64,000 bases of DNA from a virus. The notes under the pieces are model-generated. The model had not been told where the DNA came from and did no database searches. It saw only the letters and a program-made list of their open reading frames with translations. Of the stretch, positions 1 through 64,000 are shown in pieces. The position numbers and the translations under genes are program-made. Position 1 is the first letter of the stretch; every line of letters starts with the position of its first letter. The stretch is from the IMG/VR virus record IMGVR_UViG_3300029319_009305, positions 1 to 64,000 of that record; one strand, given 5' to 3'.

Positions 1-591
1 GAGGATCCTCGCAAAAAGTATGCAGGAAGTTACCCACCTCATGGCGCGACAGACAAAGAAAGATACGACATGAGAATGGCAACATTTAAGGAAGGTAAAA
101 TGAAACTGACTGGAAAACAATTGAGATCGCTTATAAATGAGTCTTTAGATTATTTAAGTCCTGAAGATAAACGCGAGGCGGATAGAAAGTCAACAAATTT
201 AAACAGGTTGTTGTCAGGTGATTCAAGTGAGATTTCACCGGTTGCTGAATTAGTTTTATCTCTTGGCGGCGATTTTTCGAAGACTGTTAGAGACGCTATA
301 AAGCAAAGTCAAGCGATAGATAATTTGAAAACAAACAATGAACTCGCGGTCATAGATGAAATCATACGAATGATAGGGTATCGTGCTTTAAGTAAATTTG
401 GGCTAGCTAAATTCAATCCACAATACGGATATTTTGAAATATCACCAGAACTTGAAGAACAACAGTTCCATCTACTCCTGAATAAATCCAAAGAAATGGT
501 GTATGGGACAAAACAAAATATTCTAAATGCAATTGAAAATGCTGTTGTTCAGACAATTGTAGCTTTTGCGGAAGTTGCAGAAGAGGATTAA
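1..591 (+). CDS. partial hypothetical protein with internal MKLTGKQLRSLINES tag motif
   Basis: Frame +1 is open from base 1, so the ORF extends beyond the window; tag motif at ATG 100. Confidence 0.7.
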   Translation, partial: EDPRKKYAGSYPPHGATDKERYDMRMATFKEGKMKLTGKQLRSLINESLDYLSPEDKREADRKSTNLNRLLSGDSSEISPVAELVLSLGGDFSKTVRDAIKQSQAIDNLKTNNELAVIDEIIRMIGYRALSKFGLAKFNPQYGYFEISPELEEQQFHLLLNKSKEMVYGTKQNILNAIENAVVQTIVAFAEVAEED

Positions 592-649
592 AATAGGGAA
601 TGTTGTACAAATACGTATTGCATTGTATACTTAATTAAAGGAGAAAATT

Positions 650-712
650 ATGTCAAACGATGAATGTAAATGCTGTGAATGCTGTACATGTGAATGTGAA
701 AGCTGCTGCTAA
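650..712 (+). CDS. Cys-rich microprotein (metallothionein-like), MSNDECKCCECCTCECESCC
   Basis: AAGGAG SD just upstream of ATG 650; 9 of 20 residues are Cys in CxC/CC motifs. Confidence 0.65.
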   Translation: MSNDECKCCECCTCECESCC

Positions 713-716
713 ATCA

Positions 717-1192
717 GGGGGCGAAACGGTATCGACGGGGTAGAATCAAGGGGAGAGTGCAAGTAGGGAAGATACGCCCTTGACAGTTCAAACACAATAA
801 TTGCAAACAACAATTACTTTTACGATTCTGCACGCTTAGCGGCTTAATCGGGTGGCTTCCTAAGGCCATCTAACCAACTTAGGATAAGTGGTTGATCTCA
901 CCGAAATAAACAAGATTAAAATGGTTACCCTAGTGGAAAGGAGTGAGGCGGTATTACGCAGGGTTCTACTGAGACAATATACGACCCAAATCGAGGAATA
1001 AGAGTCTAACAAGGGAATACTCGATTAATTGCAGGTGAAAATCCTGTCACTCTGTAGGTGGGCTTCCGAGGCTACATGGGAAGCGGGAAAACTGTGGCTA
1101 CCTTTTTGATTTGGGAATAAATCAGACAAGCTTGTGAATGACTCAAACTTAGACTATTGCGGACGCGGGTTCGACTCCCGCCGCCTCCACCA
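717..1192 (+). ncRNA. ssrA: tmRNA, tag peptide ANNNYFYDSARLAA (803-847)
   Basis: 5' GGGGGCG pairs with 3' CGCCTCC-ACCA including the G3.U70 Ala determinant; T-arm GCGGGTTCGACTCCCGC; resume context ATAATT-GCA; tag ends LAA*. Confidence 0.95.
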
Positions 1193-1286
1193 TCTTTTAT
1201 GTGATTCATAATTGTAACATTGTTAAAATGTATAATAAGCACAAGGCTTGTTATAATTGTGTTGACTTTAACAATGAGGCATACTT

Positions 1287-2816
1287 ATGAATATAATTTT
1301 TTTATTATTACTGGCATGCGGAGCTCCCCCAATAGAAAAATCAGATGAGATCTCGGATGTAGGCGACATTCCTACGCCTAGCGCAGATTTAGACCCCGAA
1401 GATTCAATTAGTGAAGATGTGACTGCTAATTACATTTTTGGTGACGAAGACAGTTTATTATACGTTCAAGTGTATAAAAATCTAGATGCAGCTGCGTCTG
1501 GTTTGGCACATGATCATGTGATGCGGTCCGCAAATTGGGAGGGTTTTGCAACTTACAACCCAGAGGATATTACGAAATGCTCGATGGGGTTCACATTACC
1601 AGTTGAAGATTTGCAAGTTGACGAACCCGCGATGCGAGAATACGTTGGATACGGTGACGAAATTTCAGCAGAAGATCGCGAAACAATTCGAGAACACATG
1701 CTAGCAGAAGACCAGTTAAATGCAAACGCATATTCTGACATTTCATTTACCAGCACAAGTTGTGAATTTGCAAGCGAAGATACGCTCACGGTAACAGGTG
1801 ACATGACTATTCGTAATGTAACACGAGAGTGGAATGTGAACTTAAGTTTTGCAGCACAGGAAGATGAGTTTTATATGTCAAGTGTTATTGACTTCACACA
1901 TTCTGATTTTAACATCATTCCATACAGCGCATTCTTCGGAGCAGTTAGCAATTCAGAACCGCTTAAAATTACATTTGATATGGTTGGCTATCGAATAGGT
2001 AACGAAGAATTACCAGAAGGCGAGGTACTTGAAGAATCGGAAGACGAAACAACACCTGAAGATTTTGACCGCGCCGGGACTTATTCGTTCACAGTTGTAG
2101 ACACATATGCAGATGTAGCCGGATGTAGCATGAGCTATTCTGCCTATATACCTGTCGGCGCTGAAAACCCACCAGTCGTGGTTCTTGGTCATGGATTTTC
2201 AAGAGGTCCACAGACAATGACTGGATGGGCTGAACACCTTAGCACGTGGGGGATTGAAGTACTGTTACCGACGCTCTGTCACTATAATGTATTTTGGGGT
2301 GTTGATCATGAACTGAATGGGCAAAACATGGTCGAGTTAGGCCAGTACCACGGTGCAGAAGAGGTCATTTATGCAGGGCACTCAGCAGGAGGCCTTGCTG
2401 CTATAATTGCTGCTAGTTTGGATAATAGCAATTTAGGCGTTTTAGGGCTGGACACGACAGACACAGAAGGCGTTTTCGGTGTCGAAGATTTTATAGGACA
2501 ACAATACGCGTCCGACGTAATTAGTCCGGCATTTTCTATAAGAGGAGAACCTACGTCCTGCAATTCAAATGGTAATGGGTTGGATCTCTTTGAGATGATA
2601 AATGACGCTTATAAAATCAAGGTTGATGAAGCAGATCATTGTGATTTCGAATTCCCTACAAATTCAGGGTGTGAGCTTAGCTGTGAAAATTCTAATCCAG
2701 CTATACCTGATAGCACTATACGACCAAAGATTATAGCTTTAGGAACCTCTGCTATCCTAACTTTAGCTGATATGACAGATGATGGTTGGGTGCTTTGGCA
2801 AGATACACATCAATAG
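1287..2816 (+). CDS. lipoprotein: YceI-like domain fused to alpha/beta hydrolase
   Basis: LLLLAC lipobox; YceI-like HDHV...I.FTS...VTGDMTIR; hydrolase HGF and GHSAGG nucleophile elbow, catalytic-His-like ADHCDF. Confidence 0.75.
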   Translation: MNIIFLLLLACGAPPIEKSDEISDVGDIPTPSADLDPEDSISEDVTANYIFGDEDSLLYVQVYKNLDAAASGLAHDHVMRSANWEGFATYNPEDITKCSMGFTLPVEDLQVDEPAMREYVGYGDEISAEDRETIREHMLAEDQLNANAYSDISFTSTSCEFASEDTLTVTGDMTIRNVTREWNVNLSFAAQEDEFYMSSVIDFTHSDFNIIPYSAFFGAVSNSEPLKITFDMVGYRIGNEELPEGEVLEESEDETTPEDFDRAGTYSFTVVDTYADVAGCSMSYSAYIPVGAENPPVVVLGHGFSRGPQTMTGWAEHLSTWGIEVLLPTLCHYNVFWGVDHELNGQNMVELGQYHGAEEVIYAGHSAGGLAAIIAASLDNSNLGVLGLDTTDTEGVFGVEDFIGQQYASDVISPAFSIRGEPTSCNSNGNGLDLFEMINDAYKIKVDEADHCDFEFPTNSGCELSCENSNPAIPDSTIRPKIIALGTSAILTLADMTDDGWVLWQDTHQ

Positions 2817-2893
2817 ACGATATTTAATTCATCTAGCTAATTTTTATCTAGACCTCTTGCTGTATGTGCGATATATATAGTAAGGGGTTTTCC

Positions 2894-3091
2894 ATGCGGA
2901 AGTTTTCTAAAATAGAAGTCATAATGACAGACAACGACGGGTATTTAGTTTTAAAGGCTCTACTACCAGAAGGTTCTATACTGTGGGCAAGAAATGTTGA
3001 TAAAGAAGTTGTTGTCTGTCTTAAGGATGATATAGGCATGGATTACTTAGAGAAAAACTTGAATTCACTTTACAGAACGTTTCACATGTAA
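2894..3091 (+). CDS. hypothetical protein
   Basis: AAGGGG SD before ATG 2894. Confidence 0.55.
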   Translation: MRKFSKIEVIMTDNDGYLVLKALLPEGSILWARNVDKEVVVCLKDDIGMDYLEKNLNSLYRTFHM

Positions 3092-3139
3092 CTGATTAAA
3101 TATTTTATTTATTTGAAGAGCAATTTAATATTTACTATC

Positions 3140-3787
3140 ATGTCTGAATTCTTTAATAACAACGATTATTTGCAATCCATTCTGAGACCTTTTGGGCCAA
3201 CAATAATGAAGTTTACGCTCCCGGATGCTTTGATTGCAGATTTTAACGCAGCCTGTGATGAAATATCTAAAAGTGAAGAATTAAAAAACAAGCTTGATTT
3301 TTCTAATTATTTAGTTGGGAAAGTTAGGCAAGAATTTTTAATACCTGACAATGTTATTGATAAACATTTAACATATTTTTATAATTGTCTCGGTGCTTAT
3401 TACAAGTTTATGTTTGAAAGCGGGCTGGTTAGAAAAGAAAAGACAAACGCAAAAAAATTGTCGGGATGGTTTGTCAGGTCATTCGCAGGAGACTTTAATC
3501 CATGTCACGTGCATAACGGTTGCAACATGTCGTGCGTTGGTTATCTTAAATTGCCTGATTGGGAAGCAGAAAAAAAGGCTGATTCACAAGATAACTGTCC
3601 GTGTGTAGGATTAATTGATTTCATATACGGTAGTGTTACACCTATGCAAAGACACAACTGGTCTGCTGAACCAAAGATTGGTGACTTTTATTTATTCCCA
3701 TCTAACTTAGTGCACACTGTCTATCCTTTTAAATCGGATGGTGAACGAAGGTCCTTTAGTATTAATTTTAATTTATCGATTGAATAA
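3140..3787 (+). CDS. 2OG-Fe(II) oxygenase-like protein (phage type)
   Basis: HxH (CHVHN), FPSNLVHTVYPF and RRSFSIN motifs. Confidence 0.8.
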   Translation: MSEFFNNNDYLQSILRPFGPTIMKFTLPDALIADFNAACDEISKSEELKNKLDFSNYLVGKVRQEFLIPDNVIDKHLTYFYNCLGAYYKFMFESGLVRKEKTNAKKLSGWFVRSFAGDFNPCHVHNGCNMSCVGYLKLPDWEAEKKADSQDNCPCVGLIDFIYGSVTPMQRHNWSAEPKIGDFYLFPSNLVHTVYPFKSDGERRSFSINFNLSIE

Positions 3788-3857
3788 AATTTAATAAAGT
3801 TTTGTAAACATCATAACTAAAATTATATAATATAATACTTTTAAAAGGAGGTGATAC

Positions 3858-3938
3858 GTGGATCCGTTTATGATGGTTTTTATGCCAATGATGTTTGTAT
3901 GCTTTGGTTTTATGACTTTTGTTTTAGGCGTTAAATAG
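3858..3938 (+). CDS. 26-aa Met/Phe-rich membrane peptide
   Basis: Perfect AAGGAGGT SD, GTG start, MDPFMMVFMPMMFVCFGFMTFVLGVK; abuts next gene. Confidence 0.5.
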   Translation: MDPFMMVFMPMMFVCFGFMTFVLGVK

Positions 3939-4328
3939 ATGAATAAAGAATTACAAGATAGACTTTTTGAAAAATACCCTAAAATATTTCGTCAAAAAGA
4001 CCTTTCCCCTCAAGAAACTTGTATGTGTTGGGGTATTGCATGCGGTGATGGATGGTATGATATCATTGATACACTTTGTCATCAAATTCAAAACTACGTT
4101 GATGATAACAAAATACCGCAAGTTGAGGCTTTGCAAGTCAAATCAAAATGGGGTACTTTAAGATTTTATGTGTATGGTGGAGATCAATACGTCCAGGGAT
4201 TGATTAGCATGGCCGAAGCGATGACTAGTTGCACTAAAGAATTTAACGATAAAGAAAAAATTTATGAATCGTATAAGAAGATCATAGATCAACACAATGA
4301 TGCATTTAAACAACTAAAAGATGACTAA
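3939..4328 (+). CDS. conserved phage hypothetical protein
   Basis: CGDGWY and QVKSKWGTLRFY motifs typical of a common phage family. Confidence 0.7.
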   Translation: MNKELQDRLFEKYPKIFRQKDLSPQETCMCWGIACGDGWYDIIDTLCHQIQNYVDDNKIPQVEALQVKSKWGTLRFYVYGGDQYVQGLISMAEAMTSCTKEFNDKEKIYESYKKIIDQHNDAFKQLKDD

Positions 4329-4396
4329 TACTCATTTTAAATTTTATAAACATCAATGTTTGATTTGATATAATAGTTAAGTCACGGGATACTTGA

Positions 4397-5857
4397 ATGC
4401 ATGTTAATAAGAATTATAAAACAAATAAACTAACTGAAATATCTGTTAGAGAAGAAGGGAGCTTTGTTAATAATGCGGGAGCATTATGCACATACACGGG
4501 TGAACACACCGGCCGATCTCCAGGAGCAAAGTTCATAGTTTATGATAGTATAACAAGTGATACCGTTGATTGGACAAACAATAATAAAATTGGTGTTGAT
4601 GTCTTCGATGAGCACTATAGTAGATTTTTAGGATATAAAAATCAATTAGAAAAAGTGTATTTACAAGAAGTTAGTGCTGTCAAAGATAAAGAATACTCTT
4701 TGAATATCAATGTCTGGACACAATTTGCAAAGCATAGCATGTTTGCTAGAAACATGTTTACTCCTTGCGATAGCGATGAAAATTTTGAAGCTGATTACAA
4801 CATTTATCATTTTCCTTTATTAGACAACAATCCAACAGTTTTGATATCTTTAAAAGAGAAAGTCATCTTAATAACAGGAACTCTGTATTCTGGGGAAATT
4901 AAAAAGAGTATTTTTACTGTACTGAATTATTTGTTCCCTGAAGAACATGAATTTTTACCAATGCACTGTTCTGTTAACACAGATATGGCAGGAAATAATC
5001 CGGCAATATTTTTTGGGTTATCAGGCACCGGAAAGACAACATTAAGCTCAGATGTAAATAGAATTCTAATAGGAGATGATGAGCATGGATGGACTGATAA
5101 AGGGTTAGTTAATTTTGAGAATGGTTGCTATGCAAAGACAATCAACTTATCTAAAGAAGCAGAACCACAGATTTGGGAAGCATGTAATAGAAAGGGCGCA
5201 ATCTTAGAGAACGTTGTGATTAATGATGGAGAACCGGATTTTTGTGATAAAAAGCACACACAAAATGGCAGAGCATCTTATCCTTTTTCGTTTATTAAAA
5301 ATTCATCTGAGACTGGGCTGGTCAATCAACACCCTAAGAATATTGTTATGCTTACGTGCGATTCTTTCGGTGTTTTGCCACCGGTTGCAAAACTCACTGC
5401 TCGAGAAGCAGTTGAACAGTTTTTGCTTGGTTATACGTCAAAAGTTGCTGGGACTGAATCTGGGATCACAGAACCTGTCGCAACGTTTTCACCATGCTTT
5501 GGTTTGCCTTTTATGCCATTACCGCCAAAAAGATATGGTGAATTGCTCCAGAAGAAAATAAGCGATCACAATGTTAACTGCTGGTTGGTTAACACCGGGT
5601 GGTTGGGAGGAGGTTACGGCGTTGGAAATAGAATACCAATTGCTATAACTCGAAAGATTATAGATAAAATTTTAGATGGAACACTTTCAAGCTGTGAAAC
5701 AATAGTTCACCCTGCTACAAAGTTGCTAATACCAGTCACATCAGAAATACCTGTTGAAATATTATTGCCTGAAGTTGGTTGGTCTAATTTAGATGAATAC
5801 AAAAAAGCTGCTGCGCAGTTAAATAAAAAGTTTGATAATCAAAGAAATAATCAATGA
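4397..5857 (+). CDS. pckA: phosphoenolpyruvate carboxykinase (ATP)
   Basis: TGRSP, YSGEIKK, MHCS, FGLSGTGKTTLS, LIGDDEHGW, NFENGCYAK, FSPCFG, LVNTGW motifs. Confidence 0.95.
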   Translation: MHVNKNYKTNKLTEISVREEGSFVNNAGALCTYTGEHTGRSPGAKFIVYDSITSDTVDWTNNNKIGVDVFDEHYSRFLGYKNQLEKVYLQEVSAVKDKEYSLNINVWTQFAKHSMFARNMFTPCDSDENFEADYNIYHFPLLDNNPTVLISLKEKVILITGTLYSGEIKKSIFTVLNYLFPEEHEFLPMHCSVNTDMAGNNPAIFFGLSGTGKTTLSSDVNRILIGDDEHGWTDKGLVNFENGCYAKTINLSKEAEPQIWEACNRKGAILENVVINDGEPDFCDKKHTQNGRASYPFSFIKNSSETGLVNQHPKNIVMLTCDSFGVLPPVAKLTAREAVEQFLLGYTSKVAGTESGITEPVATFSPCFGLPFMPLPPKRYGELLQKKISDHNVNCWLVNTGWLGGGYGVGNRIPIAITRKIIDKILDGTLSSCETIVHPATKLLIPVTSEIPVEILLPEVGWSNLDEYKKAAAQLNKKFDNQRNNQ

Positions 5858-6054
5858 AAGTTGGCGATTTGGTGAAAAACAAATTAAAAGGTGCTGAATC
5901 ACCAATAGGCATGATTGTAGAAATTAAAAAAATGGCCGTTGAAGATGTTTATTGTAATCGTTGGGAATATCCAGATTACATAAGAGTAATGTATTCTAAC
6001 GGAGATATTGAATTTAATCCCACTGCGCTATATGAATTAATTTCAGAAAATTAA
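5854..6054 (+). CDS. small 'GDLV' SH3/KOW-like family protein
   Basis: MKVGDLV start; ATGA overlap with pckA. Confidence 0.7.
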   Translation: MKVGDLVKNKLKGAESPIGMIVEIKKMAVEDVYCNRWEYPDYIRVMYSNGDIEFNPTALYELISEN

Positions 6055-6111
6055 TATATTGCTTTATAATTATTGATGTTTATTATTGTCAAACAAAGGA
6101 GGTTGACTAAA

Positions 6112-6612
6112 ATGAAGTTATCTAGAAAAGAAATACGTGAGATGATCAATGAAGTAGCACATAAAATGGAAGGTTCGCACATTCCAGATCCTATCATTGT
6201 TAATCCAGAAGCAACAGGCGTCATAACTGTTCTCGTTGACAAGACTCATTCAGCGTTAGGTGAGATTGAAGCAGGACATCTAGGCAACACTCGTCAAATT
6301 CACGGTGGCAAGCAAGTTCAGATATCTCTAGCAAAAAATCCTAAACTCGCGGTGAGCGTCATCGCAGACCTCTTGTCAGCAGGTCTTAAGACTGTTACTG
6401 AAGAAGAAATAAACAGAACTGTTAATAAGATTGAGTATAAAGCTTATGATCACACATATGAACTTCATAACATTTCTCCTGACCAGGAAGAGGCCGGAAT
6501 AAGACCTGGAGTATATCCAACACACAGATCTCCGGACCGTAGGTTTCCGAAACCTGAAGAAAGGCAACCCTTCTCCAGGATGCAAGGTTTCCGGGATAAA
6601 ATGGGTTTTTAA
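6112..6612 (+). CDS. hypothetical protein with MKLSRKEIREMINE tag
   Basis: AAGGAGG SD; tag motif. Confidence 0.7.
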   Translation: MKLSRKEIREMINEVAHKMEGSHIPDPIIVNPEATGVITVLVDKTHSALGEIEAGHLGNTRQIHGGKQVQISLAKNPKLAVSVIADLLSAGLKTVTEEEINRTVNKIEYKAYDHTYELHNISPDQEEAGIRPGVYPTHRSPDRRFPKPEERQPFSRMQGFRDKMGF

Positions 6613-6721
6613 TACTTAAAAAAACCTGTACACTTTCTCTTTTATGTATATAATTATATACGTGACGCCATTTTGGGTCACTTAACATAATAAGTCACTT
6701 GCTTAAATAAGGAGAAAGACA

Positions 6722-7165
6722 ATGACTGGATTAACACTACGGGCTAGTGTCCCCGCCCTATTGGGACGCAATTCACTCGATCAGCTATTTGATTCATTTT
6801 TCGCGAATCCGATACCTGTTATCGAAAAAACAACACAGGGTTATCCTGTAACTGACATCTACAAGGATGATGAAGGTAATCAAATTATTGAGATGGCACT
6901 TGCCGGGTTTGTAAAAGAAGATATCGATATATCGTGCGGACCTAATAGAAGTCTCATTATCAGTTGTGACAAGGGTTCAGATCCTGATGATCTGGTTCGG
7001 GGTCGTCAGCGAAGGATTGCGAGAAGAAGCTTTAAGAAGACATTTGTTGATTACTATAATCAACTTGATTTTGATAAGAGCAAAGCATCTTTCGAGAACG
7101 GGCTTCTTCGTGTCTCTATCCCCCCTGTCTCACAGGAAGTTTATAAAACAATCGATATAACATAA
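6722..7165 (+). CDS. small heat shock protein Hsp20
   Basis: YPVTDIY, IEMALAGF, IARRSF and ASFENGLLRVSIP alpha-crystallin motifs; TAAGGAG SD. Confidence 0.9.
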   Translation: MTGLTLRASVPALLGRNSLDQLFDSFFANPIPVIEKTTQGYPVTDIYKDDEGNQIIEMALAGFVKEDIDISCGPNRSLIISCDKGSDPDDLVRGRQRRIARRSFKKTFVDYYNQLDFDKSKASFENGLLRVSIPPVSQEVYKTIDIT

Positions 7166-7275
7166 GATATCAAATGGCGTCCCTCTTGTAGGTGGGTTTT
7201 AGAGAAAGAGGTTATCTCTAAATATTTTTTTGAACCTCTACTTATTGGTGAATACTTATAGGTAGAGGTTTTATT

Positions 7276-7881
7276 ATGAAACTAACAAGAAAAGAATTGC
7301 GAACTTTGGTTGAAAAAACATTAATTAAAGATCGAAAACAAAAAGTCATATCAGAAAGTTTAATGTACCACATCCAACATGGTGTTGGTGTTGATCAAAA
7401 TATTCATCGTCCTGGATCTGATGCTTTTTTTGCACTCTTTAAAGAAGTTCGCTTGTTAAGCAACGCAGGATTATATAGTTTAAATGAATCAGAATACAAT
7501 CTGTTAAACAATTCAGACTTAGGTGATTTTGGCTATTACGAAGGAAAACGTGTTCCTCTGGACTATCCCATGCTTTACGATGAAGAATTATCTGAAGCTA
7601 AGTACAAAGGTCGCAAAGTTAAACTTGGTAAAAAAGGAGCACAGCGAATTGGTGGTGGTAAGGCTAGAGTTTATGTAAGAAATGATAAAGGTAAGGTTGT
7701 AAAAGTAGAGTTTGGTTCATCGATGCCCGATGCAATGGGTGATTCAGAGGCACACAAAAAAAGAAGAAAAAGCTATGGTAATAGGCACCGGTGTTCGGAA
7801 AAGAAAGATAAGACTAAGCCAGGCTACTGGTCTTGTCGATTGACAAAGCTTTTTGGTAGAAATATTGCTGGGTGGTGGTAG
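7276..7881 (+). CDS. tagged phage protein with basic C-terminal domain (VKVEFG...RHRC...YWSC)
   Basis: MKLTRKEL tag; C-terminal motif pattern common in large myovirus-like genomes. Confidence 0.75.
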   Translation: MKLTRKELRTLVEKTLIKDRKQKVISESLMYHIQHGVGVDQNIHRPGSDAFFALFKEVRLLSNAGLYSLNESEYNLLNNSDLGDFGYYEGKRVPLDYPMLYDEELSEAKYKGRKVKLGKKGAQRIGGGKARVYVRNDKGKVVKVEFGSSMPDAMGDSEAHKKRRKSYGNRHRCSEKKDKTKPGYWSCRLTKLFGRNIAGWW

Positions 7882-7883
7882 TT

Positions 7884-8288
7884 ATGCTTTCTAAGTTAGA
7901 ATTACGTCTTTTGATTCTGGAAGAGACAATTTCAATTTTAGAAGGTAAAAAAAGGAAAAAGAAGCGAGATCCTAAAAAAGGGACAGGTAAAAAACCGAAA
8001 GGCAGTGGTCGAAGATTATATACTGATGAGGATCCAACAGATACTGTGAGGGTAAAATTTCGAACTGTTACCGACATCAAAGATACTTTACGTAAAAAAA
8101 GCTTCAAAAGTAAGAGTCATAAGCGTCAGTCACAGATAATTAATCTTATACACCAGAGAGTCCGAGCAGCATATAAAAACGCAAAAGATCCAAAGACTAA
8201 AGCTCGACTAAAACGAGCATACGACTACGCAAAAGAGAGAAAAGAAGCATCAAAGAGAAAAACCCAGAGGCTAAATAAGAAGAAATGA
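7884..8288 (+). CDS. basic hypothetical protein (GTGKKPKGSGRRLYTDE motif)
   Basis: Operon-coupled, Lys/Arg-rich, tag-like N-terminus. Confidence 0.7.
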   Translation: MLSKLELRLLILEETISILEGKKRKKKRDPKKGTGKKPKGSGRRLYTDEDPTDTVRVKFRTVTDIKDTLRKKSFKSKSHKRQSQIINLIHQRVRAAYKNAKDPKTKARLKRAYDYAKERKEASKRKTQRLNKKK

Positions 8289-9007
8289 AAATTACCCGTA
8301 GACAACTTAAAATGATTATTGAGTCTTTTCTTATAGAAAAGACAACAACTGCTAAAATGAAGTGTCCAAAGTGTGGAACAATCAACGAAGTAGGCGTCGA
8401 CAAGTGCACTAACTGCGGCCATGATTATGATGCAAAATTTCAAGGAAAGCCTTGGGAACCTGCAAAGAGTCTTCGAGAACGATTAATAAAGCGAGCTGAC
8501 AGGAATGAGTCGATTCAAGAAGAAAGAAAAAGAGGGCGATCAAAAGAAACACAGTGTCCAACTGCAACGCTGGACATAAGTGTTAACACAGCCAACCGCG
8601 ACCGAGCTCGAAAACTCGATTGGATTATGTACGGGCCACTTAATGTTGAATTTCCTGGTAAATACTGGAAAAAGATAGCAGCAAAATGGGGAACTTCATC
8701 TAAAGCTGCAAAGAAATCTAACTGCGGTAATTGTGTTGCTTTTGATCTATCACCTAAGATGGTTGATGAGTGCATACCCGCAATAACATCTGAACCTGTT
8801 GCTGATGAATTTGGTGTATTAGGATATTGCTGGATGCACCATTTCAAGTGTCATAGCGCTAGGACTTGCAACACTTGGGCATCTGGAGGTCCCATCAAGA
8901 CTGATGAAGTATCAGGTGAATGGTTTGATAGAAATAAAGAAGGTGCACTTAAGAAAGATCCAATTGATACAGATATTTATAAAGATGATACTGAAGGTGG
9001 AAAATGA
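8285..9007 (+). CDS. tagged Cys-rich protein (zinc ribbon plus CGNC...C..HHFKC...C domain)
   Basis: MKITRRQL tag; CPKC/CTNC ribbon. Confidence 0.75.
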   Translation: MKITRRQLKMIIESFLIEKTTTAKMKCPKCGTINEVGVDKCTNCGHDYDAKFQGKPWEPAKSLRERLIKRADRNESIQEERKRGRSKETQCPTATLDISVNTANRDRARKLDWIMYGPLNVEFPGKYWKKIAAKWGTSSKAAKKSNCGNCVAFDLSPKMVDECIPAITSEPVADEFGVLGYCWMHHFKCHSARTCNTWASGGPIKTDEVSGEWFDRNKEGALKKDPIDTDIYKDDTEGGK

Positions 9008-10047
9008 AAAAACCATATTATGAAAGTGTGTTATCAGAAAACACAGTAATCAGAGGCTTTTCGCAGACTGTACCCCAGTCTGATTTAGTTTGGCATCGTG
9101 ACGCTGAGTATAGAACGATTACAGTCGTAGAAGGTCGAGGTTGGAAATTTCAGCGTGATAACCAACTACCTCAAATTTTAAATGAGGGTGATACAGTTAC
9201 TGTTAAAGCAGGCGAGTATCACAGGCTCATAAAGGGTAATACAGACTTAGTTGTTACAATTGTCAAAGAAGGAAAAAAGAAAGACCAGAACAAAGATGGT
9301 AAGAATAACTTCGAGGATGTAAAAATTGCTAGGATGAAAGCTTCTGGCATGTCAGACAAAGAGATTAGAGAAAAGCATCCTGAGTTATTTGAAAAGTACA
9401 TCAATGAGAAAAAGAAGGGGCATCCTAGACAGTATGATGCACCTGAAGGTTCCCTTCGAGATAAAGCATTAGACGCAGTTCAAGCTATGCTTAAGCGAGC
9501 TAAGAAATTGCGTAAGGATGGTAAGGCAGGAGAAGCTAAAGACCTTGAGCAACGTGCCTATAAAAAAAGAGAGAGAATGGAGAAAAAGGAAAGAGACAAA
9601 AAGAAAAAGAATGAAGTGGTACAGGAAACAAGAATTAACGACCCTGATATCTTGAGTGAGTTAATTGAAGAGATTATTGAAGAAGAAAAATTGTATCTAG
9701 CACTCGAGGAAGTTTATGAGCGAGAAGAAGAGCGTTATGATACATTGAATGAAAAGAAGAAACGTAAAAAGAAGAAACGCAAAAAGAAAAAATCCGGTAG
9801 CCGAAAGCTTTCTAAGTCTATCAAGAAAGCTTTAGATAAAAAAGCTGATGCTCGCTGCTTGACTCGAGGTTCTGTGTACAGAGAATTTCGTGCAGGTTTA
9901 GGAGCATACTATTCTTCCGGATCGCGCAAGGGTATGACCCCTCACCAGTGGGCGTATGCGAGAGTTAACTCTGCGCAACCAAGTAAAGATTGGGCTAAAG
10001 TTAAAAAACGTAAGAAATGCCCAAAAAAGAAAAGAGGTAAAAAATGA
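9004..10047 (+). CDS. multidomain protein: cupin-like N-terminus, EF-hand-like DQNKDG, basic C-terminal QWAYARVN domain
   Basis: LVWHRD...YHRLIKG cupin pattern; operon-coupled. Confidence 0.7.
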   Translation: MKKPYYESVLSENTVIRGFSQTVPQSDLVWHRDAEYRTITVVEGRGWKFQRDNQLPQILNEGDTVTVKAGEYHRLIKGNTDLVVTIVKEGKKKDQNKDGKNNFEDVKIARMKASGMSDKEIREKHPELFEKYINEKKKGHPRQYDAPEGSLRDKALDAVQAMLKRAKKLRKDGKAGEAKDLEQRAYKKRERMEKKERDKKKKNEVVQETRINDPDILSELIEEIIEEEKLYLALEEVYEREEERYDTLNEKKKRKKKKRKKKKSGSRKLSKSIKKALDKKADARCLTRGSVYREFRAGLGAYYSSGSRKGMTPHQWAYARVNSAQPSKDWAKVKKRKKCPKKKRGKK

Positions 10048-10343
10048 GATCATTAAGTCAACTTGAACTGCGCAGCCTCATTCTCGAGGTCGCGAAAAGC
10101 AGTGAAGTCAAGGAATCAGAAATTAAAAAGGCTGTCATCAATTGCCTTAAAAAGGAAGGCGGAGCTGCCGGTATGAATGTCTGTATACAGACGGTCAAAA
10201 ATTTAGCAAAGGGTCGTAAAAAACTACCAAAAAATTTACGAACTAAAAAGCAGATTGGCAGATTTATATTAAGAATGGATAACGTCGTAAAACATCGCTA
10301 TGGCGATCTTATATTAACAACAGGTTTGCGTAGAAAAAAATGA
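10044..10343 (+). CDS. basic hypothetical protein with tag-like N-terminus
   Basis: ATGA overlaps on both sides. Confidence 0.65.
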   Translation: MRSLSQLELRSLILEVAKSSEVKESEIKKAVINCLKKEGGAAGMNVCIQTVKNLAKGRKKLPKNLRTKKQIGRFILRMDNVVKHRYGDLILTTGLRRKK

Positions 10344-10696
10344 AGATTAGTAGAAAACAGTTAAGGGCAATCATCTTAGAAGAGATATCTAAAGCTGCAC
10401 CTTTTGGTACAGGGATGAAGCAAGCAAAGCTTGATAAGGACAAAAAAGATATCATTGGTCATACGTGACTGACGCATGTTAAGCGGAAGGGTTCTGCTTT
10501 AAAAGAGGTCGGTGAGGTTATGTGGCACTCTCTTGATAAAAACGGCAACATCGAGGTTTACGATGTGCTATGGAGCAATGGTGTTGAAACTGATATTCCT
10601 GCTCACATGCTGGAAGGCGTCAAGCAGCAAGAACATCATCATAATGAACAGAGTGAGAAAACGCCCGCTGCAAAAAGAGTGTATAAGAAAAAGTAG
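10340..10696 (+). CDS. putative selenoprotein, 118 aa, in-frame TGA at 10466-10468 (residue 43)
   Basis: MKISRKQLRAIILEE tag; frame stays open 75 codons past the TGA (GHT*LTHV...WHSLDKNGNIEVYDVLWSNGVETDIP...EHHH); SECIS-like hairpin directly 3' of the TGA. Confidence 0.7.
10468..10513 (+). promoter_or_regulatory. candidate bacterial SECIS element
   Basis: Upper stem AAGCGGAA(10481-88)/TTCTGCTT(10492-99) with GGG loop 20 nt after UGA; lower stem ACTGAC(10468-73)/GTCGGT(10508-13). Confidence 0.6.
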
Positions 10697-10751
10697 TATA
10701 CACGTGCAAATCTTACTTTAATGTGGTATAATAAAAATAAAAGGAGTTTTT

Positions 10752-11684
10752 ATGTCCACAAGGCTTGGTTATGCATGTATCAATATGACACTTCAACAAC
10801 AAAAACCAAAAATTACTTGCAACAGGGGTATGATAAAGAGAACTTTCAAAACAAAAGGTTTGAACTACGCATCCGAATTATCCCTGTACAATACTAGCAA
10901 CATTCTACCAATACTTAAATGGAATGAAGCCAATGGCATAAAAGTTTTTAGAATCACCTCATGCCTCTTCCCATGGGGAAGCGAATATGAATTGGAGCAA
11001 CTTAAAGATTATGAAATCATTTGCAAGCACCTAGCAGCAGCAGGAAAGTATGCACTTGAAAACAATCACAGACTTTCATTCCATCCTGGACCCTTTAATA
11101 TTCTTTCTTCTCCGAAACCACATGTTGTTGAAAATTCTTTTAAAGATCTAGAAATGCATGGAAAGATATTTGATCTAATGGGAATGCCAAGAAGCCCACA
11201 ATCAAAAATTAACATCCATGTTGGCGCATCGTACAGTGAGCGCGAGACATCTCTTGCCCGATTTTGTAAAAACTTTGAAAGGCTAAGCGAATCAGTTCGA
11301 AGCCGTCTTACGGTAGAAAACGACGATAAAGGTAATCTTTACTCTACTAAGATGCTCTATCATGGTGTTTTCGAAGAAATTGGAATCCCTATTGTTTTTG
11401 ATTCACATCACTTTGAATGCGGCCCACAAGATACTGATTACGAAGAGGCATTCCTATTAGCTAATGATACATGGCCCGAAGGGATTCGACAACAGTGTCA
11501 TCATTCAAATTCAAAGGCTCTTTATGAAGACGAAAAAGTAATGATTAATGCGCATAGTGATTGGTACTATGAACCCTTTAATGATTGTGGTTTTGACGTT
11601 GATGTTGTTTTAGAATGTAAAAAGAAAGAACTGGCACTTTTAAAGTACAGAAAAGATTTTTTGGGTGAAGATGGAAGCAAATAA
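10752..11684 (+). CDS. uvsE: UV damage endonuclease
   Basis: RLGYACIN, RLSFHPG, INIHVG, RLTVENDD, FDSHH, HSD and LECK.KE motifs. Confidence 0.92.
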   Translation: MSTRLGYACINMTLQQQKPKITCNRGMIKRTFKTKGLNYASELSLYNTSNILPILKWNEANGIKVFRITSCLFPWGSEYELEQLKDYEIICKHLAAAGKYALENNHRLSFHPGPFNILSSPKPHVVENSFKDLEMHGKIFDLMGMPRSPQSKINIHVGASYSERETSLARFCKNFERLSESVRSRLTVENDDKGNLYSTKMLYHGVFEEIGIPIVFDSHHFECGPQDTDYEEAFLLANDTWPEGIRQQCHHSNSKALYEDEKVMINAHSDWYYEPFNDCGFDVDVVLECKKKELALLKYRKDFLGEDGSK

Positions 11685-11871
11685 TATTCGATATCCTGAT
11701 GCAGGTGACTTAATCCATTGTTCAAAAGGTGTTGGCTTGGTTATTAAGACAGCCGTTATAAAATACGCCGGGCTAGTGGGCACAGTTTATTTTGCAGACG
11801 GTTCCCTTCGGAAAGTTAATTTATCCTTTAAACCCATAACTATATTATCAAGTGTGAATGATGAAAATTAA
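11671..11871 (+). CDS. small 'GDL' family protein
   Basis: AGDLI motif, G.GLV strand. Confidence 0.55.
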   Translation: MEANNIRYPDAGDLIHCSKGVGLVIKTAVIKYAGLVGTVYFADGSLRKVNLSFKPITILSSVNDEN

Positions 11872-12076
11872 AAAAGGTAGTTTAGTTCGATTCAAAAGAG
11901 AAGTTTTAAATCTAGACTTAGACAACAATTCGCTTAGTGAAGCTGAATATTTGAATTGGATTGGACTAGTTCTTAGTATCGACAAGGAAGAACCAGGTGA
12001 ACAAATGTGTTTCGTTAAATGGTCTGATGGTTTAATCAGGCCAGAATTTTTAGAGTATTTGGAGATAATAAAGTGA
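11858..12076 (+). CDS. small 'GDLV'-like family protein
   Basis: KKGSLVR...GLV...VKWSDG...LEII. Confidence 0.65.
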   Translation: MMKIKKGSLVRFKREVLNLDLDNNSLSEAEYLNWIGLVLSIDKEEPGEQMCFVKWSDGLIRPEFLEYLEIIK

Positions 12077-12191
12077 ATTGGTTGTGTGAAAATTTAAAAA
12101 CACAAAATAACACATTTAAGTTTTTCCAACTTAAAATATACTTTGTTAAAGCATGTCTTAGAATTTTTTGTCATTATTGGGGATGATTATT

Positions 12192-12458
12192 ATGACAAAC
12201 TCTGTTAATAATTGGTACGTTTATATAGTTGAGTGTGCAGATGGGACACTTTATACGGGCATAACAAAAGATATTAAACGTAGAATATTAGAACATAATT
12301 ATGGAATGAAGGGCGCTAAGTATACTAGATCTCGCCGACCTGTCAAGCTTTTGGTGTCTTGGGATTACGAAAGCAGATCTGCTGCTAGTATTCGCGAATA
12401 TCAAATTAAGAAAATGTCGAGAAAACAAAAAATGGTTTTGATTAATGAAAAAAGGTGA
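12192..12458 (+). CDS. GIY-YIG nuclease (YhbQ/UPF0213-like)
   Basis: WYVYIVECADGTLYTGIT, RR..EHN, GAKYTRSRRPV, E..IKK. Confidence 0.9.
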   Translation: MTNSVNNWYVYIVECADGTLYTGITKDIKRRILEHNYGMKGAKYTRSRRPVKLLVSWDYESRSAASIREYQIKKMSRKQKMVLINEKR

Positions 12459-12687
12459 TCTAGTCAAATGCATGGGAGCAAGTGACTTAAAGTTTGTAAA
12501 CGGAATTATACTTGCTGCATATGAAGGAGCTGCTGCATTCGGAATGGACCTTTTCCAAGTAATGACTACGAGTGGAGAAATAAAAACCTATACTAGCGCA
12601 GCTGTTAGACCTTTTGATTTTGACACGGACATCCCATCACACAGTAATCGTGCACGTCCAAAATCTATTAAAAAGAATTATAATTAG
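12445..12687 (+). CDS. small 'GDLV' family protein
   Basis: MKKGDLV; 14-nt overlap with upstream gene. Confidence 0.7.
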   Translation: MKKGDLVKCMGASDLKFVNGIILAAYEGAAAFGMDLFQVMTTSGEIKTYTSAAVRPFDFDTDIPSHSNRARPKSIKKNYN

Positions 12688-12701
12688 TTGATAGGAGTTT
12701 A

Positions 12702-12875
12702 ATGATGAAGGTTGGAGATTTAGTAAGACATAGTTTTCATAAAAAGCTAGGTATTGGAATAATAACAAATATCAAAGAAAATGGGTTATATTACTGGGTT
12801 TTCTTTTCTGGTTGGCAAGAAAATACAAAGTGGTGTTATTACGGAGATTTAGAAATTGTCAGTGAATGTAGGTGA
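12702..12875 (+). CDS. small 'GDLV' family protein (57 aa, below ORF-track cutoff)
   Basis: AGGAG SD; MMKVGDLVRH...DLEIVSECR*. Confidence 0.75.
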   Translation: MMKVGDLVRHSFHKKLGIGIITNIKENGLYYWVFFSGWQENTKWCYYGDLEIVSECR

Positions 12876-13125
12876 TTTAGTATGCTATAATTGCGCTGGC
12901 ATGAGGAAGAAGACTTTAGGATTCGTAATGTCAGAGTATATTACAGCTACAAAAAAAAGATTTATTATGATTAGGTGGATTCTCAAAGGAGAGTTTATGC
13001 CCAAATATGCATGGGAATATTATAGTCTGAAGGGTATGGATACTCCCTGGAATAATTATAACAAAACCTGTTTTGTATGGTATGAGCCGGCGGACTACTT
13101 TGAGGTGGTAAGTGAATGTAGGTGA
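12862..13125 (+). CDS. small 'GDLV' family protein
   Basis: GTG start MNVGDLV; ends FEVVSECR*. Confidence 0.7.
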   Translation: MNVGDLVCYNCAGMRKKTLGFVMSEYITATKKRFIMIRWILKGEFMPKYAWEYYSLKGMDTPWNNYNKTCFVWYEPADYFEVVSECR

Positions 13126-13285
13126 TTTAGTAAGATTCGAAGGGCGAATGGGAATCATTGTTGAGAGAGTAAGTTATGCTGACCTAGATCCAGATCCGGG
13201 CTGGCGTGTTTATTTTCCGCAAAACCCAATTTTAGTAATGATATTTTGGGAAACAGAGTTAGAGTTAATAAATGCAGCCGGGTGA
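13112..13285 (+). CDS. small 'GDLV' family protein (57 aa, below cutoff)
   Basis: MNVGDLVRFEG...ELELINAAG*. Confidence 0.7.
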   Translation: MNVGDLVRFEGRMGIIVERVSYADLDPDPGWRVYFPQNPILVMIFWETELELINAAG

Positions 13286-13460
13286 TTTGGTTAGATTACA
13301 ATCTATCGGTGGGTTACCTCCTAATTTAATTGGTTTAATTATAAACTGCACTACTGGAAAGCACGATGAGTACTTGCTTGTCCTGTGCAACAGCCGGCTC
13401 GTTTGGGTCAGAAAAATACAAGCGGAGAAGTTATCAAATGTTATCAGCAGAGTTGGGTGA
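13272..13460 (+). CDS. small 'GDLV' family protein
   Basis: MQPGDLV. Confidence 0.7.
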   Translation: MQPGDLVRLQSIGGLPPNLIGLIINCTTGKHDEYLLVLCNSRLVWVRKIQAEKLSNVISRVG

Positions 13461-13656
13461 TCTTGTTTTTGCCCGAAATTTTAAATATGTCGGGATTATT
13501 ATTAATTTAGACAAGAAAGACTTAGAGAGCGACAACATGATATGGGCACAAATCATGTGGAGCGACGGGCAAATTACTTGGGAAGACTTAAGAGGTACAG
13601 ATAACATTTTTCAATTACTAAAATTACAAAAAGAGTGTGCTGATGAAAGCAGGTGA
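13438..13656 (+). CDS. small 'GDLV' family protein
   Basis: MLSAELGDLV...IMWSDG. Confidence 0.65.
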   Translation: MLSAELGDLVFARNFKYVGIIINLDKKDLESDNMIWAQIMWSDGQITWEDLRGTDNIFQLLKLQKECADESR

Positions 13657-13837
13657 TTTAGTAATACTACACGAGTATAGGGTAGGATTAGTTGTTTTAA
13701 TTAATGAGATTGGACTAGCTTTCGTTCTCAGTCGATATGGTGTTGAAGTTTGGGATGCAGATGACTTGCAAGAATTTAATTATCTTAAAGAGGGTAGACA
13801 ATGGCGAAAAGAAAAAAGAATAAAATTAAAAAGATAG
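13643..13837 (+). CDS. small 'GDLV' family protein
   Basis: MKAGDLV; 14-nt overlap. Confidence 0.7.
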   Translation: MKAGDLVILHEYRVGLVVLINEIGLAFVLSRYGVEVWDADDLQEFNYLKEGRQWRKEKRIKLKR

Positions 13838-14067
13838 ACGAACTTCAAGAGCTTGAAGGGTATAGACTTGGCGATATTATTTACGCTAAGATTGTGACAG
13901 ACGAGGTTAGGAAAGGAGAGATAATGAAATTTTACCCTGATGACTCATCTGGCCCTGCGTTCATGTTCTTGGATGCTGTTGATAGCAAATACTTGATATC
14001 AAAAATAGAGTGGATCATTGACAAACCTACAGCTGCACAGAAAAAGAAGGCTTTGAAAAGTAGATAA
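13801..14067 (+). CDS. small SH3-like protein (YRLGDII)
   Basis: GAGGG SD; family motif. Confidence 0.6.
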   Translation: MAKRKKNKIKKIDELQELEGYRLGDIIYAKIVTDEVRKGEIMKFYPDDSSGPAFMFLDAVDSKYLISKIEWIIDKPTAAQKKKALKSR

Positions 14068-14297
14068 TGATATCAAGACATTATAAAGTACAAACTGGAG
14101 ATCTCGTTACTTATGAGGAAAAATATGCTAAATTGAAGAATAAATCTACCAGCTGTTACGGTATAATAATAAAGACCTATGAAAATGAAAATGGGTTAAC
14201 ACTAGTCATATACTGGTCAAATAAAAACATAACTGAAACAAGCGAATACTTTATTGAAAAAGTCGACAATGATTGGAGAAGAAAAAATGGAATTTAA
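14067..14297 (+). CDS. small 'GDLV' family protein
   Basis: QTGDLV...YGII...IYWS. Confidence 0.65.
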   Translation: MISRHYKVQTGDLVTYEEKYAKLKNKSTSCYGIIIKTYENENGLTLVIYWSNKNITETSEYFIEKVDNDWRRKNGI

Positions 14298-14541
14298 AGT
14301 AGGCGACATAGTAAGAATTAGTCAAGGCGTTGGAAAAGTAATATACATTGGTGATAGAAAGATGAAAGATCCGAACAATCCATCGGGACCATGCATTCCG
14401 AATGGTAAAAAGTTTTTAACAGTTCAAATTAAAACTCCGAGAACAAGCCCGTTAATGTATTACAATCACTATGCTTGGCCCGAATATGCTCGAATAGTTC
14501 CTAAAGAAGAATTAATGGCGTATGAAAAGAATTTAAAATAG
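14287..14541 (+). CDS. small 'GDIV' family protein
   Basis: MEFKVGDIV; GGAG SD. Confidence 0.65.
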   Translation: MEFKVGDIVRISQGVGKVIYIGDRKMKDPNNPSGPCIPNGKKFLTVQIKTPRTSPLMYYNHYAWPEYARIVPKEELMAYEKNLK

Positions 14542-14603
14542 TTTATGCTGCTCGTGTAAAATCTTATTGCACCTATTATAATAATTTTATTAGGAGATAA
14601 AAA

Positions 14604-15206
14604 ATGGGAAATATTCTAGATTACAGAACAATCACCTTCTTTGATGTTGAGACTACACACTTAGACCCAGCAAAAGGAGAAATTATTCAAATAGCAATTC
14701 TGACAGAGGATTCGCAAGGAAGACTAACCGAGTGGAGTACAAGGATTAAGCCACAACTCAAGCCCGGAACTTATAGTTCAAAAGCACTGGAGATCAACGG
14801 TTACAATGAAAAAGATTGGGCAGATGCACCGCTCTTTGCAGATGTCGCTGACACAATTGTTGAAAAGCTTCGCTGGGGACCTATTGTTGCTCACAACTCT
14901 TCTTTTGATATAGGGTTTGTTGAATCTTGTTTAGAAAGATATTCACCGTGGAGAAAATTATCTGTAATGGGATATAAGGGTCGAACCTTGCCGGAAGAAA
15001 AATTATTTCGTATAGGTTATCCTGTAATTGACACAGTAGCCCTTTCTTACCTAATGATCCCCACAGAACGACAGAATCTTAATTCATTGCGTGAGCACTT
15101 AGATATAACAACTGATGGCGCTCATGAGGCTGTTAAGGATGTTCACGACTGCCGCGCAGTATTCTGGCATTGTGTTAGCAACTGCATTGAGATACTTAAC
15201 AAATAA
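14604..15206 (+). CDS. DEDDh 3'-5' exonuclease (DnaQ-like)
   Basis: FFDVETT, VAHNSSFD, IDT, AHEAVKD. Confidence 0.9.
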   Translation: MGNILDYRTITFFDVETTHLDPAKGEIIQIAILTEDSQGRLTEWSTRIKPQLKPGTYSSKALEINGYNEKDWADAPLFADVADTIVEKLRWGPIVAHNSSFDIGFVESCLERYSPWRKLSVMGYKGRTLPEEKLFRIGYPVIDTVALSYLMIPTERQNLNSLREHLDITTDGAHEAVKDVHDCRAVFWHCVSNCIEILNK

Positions 15207-15211
15207 TTTTT

Positions 15212-15284
15212 GTGCACCCGGTAATACGCTCCGGCCCTTACAATATTTCTGACAGGCGCGAGATGCCTATTCTACCGGGTGCAC
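15212..15284 (+). ncRNA. candidate structured intergenic RNA
   Basis: Perfect 12-bp terminal stem GTGCACCCGGTA/TACCGGGTGCAC enclosing an AGGC..GCCT hairpin. Confidence 0.4.
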
Positions 15285-15314
15285 TCTTTCTTTTCACTAA
15301 AACTAGGTGTTGAT

Positions 15315-16130
15315 ATGCAGTACGAAGAGATTCATATTGATAATTATCTTGACGAAAATGTTAAACATGTTCTTAGCAACAAACTAATAACTTATGTTAC
15401 AGAAAATTGCGGGGGTTATATTTCCGGAGGGTTTGCAAGAAAAGTATACCGCCGTGAAGGTCTAACCGAGTATTTGAGTCACGGTGATATTGATATATAT
15501 TTTCATAGTTTCGAAGGTTTTAAAAAGGCAGAAGCACATTTCGAAAAGCAAGGTGTTTCAAAATATGATTCTATTACTGGGTCGTGTAGTCAATACAAGA
15601 CTTGGCTTTTTGACAATCCACACGTAAAAGTTCAACTAGTCAAAGCGTTCACGGGCCCGCCTTCTGAGCTTTTTAAAAGTTTTGATTTCACAAATAATAA
15701 GATTGCGATTTGTGGTTCAAAAGTTATTTATGACAAGTCAATCAACGATCTTGATTTTCATAAAAGGCTTGATATAAACAATTCTAACTCCCCTTTTCTT
15801 ATGAGTAGAATTTACAAATACATAAAATATCGAGGCTATAAATCTATCACCGAGTCTAGCAGAGTTCATATAACAGCTTGGCTAGCCAAGGCAAACCAAG
15901 GCCTTTGGGATTCTGAAAAATGTGGGGTAACTTGGTTTGACGGTGGTGTTTATAATCAGTGGTGTCTGCCCTGGTTAATAGCAAACAAGGAATTGTTAAC
16001 TGATACTGATTTGCTTTTGCTTTTGGGAAAAGTTATGTACAAGGAACAGCGAAGAATTTCTAACTACCAAAGTGTTTTTGAAACTAAAGACGTAGCTAGG
16101 GAAGAGCTATCAAATCGTTCAAATAATTAA
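15315..16130 (+). CDS. nucleotidyltransferase-like protein (Pol-beta superfamily)
   Basis: YISGGFAR, GDIDIYF, QLV and FDFT motifs. Confidence 0.65.
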   Translation: MQYEEIHIDNYLDENVKHVLSNKLITYVTENCGGYISGGFARKVYRREGLTEYLSHGDIDIYFHSFEGFKKAEAHFEKQGVSKYDSITGSCSQYKTWLFDNPHVKVQLVKAFTGPPSELFKSFDFTNNKIAICGSKVIYDKSINDLDFHKRLDINNSNSPFLMSRIYKYIKYRGYKSITESSRVHITAWLAKANQGLWDSEKCGVTWFDGGVYNQWCLPWLIANKELLTDTDLLLLLGKVMYKEQRRISNYQSVFETKDVAREELSNRSNN

Positions 16131-16144
16131 TTTAAAGGGGGGAA

Positions 16145-16747
16145 ATGGATATGACTCAAAAATTTAATCGAGTGCTGTACGCAGTCTTGTCAGATCTTGT
16201 GGAAAAACATATGACTAACGACATGTCGATAACTAAGCGAGAGCTACGAGATTTGTTGGAAGCTGATGTAAGCAATACAATGGTTGCTGTTTTCGAAGAT
16301 TACGACAAGATATATTCTAGTTCTGTAGATCAAGAAACAGATGAGCTTATCACTGTAAATGATACCCGATATACACGATCTGATATTATGCACCAACTTC
16401 TTCATGGTATACCTTACGAATCAAACGAAGACGTTAACGATTTAGCTTTTGATATTTTGCGTGCGATGAATTATAAACTCGCCGATGATTTTGTAATATT
16501 TCCTAACGCACATGACAAATCAACGTTGTATGTTAATCAGCGCTCTGTTGAGATTGCAAAGATATCAGTTCAACATGACAAAATATTTTTGCTTCCGCCT
16601 AAGGTTAAGTCTGATTTTAAAATTGTCAAGCACGTTTTCATTCAGTTGTTGTCTTGTATTTTAGATAAGAAGGCATCAAAGGATGACGCTACTGTTAAAG
16701 AAACAAAAGAAAAAAAGAAGCCTGTCCCTAATTTCGATTTTATTTAA
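16145..16747 (+). CDS. hypothetical protein
   Basis: G-rich SD; internal ITKRELRDLLE motif. Confidence 0.7.
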   Translation: MDMTQKFNRVLYAVLSDLVEKHMTNDMSITKRELRDLLEADVSNTMVAVFEDYDKIYSSSVDQETDELITVNDTRYTRSDIMHQLLHGIPYESNEDVNDLAFDILRAMNYKLADDFVIFPNAHDKSTLYVNQRSVEIAKISVQHDKIFLLPPKVKSDFKIVKHVFIQLLSCILDKKASKDDATVKETKEKKKPVPNFDFI

Positions 16748-16809
16748 ATAGACTTAACACATGCAAATTATTTAAAAAAACTTTATAATAATTTTATAAG
16801 GAGAAAATA

Positions 16810-16977
16810 ATGGGTGAGTTAATTAATCTCGATGAGTACAGAAAAAACAAAGAATTTAAGCGAATCTTTGATGAATTCGATCAAAGACTAATTGAATTAG
16901 GTGTTGAAATTGTTTGGGAAGCTAATATGCTAAACAGCGATGGTACGTGCACCAAAATTGGCGAAATAGATTTTTAA
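16810..16977 (+). CDS. hypothetical protein (MGELINLDEYRK)
   Basis: Promoter at 16761 and TAAGGAG SD. Confidence 0.6.
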   Translation: MGELINLDEYRKNKEFKRIFDEFDQRLIELGVEIVWEANMLNSDGTCTKIGEIDF

Positions 16978-17058
16978 CCAGTGCGTGTAAATTATTTAAA
17001 AAAACATTATAATACCAACATAATAAAAAACTAAAAACCAAAAAACAAGGACAAAAAA

Positions 17059-17811
17059 ATGAAACTTAATGTTAAAATCGAAGATATTCCGTTCGGATCA
17101 AATATTCAAGATGTTGAAGTACCAGCTATTCTCAAGAAGAAAGTAGCAACAGGACTAAACTATTTTGATGACGCACTAGGTGGTAAAGGCTTTACCCCAT
17201 CGATGGTATCACTTTTTATTGGTACACCAGGTAGTGGTAAGACAACAATGATGCTTACACTTGCTAATGAAATTGCTAGATCTGGTAATGTCGCAGTATT
17301 CAACACAGCAGAAGAATCACTACATCAAATCAAGATGACTTCTGAACGTTTGCGATTGCGCGGTGGTTTTCTTGTGGGTGCTGAAACACATGTGCCTACA
17401 TTGCTTAAAGGTTGTGATAAGCTTAGAGCAGCTAATCCTGACAAACACTTCTTTCTTATTGTTGACTCTTTGCAAACACTTGATGATGGTTATTTTAATA
17501 GTGGAAGAATTACGTCTGCTACTGCCGAACGTTCTCTACAATTGTTGACTAACTATGCAAAAGAACATGCATGCAACGTTATTTGTATTGGACAAGTTAC
17601 AAAAGATGGAAAGATGGCAGGAACACAAAAACTTAAGCACATGGTTGATGCCATGATTACGCTTGACGTTGAAAGAAAGGATGAGGAAATGCGCGGTTGT
17701 AGAATCCTATCGACTGAAAAGAATCGTTTTGGAGGTTGCGGACACACTTTTTTCCTACAACTTAAAGAAACAGGATTCACTGAACTTGGTAGAATATCTG
17801 ACGCATCGTAG
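17059..17811 (+). CDS. RadA/Sms-like RecA-family ATPase (ATPase domain only)
   Basis: GTPGSGKT Walker A, TAEES, IVDSLQT, TKDG..AG...LKHMVD and KNRFG signature; no zinc finger or Lon-like domain. Confidence 0.85.
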   Translation: MKLNVKIEDIPFGSNIQDVEVPAILKKKVATGLNYFDDALGGKGFTPSMVSLFIGTPGSGKTTMMLTLANEIARSGNVAVFNTAEESLHQIKMTSERLRLRGGFLVGAETHVPTLLKGCDKLRAANPDKHFFLIVDSLQTLDDGYFNSGRITSATAERSLQLLTNYAKEHACNVICIGQVTKDGKMAGTQKLKHMVDAMITLDVERKDEEMRGCRILSTEKNRFGGCGHTFFLQLKETGFTELGRISDAS

Positions 17812-17870
17812 GAGGTAGCGAGGAGACGTGCTCCCGGGGGCGGGGGAGAATAATACCGCCTAACTTTAAT

Positions 17871-17957
17871 GCCTTGGTGGTGGAATTGGTAGACACAGGA
17901 GACTTAAAATCTTCTGCCAGAATTGGCGTGCGGGTTCGAGTCCCGCCCGAGGCACCA
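17871..17957 (+). tRNA. tRNA-Leu(TAA)
   Basis: GCCTTGG/CCGAGGC acceptor stem, D-loop TGG, anticodon loop CTTAAAA, long variable arm, GGTTCGAGTCC, encoded CCA. Confidence 0.95.
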
Positions 17958-17966
17958 TTTATTTTT

Positions 17967-18040
17967 AAGACATCACTCGTTGGTTTAAATTATGTCCCGG
18001 GTGCTGAGTGATGTCTTCCTTGGTTTGGCACCCGGGACAT
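17967..18040 (+). ncRNA. candidate H-type pseudoknot
   Basis: Interleaved perfect stems 17967-78/18006-17 (12 bp) and 17992-18004/18028-40 (13 bp). Confidence 0.55.
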
Positions 18041-18061
18041 TTATTTTTTATTGAGGTTCAA

Positions 18062-18367
18062 ATGAAATACAACAAAAATTTGATTCAGTGGAGCAAAGAC
18101 AGAAAAAAACCAGCTGAAGATCCTGATTTGGTTTTTCGAAGAAGAAGAACTGCAATTCTTTCTGAGCTCAAGAGTCATGATGATCCAGTAGCTGAAAGAT
18201 ATGTCTATAGAGAGATCAGACGTGAATTCAGTACACACAAAGATTTTCTTAATATGTTACAGGGTCTTGTTAAAGAAAAGCTTGTGGTGATAAAGCAAGA
18301 CAAAAGTACGGGACAAGGCACTAAGTATGTTTTGACACGCAAAGGAAAGTCTCTAGTTCCATTTTAA
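18062..18367 (+). CDS. winged-helix DNA-binding protein
   Basis: L..LV.EKLV...Y.LT.KG wing pattern. Confidence 0.6.
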   Translation: MKYNKNLIQWSKDRKKPAEDPDLVFRRRRTAILSELKSHDDPVAERYVYREIRREFSTHKDFLNMLQGLVKEKLVVIKQDKSTGQGTKYVLTRKGKSLVPF

Positions 18368-18449
18368 AATTTATCTTTTCTGATGAGATTATACTCGTGT
18401 AATTACATATATATTATGTGGTACACGACTTAATTTCAGGGGGATTGAA

Positions 18450-18743
18450 ATGTCAACATTAACAAAAGATGACGTGTGGAAAATGGTACAAATTATGATG
18501 TCTGTAACGATTATACCGTTAGCCGGTTGGGTTTGGAATACTAACGTTCATGTTGCTGAACTTCAAAATGATCTAGGCGATGCTGAGCTGGTTATTGCTG
18601 AGCTCGTTGCTAAAAAAGCGCAGTATGAAGCAAAAGAACTCGAATTAGCATCACAAATAATTGGAATTGAAAAAGATATTGAATACATGAAGGGGTCACT
18701 CGGTAGAATTGAATCACTAGTGACAAGGAAAAAAGACAAATGA
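18450..18743 (+). CDS. membrane-anchored coiled-coil protein
   Basis: One hydrophobic helix followed by heptad region. Confidence 0.6.
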   Translation: MSTLTKDDVWKMVQIMMSVTIIPLAGWVWNTNVHVAELQNDLGDAELVIAELVAKKAQYEAKELELASQIIGIEKDIEYMKGSLGRIESLVTRKKDK

Positions 18744-18988
18744 TGAATTCACTAACACCAGGCATGTTTGTTCTGTTATTTAATTCGACCCTTGCTCAAG
18801 CACAAGAATGTGAAGATCTTAAGCGTGATATGGAAGCACTTGAATTGTTCTTGCAAGATCAGGAAGACTATGAAAAATATTGTTCTGATTTGCCATGGGA
18901 ACAACCAGATATAGAAGTATACAAAAAAGACCTAAGATCTCACTTGCCCCAGACATGCCAAGATAAAAAACAAAAAGAAGATATCTGA
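18740..18988 (+). CDS. secreted hypothetical protein
   Basis: Signal-like N-terminus ending AQA; overlaps previous stop. Confidence 0.55.
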   Translation: MMNSLTPGMFVLLFNSTLAQAQECEDLKRDMEALELFLQDQEDYEKYCSDLPWEQPDIEVYKKDLRSHLPQTCQDKKQKEDI

Positions 18989-19002
18989 GGTATGAACTAC
19001 AA

Positions 19003-19842
19003 ATGGCAACACCCCTAATAAGGATTTCAGAAACAATATACGCAAAACTCGAGACATATCAACCGACTGGTTCAGTTAAAGATAGGATGGTAAGTTATCT
19101 CGTAAATGATGCATTGAACAAACACAAAATAATGCCTGGGCATACTCGGCTCATAGAAGCTACGAGTGGTAACACAGGTATAGCTTTAGCAGCTCAGGCA
19201 GCAAAGTATGGTTGCACATGTATCATTGTCATGCCCCAGAATATGTCTGAACAACGCAAACAAATGATGAGAGCATTTGGTGCGCACATAATAGAAGTCG
19301 GAGATAATGATTTTCAGGGTGCTATTAAGATAAGAGACGAACTTATTAGTGAAGCAACTAAAGATCGTGAGATCTGGTGCCCGTATCAGTTTGAAAATCC
19401 CTTAAATATACAGTGTCATTTTAAGAAAACAGCTCCTGAAATATTGCATCAAGTTGTAAGCTTAGGTAAAAAGTGGCATGGATTTGTTCACGGAGCAGGA
19501 ACAGGCGGGACAATGATGGGTGTTAAGAAATATATTGACCATCATGAGCTTCCAACAAAATGTATATTGACTGTTCCCCACGAAGGAGCAGAATCGCATG
19601 GCATTCAAGGTATAAATGATGGAGCAGATTTTTTACTTGATCGTAACTTGATGGATAATGTTGTAAGGGTCGAAACGTCAGAAGCAATTCAGCGTATGAA
19701 AAAATATGCTCAGGAAACTGGGCTGCTTGTTGGGATAAGTAGTGGTGCAAACATTGTCGCTGCTGAGACTTATGTTGAAACATTCAACCCTGACGGGATA
19801 GTTATAACTATGTTGTGCGATAGGGGAGAGAGGTATTTATGA
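19003..19842 (+). CDS. cysK: cysteine synthase (CysK/CysM family PLP enzyme)
   Basis: KLE...PTGSVKDR, EATSGNTG, GAGTGGT, HGIQGI, GISSGAN, CDRGERYL. Confidence 0.85.
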   Translation: MATPLIRISETIYAKLETYQPTGSVKDRMVSYLVNDALNKHKIMPGHTRLIEATSGNTGIALAAQAAKYGCTCIIVMPQNMSEQRKQMMRAFGAHIIEVGDNDFQGAIKIRDELISEATKDREIWCPYQFENPLNIQCHFKKTAPEILHQVVSLGKKWHGFVHGAGTGGTMMGVKKYIDHHELPTKCILTVPHEGAESHGIQGINDGADFLLDRNLMDNVVRVETSEAIQRMKKYAQETGLLVGISSGANIVAAETYVETFNPDGIVITMLCDRGERYL

Positions 19843-20630
19843 GAAAATCAGTATTTATCGGTGCAATGAAACCAATGACGTCAGGGCACTACGCGATGAT
19901 ACAACAGGTTGTAAATGATGTAGCAGCGCCAGAGGGAGAGAATGCCGCGGAATCTTATGTTATAATATCAATACAAGATAGGATAAAGTCTGGGCAAATG
20001 GCGGTGTATGGTGAAACTGTAATTCAAGCACTGAATGACTTTTATCTTGCAAACAACGCACTGTTGCCAGTAGTTCCACAAGGGCACACTTTAAATATAG
20101 TATTTGTATATTCAGGAAAATTTAAGCTAGACAATCCAAACAGGCTGAATCAGATAAAAGACACTATCAATCAAATTGAAGAAGCACTATCTGATAGAGG
20201 TGATGTAAACATACTAGTCTCTGAAGTTGTGTCGGGCCCTCCAAATTTTCTACTCGGTATGGCAGAGGTCGAGCCGGATACAGAATTTGTTCTTTATGTT
20301 GGCGAAGATGATTTTTCTAAGTATGGGTTTTTGAAAAAATATGTTGACAATATTTCAATTGAAGCATTTGAGCGATTTGAAGGAGGAATATCAGGGACTG
20401 AAGTCAGAGATCTCATGTCACGTGAAGATTTAGAGCCTCATGAAGTTCAAAGGCTAAGTACAGCTTTTCCAAAAGGTATTGATCATGAACAGATTAGCAG
20501 ATTTTTTAGAGAAAAGAGTAAGAATAGATTACAAGAAGATAATTTGACAATGCTTGAAAAGTGCACATATGGTGACTATGACGTTGATTCAGCAATTCGA
20601 AATATATTTATTAAAGGATTAATCAAATAG
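19839..20630 (+). CDS. cytidyltransferase-like (HIGH superfamily) protein
   Basis: GAMKPMTSGH and ISGTEVR motifs. Confidence 0.65.
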   Translation: MRKSVFIGAMKPMTSGHYAMIQQVVNDVAAPEGENAAESYVIISIQDRIKSGQMAVYGETVIQALNDFYLANNALLPVVPQGHTLNIVFVYSGKFKLDNPNRLNQIKDTINQIEEALSDRGDVNILVSEVVSGPPNFLLGMAEVEPDTEFVLYVGEDDFSKYGFLKKYVDNISIEAFERFEGGISGTEVRDLMSREDLEPHEVQRLSTAFPKGIDHEQISRFFREKSKNRLQEDNLTMLEKCTYGDYDVDSAIRNIFIKGLIK

Positions 20631-20656
20631 AAAGTCATATATATACATAGGGTTAT

Positions 20657-21070
20657 ATGACTGATGAGTTTGAAAAGGGAGACCTGGTTGTGTATGCAGG
20701 TTTGACTAAAAAACTGTCTGGAGATTCTGCTGCGCATTACCGTTTAGGCATTGTTAATGAAGTGGGAAAGTATGAGTTGTTTATAAAAGAGCAAGGATCA
20801 CATCTTGGTTTAGCATTTCGAGTAGCTAAAGAGTGTGCTATGAAAGTTGATAGGACAAAAGTCAAACCTATTCCTGTCAACGACTATAATCCAAAACTTG
20901 GTGATTTAGTTTTGAGTCTTAACGACTCAAAATATACAAAGATACAGAAAGATCACGGAATTCTTATTGAAATATCAGAAGTTCCTGGTCAACTTAAGTC
21001 AGGTAAGATTAGAAAGGGAACAAATGAAAAGCTAGTCACGTATGGTAACCTTATAGTTTTAGAACATTAA
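20657..21070 (+). CDS. two-domain 'GDLV' family protein
   Basis: EKGDLVV and KLGDLVL repeats. Confidence 0.7.
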   Translation: MTDEFEKGDLVVYAGLTKKLSGDSAAHYRLGIVNEVGKYELFIKEQGSHLGLAFRVAKECAMKVDRTKVKPIPVNDYNPKLGDLVLSLNDSKYTKIQKDHGILIEISEVPGQLKSGKIRKGTNEKLVTYGNLIVLEH

Positions 21071-21133
21071 GTTTAAATATGCGTGTAAAACTTTATAAGT
21101 GACAATATAATATATTTGTTTAAGGAAATAATT

Positions 21134-21391
21134 ATGAGTCATTTTATCAAAGAAGTTATTCCGCTTTCTGATTATGTAAAAAAATTGTCAGACACTGAAC
21201 TCGCCGATATCGTCTCAAATTATCAAGCGTCTCATCGCTGGGAGCTAACTGATGCCCACAAGACGCTGTACAACAGTGCAAGGAAAGAGTGGGTAAAAAG
21301 GCACGACAAAAAACCAATGCCTAAGCTTATGACAAACTTTGATATGATACTTCAAAAGACTGACAATTTTTTGCCAACTTACAAATTATAG
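21134..21391 (+). CDS. hypothetical protein
   Basis: Promoter at 21083, TAAGGA SD. Confidence 0.6.
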   Translation: MSHFIKEVIPLSDYVKKLSDTELADIVSNYQASHRWELTDAHKTLYNSARKEWVKRHDKKPMPKLMTNFDMILQKTDNFLPTYKL

Positions 21392-21463
21392 ACATATTTT
21401 GAGTATACGTTTTGATTTAATCGTTTATACTGAAGCTTCAAATTCTATGTAAGGGTAAAGTCA

Positions 21464-21688
21464 ATGAGAAATTATACTAATCAACAAGTTTTTGATTATT
21501 TAGAAGATCTAAAAATATCAGAAATGCAAATGTATGTAGAGTTAATTGAAAATTTTAAAAACATGGCGAAGGGTGGGAACGGTGGAGTCCCTGATCACCT
21601 CAATGGTACTTCAATTCGTGAATACTATTACACAGGATGGCCTGACGCTAGGTTTCGAATAATACTAGAAGAATTAGGAGAACTTTAA
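21464..21688 (+). CDS. hypothetical protein, paralog of 31591-31836
   Basis: Shared F..M..GG.GG...SIRE.YY motif. Confidence 0.65.
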   Translation: MRNYTNQQVFDYLEDLKISEMQMYVELIENFKNMAKGGNGGVPDHLNGTSIREYYYTGWPDARFRIILEELGEL

Positions 21689-22083
21689 TGAATAGCTGGT
21701 ATAATAACAATCTTAGCATTGAAAGAGAATATAGTGCGCAGTTTGATTTTTCTCATTACTGGAAAAGTAAAATCAGAAGAGGGAAGCATGTAACATTCAG
21801 TATTGTAAATAATACAGCTACTATGCTAAGCGACAAGACAACATATTATGAGTTGGAACCTCAAAGCATAGCATCTACAGAATTTACTGACAGCAAGCCG
21901 ATGATACTTTTTGCAATTCGCAAACATCAAGCTTTTTCAGGAGGAAGAGAGAAAAACAACCAATTCGTAGGAGAGTTTGCTGTTGAGATTGGATCGTACT
22001 ACACAGTCATGAGATCCCTATCAACTATTGTCTGCGAGCATTGTGATATTGATTTAGCTCAAAATAAAATTGTAATATACTAG
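21688..22083 (+). CDS. hypothetical protein
   Basis: AGGAG SD; coupled to previous gene. Confidence 0.6.
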   Translation: MNSWYNNNLSIEREYSAQFDFSHYWKSKIRRGKHVTFSIVNNTATMLSDKTTYYELEPQSIASTEFTDSKPMILFAIRKHQAFSGGREKNNQFVGEFAVEIGSYYTVMRSLSTIVCEHCDIDLAQNKIVIY

Positions 22084-22164
22084 TAGATTAAATCGTGCAA
22101 ATTATAAAAAGATATAATATAATAAAATTGTTAAATACATAATTCAAAATCATAGGAGTTAATT

Positions 22165-22677
22165 ATGACTAACATTCCATCAGCCACAGTCAATCTTTTG
22201 AAAAATTTGCAGTCAGGTTCTTTGGCACTAAACGACCTTAAAACCAATCAAGCTATTATGCTTGCCAGTTCAGGCTTTCTGACAGTTAATGACAACGAAC
22301 CTCAACTCACTAAAAAGGTATCTACAATTCTTAATCGTGAAGCAAGAAAACTTTTGCAAGCACGAGCTAATATTGGGGTTGCTTGCTTTCTGGCATCTAA
22401 CATGAAAGATGGCGTAGGCTTTAGCGTCAAACCACAAGGTAAGAATAAGTCAACTTCTATTTTGCCCCATCTAGCAGAACACGGTATCAATCGTGATCAA
22501 GTACTTACTGCGCTCAAGATACTTCGTGCCGAAGGGCTTGTCGAAACAAATGCAAATTTTGTGAACAACAATTGTTCAATTCGATGGTATCGTGCAGGAA
22601 CTTACGAGCCTGATTTGGGTGTTCCGCAAAATGCAGAGCCTGAAGAACACGATGTTGAGTTTCTTACAATCGCCTAA
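22165..22677 (+). CDS. winged-helix-like protein, paralog of 37755 and 41913 genes
   Basis: RDQVLTALKILRAEGLV...NN...W. Confidence 0.65.
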   Translation: MTNIPSATVNLLKNLQSGSLALNDLKTNQAIMLASSGFLTVNDNEPQLTKKVSTILNREARKLLQARANIGVACFLASNMKDGVGFSVKPQGKNKSTSILPHLAEHGINRDQVLTALKILRAEGLVETNANFVNNNCSIRWYRAGTYEPDLGVPQNAEPEEHDVEFLTIA

Positions 22678-22688
22678 CTGGTGCTTAA

Positions 22689-22961
22689 ATGAAAAGACCC
22701 CCGCTTAAAAGCTATGTCATAACAACAAAGCATAATGATCAAATCTTAAAGGGCAGGATCGTGTATTGGTCGAAGGATTATCAGGTTATTTTAGAAGAAC
22801 CATTTTATAAAGAAACTAAAATGACACACATGATGTACATGATTCCTGCTAGATTTGTGACACCAGAGGACACACATGATTATAGTCCTAATATTCACAA
22901 CATTGACATTGTTGAAAAATGTGTCAAGATAATGATTAATCTATACGAGGAAAATAAATGA
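22689..22961 (+). CDS. hypothetical protein
   Basis: ORF in operon. Confidence 0.55.
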   Translation: MKRPPLKSYVITTKHNDQILKGRIVYWSKDYQVILEEPFYKETKMTHMMYMIPARFVTPEDTHDYSPNIHNIDIVEKCVKIMINLYEENK

Positions 22962-23134
22962 AGCAAGAAACAAAGTCTGTTAAAGTCAAAGCATACAATA
23001 GGAAAACCCACACAATCGAGGTAGAATCAATTGAGATGAGTGGCCATAAGTTTTGTTACCTGAAGAAGAACGGTAACATAATTTTAAATACAACCCCTGA
23101 GGAGCTCCGTAAGTTGAAAAAACTATTTGATTAA
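22958..23134 (+). CDS. hypothetical protein (58 aa)
   Basis: GAGG SD, ATGA overlap. Confidence 0.5.
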   Translation: MKQETKSVKVKAYNRKTHTIEVESIEMSGHKFCYLKKNGNIILNTTPEELRKLKKLFD

Positions 23135-23193
23135 TTCATGCAAATAGTATAATGGTATAATATAATAAATTGTAACCAACCAAAGGAGAAAAA

Positions 23194-24456
23194 ATGATTA
23201 CTTTCCTAATGCTTACCGCATGTTCAGATCAAATGATAGCGTATCCCGTAGAAAAACCTCAAGAAGGTAACATCACGGAAGATGATATTGTTGTAGGAAC
23301 GGAAGATGTTCCTGAAACCTCTGATACTGGTCACCTAGAAATTGACGATGATCCTGTCGATGAAGATGGTGAACAGCCAGAGTTTGATACGGGAATTGAT
23401 GAGGACACGGGTTCTGAACAAGATCCACTTAATGAAGATGATACAGCGTCAGATGCAGTAGATGAAATAATAGAGGAAGAACCGGAAGAGGAAACAGAGG
23501 AATCACCGGAAGAGGAAACAGAGGAAATAATCGAAGACGAGCCAGTGGTTGTAATTGTCGACAACTTCAACTACAGTGACGATATCGCAGCTTCAAGTTC
23601 TCCTCACTGGGAAAGACTTTGGTATGCTAGCGATTGGGGCTGGGATATTGTTGATGCTCAAGAGGATCTGGGCTGTGGATTGGTTAACGGATATATTGAT
23701 TGTGATTGCTGGTCTAACAACAGTTGTGCGAATGACATAAGTCAACATATTCCGTTTCAGCAATTTGTTGATTTGGCTGTAGCTGGATATTGGGTATGCG
23801 CAATTGACAATGTCGGATCGATCTTTTGTTTTTCCGAAGGAGGAGAAACCTACAGTCCACCCGCCACGGTGAATCCTTACGTAGATGTTGTAATATCAGG
23901 AGATAACGTTTGTGGGTTGGATGAATCAGGATATATATACTGCTTTGACATCAATGCTGGGGGATTGACTTATAATGATGTGAACACATACAAAGTTATT
24001 GAAGGTCATGGCACAGTGTTCTGTGCAGTCCACAGTGATGGTTTAGAAATCACATGCATCGATACCTCAAATATGACTGTGACATATAATCATCAATTTG
24101 CTTATGAGATTATAGGATTTGACAGTTATCACACTAGTTACTGCTACACATATCTAGATGGCAACGGAATGCAAGCGACAAATTGCGGATGGGTTGACTC
24201 GCCAAATCAAAACAGCTTCCAATACTGTCTAGACAATTCACCGCATCAATATTATTACGACTTCTTTTCAAACAATACGGATCTAACTAACATTGAAGTT
24301 GGTCAAGACTGGGCAGCAGTTTGGGACTCACAGACACAAACAGAAATAACTTGGGGCGGTTATTTAGACATTAATGGCGGATACTATGATAACTCAACTA
24401 TCGTTAACAATGGATACTATACACATGGGGGTTGCAACTATTATTGGGGGAATTAA
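23194..24456 (+). CDS. acidic lipoprotein with RCC1/BLIP-II-like Cys repeats
   Basis: MITFLMLTAC lipobox; D/E-rich DTG linker; repeats such as VCAIDNVGSIFCF and VCGLDESGYIYCF. Confidence 0.7.
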   Translation: MITFLMLTACSDQMIAYPVEKPQEGNITEDDIVVGTEDVPETSDTGHLEIDDDPVDEDGEQPEFDTGIDEDTGSEQDPLNEDDTASDAVDEIIEEEPEEETEESPEEETEEIIEDEPVVVIVDNFNYSDDIAASSSPHWERLWYASDWGWDIVDAQEDLGCGLVNGYIDCDCWSNNSCANDISQHIPFQQFVDLAVAGYWVCAIDNVGSIFCFSEGGETYSPPATVNPYVDVVISGDNVCGLDESGYIYCFDINAGGLTYNDVNTYKVIEGHGTVFCAVHSDGLEITCIDTSNMTVTYNHQFAYEIIGFDSYHTSYCYTYLDGNGMQATNCGWVDSPNQNSFQYCLDNSPHQYYYDFFSNNTDLTNIEVGQDWAAVWDSQTQTEITWGGYLDINGGYYDNSTIVNNGYYTHGGCNYYWGN

Positions 24457-24522
24457 AATATTTTCGTGCAAATAAAACTAAAACACATTATAATATAAAG
24501 GTAACCAACCAAAGGAGAAAAT

Positions 24523-24876
24523 ATGGAATTTCAACTAACACAAGATCGAAAAGATGCGAATATGACATCGAATATTTCACATCTTCTTAGTCATGATGAT
24601 CTCAAAGATCTGAGAAATGTTACGCCTCATCTAATGGCAGCAACTTTCGGACCGGGGGACAATAGTTACTGGGAACCCGCACGGGGTTACGACTCACCTG
24701 AATGGTACTTCAAAGGACCGGGTGGAGCTATTCTTGGCATCGGCTTTCGGTGGGGAATGACTAGACTTCGTGGAAAAAATGTTGATAATCAATTCGTGAC
24801 GCCACAAGAAGTTTGTGCATCATTCCTTCATCAAGTGTTGTATACAATTGAAATTGAACAAGAAGACGGGATCTAG
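24523..24876 (+). CDS. early hypothetical protein
   Basis: Promoter 24466 plus ACCAACCAAAGGAG leader. Confidence 0.7.
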   Translation: MEFQLTQDRKDANMTSNISHLLSHDDLKDLRNVTPHLMAATFGPGDNSYWEPARGYDSPEWYFKGPGGAILGIGFRWGMTRLRGKNVDNQFVTPQEVCASFLHQVLYTIEIEQEDGI

Positions 24877-24884
24877 TGTTTAAT

Positions 24885-25004
24885 ATGACAGTTAAGCCAA
24901 TTTATTATTGCCAATTCTGTGGAACTGAGTCTCATAAATCTTATTGGGTGCTTGGATACTGTCCCACATGTAAAACACAATCACAGCCAAAGAGGTGGAA
25001 ATGA
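24885..25004 (+). CDS. 39-aa zinc-ribbon peptide
   Basis: CQFC and CPTC pairs; stop overlaps next ATG. Confidence 0.45.
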   Translation: MTVKPIYYCQFCGTESHKSYWVLGYCPTCKTQSQPKRWK

Positions 25005-25306
25005 CATTGAAGGTGTATGACACTAACAAGGACATGCTTGTACCGTGGTTTTTGATGGCCTCTTATGCTTATTACGAATTAGGTATTCATATAATGCCAG
25101 ACGCAGAGTTTGATAGAATAGCAATAGAGCTCAATAATCACTGGGATGATGTTGATCATATGCATAAGCATCTCATTACAAAAGAAATGTTAGCGACGTC
25201 ATCAGGCTATTCGATAGAGTATACGAATATGATTAAATATGCAACGCAAGATTACATCAAGTCTTTGACTAAAAACCAGATAAGAAAGTTTAATGCGTGC
25301 AAATAA
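25001..25306 (+). CDS. protein resembling NAD-dependent DNA ligase domain Ia
   Basis: YAYYEL...MPDAEFD motif. Confidence 0.55.
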   Translation: MTLKVYDTNKDMLVPWFLMASYAYYELGIHIMPDAEFDRIAIELNNHWDDVDHMHKHLITKEMLATSSGYSIEYTNMIKYATQDYIKSLTKNQIRKFNACK

Positions 25307-25354
25307 AGCGAAAGCTGATTATAATATAAAAGTAAAATAACAAAAGGAGAAAAA

Positions 25355-25591
25355 ATGGAAGCTCTCGGAACATTAAAAGCAATTCAGGAAATAGCAGACC
25401 GAGCTGCTGGAGGCTATGAACACAATGTTGACGGATGCCCTGAGTCTTACGCCGACTGGATAATTGAGTGGTATCAAACCAATGATTGTCCTGAGCCAAT
25501 TAGAAGCAATAGTTACTATCAAGTTCTACTTGAACAGTATGCTTCAACTATTAAAAGTCAAGTCATTAGAAAGATCAAAGAGAGTAGATAA
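25355..25591 (+). CDS. early hypothetical protein
   Basis: Promoter 25297, AAGGAG SD. Confidence 0.65.
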   Translation: MEALGTLKAIQEIADRAAGGYEHNVDGCPESYADWIIEWYQTNDCPEPIRSNSYYQVLLEQYASTIKSQVIRKIKESR

Positions 25592-25596
25592 CAGTT

Positions 25597-25812
25597 ATGA
25601 AAGTTTATATCGTTACGAAGGATGATTCGCCTTACTGCGTTTTTTCTGACAAGGATGATGCAATTAGATGGGTTGAGAATTACATTGATAATGAATTCAC
25701 TAGCAGGGGTTGCGAATGGGAACAAGACCCAGTTAACCCCGACACTTGGTTATTTTCTGCCGCTCATCACGAGGACAGCTTTATAGACATTCTAGAATTT
25801 CACTTACAATAA
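25597..25812 (+). CDS. hypothetical protein
   Basis: MKVYIV...VFS...A pattern common in phage small proteins. Confidence 0.6.
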   Translation: MKVYIVTKDDSPYCVFSDKDDAIRWVENYIDNEFTSRGCEWEQDPVNPDTWLFSAAHHEDSFIDILEFHLQ

Positions 25813-25830
25813 AATAACAAGGAGTACAAA

Positions 25831-26181
25831 ATGGGTTCGGGTATCGGGTCAGAAAAAATATACCAGCTAATAGAAGAATGTGGAGGCTCTGAATTTGGTT
25901 CAGCTGTCATATTGGAAAATCTAATCAAGTATTTAAGACGAGACACGCTTGAAGATTTCGTCAAATACTTTAGACGTAATCATGACATGCAACTAGAAGA
26001 AAGTACTGAAGAACTTGGACTTGAGCTAGAAACAAACAACTACGAGCTTTGCTCAACGTGCCAGAATGGCAAGCTTATTGGTGCTGTCTGCAGTGATTGT
26101 TTAGATAAACAAATAGAAGAGATGTATTCAAGAGAAGAAGACACGACTACGTTTTTTTCATCAAAAATACCCGCATGTTAG
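25831..26181 (+). CDS. hypothetical protein with CxxC pair
   Basis: AAGGAG SD. Confidence 0.65.
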   Translation: MGSGIGSEKIYQLIEECGGSEFGSAVILENLIKYLRRDTLEDFVKYFRRNHDMQLEESTEELGLELETNNYELCSTCQNGKLIGAVCSDCLDKQIEEMYSREEDTTTFFSSKIPAC

Positions 26182-26190
26182 GAGAAAACT

Positions 26191-26445
26191 ATGTCTGCTA
26201 AAAAAATTGATTTTATCAAAGTAGTTGATTTGGACAGTAACGAGTGTTTCATTAACCCAACTCACATTACTTGTGTTAGGTGTCAAGACTCTAAGCGTGA
26301 AAATTCAACTTGGGAAATAGTTTTATTAGGTTCAATTGCTGTATATGTCAGAGAAAAAGAAGCACGGGATGTTATTGACAACATCACAAAGATTGATTTT
26401 GACTTTGCTTCAAACACGTGCAATTTTAAAGCACACACATTATAA
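26191..26445 (+). CDS. hypothetical protein (FINP.HI motif)
   Basis: AGGAG SD. Confidence 0.6.
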   Translation: MSAKKIDFIKVVDLDSNECFINPTHITCVRCQDSKRENSTWEIVLLGSIAVYVREKEARDVIDNITKIDFDFASNTCNFKAHTL

Positions 26446-26474
26446 TATAAGTGTACCAACCAAAGGAGAACATC

Positions 26475-26750
26475 ATGAATTTACCATTTAGAAAATATTC
26501 GAATGATCCTAACTTTGTCGGATATCCGATTTTCTACATCATAGAAGGAGAATGCGTCTGTGCAGATTGCTGCAATGAAGCATGGCAGTCAGGTGAAGAA
26601 TACTATCAACCGATCGATCATCCAGCACGCAACAACGATGTCTATAACGAAGAGATCGGAGAGGCAGTTAACTGGGAAGACCAGAATCTGTGGTGTACAT
26701 ATTGTTCGACACAAATTGAAGCTGCATATAACAACCAAGAAGAGGAGTAA
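26475..26750 (+). CDS. early zinc-binding hypothetical protein
   Basis: Promoter 26418; GYPIFY...CADC...CTYC. Confidence 0.7.
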   Translation: MNLPFRKYSNDPNFVGYPIFYIIEGECVCADCCNEAWQSGEEYYQPIDHPARNNDVYNEEIGEAVNWEDQNLWCTYCSTQIEAAYNNQEEE

Positions 26751-26752
26751 TC

Positions 26753-27247
26753 ATGGGTGGTAAAGCATTAAGCGGTAAACGCATATCTAACGAAGAAGCA
26801 TACAAGCTTGCTGAAAGAATAATCTGTGACAACGACTTGGGCTGTAAAGTGGATCGTATCCTACTTTGTGGATCAGCCCGTCGAGGCAAAGAAGATAGCG
26901 GCGATCTAGATTTTGTATTTATTGACAGTGAGAATGATGCTCTCAAATCATGGCTAGTCGAAAACTACGGAACTAAAAAGAACGGAAAACCACAGACAAC
27001 TATTCTATACGATGGTGTTCAAGTGGAATTCTATGAAGCTACCCATGAGTCTTGGGGTTCTTGCACCCTAATGTGGACAGGGAGTGCCCGCAATAACATT
27101 CAGCTTAGAAGGGCAGCAAAGTCGAAGGGGCTCAAGCTAAATCAGCATGGTTTATTTGATGGCAGTGAAAATCTGGCAGCAGGTAAATCTGAACAAGCGA
27201 TATTTGAAATGCTCGGAAAGCGGTATAAAGAACCACAAAACCGCTAA
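26753..27247 (+). CDS. minimal family X DNA polymerase (palm and thumb only)
   Basis: CGSARRGK...GDLDFV, WTGS, LR..AK.KGLKLNQHGLF, E..IF..LG..Y.EP..R. Confidence 0.85.
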   Translation: MGGKALSGKRISNEEAYKLAERIICDNDLGCKVDRILLCGSARRGKEDSGDLDFVFIDSENDALKSWLVENYGTKKNGKPQTTILYDGVQVEFYEATHESWGSCTLMWTGSARNNIQLRRAAKSKGLKLNQHGLFDGSENLAAGKSEQAIFEMLGKRYKEPQNR

Positions 27248-27307
27248 ATTCGTGCAAAAAATATCAAGTCATATTATAATATAAACATACCAACTAAGGA
27301 GTACATT

Positions 27308-27688
27308 ATGTGGGAATTACAAGAACAAGTTAACTGGATGGTAGAACAGTACTTTGAAGATTCATCCGCTGCTAGAATAAGTGCAGAAGCTGTCGGGTTA
27401 GATGGTAGAGCCGGCACTGTCTTTGTGTCGACAGAAGAAGAATGGATAGCTACAAGTAATGTTAGGTCACTCGAATACTACGGAGGCTTTGAGTATGTTG
27501 ACAGCGAGTACAAAGTAACTGTTGGGGACATAACTTTTTATTCTGCCGACGACTGCCGTGTCGCTGAGGCAATTGCACATTATATCGAACTACAAGAGCA
27601 ACAGGATGAAGAAGAAGATGTTGCGGAACAACAAAGACGTGATGAAAAGAATGGATTGTACCCAGACAAATGGGATGATGCTAATTGA
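27308..27688 (+). CDS. early acidic hypothetical protein
   Basis: Promoter 27252; LEYYGGFEYV motif. Confidence 0.7.
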   Translation: MWELQEQVNWMVEQYFEDSSAARISAEAVGLDGRAGTVFVSTEEEWIATSNVRSLEYYGGFEYVDSEYKVTVGDITFYSADDCRVAEAIAHYIELQEQQDEEEDVAEQQRRDEKNGLYPDKWDDAN

Positions 27689-27743
27689 TCCTAAGCCCGT
27701 GCACAACATATTATAATAAAACTATACCAACCAAGAGGACAAC

Positions 27744-27968
27744 ATGAATTTTAGAGTATATATCACTTTTGATACAGGCCATCAACACCTTGACACCGAC
27801 TGGTGTGACAAGGAAACACTACTTAAGTCGATCCAACGTCTCCGCTACGGGCCTATATCAAAAATGGGTATCTTAAAGGAGATAAGAGTTGTAGACACAT
27901 GCGACTTCACAATCTTCTTGGTGCAGGACGATAAGGTTGTGTATCCTCGAATTGAAGAGGTAGCATGA
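27744..27968 (+). CDS. early hypothetical protein
   Basis: TATAAT plus ACCAACC leader. Confidence 0.65.
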   Translation: MNFRVYITFDTGHQHLDTDWCDKETLLKSIQRLRYGPISKMGILKEIRVVDTCDFTIFLVQDDKVVYPRIEEVA

Positions 27969-28171
27969 TAAATAAACTAAAAGTCGGTGACTTAGTGCGA
28001 TGGACGTTTGGAAAAACATCTATGAGTTTTAATCCTGAGGGCCGATCTTATGTCGGCATCTTACTTGAAGCAAGGGTGATACCAGAAAACAGTTGGTATG
28101 TTTACTTAAGTGATGGAAGTACGATACACGCAGACATATCTGAACTGGAGATAGTTAGTGAAATCAGGTGA
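27965..28171 (+). CDS. small 'GDLV' family protein
   Basis: LKVGDLV...LEIVSEIR*. Confidence 0.75.
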   Translation: MINKLKVGDLVRWTFGKTSMSFNPEGRSYVGILLEARVIPENSWYVYLSDGSTIHADISELEIVSEIR

Positions 28172-28340
28172 TTTAGTAACAGTAAAGGATTGTCATGGTT
28201 ACAATGTCTATATGCAAAACCTTGTCGGTCATATCGGCATTGTTCTTGACATTGGCAGAATAGCTACGAAGGTGTTCATTTTAGATCAGATAAGATACCT
28301 CAACCCAAATGATTTAGAGATACTAAATGAAAGTCGGTGA
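28158..28340 (+). CDS. small 'GDLV' family protein
   Basis: MKSGDLV...LEILNESR*. Confidence 0.75.
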   Translation: MKSGDLVTVKDCHGYNVYMQNLVGHIGIVLDIGRIATKVFILDQIRYLNPNDLEILNESR

Positions 28341-28554
28341 TTTATGTAGATACACACAAGAATATTCAATAAGAATTGTCGCAATGCAATATGATATATC
28401 TGCACAAGGCACTGACACTTTTCTTGTGCTTGATACAGTTGAAAGACCCCATCATCAGTTTGGTGATATGAGAATCAAAGCATGGTGTAATCGTAGACAT
28501 CGCACATGTCTACTAAGGAAAGGATGGTTAGAGGTGATCAATGAAAGTCGGTGA
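28327..28554 (+). CDS. small 'GDLV' family protein
   Basis: MKVGDLC...LEVINESR*. Confidence 0.75.
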   Translation: MKVGDLCRYTQEYSIRIVAMQYDISAQGTDTFLVLDTVERPHHQFGDMRIKAWCNRRHRTCLLRKGWLEVINESR

Positions 28555-28804
28555 TTTAGTTAAATCAAATATCATGTACTTTCATCATGGGGGTGATCCT
28601 ATTGTTTTGAAACGTCATGATGATTCTATGTATGGGACTGTCTTAGAAGTAGAGGATGAAGAAAAGTTCGAGAAAGAGTTTCGACATCACAAAAGAGGCG
28701 GTCGGATATTTTTAGACGTAAAAGTTCTTTGGAATACAGGTAAGATAACAGTTGTTCAGAAGAACACACTTCAAAAAGTGCAAAGCGCGTGCAAAAAATG
28801 GTAA
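28541..28804 (+). CDS. small 'GDLV' family protein
   Basis: MKVGDLV...KVLWNTG. Confidence 0.75.
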   Translation: MKVGDLVKSNIMYFHHGGDPIVLKRHDDSMYGTVLEVEDEEKFEKEFRHHKRGGRIFLDVKVLWNTGKITVVQKNTLQKVQSACKKW

Positions 28805-28845
28805 AACTTATTATAATATAAAAGTAAACAACCACTGGAGAAAAC

Positions 28846-29181
28846 ATGACTCAAGCATTAACATTAGTTGAAGTCAGACAAAAATTAGTACTCGCATGTC
28901 AAGCGGAGTACGATCGAAGAATATCAAACGGTGTGCACCCCTACGCCATTGCATCATACCACTTTGACAAGATATTCGATGCAGAGCTAGAAAAATATAT
29001 CGATGTTTCCAACTGGAAAGCAGGCGACTGGCGCAAGCTTATGAACGCATTGCCAGAAGACCCGGATGCATCGAACTCCGAAGGTCAGTGGGCAGTCGGC
29101 GCAATTTGTAATAGTGCACAAGCCTGGGCAACACCAGGATTTGCAGAAGCGTATCGTTGGCACTCAATTTGGGGAGGATAA
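28846..29181 (+). CDS. early hypothetical protein
   Basis: Promoter 28789, GGAG SD. Confidence 0.7.
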   Translation: MTQALTLVEVRQKLVLACQAEYDRRISNGVHPYAIASYHFDKIFDAELEKYIDVSNWKAGDWRKLMNALPEDPDASNSEGQWAVGAICNSAQAWATPGFAEAYRWHSIWGG

Positions 29182-29182
29182 G

Positions 29183-29401
29183 ATGAACAGTTATTTTGTA
29201 ATGTTTTGTAGAACACCGGTAGCTTTCGAAAACGTGACGGGAGGGTACTATAGATGTTCCCGGCAAGAACTGACTAAAGAGATATCCCGAAAAAACCAAG
29301 ACGGATGGCATGCTTTGTATGCAAAAGTAAAGACCCCTATCGGGTGGGAACTCATGTATCTTCAAGAGAATCAAAATCAAACAAGCAACCAGGGAAAATA
29401 A
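29183..29401 (+). CDS. hypothetical protein
   Basis: GGAGG SD before ATG 29183. Confidence 0.55.
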   Translation: MNSYFVMFCRTPVAFENVTGGYYRCSRQELTKEISRKNQDGWHALYAKVKTPIGWELMYLQENQNQTSNQGK

Positions 29402-29718
29402 TGTCTGACACAATCAAACCAATATTAATTCATGAACTACCTTATTCAGCTGGAACGATAATAAAACGTTTAGCGAATAAAATAGAATCACTTCAAACTG
29501 ATAATCTTTCTACGCGAAAAGAAGACGAAAGCTACGGATTGAACTACTTGTCATCAATTTTAGAATGTTGTGACAGCAACCCATACAGTCAATACAGGGT
29601 TACTATTATCAAAAATTATTACGGTACAATTGTAGAAGAAGCATGTCGATTAATCGCGCTGAGGAAAATCAATGCAACGATCAACAATATGAAAAAGCGC
29701 GTGCAAAATAAAGCATAA
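29401..29718 (+). CDS. hypothetical protein
   Basis: Coupled TAATG start. Confidence 0.55.
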   Translation: MSDTIKPILIHELPYSAGTIIKRLANKIESLQTDNLSTRKEDESYGLNYLSSILECCDSNPYSQYRVTIIKNYYGTIVEEACRLIALRKINATINNMKKRVQNKA

Positions 29719-29756
29719 TGCTTTATAATATAAAGGAACAACAACAGGAGAATAAA

Positions 29757-30095
29757 TTGAAAATTCCAAACTGCGACGTACGAGACGCTTATCGCCGATC
29801 AATTGCTAAGGTATGGGGTCTGAAACAAAAAGACATCAAAGGTGATATTCATATTGCATCCCGTGCACCTGGTCAATGGTCACCGGACAGCTCAGTTGAG
29901 ATATACTGTGAAGGACACATTCCAAATGCGACTGACGTACACTATTCAGAATTTGGTACGTTCTATCACTCAGAAAGCTGGGCAAAGATTGACAGCATGG
30001 CAAATCAATTCATTCAGAAGAAACACCCATATGCACCTAAGTTTTATCATGAACCTTATAACAGTGCAGTTGTCAATATCTGGCCAGAGTGGTAG
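29757..30095 (+). CDS. early hypothetical protein
   Basis: Promoter 29701, AGGAG SD, TTG start. Confidence 0.65.
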   Translation: MKIPNCDVRDAYRRSIAKVWGLKQKDIKGDIHIASRAPGQWSPDSSVEIYCEGHIPNATDVHYSEFGTFYHSESWAKIDSMANQFIQKKHPYAPKFYHEPYNSAVVNIWPEW

Positions 30096-30160
30096 GTCGA
30101 TCTATTGCACTAAATAAACAATCTCAGACTTCATAAGTCAAGTTCAAATAGGAGAAAACT

Positions 30161-30595
30161 ATGAAACCAGTAAAACAACCACAAGTTAAGTTAAAAGGAA
30201 TAGAGTACCTACTACTCGCAATCCAATCAGAGCCAGGCAAGTCACAACGACATTATCTTCGTAGGCTACATCGATATAAGTACGGAGTTGAAGACTATCA
30301 TAAGGGAGGCACATGTTGTGGATACTTTATCAGCCCCAGTTATCGAAATGTCTTGTGGTATAACGATGACAAAAAACCAGGCGTCAAGTATGAATGTTCT
30401 AAGTCTGTTAATGGTGTTTTCACGAGCTGGTTCACATATCCGTCCGGAAGAGGAACACTCGCATGTCGTTCAAGATGTGCTGTAATGCGGCTAACCCTAG
30501 CAGGACATAAACGCGCCAACGAAGTTAGAAAGAAGTTGGGTCTTGACCCTATTGACTTAACGAAAGGCGCACCAGCCCATGCAAATTGGGTTTAA
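30161..30595 (+). CDS. basic hypothetical protein (possible winged helix)
   Basis: AGGAG SD; LT.AG ending. Confidence 0.6.
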   Translation: MKPVKQPQVKLKGIEYLLLAIQSEPGKSQRHYLRRLHRYKYGVEDYHKGGTCCGYFISPSYRNVLWYNDDKKPGVKYECSKSVNGVFTSWFTYPSGRGTLACRSRCAVMRLTLAGHKRANEVRKKLGLDPIDLTKGAPAHANWV

Positions 30596-30611
30596 AATCG
30601 GGAGCCAAATA

Positions 30612-30956
30612 ATGAAAAATCAGTATAGAATCTGCAAAGAATGCGAAGATGAATTTGATTGGCGTGAAAAAGTCCAAAGAGTCGGCGGTTATAGCACAGT
30701 TTGTGAGGACTGTCACTTGAGTGGTCCTGATCCGGATGAAAATACACCGGTCTTGAGAGCAGTGACCACAGGAAACGGAAAGATGGCAGCAATCAGTATA
30801 CTTTCATTCGACTCAGAATCGGATGCAAATGAGTACTGTCGGAGGTATTCAGCAAACACAGGCTGGAATAACCGAAGAACTGGTGGGCTTAATGATATCA
30901 AACACACGTTGCTCGCTGAAAACTTAGGTAACGATAATCACAAGGGGAAATTGTAA
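30612..30956 (+). CDS. zinc-finger hypothetical protein
   Basis: CKEC/CEDC; GGAG SD. Confidence 0.65.
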   Translation: MKNQYRICKECEDEFDWREKVQRVGGYSTVCEDCHLSGPDPDENTPVLRAVTTGNGKMAAISILSFDSESDANEYCRRYSANTGWNNRRTGGLNDIKHTLLAENLGNDNHKGKL

Positions 30957-31035
30957 TAAAAACTTTTGACTTAAATGCGTGCAAATAAAAATAACACGTG
31001 GTATAATATAAAGGTAAACCACAAAGGAGATACAA

Positions 31036-31323
31036 ATGATTTTCGCTCATACACCAAACAGCACAAGACTTGATGACGGAACAGTCTCTCATACTGTCTG
31101 TACTGTTTTTAAGAATGGCAAAAAGTCTATCAGCATCGCGCTGGACAATAGCTGCGGAAGGCTACCTCAGCTGAGCCGCTCTGATCTACGTCTCTTTACA
31201 GAGTCCCATATCGATGGTGACCCGTGGGACGATACATTCGATATATTTCCTAACGAAGAACCTGGATCTGTTCAAGCAACAAAAGAGAACTTTGAAAAAG
31301 CATGGGAGTGGCTCAATGAATAA
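31036..31323 (+). CDS. early hypothetical protein
   Basis: Promoter 30979, AAGGAG SD. Confidence 0.7.
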   Translation: MIFAHTPNSTRLDDGTVSHTVCTVFKNGKKSISIALDNSCGRLPQLSRSDLRLFTESHIDGDPWDDTFDIFPNEEPGSVQATKENFEKAWEWLNE

Positions 31324-31576
31324 ATTCAAATATTGGTCCCCAGAGCATTACGAAATAAAAGTTGTGTCAGGATCAGATGCAGCATGCATGACTGTGTACG
31401 AATCAGATAAAAGAGAGTATCCTCCAATGCAGTACGGGACACACATTGCAGAAAAATCAGGAACTGGAATCCAACGCACAATCGTAATTAAGCGATTTAA
31501 GACGACTGAACTTTGCAGGATTCACACTTTGTTTCCACCGACTTACTTACGCAACGAAGATAACTCAAACAATTAA
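31316..31576 (+). CDS. hypothetical protein
   Basis: GGAG SD; overlap coupling. Confidence 0.55.
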   Translation: MNKFKYWSPEHYEIKVVSGSDAACMTVYESDKREYPPMQYGTHIAEKSGTGIQRTIVIKRFKTTELCRIHTLFPPTYLRNEDNSNN

Positions 31577-31590
31577 TCGAGGGAGAATAT

Positions 31591-31836
31591 ATGAGAGATC
31601 TAGATAAACCAGCAGAAAGAGCACGACACATACACGAGAACATGCGACCCAGCATGCGGAACGAAGTGCTCTATCAATTCGAAGACATGTCACAAGGAGG
31701 CGATGGAGGCTCATCCGGATCAGGACTGCCTAATGAACTCAGCATACGAGAATCCTACTATCAGTATAAGACAAATCAGTGGTTCAAGGATGTTCTTGAC
31801 GAGTTTGAAAAGCTTCAAAGAAATAGTGGACAATAG
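31591..31836 (+). CDS. hypothetical protein, paralog of 21464-21688
   Basis: F.DM..GG.GG...SIRESYY. Confidence 0.65.
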   Translation: MRDLDKPAERARHIHENMRPSMRNEVLYQFEDMSQGGDGGSSGSGLPNELSIRESYYQYKTNQWFKDVLDEFEKLQRNSGQ

Positions 31837-31872
31837 ATTGTTATAAAAAATTGAAAAGTTCGTTATAATACA

Positions 31873-31923
31873 AAGCGTACTTACGACGTGAGAGGGATGA
31901 CCCCTCGGGATAGGGTGGGTAAA
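31873..31923 (+). promoter_or_regulatory. GGG-tract 5'-UTR RNA motif, copy 1
   Basis: AAGCGT-loop-ACGTG, hairpin, CTCGGGATAGGGTGGGTAAA; starts just after TATAAT 31864. Confidence 0.5.
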
Positions 31924-31933
31924 AAGGAACATT

Positions 31934-32374
31934 ATGTCTGATCAACAGCTAATCACACAAACTCGATTTGTTGATTCACTTACAAACGGAATCGCGATAC
32001 CTCCAAGGACAAGCACAGATCTTCTAAACTTTGGAGATCGACTTATTAAGTGGGTGAATGCAAACGACAATTATTATTGGGCTGCTTGGGACGATCAACA
32101 CCCGGGGTGTATTGCGCTGGACCTGAATACAATCAGTTTAATGTTGATTAATCTGTCACCCGGACTTTTAGAGTTCAGAAGACTGCAGGACAATATTGAG
32201 CACGACATGGCGAAAGAGTTCGGCAATGGAGCTGTCGGCATTATTTTATTTTGTATGATTGAAAATAGAGAAATACAAGAAGTACCTCTTGATGATATAC
32301 CGCCAGATCCCGAACCTGAGGCTCCTACCACTATTGTTGAAAACAAAGAAACACCCGATTTTAGTTGGATATAA
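31934..32374 (+). CDS. hypothetical protein
   Basis: AAGGA SD. Confidence 0.65.
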   Translation: MSDQQLITQTRFVDSLTNGIAIPPRTSTDLLNFGDRLIKWVNANDNYYWAAWDDQHPGCIALDLNTISLMLINLSPGLLEFRRLQDNIEHDMAKEFGNGAVGIILFCMIENREIQEVPLDDIPPDPEPEAPTTIVENKETPDFSWI

Positions 32375-32433
32375 CTCCAGCAAAAATAAAAAAACCACTT
32401 TATAATAAAACTATACCAACCACAGGAGAAAAA

Positions 32434-33150
32434 ATGCCAAAAACATATAAAACTGAAATAGTCGGATATACCTTCGGAGAACTGCCAAGAGAAGTACAAG
32501 AGGATATCTACAATCGTAACCAGGAAGATTTCTGTTACTTTCAAGAACACGTTCTCGAAGCCGCGATTTATGAGTTCGAGGCTAATCTTAAAGAAGAGTA
32601 CGGTGCGACAGATATTAAAGTCTACTACGACGTCTCTTACTCTCAAGGCTCCGGCGCGTGTTACACTGCACACTTCGATGTTGATACTATGCTCGCCAGC
32701 CTAGACTTTTGGCAAGATCTGTGTGACGATCTCAATGCAGGAAAGCTTTCTATCGATGAGGTTCGAGTTGAAAGATGCGGACCGTCAAACTACTACTGTC
32801 ACGAGAATACATGTTATGTCGCCATTGAATGGTCTTGGTCAGACGAAAGTAAGTATAATGAAAACTGGCCTGACCTGATTGCAAATGCTGAAAAACTAAT
32901 AACCGAAATGGTTAGAAGCCAGATTCGAGACTTCTTCTACACACTCCGTGATAGCTACGAGGAGGCGATATCTTTTGAAGTTTATTGTGAATACATGTCA
33001 GCTTCTGACGACATTGCGTGTTTCACAGAAGAAGGTGAGCAGATTAATCAATTGTTTCTAGAAAATGCTCATGTGGTGGACGGCGTACAACTAAAGTTAG
33101 ATTTTGAATATTCAGATAATGACACTGATACATTAGAAACTGATTCATAA
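32434..33150 (+). CDS. early acidic hypothetical protein
   Basis: Promoter 32378; YTFGEL, SQGSGA and YCHENT motifs seen in phage early proteins. Confidence 0.75.
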   Translation: MPKTYKTEIVGYTFGELPREVQEDIYNRNQEDFCYFQEHVLEAAIYEFEANLKEEYGATDIKVYYDVSYSQGSGACYTAHFDVDTMLASLDFWQDLCDDLNAGKLSIDEVRVERCGPSNYYCHENTCYVAIEWSWSDESKYNENWPDLIANAEKLITEMVRSQIRDFFYTLRDSYEEAISFEVYCEYMSASDDIACFTEEGEQINQLFLENAHVVDGVQLKLDFEYSDNDTDTLETDS

Positions 33151-33170
33151 TCTTTTACCCGGAGCATGCG

Positions 33171-33368
33171 ATGAATATCATTGCACTCGTTTTGATCATA
33201 GGGATCGTCAAATACTTGTCAGAACATTCAAGTAAAGTATTTGACATTATGTCTAAGATAGCTTTGCTCATGATAATACTCTCAATGGCAGGAATCATTG
33301 ACTTAAGCTTTTTGCAAGGGTGCTTAAACAACGTGAAAATGAGCGAAATCATTGCTCGATTTGAATAG
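33171..33368 (+). CDS. small membrane protein
   Basis: GGAG SD; two hydrophobic segments. Confidence 0.5.
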   Translation: MNIIALVLIIGIVKYLSEHSSKVFDIMSKIALLMIILSMAGIIDLSFLQGCLNNVKMSEIIARFE

Positions 33369-33433
33369 TCAACTCGTGCAAAATAAAAAAAAACCTTTTA
33401 TAATATAAAGGTAACCAACCACCGAGGATTATT

Positions 33434-33736
33434 ATGAGTACATCATTCACCCTAATGTCAGACCCATCCGGAGCCAACGACGTTGCACTTCGTTTTTGGG
33501 GCGGCGAGGCAGCTGGTAAAACAGTTCGATTCACTTTTCCAGAGACCCTTTTCTGTCACCTGCGAGACGTTGAACTTGCCGGATGCGACGGCTCTGTAAC
33601 AACAGTTCAAGAGCTCTTTGACGAGGCTGAAACAGTCGACTTTCTTGAAGCAGACGTTTCTCCTCGTGAGCACCTATCACATGGGACACACGGCGCGAGA
33701 GAACAAGCACGTCTGGCATGGGAGGCTTCACAATGA
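33434..33736 (+). CDS. early hypothetical protein
   Basis: Promoter 33376 plus leader. Confidence 0.7.
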   Translation: MSTSFTLMSDPSGANDVALRFWGGEAAGKTVRFTFPETLFCHLRDVELAGCDGSVTTVQELFDEAETVDFLEADVSPREHLSHGTHGAREQARLAWEASQ

Positions 33737-33915
33737 AATATGGAGTAAAAGTGAAAGTAGGAGATCTAGTCAGGAAAATATCAGCGTGGGATCCATCATG
33801 TTCTGATGGGTACGGTACTGGCATCATTCTAAAAATAGAAGACAAAGTCGCACATATACACTGGCAGACCGGTCAGACTTATGAGCACTACATGTGGGAG
33901 TTAGTAAAGATTTAA
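33733..33915 (+). CDS. small 'GDLV' family protein
   Basis: VKVGDLVRK...GII...IHWQTG. Confidence 0.7.
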   Translation: MKYGVKVKVGDLVRKISAWDPSCSDGYGTGIILKIEDKVAHIHWQTGQTYEHYMWELVKI

Positions 33916-33978
33916 CTCGTGCAAACTAAAACTAAACAAGTTATAATATAAAGGTAACCCCAACCAATAAGGAATAAA

Positions 33979-34140
33979 GTGGAAACTCAAGTTGTTACAA
34001 TCCCTATTCAGACTACAATGGACCCAGCGCAGCTTCTCGACATTATACTAGACTTTGTCGAACGTCTTGAAGGTGATATCGAATCATACGAAGAAAAATG
34101 CGTGGTCGATACTGATAACATCAGCGTTGAATCCGAATAA
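33979..34140 (+). CDS. small acidic early protein (53 aa)
   Basis: Promoter 33919, TAAGGA SD, GTG start. Confidence 0.55.
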   Translation: METQVVTIPIQTTMDPAQLLDIILDFVERLEGDIESYEEKCVVDTDNISVESE

Positions 34141-34226
34141 TCTACAGACTCAAAGCGTGCAAATAATAAAATAACACAGTATAATATAAACATAACCAAT
34201 CAAAAACATCAACCCAGGAAACCAAC

Positions 34227-34862
34227 ATGGCTAATCCAAATCACACTAAAGAACAAATCCTCGATGCACTTCAAGATCCCGCTGTTGTTGACGCAGCAAT
34301 TGTTATTCTCACAGGATATCAGACTGCAGAGGAACGACGTCGGAAGAGTACAAGCAATGACAACGGTGAAGGCTTTGACGCTGCGTACGGGAAGCTCGGA
34401 GTTAGATTTTGGGAGTTCTTGACGGGAAGATCATCAAAGACTGGAGAGCTAGTCCCAAAATGGGGTGGACCAAAGTCTCTACGTCACCCGAAAGCAAATC
34501 GAGTCTTTGCTCGTAATCTTCGCAATAGTGCCGGGCAGCACGAGTCTGTTCTAGATTATGCACGTTTCATCTGCGGAAAGCATTGGAAGCAGCTTGGGAT
34601 GATTCTCGAAGATGATTTTCAAGCTCCAGAGTTGCCGACTTCGATGTCCCCAGAAGTAGCTGCGCAAAGGCAAGCATCGAGAGAAGAAAGTTCACAAATC
34701 ATCACGATTAGCGGTGAAGTCGTGGGCGTAAAAGGACGTGCTTTCAAAGCAAATGTCGGTGGTCGCAATGTGTGGCTTCCAAAGTCTCAAGTCACAATTG
34801 GCGATGGTGCAATCATGATGCCCAGGTGGCTCGCACAAAGTAAAGGTTTCGTATCACAATAG
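34227..34862 (+). CDS. early hypothetical protein
   Basis: Promoter 34157; YQTAEE...NG.GF and C-terminal WLPKSQ...MP.WLA motifs. Confidence 0.75.
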   Translation: MANPNHTKEQILDALQDPAVVDAAIVILTGYQTAEERRRKSTSNDNGEGFDAAYGKLGVRFWEFLTGRSSKTGELVPKWGGPKSLRHPKANRVFARNLRNSAGQHESVLDYARFICGKHWKQLGMILEDDFQAPELPTSMSPEVAAQRQASREESSQIITISGEVVGVKGRAFKANVGGRNVWLPKSQVTIGDGAIMMPRWLAQSKGFVSQ

Positions 34863-34870
34863 ATTAACTC

Positions 34871-34959
34871 CGTGGTTGGTGTTAAGCGTTCCACATAAAA
34901 ATGGAACGTGGAGGGAGAGCTGGTTACTCTCGGGACAGGGCGGGTAAACACCAACTACG
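34871..34959 (+). promoter_or_regulatory. GGG-tract RNA motif, copy 2, enclosed by a 13-bp stem
   Basis: Outer stem 34871-83/34947-59; inner hairpins; CTCGGGACAGGGCGGGTAAA. Confidence 0.5.
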
Positions 34960-34985
34960 ACATAATAAGAAAAGACGAGGATAAC

Positions 34986-35249
34986 ATGGCACAGAGAACA
35001 AAATGCTTGACTAGCGGAGCACAATTTCACATTAGAGTAAGTTCAGAGTACGATCACATATCAGTAGCTGTTGACTTACCAACATACACGCTCGAGGGCG
35101 TAGATAAGGAGGAAGCTGAACTTTTATCCAGACTGATTCACAATCAAATGGAGTTGGTGCTAAGACCCTACTTCGAAAGGCAGAATCAGACATCGACACC
35201 TGCAAAAGCCAAAGCAGTCCCAGAGCACGCAAAATTGAGGCTAGTGTGA
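34986..35249 (+). CDS. hypothetical protein
   Basis: GAGGA SD before ATG 34986. Confidence 0.6.
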   Translation: MAQRTKCLTSGAQFHIRVSSEYDHISVAVDLPTYTLEGVDKEEAELLSRLIHNQMELVLRPYFERQNQTSTPAKAKAVPEHAKLRLV

Positions 35250-35324
35250 TTGGAATATTAACAACAACCAGAAAACAATCTGGTGGATATCTAAAGAAAT
35301 AGATAACATTTTCGAAGGGAAAAC

Positions 35325-35600
35325 ATGAAGATAAGAGAAGACATACTTCAAACAATCTATGAGATTATCGGACAGACGCCAAGCATTATCACACCCTACG
35401 TGTGTCTAGAACTTTTTAAGTCTGATATTGACGATCCTGGCTTGCTTGAAAATGAGCTAGCAACATGGTTGAATGTACATCATCAGTCCGCGTGGGAAAT
35501 AACATGTGCTCATGTCGACCACTTGGTCGAAGTAGGGGATATCATTTTTACTGATGACGGGAATCTATATCAGATAGGCTACGAAGGTGCAATAGTGTGA
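35325..35600 (+). CDS. hypothetical protein
   Basis: AAGGG SD. Confidence 0.55.
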   Translation: MKIREDILQTIYEIIGQTPSIITPYVCLELFKSDIDDPGLLENELATWLNVHHQSAWEITCAHVDHLVEVGDIIFTDDGNLYQIGYEGAIV

Positions 35601-35662
35601 TTAAAGCGTGCAAATAATAAAAAAGCACGTTATAATATATTTGTATAAAACAAAGGAGTATC

Positions 35663-36052
35663 ATGCCAAGCAACACCCTTCATCATAATCGGACTCTTTC
35701 TAACCTCAACACCAATGCCAAGTACGCCAAACACAGTCGCAAGTTGAGTCGATCCAAGCGTAACGGAGAGACTTACCGGTGCCTCGCCTGGCAGGAAGCG
35801 CGTCAACGCTACCATCGTGCATGCCGCAAGGCCTCCAAGCTGCAGCTGAGCCGCTACCAGGAGCATGTTTCTACGCAGGAAGAGCTGGACGCGGAGTACT
35901 ACGAGTGGGAGGACGAGCGTTACATGGAAGACATGGACTGGACTCTGTCACGTGACGAGAAACGCTTTAACGATGAAGTCAGGGGTAGGATGCACCTTGG
36001 TGAAGACAACCAGTGGCGTGTCTGGAACAAAGAGTACGACAAAAGGAGATAG
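35663..36052 (+). CDS. early protein with basic N-terminal and acidic C-terminal halves
   Basis: Promoter 35608, AAGGAG SD; GC-richer codons. Confidence 0.7.
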   Translation: MPSNTLHHNRTLSNLNTNAKYAKHSRKLSRSKRNGETYRCLAWQEARQRYHRACRKASKLQLSRYQEHVSTQEELDAEYYEWEDERYMEDMDWTLSRDEKRFNDEVRGRMHLGEDNQWRVWNKEYDKRR

Positions 36053-36480
36053 TATGACTAAGGAACAGCATCACAAGGCAGTCAACCTAATACTGCTGAA
36101 AATCATGGCATCAAGAAAAAATAAAAAACAGAACGGAGTAGACAAATCATGAAAGAGTCAGAACAGATAGCAGCTGTCCTCGGATTAATCTTTGGAGCTT
36201 CACTAGTTCTCGGTCCTTTCTTCACTTGGATTTTAACAACCAGATAGACAAAAGGAGTCAAAATGGTATACGCACTAATATGGCACAGCAAATACGGAGT
36301 TGAGGAGATCGACTCATTCGACAACAGAGAGGAAGCAGAAGCTATGAAAGTAGAATACTGGCTGTCATTCAACGAAGGGTACATCACGATAAAACCGCGG
36401 TTGTCATAATGTCATAAAGCGCGTGCAAATAAAACCAAAACGCCTTATAATATAAAGGTAACCAACCAAAGGAGAACATC

Positions 36481-36699
36481 ATGGTATACGGTACATCATA
36501 TTTCCCATCCCGATGGGACGCAGTCAAATACTATTCAGTCTTAGGGACCAGCAGATCTGAAGTCAAGGAGATGATCAAGAACGGCGAGATACACATCGGA
36601 AAGCCACCCGGCCTAAACTCTCTTCGAAGAGCAGTAGCACGAAACGACCAGGGCGGGTCACAAAGATATTTCATTCACGAAGACATAAGAGTAGGGTAA
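36481..36699 (+). CDS. early hypothetical protein
   Basis: Promoter 36423; GTSYF...GEIHIGKP. Confidence 0.7.
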   Translation: MVYGTSYFPSRWDAVKYYSVLGTSRSEVKEMIKNGEIHIGKPPGLNSLRRAVARNDQGGSQRYFIHEDIRVG

Positions 36700-36903
36700 G
36701 AATATGAAAGACATCAGACTATGCGAAGTGTGGCTCAGCTACAGCGACGGACAAGCAGGAAGAGTAAAAGTATTGCTTGATATTGATGAGTGTATCGAGA
36801 CACAAGTTTTCGATTCGTTCGATATGCTCACAGACGACGGGCCCGATCTAATCGATTTTAAGTGGAAAGAGGTTGAGGAGTAGAGATTAACAAACCCCGT
36901 GGG

Positions 36904-36985
36904 GGACATGGACCAGAGGTGTGACGGGTGATGCCGGACCGTGGTTGCGTAAGCGTGGGAGTGATTCCCAGGGAAGGCCATGTCT
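36904..36985 (+). ncRNA. candidate structured intergenic RNA
   Basis: GACATGG/CCATGTC closing stem enclosing several mini-hairpins; GC-rich island. Confidence 0.3.
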
Positions 36986-37029
36986 AGATAGAGAAGTTGG
37001 GAACTCTGTCACTTTAATCAAGGAACATC

Positions 37030-37254
37030 ATGAACGATAAACAACTTAAATCACTGTTCAGGCACGCAACGACAGAATATCTCGAAGAGGAGCGTGACCT
37101 TTGCAGGGCGACCATTCTTAACTTGAAGAAAGCTGAGCTCTGGAAAGTCCACGGTCATAAAACGGTTAACAACCAGATCAAAGATCTCATGATCAGTGTG
37201 TCATACATAGGGAGAGAGTTAAACAGAAGAGCACGTGAAAGTCGTGCAAAATAA
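37030..37254 (+). CDS. hypothetical protein
   Basis: AAGGA SD. Confidence 0.6.
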   Translation: MNDKQLKSLFRHATTEYLEEERDLCRATILNLKKAELWKVHGHKTVNNQIKDLMISVSYIGRELNRRARESRAK

Positions 37255-37302
37255 AACAAAACCTTTTATAATATAAACATAACCGACCAACCAGGACACA
37301 AC

Positions 37303-37662
37303 ATGAAATACTTTTCAATCGACTACAGATCACCCCCTTCCGGATTAGGACAGATTATCGACACAACACAATCCAGTCGGGCAATCAATCCTGTCGGCAA
37401 CGAAGTCTGGAACTACACCCTAGTTACATACTCGGGCTGGGGGGTTGAGAATGATCCTAACTATATCCTCACAGCCCACTTCAGATCTCTAGAAGCAGAA
37501 CGGCAACAATACGCCGGACCGATCCTCAAGGATTTAATCGACTACCTCCGCAGAGTTGGGGTCACTCAAGTCTACGATGTCGAGCTCGCGGCGGAATGCG
37601 AAGGAGCCGACGAGAATGGGCATTTCCCACTAAATCGTTGGGCCGAGCTCGTGATGAGCTAA
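37303..37662 (+). CDS. early hypothetical protein
   Basis: Promoter 37244. Confidence 0.7.
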   Translation: MKYFSIDYRSPPSGLGQIIDTTQSSRAINPVGNEVWNYTLVTYSGWGVENDPNYILTAHFRSLEAERQQYAGPILKDLIDYLRRVGVTQVYDVELAAECEGADENGHFPLNRWAELVMS

Positions 37663-37754
37663 GAATAGATACCAAACTCATGCAAAACACAGCCTGCTGT
37701 GGTATAATATAACTACCGACTAACCAATAATAAAATCAAAGCCAAGGACATATC

Positions 37755-38135
37755 ATGCAAACACATCAAGCCAGACAAAAAGCACTCAGAGGTCTCTTCG
37801 TCGCAGGTCTCCTCACCCGGAAGCAGTATACGACCCTTTCAAATAAGTCAATCAAAATTGAGAAACAGCTTCTTAAGGACACACGACAAGATGAAGTCAA
37901 CGCGCATGTGGAGACTCATCTACTCAGCATCACACCCGGAGAGCTATTCAAGCATCGAGCAGTTTGGGATGCAGTCGGTCGTGATAAGTTCACACGAGAC
38001 GAGATCAGCAAAGCGCTCAATCATCACAAGGAAAACTTTCTTGTCGAACAGGTTCGAAAAGGTCCAAACAACTTTCAAGTCTTCTGGCAACGCACGAAGA
38101 TGAAACTAAATTGCATCATCGAAATCGTCGACTAA
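37755..38135 (+). CDS. winged-helix-like protein, paralog of 22165 and 41913 genes
   Basis: RDEISKAL...LVEQV...NNFQVFW. Confidence 0.7.
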   Translation: MQTHQARQKALRGLFVAGLLTRKQYTTLSNKSIKIEKQLLKDTRQDEVNAHVETHLLSITPGELFKHRAVWDAVGRDKFTRDEISKALNHHKENFLVEQVRKGPNNFQVFWQRTKMKLNCIIEIVD

Positions 38136-38225
38136 TACACAGACAAATATTTAAGTGTCTCTCGCGTGCAAAACCGCGGGAGGCATATTATAATATAAGC
38201 ATATACCAACTAACAAAGGAAAATC

Positions 38226-38483
38226 ATGACTATTACATTACTTGCACATCATATCGAATGGGACTGCGACGGCCGCGACCTCGCAGAACTAGGATTACCC
38301 AGCAAAGTCGAAGTAACCGTTGACCTTAATGACGCTGATGGATGGGAAGGCATTAATAGACAGATCTGTGATCAGCTCTGTGCAAAGGCTGACTGGCTCG
38401 TCGCAGACTATCAACTAGAAGGCTACGACGCTGACGCAGCGCATGCACTTGAAATGAAACAAATGTGGGCAATCGACCTGTAG
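38226..38483 (+). CDS. early hypothetical protein
   Basis: Promoter 38166; IEWD.DG...LP..V. Confidence 0.7.
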   Translation: MTITLLAHHIEWDCDGRDLAELGLPSKVEVTVDLNDADGWEGINRQICDQLCAKADWLVADYQLEGYDADAAHALEMKQMWAIDL

Positions 38484-38517
38484 GTCATCTCAAAAATCAC
38501 GAATCATACACCAGTTC

Positions 38518-38837
38518 CAGGACACTATCATGTACACATTAAGATTCTGCACTCAGACACTATTCACAATGATCTCAATCTACAACTACAACAAGACACC
38601 CTTCAGATTCAGAAGCGGAACTGACATGGTGACGACAGTATTTGCAGACACCAAGGAAGCACTGGTCGATCTAGCGTACCATGTCCATAGCTGGATAGGA
38701 TTTGATCACTCGTTCAATGATGAAGAAGTTCTAGCAGTAATCAAAACCATAGAAGAGTAAGACACACTCCAGCAAAATCTGGGGAAGCATATTATAATAT
38801 AAACACACCAACCACAGGACACTATCATGTACACATT
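38518..38837 (+). repeat. 23-bp direct repeat CAGGACACTATCATGTACACATT
   Basis: Copies at 38518-38540 and 38815-38837, each covering the SD and first codons of adjacent genes. Confidence 0.85.
38530..38760 (+). CDS. hypothetical protein
   Basis: AGGA SD. Confidence 0.55.
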   Translation: MYTLRFCTQTLFTMISIYNYNKTPFRFRSGTDMVTTVFADTKEALVDLAYHVHSWIGFDHSFNDEEVLAVIKTIEE

Positions 38838-39003
38838 CACTGCATTCATCAAAGTAGACAAATACACTCTCGAAGAGATTGACGTAGAAGCCAAGGACTT
38901 CAAAGAGGCAAGGAAAAAGATTCAAGAAGTAATCGACGACATGTATCCCAGCTTCACGAAAATCAAGAAGATCGTCAAAAGAGGACCCGGACTTTTCTTC
39001 TAA
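38827..39003 (+). CDS. early hypothetical protein (58 aa)
   Basis: Promoter 38770; V.A....EA.K motif. Confidence 0.6.
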   Translation: MYTFTAFIKVDKYTLEEIDVEAKDFKEARKKIQEVIDDMYPSFTKIKKIVKRGPGLFF

Positions 39004-39065
39004 CCCGTGCAAAATCGGGAGTAGCATATTATAATATAAACATACACCAACCAAAAGGATTCAAC

Positions 39066-39287
39066 ATGAAAAGAGAATTGAAAAGAGAATGGCACTGCAG
39101 ATACGAAGCACTCCACCCGGGTGGATCTCACCATCAGATCTTCCCGATCTTCGTCAAGGCAGACACACGACAAGAGGCAGAAGCTGAGGTTCGAAGACTC
39201 AAGCCACACGCAACCAAAGTCTGGGTAATCAGAGAATATCTCGAAACATGGCAAATGCCCGTAACCAGAAACGATATGTTTAGATAG
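39066..39287 (+). CDS. early hypothetical protein
   Basis: Promoter 39007. Confidence 0.65.
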   Translation: MKRELKREWHCRYEALHPGGSHHQIFPIFVKADTRQEAEAEVRRLKPHATKVWVIREYLETWQMPVTRNDMFR

Positions 39288-39297
39288 GAGACCGATC

Positions 39298-39462
39298 ATG
39301 ACAAAAAAACAAATCAAAGCACTCAAAGCCATCCGAGGAGAAGAACGTAAAGCACACTTCTCCAACGGAGGCGACCTGGTCTCGTGGAGAGGCGGAACGC
39401 GGACAATCACCCGCAATAAAAAACGATACTCCCGAAAAGGCAAATCAAAGTGGAGAGCATAA
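39298..39462 (+). CDS. small basic protein (54 aa)
   Basis: AGGAG SD; ends RNKKRYSRKGKSKWRA. Confidence 0.55.
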   Translation: MTKKQIKALKAIRGEERKAHFSNGGDLVSWRGGTRTITRNKKRYSRKGKSKWRA

Positions 39463-39722
39463 TGACACATTACGAACAATGGACAACAGCAAGACTAGAA
39501 AGCTTAAGAGGCAGACCCTTAGAATGCTTAGAACAATCAGCATCATCAATACAAATATTTGTACTTGGACAGATCGAGTGGGGCACGTATGACAACGAAG
39601 ACATCTGGGGCGATTACGGTCACGTCACAGACCTAAGACTTCTTCAACAGGTTATCAACGAAAAGAGAACAGATCAAGGCTTAGAGACTGCTGACTACTT
39701 CGATTCATACTTACTTGGATAG
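39462..39722 (+). CDS. hypothetical protein
   Basis: GGAG SD; TAATG coupling. Confidence 0.6.
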   Translation: MTHYEQWTTARLESLRGRPLECLEQSASSIQIFVLGQIEWGTYDNEDIWGDYGHVTDLRLLQQVINEKRTDQGLETADYFDSYLLG

Positions 39723-39732
39723 GAAACCCATC

Positions 39733-39912
39733 ATGACAACTACCATATACATCGACGTAGCAAACACTATGCTCTCCCTAGACATGACACACATCACCCT
39801 ACTCAACTACGCCTACGAATACGACGTCACACTCGACCTCAACACAGGAGCCATCACAGGCTCACACAAAGACGTCCAAGACTTCCTCAACTATATCAAA
39901 TCCTACCAATGA
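39733..39912 (+). CDS. hypothetical protein, extremely A/C-rich coding
   Basis: AGGA SD. Confidence 0.5.
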   Translation: MTTTIYIDVANTMLSLDMTHITLLNYAYEYDVTLDLNTGAITGSHKDVQDFLNYIKSYQ

Positions 39913-40268
39913 CAACACTCAAGACAACCAATCAACACTACAAAAATCTGACAGTGGTCAAGCAACCACTGCCTGAGACCTCTGAGGGCTGTATGATGAT
40001 CTGTCGCACAGGATATATAAATCCACACTACGAATGCACAGGAAGATAAGACGCTACCCAAAAGGTCCTCTGTATCAGGGGCGCAAGATGAAAATGAGTG
40101 AATCTCGATTCATTTTAGACACAAAGTACTGTCAGACGACGATAAAAGACGGCAATATGACGAAAGTGCGCGCCCTAGAGTGAAAATCCGCGAAAAAAGA
40201 CACATATCTCCTGCAAAAAGCGGAGAAGCGTGTTATAATAGAACTATACCAACCAATAAGGAGTAAAA

Positions 40269-40559
40269 ATGAAGGCAAAAAACATGAGCAAGCTGATGGA
40301 ATACCTCGACACACTGACGCCTCTCGAGAAAATGGAAGTCGATCGAGCGAAGTCGGCATACATGGGTGCAGTTTGTGGAGAGACTCAAGCATACGTTGAA
40401 GCGAAGGAAGCGTACGACGAAGCGAGGGCGCATCTCGATATCAATGATCCGGATGAGCGAGAAGTTTTGACGACTCTGTTGAAGAGCATGATGGACGCAC
40501 AGAGTAACGTGCTTGTCATTGCTAAAGAGCTCGAAACACACTTCAACATCATAGCATAG
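40269..40559 (+). CDS. early hypothetical protein
   Basis: Promoter 40211, TAAGGAG SD. Confidence 0.7.
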   Translation: MKAKNMSKLMEYLDTLTPLEKMEVDRAKSAYMGAVCGETQAYVEAKEAYDEARAHLDINDPDEREVLTTLLKSMMDAQSNVLVIAKELETHFNIIA

Positions 40560-40568
40560 GGGAAGATT

Positions 40569-40778
40569 ATGACAGACGTACTTCAAGCTTTGTATAATAC
40601 TATGGTTCTGTTGATCGGACTCGCGACGGTTTTTTCTGCCGGCATGATTATGTTTGCTTTCATTCAGTACTTCTCAAACGCAGGACGCATGCATTCAGAA
40701 GAGAAGCTGATCCTCAAGTATTCAGTCCCAGGTTTGCTCATCTCGTCGACGATCTTGTGCGTGACGTTACAATGTTAA
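40569..40778 (+). CDS. small membrane protein
   Basis: Two hydrophobic helices. Confidence 0.55.
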   Translation: MTDVLQALYNTMVLLIGLATVFSAGMIMFAFIQYFSNAGRMHSEEKLILKYSVPGLLISSTILCVTLQC

Positions 40779-40812
40779 GACGAATACAAGTCATCTCGTT
40801 CCCGGGCGTAAG

Positions 40813-41124
40813 ATGACGCTTCAGGTTGACGTTGCTGAAGACGAGAATACCGGGCAGCCTCTGCGCGTGGGGGATCTCGTGCGCATGAAATATAGTATGG
40901 CGTGGCATATGCCATTACGTCTACCCGAGAAGGCTAACGAACGACTTAAGCTGGGGATGGTAGTCAAAATAAGAGGTGGAAATTTCGGTGGTGACAAACC
41001 TGCGTCACCTGATCTAGCGCACCCGTGGAGGAATCATGTAGTTATTCTAATACCATCGATGGGATTTGTGGAGGTTTCACAAGACAAGTGGTGGAACTCA
41101 GTGCGTTGGGTAGCAAGTCTTTAA
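40813..41124 (+). CDS. 'GDLV' family protein
   Basis: PLRVGDLVRM...LGMVV. Confidence 0.65.
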   Translation: MTLQVDVAEDENTGQPLRVGDLVRMKYSMAWHMPLRLPEKANERLKLGMVVKIRGGNFGGDKPASPDLAHPWRNHVVILIPSMGFVEVSQDKWWNSVRWVASL

Positions 41125-41345
41125 ACGCACACACAAATACACGAGAGCCTTTACAATCAGGCGATCTCGTGCTCATCTTTGACTTGAGTTTGACGATCTA
41201 CGAATTAGGGTTGGTCTTGTCTGTTACTCGCATTAACACTGACAAGACTGATCGCGATCCTTTCAGATATCACATCCTGTGGCGAGAGGGAATGATCAGC
41301 AAATTAATCCGGCTCGATCCGGACTACTTAATTCAGCGCTTATAG
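41025..41345 (+). CDS. 'GDLV' family protein (start uncertain)
   Basis: PLQSGDLVL...LGLV...YHILW. Confidence 0.5.
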   Translation: MEESCSYSNTIDGICGGFTRQVVELSALGSKSLNAHTNTREPLQSGDLVLIFDLSLTIYELGLVLSVTRINTDKTDRDPFRYHILWREGMISKLIRLDPDYLIQRL

Positions 41346-41376
41346 ACGACATAGCTCGTCCTCGTGCGCGAGACAC

Positions 41377-41402
41377 AAAAAAGCCGGACGAGAGGTCCGG
41401 CT
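41377..41402 (-). terminator. intrinsic terminator at convergence of + and - early blocks
   Basis: AGCCGGAC/GTCCGGCT stem with A6 tract on its left. Confidence 0.7.
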
Positions 41403-41413
41403 ATAGTCGAGAA

Positions 41414-41551
41414 CTAGTCTTCGAAAATGTGCGTGTATTCGATACCTTGCGTTCTGAGATGCTTGACGAAAGCTAGCGCTTCGCTGATCTTAGCTGCTGG
41501 GAAGGTGGCTGTACCGACGGGTGTAGTGATGATGTGCATGATGTTATCCAT
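41414..41551 (-). CDS. small hypothetical protein
   Basis: Likely start MDNIM overlapping the stop of the 41544-41810 gene. Confidence 0.45.
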   Translation of the reverse strand: MDNIMHIITTPVGTATFPAAKISEALAFVKHLRTQGIEYTHIFED

Positions 41552-41810
41552 GGTTTGATGTTGAATGTTTTGCGAGCGCGATCGCGCGTGCCGGGATCGG
41601 CGTGTGCACACCGTACTTGACATGACGACGCATGACCTTGACGTATTCCCACTTGCCATCCCAGATCTGCTCGAGCTGAGTCTTGCATGCGTACGCCGAC
41701 TCACGTTCAGCGTAAACCTGCGTAGAGATTGTCACGCTCTCTTCAGTCGTTGGGTTGAACCGGCCGGCGATGACGAGCCATACTACGGGGATTTGTGTAT
41801 TGTTCTGCAT
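41544..41810 (-). CDS. hypothetical protein
   Basis: CAGGA SD; in leftward early block. Confidence 0.55.
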   Translation of the reverse strand: MQNNTQIPVVWLVIAGRFNPTTEESVTISTQVYAERESAYACKTQLEQIWDGKWEYVKVMRRHVKYGVHTPIPARAIALAKHSTSNHG

Positions 41811-41873
41811 GAGATATCCTGTGTGTGAGATGTCTTAGGTGTAGAGGGATAAAATGTAGACTAAAATAAACTC

Positions 41874-41906
41874 AAAAAAATGGTGCTGGGTTTGACCCCA
41901 GCACCA
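41874..41906 (-). terminator. intrinsic terminator
   Basis: TGGTGCTGGG/CCCAGCACCA stem plus U7 on the minus strand, just after the stop at 41913. Confidence 0.8.
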
Positions 41907-41912
41907 GATATC

Positions 41913-42404
41913 TTACTCCCCAGCGGGAGCTTCTGCTTCCTCCTCCTCGGGAGCAGCTTCGACGCTGTGCACCCAGCGACGTTGGAAGTTATTGACCTCG
42001 TGAGGCTCGACGACGACAGGGAACTTGTTCCCATCATCATCCAACTCGGACTTGATGCCGACCTGGCGCGCGAGACCCTTCTTCTCGAGCTGCTTGAGAG
42101 ACCAGAGGATATCCTCGCGGGAGGCCTCGACGAAGCGATTGATGGGTGCGGCTGCTGCCGCGAAGGAACCCGAGGTGGGCTTGATGGACCAGAATCGGAA
42201 GGACTGGCCTTTCGGGGTGGTGAAGAACTCGGTGAGCTCCTCGAGAACCGCGGCACGACGGGCCTTGACGGCTTCCCGCGCGATGGCCTTGGCTGCCTTA
42301 TCGGTGAAGACGGCTTCCCCGGACGCGTCGAGCGCGAGGTGGCCTTTGAGGGTGAGAGAGATGACCTGTGCGGTCGAGAGATTTGCGATTTGCTCGGGTG
42401 TCAT
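41913..42404 (-). CDS. winged-helix-like protein, GC-rich, first gene of leftward block
   Basis: ACCAACCAGGAG leader; REDILWSLKQLEKKGLA...NNFQRRW; acidic tail. Confidence 0.75.
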   Translation of the reverse strand: MTPEQIANLSTAQVISLTLKGHLALDASGEAVFTDKAAKAIAREAVKARRAAVLEELTEFFTTPKGQSFRFWSIKPTSGSFAAAAAPINRFVEASREDILWSLKQLEKKGLARQVGIKSELDDDGNKFPVVVEPHEVNNFQRRWVHSVEAAPEEEEAEAPAGE

Positions 42405-42456
42405 ATTGACTCCTGGTTGGTAGTTGAGCGATGTGGGAGAGTGTCCCTGTAATAAT

Positions 42457-42711
42457 ATTATACCGCGTGTCTGCCGGTTTTGCATGAGCGGGATATCTGG
42501 GAGAGCTGGAAGTTTCCGGGAGGGGAGACTCGGCGGGAGGATGATGATCCATCCTGCCTTACATATATATTATAATAGGTCTCGATAAAATTTGCACGAG
42601 CTCGACAGGGTGGGAGGGCGCCCTGCATCTCACGCAGCTTTTCGAGCGCTTGGACGCGCCCTCACGACGACGTCATTTAGCCCCTATAGCGCGCGCTGTC
42701 AAATTTTGCAC
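42457..42711 (-). promoter_or_regulatory. three tandem leftward promoters of the same family
   Basis: ATGCAA-17-TATAAT (42485-42457), GTGCAA-17-TATAAT (42597-42569), GTGCAA-17-TATAGG (42711-42683). Confidence 0.8.
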
Positions 42712-42719
42712 GACGGGGG

Positions 42720-42797
42720 CCTTAGAGAGGGCCGGGGGGCGCGCCCTGGGGCCGCCAGCCCATGGGGGCGGCGTGCGAGCCCCGAGGGCGGCTAAGG
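42720..42797. other. very GC-rich nested inverted repeat at a compositional boundary
   Basis: CCTTAG/CTAAGG, CGCCCT/AGGGCG, GCCGCC/GGCGGC nested arms; 49/60 GC in 42721-42780. Confidence 0.6.
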
Positions 42798-42960
42798 GCG
42801 TTTTCTGCTCCTGAAATTTTCATAAACTTTTACCTACTGTTCTGCGTTCATAGTAATCATATTCGGTCATATTAAATTTTACATCACTAAAAAACAAATT
42901 TCTGCGGGCAAGAACTGTGGTTATTGAATTTTCTCACAAAAATTTCTCCGGAACTTTTTG

Positions 42961-43665
42961 AAAACTTTTCCTATTTATCTCTAAGGAGTTAACATGCGTA
43001 TAAAAAAAATAGACTTAAAATTACTAATAGAAAATTTAATGAATGAGGCAGTCAAAGACCCGGGTGACCAAAGATGGTCTGCGATCCGGATGATGCTTAA
43101 TGTAATTGATCAGAAAAAGTTGCCTGATTTTAGTGATCCTAAAACGTGGCAACCAAAAGATTGGGATGCTAATGACGATGCCTTGCTTAAAAAAGTTACT
43201 GGTGTAGACGAAATAGATGGCCTTGACTTTATGCAAGTTGGAAAATCTTTAAAGGCTAAGCTTGAAGCTGTTGTTATTGACAATGAAACTGGAAAGACTG
43301 GCAAGGACGCAAACTTATACGGTATGCTGATGAATTCGCTAGCAAGTGAGTCCAAGCCTAAAGAAGTTATTGATCAGGCTAAAAAAGCTAGCGAAAAGCC
43401 AGCTGAGCAATCTGATAAAAAAGCAGGGGACGTCTCTGGGCAGGAAGGTAAGATTATTCAAGATCCTAAATCGGCAGGATATCATTACAAAAAAGTTGGA
43501 GACAATTACTACATTATTAGTTCACCAAAGGATGCAAAAGTCTCAGAGAAAAATGCTAGCTTTGTCGATCCTCAGGCTATGAAAGGTGCATATGATGCAA
43601 TTAGTAAATTGTTTTGATCAGAAAATATTTTCTTAGCATTTTATAAAAACTTTTCCTATTTATCT
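42961..43665 (+). repeat. 20-bp direct repeat AAAACTTTTCCTATTTATCT upstream of two adjacent genes
   Basis: Identical copies at 42961-42980 and 43646-43665; contains a TATTTA core. Confidence 0.85.
42994..43617 (+). CDS. tagged hypothetical protein (MRIKKIDLKLLIE)
   Basis: TAAGGAG SD; tag motif. Confidence 0.75.
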   Translation: MRIKKIDLKLLIENLMNEAVKDPGDQRWSAIRMMLNVIDQKKLPDFSDPKTWQPKDWDANDDALLKKVTGVDEIDGLDFMQVGKSLKAKLEAVVIDNETGKTGKDANLYGMLMNSLASESKPKEVIDQAKKASEKPAEQSDKKAGDVSGQEGKIIQDPKSAGYHYKKVGDNYYIISSPKDAKVSEKNASFVDPQAMKGAYDAISKLF

Positions 43666-43667
43666 AC

Positions 43668-44096
43668 ATGAAGATTAAGATTACAAAAATACAACTAAGA
43701 AATATTATTCGTGAGTCTATTGTAGACGATTTTTTAAAAGATGTAGAAGTAAATGAAGATTTACTGAAATTCGTTAGCAATTTTAATATTTTTAAAACAA
43801 AGGTTTTAAAAAGTTATGAAGGTTGGGTAAGGGGTAAAGAAGCTACAGCTGAAGAGCTTCAATCATATTTGTTAAGTTTAGACAAAGCTATGCCTGATCA
43901 ATATTCGGAAGGTTTTTTGATTGTCTTCAGCGCCGGGATAGGTATACTTGTTAGTAAGTGGGGTTTGAAATACCTTTCTCCCACGGGTTTGGTTGTGACA
44001 TGGGCTACACATAAAAATACCCTTATTGACGTTTTTAAGAAAAAAGGGCCCGAAGCTACTATGAACTTATATGTAGAATTATTTAAAAATTTATAA
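43668..44096 (+). CDS. tagged hypothetical protein (MKIKITKIQLRNIIRES)
   Basis: Tag motif; apparently leaderless. Confidence 0.7.
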   Translation: MKIKITKIQLRNIIRESIVDDFLKDVEVNEDLLKFVSNFNIFKTKVLKSYEGWVRGKEATAEELQSYLLSLDKAMPDQYSEGFLIVFSAGIGILVSKWGLKYLSPTGLVVTWATHKNTLIDVFKKKGPEATMNLYVELFKNL

Positions 44097-44149
44097 TATT
44101 GATGGAATGTAGTGTTACAGATTTATAATTATGCATAAGGAGAATATTA

Positions 44150-45193
44150 ATGAAGATTACAAGAAAACAATTGCGACGACTAGTTGAGGCTGAAGATTTA
44201 GGCGCCGAGGTGACGTCTCATCATCAGGGTACTAGAACTGTCCTTAAAAATGTTTACAATATGTTATCTAGTGAAATTAAAGCTAGTACTAAAGAGGTAA
44301 AAAGTAGTAATGAAGAGCTTAAAGCCTTGATTAATTCTTTATTATCTAAAGAAAAATCTAGAAAAGTTCGAAAAGGTAATGTCAGTGAATCCATGGACAA
44401 TAGAATGAAATTATCAAGCAGCCAATTAAGGCAATTAATTAGAGAGACAATCCACAAAACAATAGGAGACAAAATGAAACTCAATAGAAGACAAATCAGA
44501 CGCCTGATTGAATCGACTTTAAACGAGGCGTTGCCATCAGGATTCAATGTAGGACAAGGACAAAGAAATATTGCTGCTGACTTACTCAGGCAGCTAGCTG
44601 ATATATACGACAACATCGATGGTTATAGCAGTTTTGAAGAGGATTTCAACAAAGCACATGATGAAGCTAAACGCACCGGTGACGGCTATGTCCGACTCAC
44701 TCAGATTATTGGAATTAATTCGTATTTTTTGACAGTGTCTAGTGATTCCGAACTGAGTGATTTGCAGAGTCTAGACGTGGACAGCATTGCTGCGAATTCT
44801 CGTCGGCCTACAGGAAATCGAGATTATGATGAGCAAGTTCCTTTCTTTCGTGATCACGCAACTGACCCTGGGAAGTACACACTTGTCCGATTCATTGACG
44901 ACTGTAATAGAGCAGATCTAATGACCCGATTCGGAATTCAACAAATCGATAACCCGGTTTTTGATATTAACACGGGAGATCTCGTGGATGGAGGCCACGG
45001 TGAGGCTGAGCTTCAAAAGAGCGGTAATGCTCTGAGCATAATATATCCTGGCGACGGCAGGGCCCGCGGGAAGGTGAACACTGTGAGGGCTTCTAATCCT
45101 GGACTGGGTGTTCAATCAATTAGTAGAGGTGAGAAGTTCAGAAAAATTGCCGCACAAAAATGTCGAGAGCTAGCTGACGCACTGGAGCGGTAA
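44150..45193 (+). CDS. hypothetical protein with three tag motifs
   Basis: Tags at ATG 44150, 44405 and 44474. Confidence 0.75.
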   Translation: MKITRKQLRRLVEAEDLGAEVTSHHQGTRTVLKNVYNMLSSEIKASTKEVKSSNEELKALINSLLSKEKSRKVRKGNVSESMDNRMKLSSSQLRQLIRETIHKTIGDKMKLNRRQIRRLIESTLNEALPSGFNVGQGQRNIAADLLRQLADIYDNIDGYSSFEEDFNKAHDEAKRTGDGYVRLTQIIGINSYFLTVSSDSELSDLQSLDVDSIAANSRRPTGNRDYDEQVPFFRDHATDPGKYTLVRFIDDCNRADLMTRFGIQQIDNPVFDINTGDLVDGGHGEAELQKSGNALSIIYPGDGRARGKVNTVRASNPGLGVQSISRGEKFRKIAAQKCRELADALER

Positions 45194-45198
45194 TTTTG

Positions 45199-45873
45199 AT
45201 GAAACTTAACAGAAGACAATTAAGAAGACTTATTCGGGAAGCACTCGATGTAAGAGATCCAGCTGCTATAAAAAGATATCAAGAATTCAAGAAAAGCCGG
45301 CAGCCACCTGAGCTTGATGATGAATTTTATGACAGCTTTAAAGACGCTGAAGGGCGAATAGACCCTAAGCAATATGACGTTGCTGACAAGCACTATGATG
45401 CTGCATTAAAGCGTATTGCTGATCGGGAAGCACAGGAAGAAGGTTATGAAGATGCTGATGACAAGTTCAATGATGAGTGGATGAAAGAAATAGAAGCTGA
45501 GAATGCTGCACGTGATGAAAGAAATCGCCGGGCCCGGGAATTTGCCGGCATTGATAACCCAAATTTTGATGTAGAATATTATAGTAAATTTAACTTACAT
45601 AAGGGTTACGCTGAAAAAGCTCTGGCAAGTGGAAACGAGAAAGAATTTGAAAGTAACTATGGGAACATGGCTCTGTATGGAAACATGATGTATGGTCCTG
45701 AATCTAATCGTTGGAAAGAAGAAGAGGGAGTTCCAGAGTTAACGCAAGCTTATGAAAAAGTTGTTGCGGGTAGTACGATAGATCAACTTATTGATAGGGG
45801 TTTAGACGCAGACTTTTTTAATTATAAAAAATCGCCCACGCTTAAGGCACTTGGTTTATTTGATGATAAGTAG
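45199..45873 (+). CDS. tagged acidic hypothetical protein (MKLNRRQLRRLIREA)
   Basis: Tag motif; GGAG SD. Confidence 0.75.
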   Translation: MKLNRRQLRRLIREALDVRDPAAIKRYQEFKKSRQPPELDDEFYDSFKDAEGRIDPKQYDVADKHYDAALKRIADREAQEEGYEDADDKFNDEWMKEIEAENAARDERNRRAREFAGIDNPNFDVEYYSKFNLHKGYAEKALASGNEKEFESNYGNMALYGNMMYGPESNRWKEEEGVPELTQAYEKVVAGSTIDQLIDRGLDADFFNYKKSPTLKALGLFDDK

Positions 45874-46024
45874 TTAGAGTTTGTTTTGGCGGAGGAGGAC
45901 CGTTAGGTCCTACTCAGCAATCGTAGAGTAAAAGTCGCGCCGGCGAGGCCGTGATATATTTAAATTTTCTCTCCTTTAATTTTTGGATTTTACTTTTTAA
46001 TCGGATAATTATGGGGAGGTTCTT

Positions 46025-46384
46025 ATGCTTGAATTTTTCAATATTAAGATGATATACGCAATTTGTTTTTTCGTGGCAGGTCATTGTTTAGGTTGGTACG
46101 CTCATAATTTACAATTTGTTAATGAATTTTGGAAAGACAAGGTTGTTCTTCCCACTATTATTTTTGGTATACCTTGTTTGCTCGCTTTTTGGTGGGGAAC
46201 TAAGTTTGCAATGGAGGCCTCTGGTGAGCTCTGGACAGCTCGTTTTGTTGCAGCCGTGTTTTCATACCTAACGTTTCCAATAATGACCTGGTGGTACCTT
46301 GGTGAATCCATGTTTACACTTAAGACAATATCTTGTGTGTTTCTTGCATTTTGTATTTTATTGATTCAAATATTTGTTAAATAG
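46025..46384 (+). CDS. small multi-pass membrane protein (DMT/EamA-like)
   Basis: Four hydrophobic helices, LGES motif; GGAGG SD. Confidence 0.65.
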   Translation: MLEFFNIKMIYAICFFVAGHCLGWYAHNLQFVNEFWKDKVVLPTIIFGIPCLLAFWWGTKFAMEASGELWTARFVAAVFSYLTFPIMTWWYLGESMFTLKTISCVFLAFCILLIQIFVK

Positions 46385-46457
46385 TTTCAAAATTCTTGTA
46401 AACATTTATTTAAACGCTGTATTATTTTGCAACCTAATAAAAATAGAGGAGGTAAAT

Positions 46458-46625
46458 ATGCGTTATGCATTGTTAGTTATGCTTCTTGCATGTAGTGATG
46501 AAGTAGAAGATACTGCTGCAGTAGAAGAAGAACAAGAAGCTCAGGTAGAAGATACTTCTGTAGAGGAAGAAGTCGAAGGTGAAGAAGAAGAATCAGCTGA
46601 GGGTGAATCTGAAGGAGAAGAATAA
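46458..46625 (+). CDS. Glu-rich lipoprotein
   Basis: MRYALLVMLLAC lipobox; GGAGG SD. Confidence 0.7.
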   Translation: MRYALLVMLLACSDEVEDTAAVEEEQEAQVEDTSVEEEVEGEEEESAEGESEGEE

Positions 46626-46626
46626 G

Positions 46627-46869
46627 ATGTTTTTATTTTTAATGATTCTTGCGTGTGAAAGTGAGACAACAACTGTTGAGACAACAGAGACGAGTACTGA
46701 TAATGTTCAGACGACTACTGAAGTTGACGTTGCTACAAAAAAGGTATCAGCAGAAACTAGTCAAGTTGTTGAATCTCAAAATACCCCACAAGACAATACG
46801 GTAATAACGGTTACTACAACTGAAATTCCCATGGATGAGTATACTGAAGAAGAAAAATCTAGTGATTAA
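46627..46869 (+). CDS. Thr/Glu-rich lipoprotein
   Basis: MFLFLMILAC lipobox. Confidence 0.7.
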   Translation: MFLFLMILACESETTTVETTETSTDNVQTTTEVDVATKKVSAETSQVVESQNTPQDNTVITVTTTEIPMDEYTEEEKSSD

Positions 46870-46898
46870 CTTACTTTAAACTACACATTCAAAAATTT

Positions 46899-46928
46899 AA
46901 CGCCGGCTAATGCCGGCGTTTTTATTTT
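46899..46928 (+). terminator. intrinsic terminator
   Basis: AACGCCGGC-TAAT-GCCGGCGTT followed by T tract. Confidence 0.85.
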
Positions 46929-46976
46929 AAAAAATTAAAATTACTTGATAATTATAAGATAAAGGTGGAGATAAAC

Positions 46977-47372
46977 ATGAAGCTCACAAAAAGACAACTT
47001 AAAACTTTGATAGAAGGTATGTTTGATGACATGTCACTTCAAACAACTGGTCATGGTGAAGAACCTGGTTACGGTGACCCAAATCTTAGTCCGCACTTAG
47101 GTTTGTCTCCTGATTTAGAAGAACCTGGCGTGCATCCCTCAAGACAAATTGGTACCGGTCAAATGGATGAAGAGGGTATGAAATATTGGGGAAATTACAT
47201 ACTCAAAGAGCTTAATATGGGACCTTTGGATTTGGACAAATTACTTAATAAAGTTGCAGGTGATGATTCAGACGAAAGCATGCGTGACTCAATTTTGTCT
47301 GATCTGATGATTGTGATATCTAAATCAGATCAAATAGAGTTAGGTGAAGATCTTAACATAATAGCAAAGTAG
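46977..47372 (+). CDS. tagged acidic hypothetical protein (MKLTKRQLKTLIEG)
   Basis: Tag motif; GGAG SD. Confidence 0.75.
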   Translation: MKLTKRQLKTLIEGMFDDMSLQTTGHGEEPGYGDPNLSPHLGLSPDLEEPGVHPSRQIGTGQMDEEGMKYWGNYILKELNMGPLDLDKLLNKVAGDDSDESMRDSILSDLMIVISKSDQIELGEDLNIIAK

Positions 47373-47384
47373 TAATAATTTAAT

Positions 47385-47410
47385 AAAAAAGCCTGCGATT
47401 GCAGGCTTTC
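47385..47410. terminator. terminator between convergent genes
   Basis: AAAGCCTGC-GATT-GCAGGCTTT with A tract on its left. Confidence 0.75.
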
Positions 47411-47436
47411 ATCATTTCAATATAGTAATTTATTTA

Positions 47437-47646
47437 CTATTGATTATCTAGATGTTGATTAAGAAAACCTTGTAGGGCACGGGCTTCTTTAACAGTCATC
47501 GTAATTTGAGAACTAGATGTTGAATATTTTGATTCAGGAATTCTAGTTCCAATTGTAAATGTATTTGCACCTGCTTTGTGAGATCTAGTGTCTCTTCGAA
47601 TTCCAAAATTAAATCTTTTCGTGTTTTTAGATTTAGAATAGCTCAT
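47437..47646 (-). CDS. small basic hypothetical protein
   Basis: AAGGAG SD; own TTGTAA-17-TATAAT promoter (47761-47733). Confidence 0.7.
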   Translation of the reverse strand: MSYSKSKNTKRFNFGIRRDTRSHKAGANTFTIGTRIPESKYSTSSSQITMTVKEARALQGFLNQHLDNQ

Positions 47647-47773
47647 ATGTTTTTACTCCTTTACTTTACTAAAACATAAACATTGGTTTTGTTACAAAAA
47701 ATTTATTAATTTTTAATTGAACCAATATTAATATTATAGCTAATTTTTATTACATTTACAAAATTAAATTAAA

Positions 47774-48211
47774 TTAATAGCTGCTTGTTTTCATTAGTTT
47801 GTCAATTATGGGTAGTCTAACGCCCCAATTGGTGTTTTGATTTATTCCCATGTGATGTTCGTGATGCCATGGTAACATTTTTTTACCGAATTCAGTTTTT
47901 ACGTGTGATATCCTGTGCAAGGCATAGTAAGCGCAAACTGACCATACTATCATCGAATAGAAGTAGGGCACAAAAAACAAGAGAGGAAGGTGAACTATTG
48001 CAATGACAAATAAAGCAACAATTTCAAATTTACTACTAATTAATTTAGTGTAGTTTTTATCATACATATTATTTTTTCTAGAAATATTATGATGTCTTTT
48101 GAAATGATTTCTGAATATTTTTTTAAATTTCTTTCTATTGTGCAGGATGTAACGATGTGCGATATATTCAAAAATATGACCATATAGCCAACCAAAAATG
48201 AGCTGCAACAT
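47774..48211 (-). CDS. fatty acid hydroxylase/sterol desaturase-like membrane protein
   Basis: His boxes HRYILH, HFKRHH, HRISH, WHHEHH. Confidence 0.8.
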   Translation of the reverse strand: MLQLIFGWLYGHIFEYIAHRYILHNRKKFKKIFRNHFKRHHNISRKNNMYDKNYTKLISSKFEIVALFVIAIVHLPLLFFVPYFYSMIVWSVCAYYALHRISHVKTEFGKKMLPWHHEHHMGINQNTNWGVRLPIIDKLMKTSSY

Positions 48212-48280
48212 TATAAACACTAAACTAACTAGACCTCCTATATATACTATATACAGTCTGAGTGCCATAATACATAAAAT

Positions 48281-48526
48281 ATGCAAAAAAATATAAAAAT
48301 TGGTGATTTAGTTGAATTTATAGAATACTATGTTGCGTCAGGAATTCAAGGAATGAATCTTACAAAAACCACACCTAAGTACAATTGTCTTGGTATAGTT
48401 TTAAAAACAAAAAATACATCAGTTTCAAGTTCTAAACCTAAGATTAAAACTTTTTGTGTAATGATGCCTGGACGTCATATTGAGTGGGTTGGTGAGGCAA
48501 TGATATCAACTATAGCTTCTTTATGA
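48281..48526 (+). CDS. 'GDLV' family protein
   Basis: IKIGDLVEF...LGIV. Confidence 0.65.
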   Translation: MQKNIKIGDLVEFIEYYVASGIQGMNLTKTTPKYNCLGIVLKTKNTSVSSSKPKIKTFCVMMPGRHIEWVGEAMISTIASL

Positions 48527-48577
48527 TTTTTTGATTTAAATTAATTCTTTATTATACGTATTAATAGGGGGTTAATC

Positions 48578-48832
48578 ATGAATTTACTTTTAGCATTAAG
48601 TATTTTTGTATTTGTGGTTGTTGTTTTTTCAACAATTGTTTTATTGAAAAGTTGGATGAATTTTGTAGATAAACAAAATAAAAGAAAATTTAAATCAAAA
48701 AAGCGTGAAGAATTTGAGATAATAAACTACGTCAGCGATTTTTCAAGGAAAAAAAATCTAAAAGAAACAATTATTGATGTTGAGTGTGAAATCATTAATG
48801 AAAATACTGATATTGTTAGATATTTACAATAA
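48578..48832 (+). CDS. single-pass membrane protein
   Basis: N-terminal transmembrane helix; G-rich SD. Confidence 0.55.
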   Translation: MNLLLALSIFVFVVVVFSTIVLLKSWMNFVDKQNKRKFKSKKREEFEIINYVSDFSRKKNLKETIIDVECEIINENTDIVRYLQ

Positions 48833-48847
48833 AACGGAAATATTTTT

Positions 48848-49600
48848 ATGAGCACTGATGACTTAGAAAGACTTCTAATTAGAAATGAAATTAGACAGTT
48901 TTTAATAGATATTGAATTCTTAAAAGAAGATATCAGGAGCAATCCAGAATTATATTTGTCTGAAAATGTAAGTTTTTTTGATGCTTTGGGAGCGATTGGG
49001 GGAAATTTTGCAGGTGATATATCTGCAGGTGCTTTTAGTGCGTTAACTGAAACGATTATAGACTTGATATTTGAAGTATTAGGAATTACTAGTGACTCAC
49101 TGCTTGAAGCTTTCTTTATTGAATTATTTAAAGAATTTATAGAGAACGTCTTAATCGCCAAGCCAGGTAATATTGCTTTATATATGGATGATAAAAAAGG
49201 TTGCTCTACCCTTGCTGATGACATTACAATGGTAATGGGAAAATCAGGAGGAGACATAATGGTAAAAGTTGTAGTTAACTATATTAAATCAGAAGAATTT
49301 GAAAGAAGGACCAAAGAAAACGAAGGTGGTGAAGGTTCAATAGTTGGAGAATTAATGGGCCAATTATCAACAACAGTATTGAAGGCGTTATCTGACAATA
49401 TGATTGTTGGAGCAATTGGAAAAATAGTCAAAGAAGCTTTCGAAAAAGATATGGTTGAGCAGCTTCAACCGTTTGTTAGAAGAGCTGTGTGCCAGTTAAA
49501 CTTAACTGAAGAAATTCCTAAGATGTTTGGATTTGGTGCGAGTCCAGACTCAGATTCTCCAAAACTACCTCAGCCTGCCATGACAAACGAAGAGGATTGA
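48848..49600 (+). CDS. hypothetical protein
   Basis: Long ORF. Confidence 0.7.
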   Translation: MSTDDLERLLIRNEIRQFLIDIEFLKEDIRSNPELYLSENVSFFDALGAIGGNFAGDISAGAFSALTETIIDLIFEVLGITSDSLLEAFFIELFKEFIENVLIAKPGNIALYMDDKKGCSTLADDITMVMGKSGGDIMVKVVVNYIKSEEFERRTKENEGGEGSIVGELMGQLSTTVLKALSDNMIVGAIGKIVKEAFEKDMVEQLQPFVRRAVCQLNLTEEIPKMFGFGASPDSDSPKLPQPAMTNEED

Positions 49601-49603
49601 TTG

Positions 49604-50437
49604 ATGTACATTGTTGAAGAAAAAAAGCTTAGAAGTATTATAAGAAAATTATTGGAAAAAAGGCAAAGGACCTTAACTGGATTAATGAAGTCTGATGCTG
49701 ATGCAACTAAATTAGCACCGATTCAATTTGATTTTGATTCAATATCTAACAGTAGTGTTGTTACGATAGCAAAAAGTGAATCAGACTTTTGGGAAAATGG
49801 TGAACTAAAAGAGACAGACGAAAAAGCTTATGATCGATTGAATTCTTATTGGTCAGAAGGGGCTGGGTGGTCTGAATCACAGTGGGAACCAGGAAAGACA
49901 CCGTGGAGTGCAGCATTTATTTCTTATTGTATGAAAAAGTCAGGTGAAAGTTTTTATGATGCTGCGGCACATTATGTTTATGCAAAAAAAGCTTTGGATA
50001 ATCGTAAAAAATTAGATGAAGATCCTAATAGCCTTTCGGGGACTGAAGACTATGTTTTATTTCTAAAGGGCGAGGTAGAGCCGGTTCCGGGCGATGTTTT
50101 ATTTTATGTGAGAAGCGGTAACATCAAATCTTGGATCGCTGGTGGCGGTGGTGAGATTGCTTCACATTGTGACATATTTATAGGTGGCGGTTTAGCTATT
50201 GGTGGTAACTTAGGTAATTCTTGCAAAGAGACTAAGGCGTTTGGAAAGCATGAGGCAATCATCAAAAAAGTTAAAGTTGGAAAAGCTACTGAAGGTGAAG
50301 AAGGAGATGATAGCATTACAGGATTAGGAACAGCTGGCGATATCGCTCTTGCCACACCTTTGGCCGGAGGTGTCGTTGCTTATAAAGCCGCCGAAGCTGG
50401 CAAAGAATTCTTCACGCCTGATAAAAAGAAGGATTAG
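49604..50437 (+). CDS. DUF2272-like (CHAP/NlpC-P60-related) putative peptidoglycan hydrolase
   Basis: PWSAAFISYCM, H..Y, PGD, SHCDI and IGGN motifs; tag-like N-terminus. Confidence 0.7.
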   Translation: MYIVEEKKLRSIIRKLLEKRQRTLTGLMKSDADATKLAPIQFDFDSISNSSVVTIAKSESDFWENGELKETDEKAYDRLNSYWSEGAGWSESQWEPGKTPWSAAFISYCMKKSGESFYDAAAHYVYAKKALDNRKKLDEDPNSLSGTEDYVLFLKGEVEPVPGDVLFYVRSGNIKSWIAGGGGEIASHCDIFIGGGLAIGGNLGNSCKETKAFGKHEAIIKKVKVGKATEGEEGDDSITGLGTAGDIALATPLAGGVVAYKAAEAGKEFFTPDKKKD

Positions 50438-50452
50438 TTGATCTTAGAATTA

Positions 50453-50875
50453 CTACAGAATTCTAATTTTTCTTAACCTTGTTTCATAGATAGCGCTTCT
50501 GTCATCTTTGCTTTTAGCAAATCTTTTAATCAATTCTCCTGCTCGGGCATTTGCTTGATCTTCGTGAAATCCACCTGCGTCTTGGATGTGACCTTTTAAC
50601 AGTCCTTGCTCATCCTGCATCATGTGGGTCATTTCATGTGCTATACTTCTGAGTATATCTACTAGTGCTCTATTTTTACCGTATACTTTACATATGTTGT
50701 TACCCACATGATATGCTGCTGTTGTTTTTATGTCATGATCTGATCTATTTGATATGATATAGATTTCAAAATCACCGATTATGGGTAATTCTTCTGCGCA
50801 GAATAAGCAGAAGTCGCCTATTAGATTAATTTTAAAATTATCTAAATTTAAATTTTTATCAACTAGTAGTTTCAT
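50453..50875 (-). CDS. HExxH zinc metallopeptidase-like protein
   Basis: SIAHEMTH and downstream E..ANA. Confidence 0.7.
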   Translation of the reverse strand: MKLLVDKNLNLDNFKINLIGDFCLFCAEELPIIGDFEIYIISNRSDHDIKTTAAYHVGNNICKVYGKNRALVDILRSIAHEMTHMMQDEQGLLKGHIQDAGGFHEDQANARAGELIKRFAKSKDDRSAIYETRLRKIRIL

Positions 50876-50884
50876 TTAAAGCCT

Positions 50885-51718
50885 TCAAAGTTTTAATTTT
50901 ACAAAAGATTTTAGATATTTCAGTCTAGGTCCAAAACTTATATTATTAAAGTCGATTGATGCTTTTGTAATGATACTAATTATCTCTCCTTTTTCGTTTA
51001 TTACCGCACTTCCTGAACTGCCAAATGTTGCAGGTATTGTGTAAAAACATTCATATATGTCGCAACCAGAAAATCTACCTTCAAAATGATTCCTTACTGA
51101 CTTAGAATAGTGCCATTCAGGTGAAGAGATTGCATAAACTTTTTCACCGATCAGAGGATTTCTTTTAGCAAACTTAACATTTTTTGCTTCCCCCGCATGT
51201 TCAGAATTAAATGTTATTATACATATGTCATTTTCCATGTCCATGTATATATCTTGAATATCATGTTGATATCCCATAAAAGATGCAATATTTCTAGTCA
51301 TAGGTTCATAGTCTAAGTTATGTCTGAATGTTTCTGAGACATTATCTTTATTTAAGTCATGACACCAGTGTCCTGCTGTTAATGCATATAGTTTATAGTT
51401 TTTCTTATCAACTTTAAAAATGTAACCAGAAGCTGAGGTTAGGGGTGCTATCAAAGTTTCACAGTCCTTGTAGTCTTCTTCTTTCTGACATATTCTTTCT
51501 GTATCATTTGAACCTGCTACAATTCTTGTTAAGTATATAAAATTTTCATTTAAAGCCGGCGTATTACTTGATTGTTTTAGAGTCTTCTGATAGTTGTTAA
51601 ATTTTATTTTTTCTTCTAAAATATTTTTATTGTAACTACAGCAACCTAAACTCGTAGTAAAAATTGTAATTAGTGCCGTTAATGCTATTGTAAAGTATAA
51701 TAATTTATTTTTATTCAT
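50885..51718 (-). CDS. trypsin-like serine protease, exported
   Basis: LTAGHWC, DICI, GSSGS triad motifs; N-terminal signal. Confidence 0.85.
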   Translation of the reverse strand: MNKNKLLYFTIALTALITIFTTSLGCCSYNKNILEEKIKFNNYQKTLKQSSNTPALNENFIYLTRIVAGSNDTERICQKEEDYKDCETLIAPLTSASGYIFKVDKKNYKLYALTAGHWCHDLNKDNVSETFRHNLDYEPMTRNIASFMGYQHDIQDIYMDMENDICIITFNSEHAGEAKNVKFAKRNPLIGEKVYAISSPEWHYSKSVRNHFEGRFSGCDIYECFYTIPATFGSSGSAVINEKGEIISIITKASIDFNNISFGPRLKYLKSFVKLKL

Positions 51719-51970
51719 GCACACCCCCTTAAAATAGATATGCATTAAAAAATATAATTTGTCAATGTATTAATTTAAATGTTACATAATCACTCCTGAA
51801 TTTGAAATAGAATTTGAATATTTAGATATAGTAATAAGATACTAATGAGTCATATTTTTTTTTACAATTTTTGTAAATTATTAGTGTTTTGTTGAATTAT
51901 TACTCATATAATATTACTTTATTTAACTTAATAGAATATAGAGTATAATTATAGATATAGAGAGCAACGC

Positions 51971-53140
51971 ATGTCAATATTTAAAGAACATAAATCTTCA
52001 GCTGATAGATCTGCAACTGATAGAAGGAGACATAAAGAAAAAATTGAGAAAGCAATAAAAGAAGGAATTCATGATATCGTAGCAGAAGAAAGTATAATTG
52101 GACAAAACGGTAAAAAAAGAATAAAAATACCAGTTAGGGGAATTAAAGAATACCAATTCATATATGGTAAAAACAATAAAAAAGTTGGGTCAGCTCAAGG
52201 TAAGGACATTTCAAAAGGTCAAAAAATAGGTAAGGGTAAGAAAAAATCTGCTCAAGGACAACCAGACAAACCTGGTAATACGGCTGGAGAAGAATTTTAT
52301 GAAGTTGATATAACACTCGATGAATTAGCAAAGTATTTATTTGATGATTTGAATTTACCTGAGTTAGAAAAGAAATCATTTCCCAACATATTTTCTGAAA
52401 CTGTTAAGCGGAAAGGTTATAGAAAGGAAGGAATTAGACCTAGACTTTCAAAAAAAGAAACTTTAAAGAGAAAGATTAGAAGAAAAAAAGCTGCAATATT
52501 AAACGGTACTTATGAAAATGAAAGTGGTGAAAGGTTTCCATTTCACAAAGATGATCTCAAGTATAAACACATAGAAGTGACACAGAAAAATGTTACAAAT
52601 GCAACCATATTTTTTATAATGGATACATCTGGATCGATGAGTAAAAGTAAAAAATTCAAAGCTAGATCCTTTTTCTTTCTCCTATATCAGTTTATTAGAT
52701 ATCGTTATGATAAGACTGAAATTGTTTTTATATCTCATACAACCGAAGCTAAAGAAACTAATGAAAAAGAATTTTTTGAAAGAGGGTCTAGTGGTGGAAC
52801 TTACTTAAGCTCTGGGTTGAGCAAAGCTTTAGAAATTATTGATAAGCGATATCCATCTAATAGTTGGAACATATACGCTTTCCATTGTTCAGATGGAGAT
52901 AATTGGAGTGAAGATAACGACAAGGCAATTAATTTAACAATTAAATTAAGAGACTTAAGTCAATTGTATAGTTATATAGAGATAACTGACGGTAGAAAGG
53001 GTTCTGCCGGTTGGGGAGAACCAATGTCCTCGATTTATAAGAATTTGCAAAATAAATTTTTTAAGATTGTTGAGATAGACAATAAAGAAGATATATGGCC
53101 ACAATTTAGAAAACTTTTCGGGAATTATAAAAATGAGTGA
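51971..53140 (+). CDS. yeaH: YeaH/YhbH (DUF444) vWA-like protein
   Basis: DRRRH, LFDDLNLP, MDTSGSM, FISH, SGGT..SS, WNIYAFHCSDGDNW. Confidence 0.92.
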   Translation: MSIFKEHKSSADRSATDRRRHKEKIEKAIKEGIHDIVAEESIIGQNGKKRIKIPVRGIKEYQFIYGKNNKKVGSAQGKDISKGQKIGKGKKKSAQGQPDKPGNTAGEEFYEVDITLDELAKYLFDDLNLPELEKKSFPNIFSETVKRKGYRKEGIRPRLSKKETLKRKIRRKKAAILNGTYENESGERFPFHKDDLKYKHIEVTQKNVTNATIFFIMDTSGSMSKSKKFKARSFFFLLYQFIRYRYDKTEIVFISHTTEAKETNEKEFFERGSSGGTYLSSGLSKALEIIDKRYPSNSWNIYAFHCSDGDNWSEDNDKAINLTIKLRDLSQLYSYIEITDGRKGSAGWGEPMSSIYKNLQNKFFKIVEIDNKEDIWPQFRKLFGNYKNE

Positions 53141-54479
53141 CGACAACTGGAATTTTGACGATTTAAAACGCTGGGATGATATTATTTGTCAAAAAGCAGA
53201 ATCTTTCGGTTTGGACTGGCATCCAATTAATTATGAAATATGTGATTATTTCGAAATGATTGGACACATGTCGTATCACGGCATGCCTAGCCATTACAAT
53301 CACTGGAGTTATGGAAAATCTTTTGAAGTTACTCACCAGAGATATAATGCAGGTATGTCAGGTCTACCTTATGAGTTGATAATTAATTCTAATCCTTCAA
53401 TTGCTTATCTTATGAGGGAGAATCCGTTATATTTGCAAATTTTAATAATGGCACATTGTGTAGGACACAGTGACTTTTTTAAAAATAATAGAACTTTTCG
53501 AAAAACCGGACCTGAAACAATTGTTTCTAAAATGAGAAATGCAAAAAGACGAATATTTGAATATTCAGAAGATCAAATGATAGGAAAGGACAAAGTTGAG
53601 AATTTTTTAGACGCTTTACATTCTGTAAGATTTCAAACAGAAAGATATGAATTACCTAGACTGACACCTAGAGAAAAGCAAAAGAATTTCATAGATAAAA
53701 TAAATAATTCAAAATTGTTAAAAAATGCTGATCCTGACAAAAGAAAAAGATATGAAAGATTGGTGGGGAAAAAATGGTTAATTGGAAACGATTATGACTT
53801 ATTAGGATTCTTTTTAGACTATGGTGATTTTGATGACTGGCAGTTAGATTTGATCAATATAGTTAGGGATGAATCACACTATTTTATACCTCAAATAAAA
53901 ACAAAAATACTAAATGAGGGTTGGGCATCATTTTGGCATTATAAGATTTTACATGAATTAGAATTGCCTCAAAAATATCACATACCTTTTTTGAAAATGC
54001 ACAATGCAGTAGTCAGACCTCACATAGGTGGGGTCAATCCTTATCATTTGGGTTTTTATTTGTTTCAAAAGATAGAAAGGGAAATGGGATTAGAAGAATG
54101 CTTTTTCATTAGAGAAGTTCATGATGATGCATCAGCATTAAGAGCTTACTTAGACGAAGAAGATATGGTAGAGTTAAACTTTTTCGAGCACCAAAGAGAT
54201 CAAAAAACAGGAGATACATTTATAACAGAAGTATCAGATAAGGATGGTTGGAAAAAAGTAAAACAAGAATTAATAAGAAATACAGGAGTAGCTAGTATTC
54301 CGCTAATATATGTGTCTGAAGTTAATAAAAAATTAAATTTGTTAGAATTAAAACACGAACACGATGGAAGAGACTTAGAGCTAAACTATGCTGAGGAAGT
54401 CGTTAAAAACATTAAACATATATGGGACGGTGAAGTAAAACTATTTACTGTAATTGAAGAAGAAATATGGGAAATTTAA
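53133..54479 (+). CDS. spoVR: SpoVR family protein
   Basis: GMP..Y.HWSYGK, YELIINSNP, AHCVGHSDFFKNN, TKILNEGWASFWH, NPY.LG. Confidence 0.93.
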   Translation: MSDDNWNFDDLKRWDDIICQKAESFGLDWHPINYEICDYFEMIGHMSYHGMPSHYNHWSYGKSFEVTHQRYNAGMSGLPYELIINSNPSIAYLMRENPLYLQILIMAHCVGHSDFFKNNRTFRKTGPETIVSKMRNAKRRIFEYSEDQMIGKDKVENFLDALHSVRFQTERYELPRLTPREKQKNFIDKINNSKLLKNADPDKRKRYERLVGKKWLIGNDYDLLGFFLDYGDFDDWQLDLINIVRDESHYFIPQIKTKILNEGWASFWHYKILHELELPQKYHIPFLKMHNAVVRPHIGGVNPYHLGFYLFQKIEREMGLEECFFIREVHDDASALRAYLDEEDMVELNFFEHQRDQKTGDTFITEVSDKDGWKKVKQELIRNTGVASIPLIYVSEVNKKLNLLELKHEHDGRDLELNYAEEVVKNIKHIWDGEVKLFTVIEEEIWEI

Positions 54480-54491
54480 AAGGGAGAACCA

Positions 54492-56426
54492 ATGTCACAA
54501 AAAAAATTCCTTGAACTTATATCAAAACAAAGACGTAAGAACAAAAAAGAAAAATTCAAAGGTACGTTTCTTGAATACTTAGAGGTTGTACAAGATAAAC
54601 CAACAACAATAAAATTGGCTCATAAGCGATTGTATGATGTAATCAATAATCAAGGTATGAAAACAGTAGATGTTGGTGACGAAGATTATAGGCCATATTT
54701 TAACGGTGAAAAACTTAGAAAATTTCAATATTTTGAAAAAGAATTTTTTGGGATGGAAACTGTTATTCATAAATTAATGCAGTATTTAAAATCAGCTGCT
54801 TTAAAAGGTGAGGAAAGTAGACAAGTTTTACTTTTAATGGGCCCAGTAGGCGCAGGTAAGTCTGCACTTATAGAACATGTTAAGCAGTCATTAGAAATGA
54901 CTGATCGAATCTATCATTTAGATGGGTGTCCCATAAGAGAAGAACCTCTTCATTTAATACCTAGAAGTTTAAGACCTCAATTTGAAGAAATGCTAGGTAT
55001 ACACATTGAGGGAGATTTATGTCCTGTTTGCAGGCATAGACTCATGGAAGAGTTTAATGGAGAATATGAAAACTTTCCTGTTACACAAAGCAGCTTTTCT
55101 CAAAGGGGAAGAAGAGGAATTGCTGTTGTTCCTCCCATGGACGCTAATTCTCAAGATGTTTCTGTTTTAATTGGTACAGAGGATATATCTAAGCTTGATC
55201 TGTATCCAGAAGATGATCCAAGAGTTTTATCTTTAAATGGTGCTTTTAATGTAGGAAATAGAGGGATTGTAGAATTTGTAGAAGTTTTTAAGAATGAAAT
55301 TGAATTTCTTCACACAATGTTAACAGCTACCCAGGAAAAGCGTGTACCTTCACCTGGAAAAAATGATATGCTTTATTTTGACGGTGTGTTGTTAACACAC
55401 TGTAACGAATCAGAATGGAACAGATTCAAGGGTGAGCATACAAATGAGGCAATTTTAGATAGGGTTTTGAAAATTAACGTGCCGTATGTTTTAGAGTTAG
55501 ATCAGGAAATGAAAATTTATGAAAAAATGATTAATAGGTCAGACTTTAAATCAGCACATATCGCACCACATACTTTGAAAATTGCTTCAATGTTTTCTGT
55601 TATGAGTAGGTTTATTCCATCCTCAAAATGTGATTTATTGACAAAGATGAAAATCTACAATGGCGAATCAATAATTGAAAAAGGTAGGGTTAAAAAAATA
55701 GATATTAAAGATTTAAGAGCTGAAGCGCGTAACGAGGGAATGGAAGGCATATCCACAAGATTTATTACAAAATCTCTGGATAGGGCTTTAAGCGATTCAG
55801 ATAAGAATATGATTACACCAATTAATGCTATCGATAGTTTAGTTAAGCAAGTAAAAGAACAAATAATCGATGACGATGCAAGAGAACGCTACTTAGAAAT
55901 CTTGCAAGATATAATTCGTGAAGAATATTTAAGAATTCTTGAAACAGAAATTGCAAAAGCTTTCATAGCAGCTTACGAGGAACAAGCACAGAGTTTATTT
56001 GATTCATACTTAGACAATGCTGAATGTTATACTACTAGAACAAAAGTTAAGGATAGAATTACAAGAGAAGAAAGAGAACCTGATGAAAAATTTATGAAGT
56101 CAATTGAAGAGATGATTGGTGTTGTAGGTTCTGCTAGGGATGGATTTAGAAACGATGTAACAGCTTATATGTTTGCAAAAATGAGAAAAGGGGAAAAGGT
56201 TGATTATTCAAGCTACGGACCGCTTAAAGAAGCAATCGAGCAATTTTTAATTACATCAGTTAAAGACATATCTAGAATTGTTACGAAGTCAAAAAGTAGA
56301 GATGACAAACAAAAAAGAAAGTATTCGAATATGATTAATACGCTTGTCGAAGATTATGGTTATACACCTGATAGTGCTGAGGAAATATTGACTTACGCAG
56401 CTAATAATCTTTGGAGAGACAGTTAG
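54492..56426 (+). CDS. prkA: PrkA/YeaG family AAA+ protein
   Basis: LLMGPVGAGKS, CPIREEPL, NRGIVEFVEVFK, LTATQE, NEAILDR, EGMEGISTR. Confidence 0.93.
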   Translation: MSQKKFLELISKQRRKNKKEKFKGTFLEYLEVVQDKPTTIKLAHKRLYDVINNQGMKTVDVGDEDYRPYFNGEKLRKFQYFEKEFFGMETVIHKLMQYLKSAALKGEESRQVLLLMGPVGAGKSALIEHVKQSLEMTDRIYHLDGCPIREEPLHLIPRSLRPQFEEMLGIHIEGDLCPVCRHRLMEEFNGEYENFPVTQSSFSQRGRRGIAVVPPMDANSQDVSVLIGTEDISKLDLYPEDDPRVLSLNGAFNVGNRGIVEFVEVFKNEIEFLHTMLTATQEKRVPSPGKNDMLYFDGVLLTHCNESEWNRFKGEHTNEAILDRVLKINVPYVLELDQEMKIYEKMINRSDFKSAHIAPHTLKIASMFSVMSRFIPSSKCDLLTKMKIYNGESIIEKGRVKKIDIKDLRAEARNEGMEGISTRFITKSLDRALSDSDKNMITPINAIDSLVKQVKEQIIDDDARERYLEILQDIIREEYLRILETEIAKAFIAAYEEQAQSLFDSYLDNAECYTTRTKVKDRITREEREPDEKFMKSIEEMIGVVGSARDGFRNDVTAYMFAKMRKGEKVDYSSYGPLKEAIEQFLITSVKDISRIVTKSKSRDDKQKRKYSNMINTLVEDYGYTPDSAEEILTYAANNLWRDS

Positions 56427-56431
56427 GAAGA

Positions 56432-57724
56432 ATGAAAAATTTTGTTAACATTGTTGATGAAAAAAATTTAAGAATAAAAACTTTTTCCTCGTTGTCACAC
56501 TTTAGAAATAAAATAAAAGATAACGATATCATATACACAAATAATTTTAAGACTAAAAAAAATTATCTTAATTTTATTAATCAATATTTTGGAAACTACT
56601 TTGATACAACTGTAAAACATTTAATTGTTGGAGAATTATGGTTGATTGAAAGTTTTGCGCCAGGTTTAGGTGATGTGTTTCTTGATTATTTGACAGAATA
56701 TTTTGAAAAACATTCTGATCATGATGCTAAAAAAAGTGAATTAGTTTTAAAAGATTTTTTAAATGAAAAGTTGTCTAATTTTAGTAGTAAAGTCTATAGA
56801 CTTAACAAGAAAGACTTGAACGATTATGTGAGTTATATATCAAGTAGTACTATTAAAGACATAGCAAAAACAGTCATACAGAAGTCAGAAGTTAATGATT
56901 CTATTATTGTTGAAGATTCTTTTAGAAGTTATTCGACTGTTAAAAAAACTAATGAACTGTTTTTTAAATTAGAATTTGATAGTGAATTTATTTTATCCAA
57001 CACTTGGAATGCTGAAGATTATCGATATATTATTATCGATGGGTTTATTGACAGCGTAGGTGAAATTCATCATTTACTACAAAAAGCATCAGAGGATAAA
57101 GAACCTTACGTTATTTTTTGCAAAGGTATGAGAGAGGAAGTTAAACATACAATACTCTACAATTTAAAAAGAAACACAATAAATGTAATGCCTATTTGTT
57201 TGAAAACAAATGAAGAAAATGTTAATGCATTAAACGATATAGCATCTTGTCACGATGGTAAGATAATAAGTGCTTTACACGGCGATACAATATCTTCTGC
57301 TGTAAAAAGAGAATTGATGGTAGGTAGGAAAATTTCTGTAAAAAAGACAGGATTTACGATTCATTGCATGAATGAAAAAACAAAAAATATTCAAATTGGA
57401 TTTTTGAAGATGAAATTAAAAAACCTGACAGAGAAAGATCCAAATTATTCCTTTATTCAGAAAAGAATAAAAAATTTAAATTCAAAAAAAATTATGATCT
57501 CTTTGGCTAAAAATATTAGCAAGAATGAAAAAATTGAGTTGGACGGATTTTTAAAGTTTGTGATGAATGCAAAATCAGGAACAGTTAAAATGTTAAACAA
57601 AAATAAATCTGGCACAAAAAGAGGGATTTACAGTATTCGTGAGTTGAATATACTCTTTACGAAGCTAGAAGCAGTTATTAGAACGATTGATAGCTTAGGA
57701 TGCATAGTATATCAGGAGAGATGA
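56432..57724 (+). CDS. highly divergent chaperonin (GroEL/TCP-1)-like protein
   Basis: Apical-domain-like IIIDGFIDSVGEIHHLL...PYVIFC.G...N...LNDIA; GDGTT ATP motif absent. Confidence 0.55.
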   Translation: MKNFVNIVDEKNLRIKTFSSLSHFRNKIKDNDIIYTNNFKTKKNYLNFINQYFGNYFDTTVKHLIVGELWLIESFAPGLGDVFLDYLTEYFEKHSDHDAKKSELVLKDFLNEKLSNFSSKVYRLNKKDLNDYVSYISSSTIKDIAKTVIQKSEVNDSIIVEDSFRSYSTVKKTNELFFKLEFDSEFILSNTWNAEDYRYIIIDGFIDSVGEIHHLLQKASEDKEPYVIFCKGMREEVKHTILYNLKRNTINVMPICLKTNEENVNALNDIASCHDGKIISALHGDTISSAVKRELMVGRKISVKKTGFTIHCMNEKTKNIQIGFLKMKLKNLTEKDPNYSFIQKRIKNLNSKKIMISLAKNISKNEKIELDGFLKFVMNAKSGTVKMLNKNKSGTKRGIYSIRELNILFTKLEAVIRTIDSLGCIVYQER

Positions 57725-57726
57725 TT

Positions 57727-57948
57727 ATGGCAACGAAAAAAAATTTAGAGAGTAAAGTAACAACATCTGTAAAAGATTTGGTGGATTTTATTAAAATGCA
57801 GGCTAAAAATAACATTGTTGAGCAAACAAGGGACTTAGGTGTAGAAAAAAACGATTTGCAAAAAATATGCCGAATTGTTGATATGAGCATAACAGCATCT
57901 TTTTTGCAAGGTATTGATAATGTTGTAAAACAAGTTACAAAAGACTGA
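57727..57948 (+). CDS. hypothetical protein
   Basis: AGGAG SD. Confidence 0.6.
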   Translation: MATKKNLESKVTTSVKDLVDFIKMQAKNNIVEQTRDLGVEKNDLQKICRIVDMSITASFLQGIDNVVKQVTKD

Positions 57949-58442
57949 TGAACCGTGAAAATTGGGATAAAATTGGAATAAAGCATTTGATAGAGTGTCA
58001 TTGTACTTTAAAAATATACAAAGGTAGCGAAAATCATTTGTATCATAAATTCCCAGTTTATTCAAAATTTGACAATCAAACAAATAAACTGATTGAAAAA
58101 ATAGTCCCATGTAATAATTGTCAAACTTTACACAAAGTTTATGATGTTTGTAAATCCGATATTGTTAAAAGTGGAAAGGATGAAAATAAGGCAGCAGTAA
58201 GCATTGAAGATATCTCTTTACAACTCCCCTATAAGATAAATAATGTTCTAGTAAAATATCAAAGTGATATATCTACTTGGGAACAAGTCTTAGATATTGT
58301 TGAGTGTGAGGCTTGGTCTTACAAAGTTGTCTTATCTCGAGAGTTAATAGAAGGTAAATACCACGTCAAAACTTTAGAAATATTAAGTGAAGATAAGATA
58401 AAAATAGAATCAAAAATAATTGAAGATGAAATAAAATTTTAG
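57948..58442 (+). CDS. zinc-binding hypothetical protein
   Basis: HLIECHC, CNNC..H..C. Confidence 0.7.
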   Translation: MNRENWDKIGIKHLIECHCTLKIYKGSENHLYHKFPVYSKFDNQTNKLIEKIVPCNNCQTLHKVYDVCKSDIVKSGKDENKAAVSIEDISLQLPYKINNVLVKYQSDISTWEQVLDIVECEAWSYKVVLSRELIEGKYHVKTLEILSEDKIKIESKIIEDEIKF

Positions 58443-58452
58443 GAGGAGCGTA

Positions 58453-58734
58453 ATGCCAGAAAAAATTGGAGAAACAGAAGCTGAATTAGAAGCATCACAA
58501 TTAGTAGAGTGCAGACAAATAGTTAGAAACGTAATTAATTTTGGTGTCACAGAAAAACAAAAAATTCATTTAATTTATCTTCTATCCTTAGAATTAGAAT
58601 CTAGAGATGCAATGAATATTATTGTAGATTCTGTTAAAAAAATAAAAAATCTTGACGAAGATATTAAATTTAGTTTAACACAGCAAGAAAATGATTATAA
58701 TAATAATCAAAAGCCAAAGCTTTTGGAAATATAA
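58453..58734 (+). CDS. hypothetical protein
   Basis: GGAGG SD. Confidence 0.7.
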   Translation: MPEKIGETEAELEASQLVECRQIVRNVINFGVTEKQKIHLIYLLSLELESRDAMNIIVDSVKKIKNLDEDIKFSLTQQENDYNNNQKPKLLEI

Positions 58735-58755
58735 AAATAACTTAATGGAGGAAGC

Positions 58756-58953
58756 ATGTCCAGTCGACAAACAGATTTATTAACAAAATGGGAAGAACTT
58801 AAAGTTCTAATTGAGTCTCTTGAACAAGATATTCATAAAAACGTTAGCGGTAATAAGTCAGCAGGTGTTAGAGCTAGAAAAGGTCTTAGACTAGTGAAGA
58901 CAAACGCCAGTGAAATTGTTAAAGTTTCGCTAGCTGCAGACAAAGAAAGCTAA
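58756..58953 (+). CDS. histone H1-like (Hc1 family) nucleoid protein
   Basis: GNKSAGVRARKGL motif. Confidence 0.75.
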   Translation: MSSRQTDLLTKWEELKVLIESLEQDIHKNVSGNKSAGVRARKGLRLVKTNASEIVKVSLAADKES

Positions 58954-58974
58954 AAAATTATTTTTATTTATTTT

Positions 58975-59226
58975 TTAAGAGAGTACATTTTGTACTCTTT
59001 TTTTTATCTTTTTTATGATGTTCTTTTCTATTTGACAAACTCTCATTCGTGTTATGCTGTATAACTCCCCTATGTCTTGTAAAGTTTTAGGTCCATTATT
59101 AGCACAATTAATAACACAATTTTGATTATCTTTAATTTTTAACCAATATCTGCATGATTTTTTGTTACATAATTTATCATTATTGGCATAGTATTCGTAG
59201 CACTTCATAATTATTAACGTCTCCAT
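58975..59226 (-). CDS. sigma-70 region 4 type HTH protein with Cys-rich N-terminus
   Basis: TLQDIGELYSITRMRVCQIE. Confidence 0.8.
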   Translation of the reverse strand: METLIIMKCYEYYANNDKLCNKKSCRYWLKIKDNQNCVINCANNGPKTLQDIGELYSITRMRVCQIEKNIIKKIKKRVQNVLS

Positions 59227-59284
59227 TTCAACTAATTAATGTTTATTATAACGAGACAATCTAAAATTAACAATTGGAGTTAAA

Positions 59285-60598
59285 GTGAGAAAATTATTTA
59301 TTGTTGACACGTCTGTTCTTTTGTACGATAAGAGCTCAATACATTCATTCCCAGAAATTGATATTGTAGTGCCATTAGTTGCCTTAGATGAACTTGATAG
59401 GTTTAAAGAAAAAAAAGGTGTGACAGGAGAATCTGCACGATATGTCAATAGATTTTTAGATGAATTAAGAAAACTTGGTAGTTTACATGAAGGGGTAGAA
59501 TTAGAAAACGGTCAAACAATCAGAGTTGCTTTAGAAGGTTACAATAGTGTTCCTGAAGGCTTAAATGGTGATGATGCAGATAACAAAATGATATCGTTAG
59601 CTTTGGTGCTATCTAAAAGCCAAGAACAACCAATTACCTTGATCACAAAAGATATTAACTTCAGAGTTAAGTGTGATGCTTTAGGGATTAATTCTGAAGA
59701 CTACTACAAGGACAAAGTAATTGATTTTGAAGATGAATCGTACAAAGGCTTTGTTGAGTTAAAAATAGATCCTGAACATGATCACTTGATTGATTCTTTC
59801 TACGACGACGAGGATATTCTAGAAGATTTTGAAGATTTACTTGGGCGCAAACTTTTTCCTAATGAGTTCTTGACTGTAAAGTCTGGTAAAAGTAGATCTA
59901 TGATTGCTTGTAAGAGAAATAATAGATTAAGCAAGGTCAAAGAGACTGGTCAACTTGAAGATTTTATGGGCATTAAACCTAGAAATAGAGAGCAGCTATT
60001 TGCTTTAGACTTGCTTACAAATGATGATGTACCTTTAATATCATTGACAGGAATAGCAGGATCAGGAAAGACTTTTCTTACACTTATGGCAGGTTTAGAT
60101 GGTTTAAATAAGAAAAGGTATAAAAGAATTGTAATAACTAGAAATATTCAACCTGTTGGTAGAGATATTGGGTTTTTACCAGGAGATGCAAATGAAAAAA
60201 TGCTACCTTGGATTGCACCAATTATGGATAATTTCAGGCAAGGCACTAAAGACGAAGACATGTCTTATTTTGAAATTATGAGAAAAACAGGAAAGATCGA
60301 AATAGCACCGCTAGCTTTTATGCGAGGAAGAACATTCTCAGACACATTTCTAATAATTGATGAGTCACAGAATAGCACTATTCATGAGTTAAAGACAGTT
60401 ATAACAAGAATTGGTGAGAATTCAAAAATTGTTCTATTAGGAGATACAGATCAAATTGATACTCCCTATATAGACTCGCTGTCGAATGGTTTAACAATAG
60501 TAGGAGAGAAATTTAAAAATCAAGAAATGGCTGGGCACATACAGCTTCAAAAAGGTGAAAGATCACCTCTATCTTTTTTGGCTTCTAAAATTTTATAA
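59285..60598 (+). CDS. phoH: PIN-PhoH family protein
   Basis: VDTSVLL PIN domain; GIAGSGKT, GFLPGD, RGRTF, IDESQN, TRIGENSK, GDTDQID. Confidence 0.92.
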   Translation: MRKLFIVDTSVLLYDKSSIHSFPEIDIVVPLVALDELDRFKEKKGVTGESARYVNRFLDELRKLGSLHEGVELENGQTIRVALEGYNSVPEGLNGDDADNKMISLALVLSKSQEQPITLITKDINFRVKCDALGINSEDYYKDKVIDFEDESYKGFVELKIDPEHDHLIDSFYDDEDILEDFEDLLGRKLFPNEFLTVKSGKSRSMIACKRNNRLSKVKETGQLEDFMGIKPRNREQLFALDLLTNDDVPLISLTGIAGSGKTFLTLMAGLDGLNKKRYKRIVITRNIQPVGRDIGFLPGDANEKMLPWIAPIMDNFRQGTKDEDMSYFEIMRKTGKIEIAPLAFMRGRTFSDTFLIIDESQNSTIHELKTVITRIGENSKIVLLGDTDQIDTPYIDSLSNGLTIVGEKFKNQEMAGHIQLQKGERSPLSFLASKIL

Positions 60599-60654
60599 TT
60601 AATTTAGTTTTATATAACACCTTTATTGGGTATAATCACTCAAGAGAGGTATTT

Positions 60655-62601
60655 ATGTTTGGTCAAGATATATTTGGAACTAATTTAATCAATGAGAGAA
60701 ATCTAAAAGAAGAAATAAAAGATTGTGATGTCGTATTTGTTTCTGACTTGTACATTGATGATTATGTAGGTGGTGCAGAATTAACCACAGAAGTTTTGTA
60801 TCAATATTCAAATCACACTTTTGTGAATAAAAAAGTTTGCAAGATAAAATCAGATCAAGTCAACAAAGAATTGATTGAGGCTGGATTACTAAAGAAGTGG
60901 GTTTTCTTTAATTATGCTGCCATGAGTATGAATTTAATCCCTATTATTGTTGCAAATCTGAATTATTCAATAGTTGAATATGATTACAAATTTTGCAAGT
61001 ATCGATCAACCGAAAAACATCTTTCTATTGAGTCAAAAGAATGTGATTGCCATAATCAGCAACAAGGAAAGATTGTGTCTGCTTTCATGTATGGTGCAGA
61101 ATTTTTATTTTGGATGTCTGAAGAACAAAAGAATTTCTATTTTAAACTTTTTCCTTTTTTGAGTAGCAAGGACAATACTGTTGTAACCTCTGCATTTACA
61201 AGGGCTACATTAGTACAACTTAAAGAATTAAGGTCTAATTCAAAAGAGCGAAAACAAAAAGCTATAATCATAGGTTCTAATTCATGGATTAAAGGTGTTG
61301 AAGACTCTGTAGAATACTGTAAAAAAGAATTATCAGTTGATTATGATATTGTTTCTAACTTAAGACATTCTGATTTATTGAAAAAATTAAGTGAATATGA
61401 ACATTTTGTTTTCATGCCGAAAGGAAAGGACACATGCCCGAGAATAGTAATTGAAGCTAAACTCGCAGGTTGCAAAATCCACATTAACGATAACGTACAA
61501 CATAAGGAAGAAGATTGGTGGAACAAAGATTTAGATTCTATTGATAAATTCTTAAGAAATGGTCCACAAGAAAAATTTTGGGGAAAATTAAATGGTTATT
61601 TTGTCAGATCAGAAAAAGTTAGTGGTTATACAACAACCCGTGATTGTATTGATCAAAAATACCCATTCAGACAGTGCATAGAATCAATGCTTGGATTTTG
61701 TGATCAAGTAGTCGTTGTAGATGGAGGATCCACAGATGGAACATGGGAGGCTTTGAAAGAAATTGCTCAAAAAGATGATAGGGTTTTAGTTGAGCAAAGA
61801 ATCAGAGATTGGGATCATCCAAGATTTGCTGTGTTTGATGGTTTACAAAAAGCATATGCAAGAAGCTTGTGTACGGGTAAGTGGTGTTGGCAGATGGATA
61901 GTGACGAAATAGTTCACGAAAAGGATTACACAAAAGTTAAAAACCTTTTGAGAGATATTCCAAAGTCAATTCACTTATTAGCTTTACCTGTTGTTGAATA
62001 TTGGGGTGGTCCTGAGAAAGTAAGGGTTGATGTAAATCCCTGGAAGTGGCGCCTTAGTAGAAATTTAAAGCATATAACACACGGTATTCCTGCTCAATTA
62101 AGAAAAAATGATGATGAAGGAAACCTCTATTCTTTACCAGGATCAGATGGGTGCGATTATATTGATAAAGACTCGTACCAGACAATTCCATGTATGCATT
62201 TTTATGATCAAAATATTCATGATATAAGAATATCAGCATTAAAGGGAGATCAAAAAGCAGTTGAAGCTTATGAAAACTGGTTCAATAACTTAATAGAAAA
62301 TTTACCAGGAGTACATCATTATAGTTGGTTTGATCTGGAAAGAAAAATACACACTTATAAGAACTATTGGTCAAAGCACTGGCAGAGCCTTTATAATGTT
62401 GAGCAAGAAGATACACCAGAAAATAATATGTTTTTTGATAAGTCTTGGAAAGATGTAACAGACGATGAAATTAAAGATTTATCAAAGAAACTAAAAGAAG
62501 AAATGGGTGGATGGATATTCCATAATAAGGTTGACTTTAATCAAGGAACGCCTTATATCCTTATTGAAAGAGGCGAGCCTGAAAATATGAGAGATAAATG
62601 A
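60655..62601 (+). CDS. fused glycosyltransferase (GT-B-like plus GT2)
   Basis: GGAE and DTCPRIVIEAKLAG; VVVDGGSTDGT and DSDE. Confidence 0.85.
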   Translation: MFGQDIFGTNLINERNLKEEIKDCDVVFVSDLYIDDYVGGAELTTEVLYQYSNHTFVNKKVCKIKSDQVNKELIEAGLLKKWVFFNYAAMSMNLIPIIVANLNYSIVEYDYKFCKYRSTEKHLSIESKECDCHNQQQGKIVSAFMYGAEFLFWMSEEQKNFYFKLFPFLSSKDNTVVTSAFTRATLVQLKELRSNSKERKQKAIIIGSNSWIKGVEDSVEYCKKELSVDYDIVSNLRHSDLLKKLSEYEHFVFMPKGKDTCPRIVIEAKLAGCKIHINDNVQHKEEDWWNKDLDSIDKFLRNGPQEKFWGKLNGYFVRSEKVSGYTTTRDCIDQKYPFRQCIESMLGFCDQVVVVDGGSTDGTWEALKEIAQKDDRVLVEQRIRDWDHPRFAVFDGLQKAYARSLCTGKWCWQMDSDEIVHEKDYTKVKNLLRDIPKSIHLLALPVVEYWGGPEKVRVDVNPWKWRLSRNLKHITHGIPAQLRKNDDEGNLYSLPGSDGCDYIDKDSYQTIPCMHFYDQNIHDIRISALKGDQKAVEAYENWFNNLIENLPGVHHYSWFDLERKIHTYKNYWSKHWQSLYNVEQEDTPENNMFFDKSWKDVTDDEIKDLSKKLKEEMGGWIFHNKVDFNQGTPYILIERGEPENMRDK

Positions 62602-63341
62602 AAGAAACTAAATTTGTATTTCTAACGCCTGCTTATAATTGTGAAAATACAATTAGCCAAACTTTATTTTCTATGTTCGCACAATCATATTGTAACTGGA
62701 GAGCAATTATAATCGATGATGTTTCGGATGATGGCACTAGTAAACAAATTCAAAGAATCATAGATAATTACCAGTTTTCAGATAAGATCAAGTTGAAAAG
62801 AAGGGAAGAGAAGTTTGGTGAAGTTAGAAATACTGTAGAAGAGGTATTCAACCATATAGACGATGATGAAGTTGTAGTTCGACTAGATGCAGGTGACTGG
62901 TTAACAGAAAATGATTGTCTTTATATGTTGAATGAGATTTATAAAAATCACAATCCTGCTGTTTGTTGGACCGGGCAACGTTGGGCTTATACAAACTATG
63001 GAATATCAAAAAAAATGAATCTACAGCCAAATCAGAGCGTTTATGAACATCCCTGGGTTTCTAGTCACCTTAAAACTTTTAGGGCTAAAGCTTTAAAAAA
63101 GGTAAGTAAGGGTAATTTCTTTGATGATGATGGAAACTGGATAATGATTGCTTGTGACCAGGCAGTTTTCTTACCAATGATGCATTTAGCTGTAAAAGAA
63201 AAATTACCGCTTGTATTTTTCCCGCATGTGTGTTATCATTACAACATAGACTTAGAAAAACCAGATCTATTTACAGAAGATCGATCAATACGCCAAAAAT
63301 ATTCAGCTGAATGGATTAGGAGTAGAGGATATGTTGAGTGA
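62598..63341 (+). CDS. glycosyltransferase family 2
   Basis: TPAYN, IIDDVSDDGT, LDAGDW. Confidence 0.88.
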   Translation: MKETKFVFLTPAYNCENTISQTLFSMFAQSYCNWRAIIIDDVSDDGTSKQIQRIIDNYQFSDKIKLKRREEKFGEVRNTVEEVFNHIDDDEVVVRLDAGDWLTENDCLYMLNEIYKNHNPAVCWTGQRWAYTNYGISKKMNLQPNQSVYEHPWVSSHLKTFRAKALKKVSKGNFFDDDGNWIMIACDQAVFLPMMHLAVKEKLPLVFFPHVCYHYNIDLEKPDLFTEDRSIRQKYSAEWIRSRGYVE

Positions 63342-64000
63342 AAGTATACACCCACAATTTTAACCCAGCTTCAAATAGCGGTCCAAATAAATTTACCAGA
63401 ACTTTATTCAATCAATTAATCAAAGATGAGAAAGTAACTTTATGTAGCCAAGAATTGGCCGACGTTGAATTCTGTTTAATTCAACAACAGGTACATAAGG
63501 TTAAACCTATGGTTTTGCGTTTAGATGGTATATGGTTTAATTCTGATCAAGATTACAACAAACAGAATGAACCAATTAAATTTTCTTATGAAAATGCTGA
63601 TGCTGTTATTTTTCAGTCAGAATTTAATAAAAAATTAACTGAAAAATGGTTTGGGAAACATCATAATTCTCACGTAATACATAATGCTGCTGATTTAGAA
63701 TTAATAAGATCAGCAAATGCAAGATTTTGGGATACTAAGTTTGGAAAAAATACAGAAGTTTGGTCGTGTGCGTCATCTTGGAGACCACATAAAAGATTGA
63801 ATGATAATATTAGATACTTTTTAGAATTTGCGCCTAAAGATGCTATTTTTGCAATTGCTGGTGCACTTGGCATGGATGATGCTAAAAAAATACCTAATGA
63901 TAAGCGAATAGTTTTAATGGGTGACTTAGACTATATGAGTTTACTTTCACTGTATAAACGATCATCAACATTTGTACACTTAGCATATCTTGATCATTGT
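63338..64000 (+). CDS. glycosyltransferase family 4-like (partial, runs off window)
   Basis: GTG overlapping previous stop; SGPNKF, RLDG, IFQSEF, VIHNA, WRPHKRL. Confidence 0.75.
   Translation, partial: MKVYTHNFNPASNSGPNKFTRTLFNQLIKDEKVTLCSQELADVEFCLIQQQVHKVKPMVLRLDGIWFNSDQDYNKQNEPIKFSYENADAVIFQSEFNKKLTEKWFGKHHNSHVIHNAADLELIRSANARFWDTKFGKNTEVWSCASSWRPHKRLNDNIRYFLEFAPKDAIFAIAGALGMDDAKKIPNDKRIVLMGDLDYMSLLSLYKRSSTFVHLAYLDHC

What the first reader, a model, noticed from the sequence alone, without database searches (positions are those of the whole stretch)
10340..10696. Putative phage-encoded selenoprotein: single in-frame UGA plus SECIS-like hairpin
Seen: ATG 10340 overlaps the upstream stop (ATGA) and begins the same MKISRKQLRAIILEE tag as its neighbours. 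A TGA occurs at codon 43 (10466-68), and the frame then stays open for 75 codons, ending just before the next promoter (10704). Read through, it gives ...IIGHT-U-LTHVKRKGSALKEVGEVMWHSLDKNGNIEVYDVLWSNGVETDIPAHMLEGVKQQEHHH.... Directly 3' of the UGA is a hairpin: 8-bp upper stem, GGG apical loop 20 nt from the UGA, and a lower stem reaching into the UGA. Established: bacterial SECIS elements lie immediately downstream of the Sec UGA with a G early in a small apical loop, and many deltaproteobacteria use Sec. Inference: I recall large-phage proteins with H-x-C-A-x-H-V...YDV-x-F-x-x-G-x-E-x-x-V-P...H-x-H, which would place Cys exactly at this UGA; this is from memory and needs checking. The phage would borrow host SelA/SelB/tRNA-Sec to build a His/Sec metal or redox site, possibly in a virion-packaged protein. 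The ORF track missed it because both halves are under 60 aa.
Basis: partly seen in the sequence, partly recalled or inferred. Interest (0 to 1): 0.92.

Follow-up and report, generated by a model that had tools for sequence, protein, structure and literature searches.

The report
Phage gene encoding a selenocysteine protein
A small gene of this uncultured marine T4-like phage has an internal UGA "stop" that every one of about 130 related phage sequences keeps, at a position where cyanophage relatives have cysteine and just ahead of a co-varying RNA hairpin; this is the standard signature of selenocysteine, which I found reported for no virus of bacteria.

Summary
ORF 10340-10696 (+) has one in-frame TGA (10466-68) and an 8-bp hairpin with a GGG loop starting 12 nt after it.

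The comparative evidence supports selenocysteine (Sec):
- All 135 related loci examined, from viral and marine metagenome contigs, keep TGA at this codon. None has TAA, TAG or a sense codon, although synonymous sites are saturated.
- T4-like cyanophage homologues (P-SSM7, P-HM1, MED4-213 and 46 distinct metagenomic forms) have an invariant Cys there, in an H-x-C motif.
- Two Sec subfamilies carry different hairpins at the same offset (11-12 nt). Both show compensatory changes. 86 of 90 distinct sequences meet the published bacterial SECIS criteria, and the Cys forms lack the hairpin.
- Codons just after the UGA vary almost only at third positions, with dN/dS near 0.
- TGA is an ordinary stop elsewhere in the window.

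The phages carry no tRNA-Sec, selB or selD. They would depend on an unidentified host, which is the main gap.

The protein has a T4-type capsid-targeting-like leader and an SH3-like barrel with invariant H41, U43, H63, H99 and H101. Its function is inferred, not shown.

This scan reported the same family before on other DNA (e1-5319761). I found no paper describing it.

The parts
10340..10696 (+). Complete selenoprotein-candidate gene: 118 codons including UGA-43, with TAG stop at 10694-10696. Its start overlaps the stop of gene 10044-10343 (ATGA), so the two are translationally coupled.
   Evidence: Both halves are under purifying selection against relatives, dN/dS 0.03-0.26.
10340..10384 (+). 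N-terminal leader MKISRKQLRAIILEE, with an (I/L)-x-E motif before E15. It is a candidate capsid-targeting and prohead-protease cleavage signal.
   Evidence: 47 distinct variants of the leader head the Sec-form proteins, 37-56 residues upstream of the UGA. It is predicted to be a helix. A gp21-type protease is present in 4 of 4 larger related phage records. Its function is inferred.
10466..10468 (+). In-frame UGA, the proposed Sec codon (residue 43).
   Evidence: The codon is TGA in 55 of 55 viral loci and 77 of 77 metagenome loci, plus 3 more read by eye. It aligns to an invariant Cys in 21 Cys-form sequences.
10481..10499 (+). SECIS-like apical hairpin: arms 10481-10488 and 10492-10499, loop GGG 10489-10491. 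It starts 12 nt after the UGA.
   Evidence: loop GGG, spacing 20 nt, 8 bp, MFE -16.0 for UGA+54 nt. 94-96% of cells are paired, against 38-59% when the partner columns are slid. Three pairs show changes on both sides.
10468..10513 (+). Possible lower stem (10468-10473 with 10508-10513) that encloses the hairpin and includes the A of the UGA.
   Evidence: It is present in the MFE fold. It is 86% paired across 15 relatives but shows no compensatory change, so it is unproven.
10460..10642 (+). Conserved domain, residues 41-101: a small SH3/Tudor/KOW-like beta barrel. Invariant residues are H41, U/C43, H63, L65, Y74, D75, H99 and H101.
   Evidence: Alignment A7 of 31 sequences. AlphaFold2 pLDDT is 83-93 over residues 41-90. 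Only generic small-barrel matches were found, Z <= 5.2.
10705..10733 (+). Promoter-like GTGCAA-17 nt-TATAAT (with TG before the -10) for the next gene, uvdE 10752-11684. It marks the 3' limit of the operon that holds the Sec gene.
   Evidence: Read. UvdE was identified. The promoter reading is an inference from consensus.

Best explanation
The gene 10340-10696 encodes one 118-residue protein in which UGA-43 is decoded as selenocysteine.

Proposed mechanism:
- The mRNA hairpin 12 nt downstream of the UGA acts as a bacterial-type SECIS.
- The host's SelB, carrying Sec-tRNA(Sec), binds the hairpin and delivers Sec to the ribosome at the UGA.
- The phage supplies only the mRNA signal. It borrows selA, selB, selC and selD from the host.

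The product has two parts. The N-terminal leader resembles a T4 capsid-targeting sequence with an (I/L)-x-E protease site. The rest is a small SH3-like beta barrel with five invariant residues (His41, Sec43, His63, His99, His101) that most likely form a metal-binding or redox centre.

What is shown: conservation of the UGA, Cys in homologues, a co-varying hairpin found only in the UGA forms, coding constraint across the UGA, and the standard genetic code elsewhere.

What is inferred: actual Sec insertion, a host that can decode Sec, packaging into the capsid with cleavage, and the chemistry of the His/Sec site.
For: 1. The UGA is kept. 55 of 55 viral loci and 80 of 80 metagenome loci have TGA at H-x-*. 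This holds down to 26-30% protein identity. None has TAA or TAG, which would serve equally well as a stop. Synonymous sites are saturated in the N-terminal half.
2. There is a Sec/Cys pair. Cys is invariant at this column in cyanophage homologues. On the tree a single branch separates the Sec forms from the Cys forms, with support 92/84.
3. The hairpin behaves as a SECIS.
   - Subfamily 1 has AAGCGGAA-GGR-TTCYGCTT starting 12 nt after the UGA. Subfamily 2 has AAAGCTG-AGTT-CAGCTTT starting 11 nt after it.
   - Three pairs in subfamily 1 and two in subfamily 2 change on both sides. 94-96% of cells are paired.
   - 86 of 90 distinct sequences meet all four bSECIS criteria quoted in PMC13188914.
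   - Cys forms lack the hairpin: mean MFE -2.8 against -8.6 kcal/mol.
4. The two halves are one coding unit.
   - Codons 44-47 vary only at third positions.
   - In the 17 codons after the UGA, comparisons with the four closest relatives show 0 nonsynonymous against 3-6 synonymous differences, and the two more distant ones show 1-4 nonsynonymous against 4-6 synonymous. dS is lower there than in the flanks.
   - Invariant H41 lies upstream of the UGA.
   - Subfamily 1 has no conserved start codon downstream.
5. The code is standard. TGA ends 27 of 94 + strand ORFs, and code 11 gives 84% coverage.
6. No UCA-anticodon tRNA was found: ARAGORN ran over the whole of the own record, and in five larger related records only over the stretches that matched the tRNA-Sec model.
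Against: - No Sec machinery was found in the own 108-kb record or in five larger related phage records, two of them rated 100% complete. Everything therefore depends on an unidentified host.
- The host hints are weak and do not agree.
   - The nearest cultured capsid relatives infect Flavobacterium, at 46% identity. In a 2006 survey Bacteroidetes lacked the Sec trait (PMC1794560).
   - The closest named PEPCK relative is labelled Pelagibacteraceae. A preprint reports that Pelagibacter lacks selC.
- In subfamily 2 an ATG usually follows the TGA directly, which would also allow termination followed by reinitiation.
- The hairpin in this window alone is not exceptional.
- There is no protein-level or selenium evidence.
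Confidence: 0.8

Rival explanations
1. Readthrough that depends on the hairpin but inserts no selenium. The conserved UGA plus hairpin promotes decoding by a near-cognate tRNA (Trp, Cys or Arg), or by a tRNA-Sec-like tRNA-Cys(UCA) delivered by SelB. The full-length protein would then carry an ordinary residue at position 43.
For: The conserved UGA, the hairpin and the coding constraint show that the codon is read through. They do not show which residue is inserted. Mukai et al. describe tRNA-Cys species in deltaproteobacteria that mimic tRNA-Sec and may act as opal suppressors (PMC5389517). No Sec machinery was found in the phage records.
Against: - The position aligns to an invariant Cys, which is the hallmark used to define selenoproteins.
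- The hairpin geometry matches the SelB-type model: 11-12 nt spacer, small loop beginning with G or with G at its second position.
- If plain Cys were wanted, a single base change (TGA to TGY) would give it efficiently. None of about 135 loci has made that change.
Confidence: 0.12
2. Two separate genes, or termination followed by reinitiation. The UGA is a real stop. A leader peptide of about 42 residues and a separate C-terminal domain are both made, and the hairpin serves coupling or mRNA stability.
For: In the window GGTGAGGTT precedes ATG 10520. In subfamily 2, 20 of 23 distinct sequences have ATG directly after the TGA, and one has GTG.
Against: - M61 is not conserved: most subfamily 1 members have Leu and L006 has Lys. 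No in-frame start is conserved between the UGA and the domain.
- The subfamily 2 codon after the UGA is ATA in L122 and CTG in L123. That fits a hydrophobic sense position, which is Ala in Cys forms and Leu in subfamily 1.
- The codons right after the UGA evolve as coding sequence.
- Invariant H41 sits upstream of the UGA, and in Cys forms it is part of the same domain.
- A mere stop would drift to TAA or TAG. None has.
- The leader would be separated from the domain it should target.
Confidence: 0.05
3. A pseudogene, a sequencing error, or genome-wide reassignment of TGA, as in phages with recoded stop codons or hosts using code 4 or 25.
For: A single TGC/TGT to TGA change would create this codon. 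The ORF callers split the gene.
Against: - The same codon occurs in about 135 independent contigs, with dN/dS 0.03-0.26 on both sides.
- TGA terminates 27 of 94 + strand ORFs, including the gene immediately upstream.
- A crude scan found no other credible in-frame TGA gene in the own 108-kb record or in a related 284-kb genome.
Confidence: 0.02

Closest known systems
Bacterial selenoprotein genes with an in-ORF SECIS read by SelB (prototype E. coli fdhF; bSECIS consensus as summarised in PMC13188914)
   Same: An in-frame UGA at a position where homologues have Cys. A hairpin lies immediately 3' inside the ORF, with an 11-12 nt spacer, a 7-8 bp upper stem, a 3-4 nt loop with G in its first two positions, and the loop 18-20 nt from the UGA.
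   Different: The gene lies in phage genomes that carry none of selA, selB, selC or selD. The protein family is found only in phages: there was no homologue in 185,579 species-representative genomes. Its loops (GGR, AGUU) and stems are its own, and nothing matched in Rfam.
Poxvirus selenoproteins (molluscum contagiosum GPx1-like and fowlpox GPx4-like; the only viral cases named in the review PMC8310308)
   Same: A virus encodes a Sec-UGA gene and relies on the host's Sec machinery. In fowlpox the SECIS also lies within the coding region.
   Different: Those are eukaryotic viruses with eukaryotic SECIS elements and captured cellular GPx genes. Here the virus infects bacteria, the SECIS is of the bacterial type, and the protein family has no cellular counterpart.
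Cys-containing homologues in T4-like cyanophages (P-SSM7 PSSM7_192, P-HM1 PHM1_163, MED4-213 CPMG_00178; PHROG 22379 and 11470, function unknown, some annotated 'possible cytitidyltransferase')
   Same: The same domain, H-x-C/U ... H-x-L-D-x-x-G ... Y-D ... H-x-H, at 24-35% identity, with H41, C/U43, H63, Y74, D75, H99 and H101 invariant.
   Different: - They have Cys (TGT or TGC) in place of UGA and no hairpin.
- They usually have a second Cys 14 residues later, which the Sec forms lack.
- The domain is often embedded in proteins of about 435 residues with no MK(I/L)T leader.
- Their hosts are cyanobacteria, in which the Sec trait was not detected (PMC1794560).
T4 internal proteins and Alt, which carry an N-terminal capsid-targeting sequence removed by the prohead protease gp21
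   Same: A short N-terminal leader is shared by otherwise unrelated small proteins. An (I/L)-x-E motif sits where gp21-type proteases cut, after Glu (PMC9026906). gp21 and gp23 homologues are present in related phages.
   Different: The leader sequence, MK(I/L)T(K/R)xQL(K/R)x(I/L)IxEE, is unlike T4's. Neither packaging nor cleavage has been shown. The own record is a fragment without a head module.
Phages with reassigned stop codons (for example Lak and crAss-like phages)
   Same: An in-frame stop codon is read as sense in a phage gene.
   Different: Those phages recode one stop codon throughout many late genes, often with a suppressor tRNA. Here it is a single codon in a single gene, TGA is otherwise a normal stop, and no suppressor tRNA was found.

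Membership tests
Bacterial-type selenoprotein gene (Sec-UGA plus bSECIS) | An in-frame UGA inside one continuous, conserved ORF | tested here: met
   TGA at the same codon in 55 of 55 viral and 80 of 80 metagenome loci. Purifying selection on both sides, and third-position variation right after the UGA.
Bacterial-type selenoprotein gene (Sec-UGA plus bSECIS) | Homologues with Cys aligned to the UGA (a Sec/Cys pair) | tested here: met
   Cys is invariant in 21 non-redundant Cys forms and in three isolated cyanophages.
Bacterial-type selenoprotein gene (Sec-UGA plus bSECIS) | A hairpin meeting the bSECIS model: 3-9 nt loop, 4-16 bp stem, G in the first two loop positions, 16-37 nt from the UGA, MFE <= -7.5 kcal/mol | tested here: met
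   Window: loop GGG, 8 bp, 20 nt, -16.0 kcal/mol. 86 of 90 distinct family members pass all four criteria. The criteria are quoted from PMC13188914.
Bacterial-type selenoprotein gene (Sec-UGA plus bSECIS) | The hairpin is under selection as a structure and is tied to the UGA forms | tested here: met
   Compensatory changes in 3 pairs (subfamily 1) and 2 pairs (subfamily 2). 94-96% paired, against 16-59% when slid. The two subfamilies have different stems at the same offset. Cys forms lack the hairpin. The number of independent events is small, because the changes are shared within clades.
Bacterial-type selenoprotein gene (Sec-UGA plus bSECIS) | selA, selB, selC (tRNA-Sec) and selD available in the cell that translates the mRNA | not testable with these tools
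   The host is unknown. tRNA-Sec, selB and selD were not found in the phage records searched; selD was not searched in the own record and selA was not searched at all. Virus records have no relatives to draw on.
Bacterial-type selenoprotein gene (Sec-UGA plus bSECIS) | Selenium actually incorporated at the UGA position | not testable with these tools
   This needs 75Se labelling or mass spectrometry.
T4-type capsid-targeted (CTS) internal head proteins | A short N-terminal leader shared by unrelated proteins, ending in a protease motif before Glu | tested here: met
   47 leader variants of the form MK(I/L)T(K/R)xQL..(I/L)IxEE head the Sec forms. Neighbouring genes 7872, 8285 and 10044 carry similar leaders.
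T4-type capsid-targeted (CTS) internal head proteins | A gp21-type prohead protease and a gp23 capsid protein in the same phage | tested here: inconclusive
   Present in 4 of 4 larger related records. Not found in the own 108-kb fragment, which CheckV rates 15% complete.
T4-type capsid-targeted (CTS) internal head proteins | The protein is found, processed, inside virions | not testable with these tools
   This needs virion proteomics.
Phage with a reassigned TGA codon (codes 4 or 25, or late-gene recoding) | Many in-frame TGA codons across genes, and TGA not used as a stop | tested here: not met
   TGA ends 27 of 94 + strand ORFs, and code 11 gives 84% coverage. No other credible in-frame TGA gene in G000 or G001.
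SH3/Tudor/KOW-like small beta barrels | A five-stranded small barrel fold | tested here: inconclusive
   The AlphaFold2 core has pLDDT 83-93. The best matches are generic: YorP 2heq at E 0.07, PHF19 Tudor at Z 5.2, NusG KOW at Z 4.7. There was no sequence match to PDB or Pfam.

The most novel reading that the evidence does not exclude
A whole family of marine T4-like and jumbo phages encodes a genuine selenoprotein. It would be the first for a virus of bacteria, and a selenoprotein family with no cellular member. The phage writes a SECIS matched to its host's SelB into a capsid-cargo gene. Virions would then carry a His/Sec centre into the next cell, and phage fitness and host range would be tied to the host's Sec machinery and to selenium supply in the ocean.
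Probability: 0.7. Interest if true: 0.88.

Novelty: new variant of a known kind. Interest (0 to 1): 0.85.

Why it matters
Selenocysteine decoding is known in cells and in two poxviruses that captured host GPx genes. I found no report of it in bacteriophages. Searches combining selenoprotein or selenocysteine with phage or viral terms turned up none. A 2026 review of the prokaryotic selenoproteome does not mention phages or viruses, and a 2021 review of viral recoding names only the two poxviruses.

If the reading holds, four things follow.
- The map of where the 21st amino acid is used would extend to phages.
- It would add a selenoprotein family that is specific to phages, abundant in ocean metagenomes, and always split in two by gene callers.
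- The SECIS must fit the host's SelB, so it would serve as a host-range marker.
- It would offer a short, natural SECIS-and-protein pair for testing how strictly SelB recognises foreign mRNAs.

It also raises a question about chemistry. An SH3-like protein of about 100 residues has kept Sec across very deep divergence, while its cyanophage cousins manage with Cys, and the reason is open.

Tried and rejected
- **Nucleotide search.** blastn of 9000-12000 against 50,697 phage records gave no match.
- **Known protein and RNA families.**
  - Pfam gave no family for the protein, and PHROGs gave only families of unknown function.
  - Rfam at E <= 10 gave nothing on 10400-10600.
  - A profile of A7 matched no PDB sequence.
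- **Structure search.** Foldseek and VIA-align gave only generic small-barrel matches, with no functional lead.
- **Bacterial genomes.** The scan of species-representative genomes found no homologue, only a 20-residue chance match. No prophage or host link came from it.
- **Host inference.**
  - PIN-PhoH hits are scattered across unrelated phages.
  - The capsid protein of related G001 is at most 46-48% identical to Flavobacterium phage and huge-phage records.
  - PEPCK relatives are almost all unnamed. One at 63% is labelled Pelagibacteraceae.
  - None of this settles the host. Relatives cannot be drawn for a virus record.
- **Sec machinery and suppressor tRNAs in phage records.** None found. 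The sub-threshold tRNA-Sec hits are tRNA-Leu(UAA), tRNA-Ser(UGA) and others.
- **psbA.** Absent from 5 related records.
- **More UGA-plus-hairpin genes.** Scans of G000 and G001 found only off-frame noise.
- **Lower stem.** No covariation.
- **GOS 2008 selenoprotein families.** GOS_A and GOS_B are different proteins, and none of my motifs occurs in that paper's supplementary sequences.
- **Terminator reading of the hairpin.** It is not followed by a T run.
Full report
**What is in the window**

The window is the first 64 kb of a 107,885-bp IMG/VR virus record that CheckV rates 15% complete. Gene 10340-10696 (+) starts at an ATG that overlaps the TGA stop of the upstream gene (ATGA). It encodes MKISRKQLRAIILEE..., has TGA as codon 43 (10466-68), and stays open for 75 more codons to TAG 10694-96.

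Twelve nt after the TGA an 8-bp stem (10481-88 with 10492-99) closes a GGG loop. A lower stem (10468-73 with 10508-13) encloses it. The MFE is -20.6 kcal/mol for 66 nt, z = -3.1.

Taken alone this is suggestive, not compelling. 6% of all TGA triplets on the + strand are followed by an equally stable fold at that offset.

**Cys homologues**

tblastn of the read-through protein hit T4-like cyanophages across the UGA position. P-SSM7 PSSM7_192, P-HM1 PHM1_163 and MED4-213 CPMG_00178 read ...H-(D/S)-C-A-(S/T)-K-V-...-H-x-L-D-E-x-G-N-...-H-Y-D-V-...-H-E-H. Their Cys aligns exactly to the UGA.

Scans of IMG/VR gave 46 distinct Cys-form sequences of this kind.

**The UGA is conserved**

Viral and metagenome scans recovered 55 and 80 loci of the WHSL-type domain. 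Every one has TGA at H-x-*: 55 of 55, and 77 of 77 plus three read by eye. None has TAA, TAG or a sense codon.

There are two Sec subfamilies:
- Subfamily 1, to which the window belongs: ..IIGHT-U-LTHVKRK(D/G)SAL..
- Subfamily 2: ..(L/I)(E/Q)H(Q/K)-U-MKEG(K/R)LSSAL..

They share only 26-33% identity with each other and with the Cys forms.

In a maximum-likelihood tree one branch separates all Sec forms from all Cys forms (support 92/84). One Sec/Cys switch therefore suffices, and Sec has been held across very long branches.

A plain stop codon could change to TAA by a single transition. That this never happened, while synonymous sites are saturated, means the identity of the codon is under selection, not merely its ability to stop translation.

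**The hairpin**

Subfamily 1 has AAGCGGAA-GGR-TTCYGCTT starting 12 nt after the UGA. Subfamily 2 has a different hairpin, AAAGCTG-AGTT-CAGCTTT, starting 11 nt after it.

| Alignment | Distinct sequences | Cells paired | Paired when partners are slid | Pairs changed on both sides |
|---|---|---|---|---|
| Subfamily 1 (A6) | 58 | 94% | 38-59% | 3 (A-U to G-C, C-G to A-U, A-U to C-G) |
| Subfamily 2 (A5) | 22 | 95.5% | 16-55% | 2 (A-U to G-C, G-C to U-A) |

Some of these changes also alter the protein (K/A to R/D), so the structure was kept at the expense of the peptide.

The changes are shared within clades, so the number of independent events is small. I treat the covariation as solid but not overwhelming.

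Using the bSECIS criteria as quoted in a 2026 review (PMC13188914), 86 of 90 distinct sequences pass all four. The Cys forms have no such hairpin: mean MFE -2.8 against -8.6 kcal/mol over the same 33 nt. The lower stem has no covariation. The hairpin is not followed by a T run, so it does not look like a terminator.

**One protein, not two**

- Directly after the UGA, codons CTN-ACN-CAY-GTN vary only at third positions.
- Against the four closest relatives (88-63% identical), the 17 codons between the UGA and M61 show 0 nonsynonymous and 3-6 synonymous differences. The two more distant relatives compared show 1-4 nonsynonymous against 4-6 synonymous. dS there is 0.27-0.70, lower than in the flanks, as expected for an overlapping RNA structure.
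- Both halves have dN/dS of 0.03-0.26.
- M61 and its GTGAGGT are not conserved. Most relatives have Leu and one has Lys.
- In subfamily 2 an ATG usually follows the TGA, but ATA and CTG also occur. That fits a hydrophobic sense position, which is Ala in Cys forms and Leu in subfamily 1.
- Invariant H41 lies upstream of the UGA, and in Cys forms it belongs to the same domain.

**Genetic code and machinery**

Under code 11, + strand ORFs cover 84% of the window, and TGA ends 27 of 94 of them.

The whole record has one tRNA, Leu(UAA). No tRNA-Sec above threshold, no UCA anticodon (in the relatives, only the stretches that matched the tRNA-Sec model were checked for anticodons), and no selB or selD were found in the records searched: the own record (not searched for selD) and five larger relatives, two rated 100% complete. 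selA was not searched.

Those relatives are T4-like, with gp23 and gp21 homologues. They lack psbA.

Crude scans found no second UGA-plus-hairpin gene in G000 or in the 284-kb G001.

**Host**

The host is unresolved.
- The capsid protein of G001 is closest (46-48%) to a huge uncultured phage and to Flavobacterium phages.
- The closest named PEPCK relative (63%) is labelled Pelagibacteraceae.
- A 2006 survey found no Sec trait in Bacteroidetes or Cyanobacteria (PMC1794560).
- A 2026 preprint reports that 135 Pelagibacter genomes lack selC, whereas Actinomarina has the full machinery.

The Cys forms in cyanophages fit hosts that cannot decode Sec. For the Sec forms, the host's capacity is the key untested requirement.

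**The protein**

It has no Pfam family and falls in PHROGs 22379 and 11470, both of unknown function.

AlphaFold2 run on a 31-sequence alignment gives a leader helix, a disordered linker, and a confident small beta barrel (pLDDT 83-93). Its only structural matches are generic SH3/Tudor/KOW folds.

H41, U/C43, H63, L65, Y74, D75, H99 and H101 are invariant. The window's protein contains no Cys at all, and it lacks the second Cys that most Cys forms carry. I infer a His/Sec metal-binding or redox centre. Whether these residues cluster in space could not be checked here.

The leader MK(I/L)T(K/R)xQL..(I/L)IxEE heads nearly all Sec forms and several neighbouring genes. Its (I/L)-x-E fits cleavage after Glu by gp21-type proteases, and it resembles the T4 capsid-targeting principle (PMC9026906). 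In some relatives several leader-tagged modules are fused into one ORF. Packaging into the capsid is an inference.

**Novelty**

Literature searches found no phage-encoded selenoprotein.
- The GOS selenoproteome paper's new families differ from this one, and my motifs are absent from its supplementary sequences.
- The 2026 review of the prokaryotic selenoproteome mentions no phage or virus.
- A 2021 review of viral recoding names only two poxvirus GPx genes.

Earlier agents of this scan reported the same H-x-U family on other DNA (e1-5319761) and similar cases elsewhere. I used these as leads only and repeated the tests here.

**Verdict**

The most likely explanation, at about 0.8, is Sec decoding that depends on a SECIS and on the host's SelB. 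The main alternative is hairpin-dependent readthrough that inserts an ordinary residue.

Noticed in passing
L006:2413-3321; L005:3001-3733; L159 (295-aa ORF); L008:1195-1833: In relatives, several leader-tagged modules (each starting MKI(S/T)xxxL..IxEE) are fused head to tail in one ORF, with the Sec domain as one module. This looks like a polyprotein that a prohead protease would cut at each internal leader.
   Followed up: partly
window 7872-10696: Five translationally coupled genes with overlapping ATGA or GTGA junctions. At least four of them carry the L..(I/L)(I/L)xE leader (7872, 8285, 10044, 10340). The 9004-10047 product has a cupin and a DUF5824 domain and a very Lys-rich tail.
   Followed up: partly
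window 4397-5857, 1287-2816, 10752-11684, 59285-60598: Phage-encoded ATP-dependent PEP carboxykinase (Pfam E 2e-168), a YceI-like protein, the UV endonuclease UvdE, and a PIN-PhoH fusion. The closest named PEPCK relative (63%) is labelled Pelagibacteraceae TMED247.
   Followed up: partly
L143:630-993 (G001, 284-kb related phage): A phage-encoded tmRNA with tag ANDNVEYDYALAA, next to a tRNA cluster. tRNA-Leu(UAA) is shared by the window (17871-17957) and four related phages.
   Followed up: no
window 10469-10519: Synonymous divergence in the 17 codons after the UGA (dS 0.27-0.70) is well below that of the flanks, where it is saturated. This is a footprint of the RNA structure overlapping the coding sequence.
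   Followed up: yes
window 10705-10733: GTGCAA-17 nt-TATAAT, with TG before the -10, upstream of uvdE. This is the same unusual -35 that another note of this scan lists as a repeated promoter cassette at 32-43 kb.
   Followed up: no
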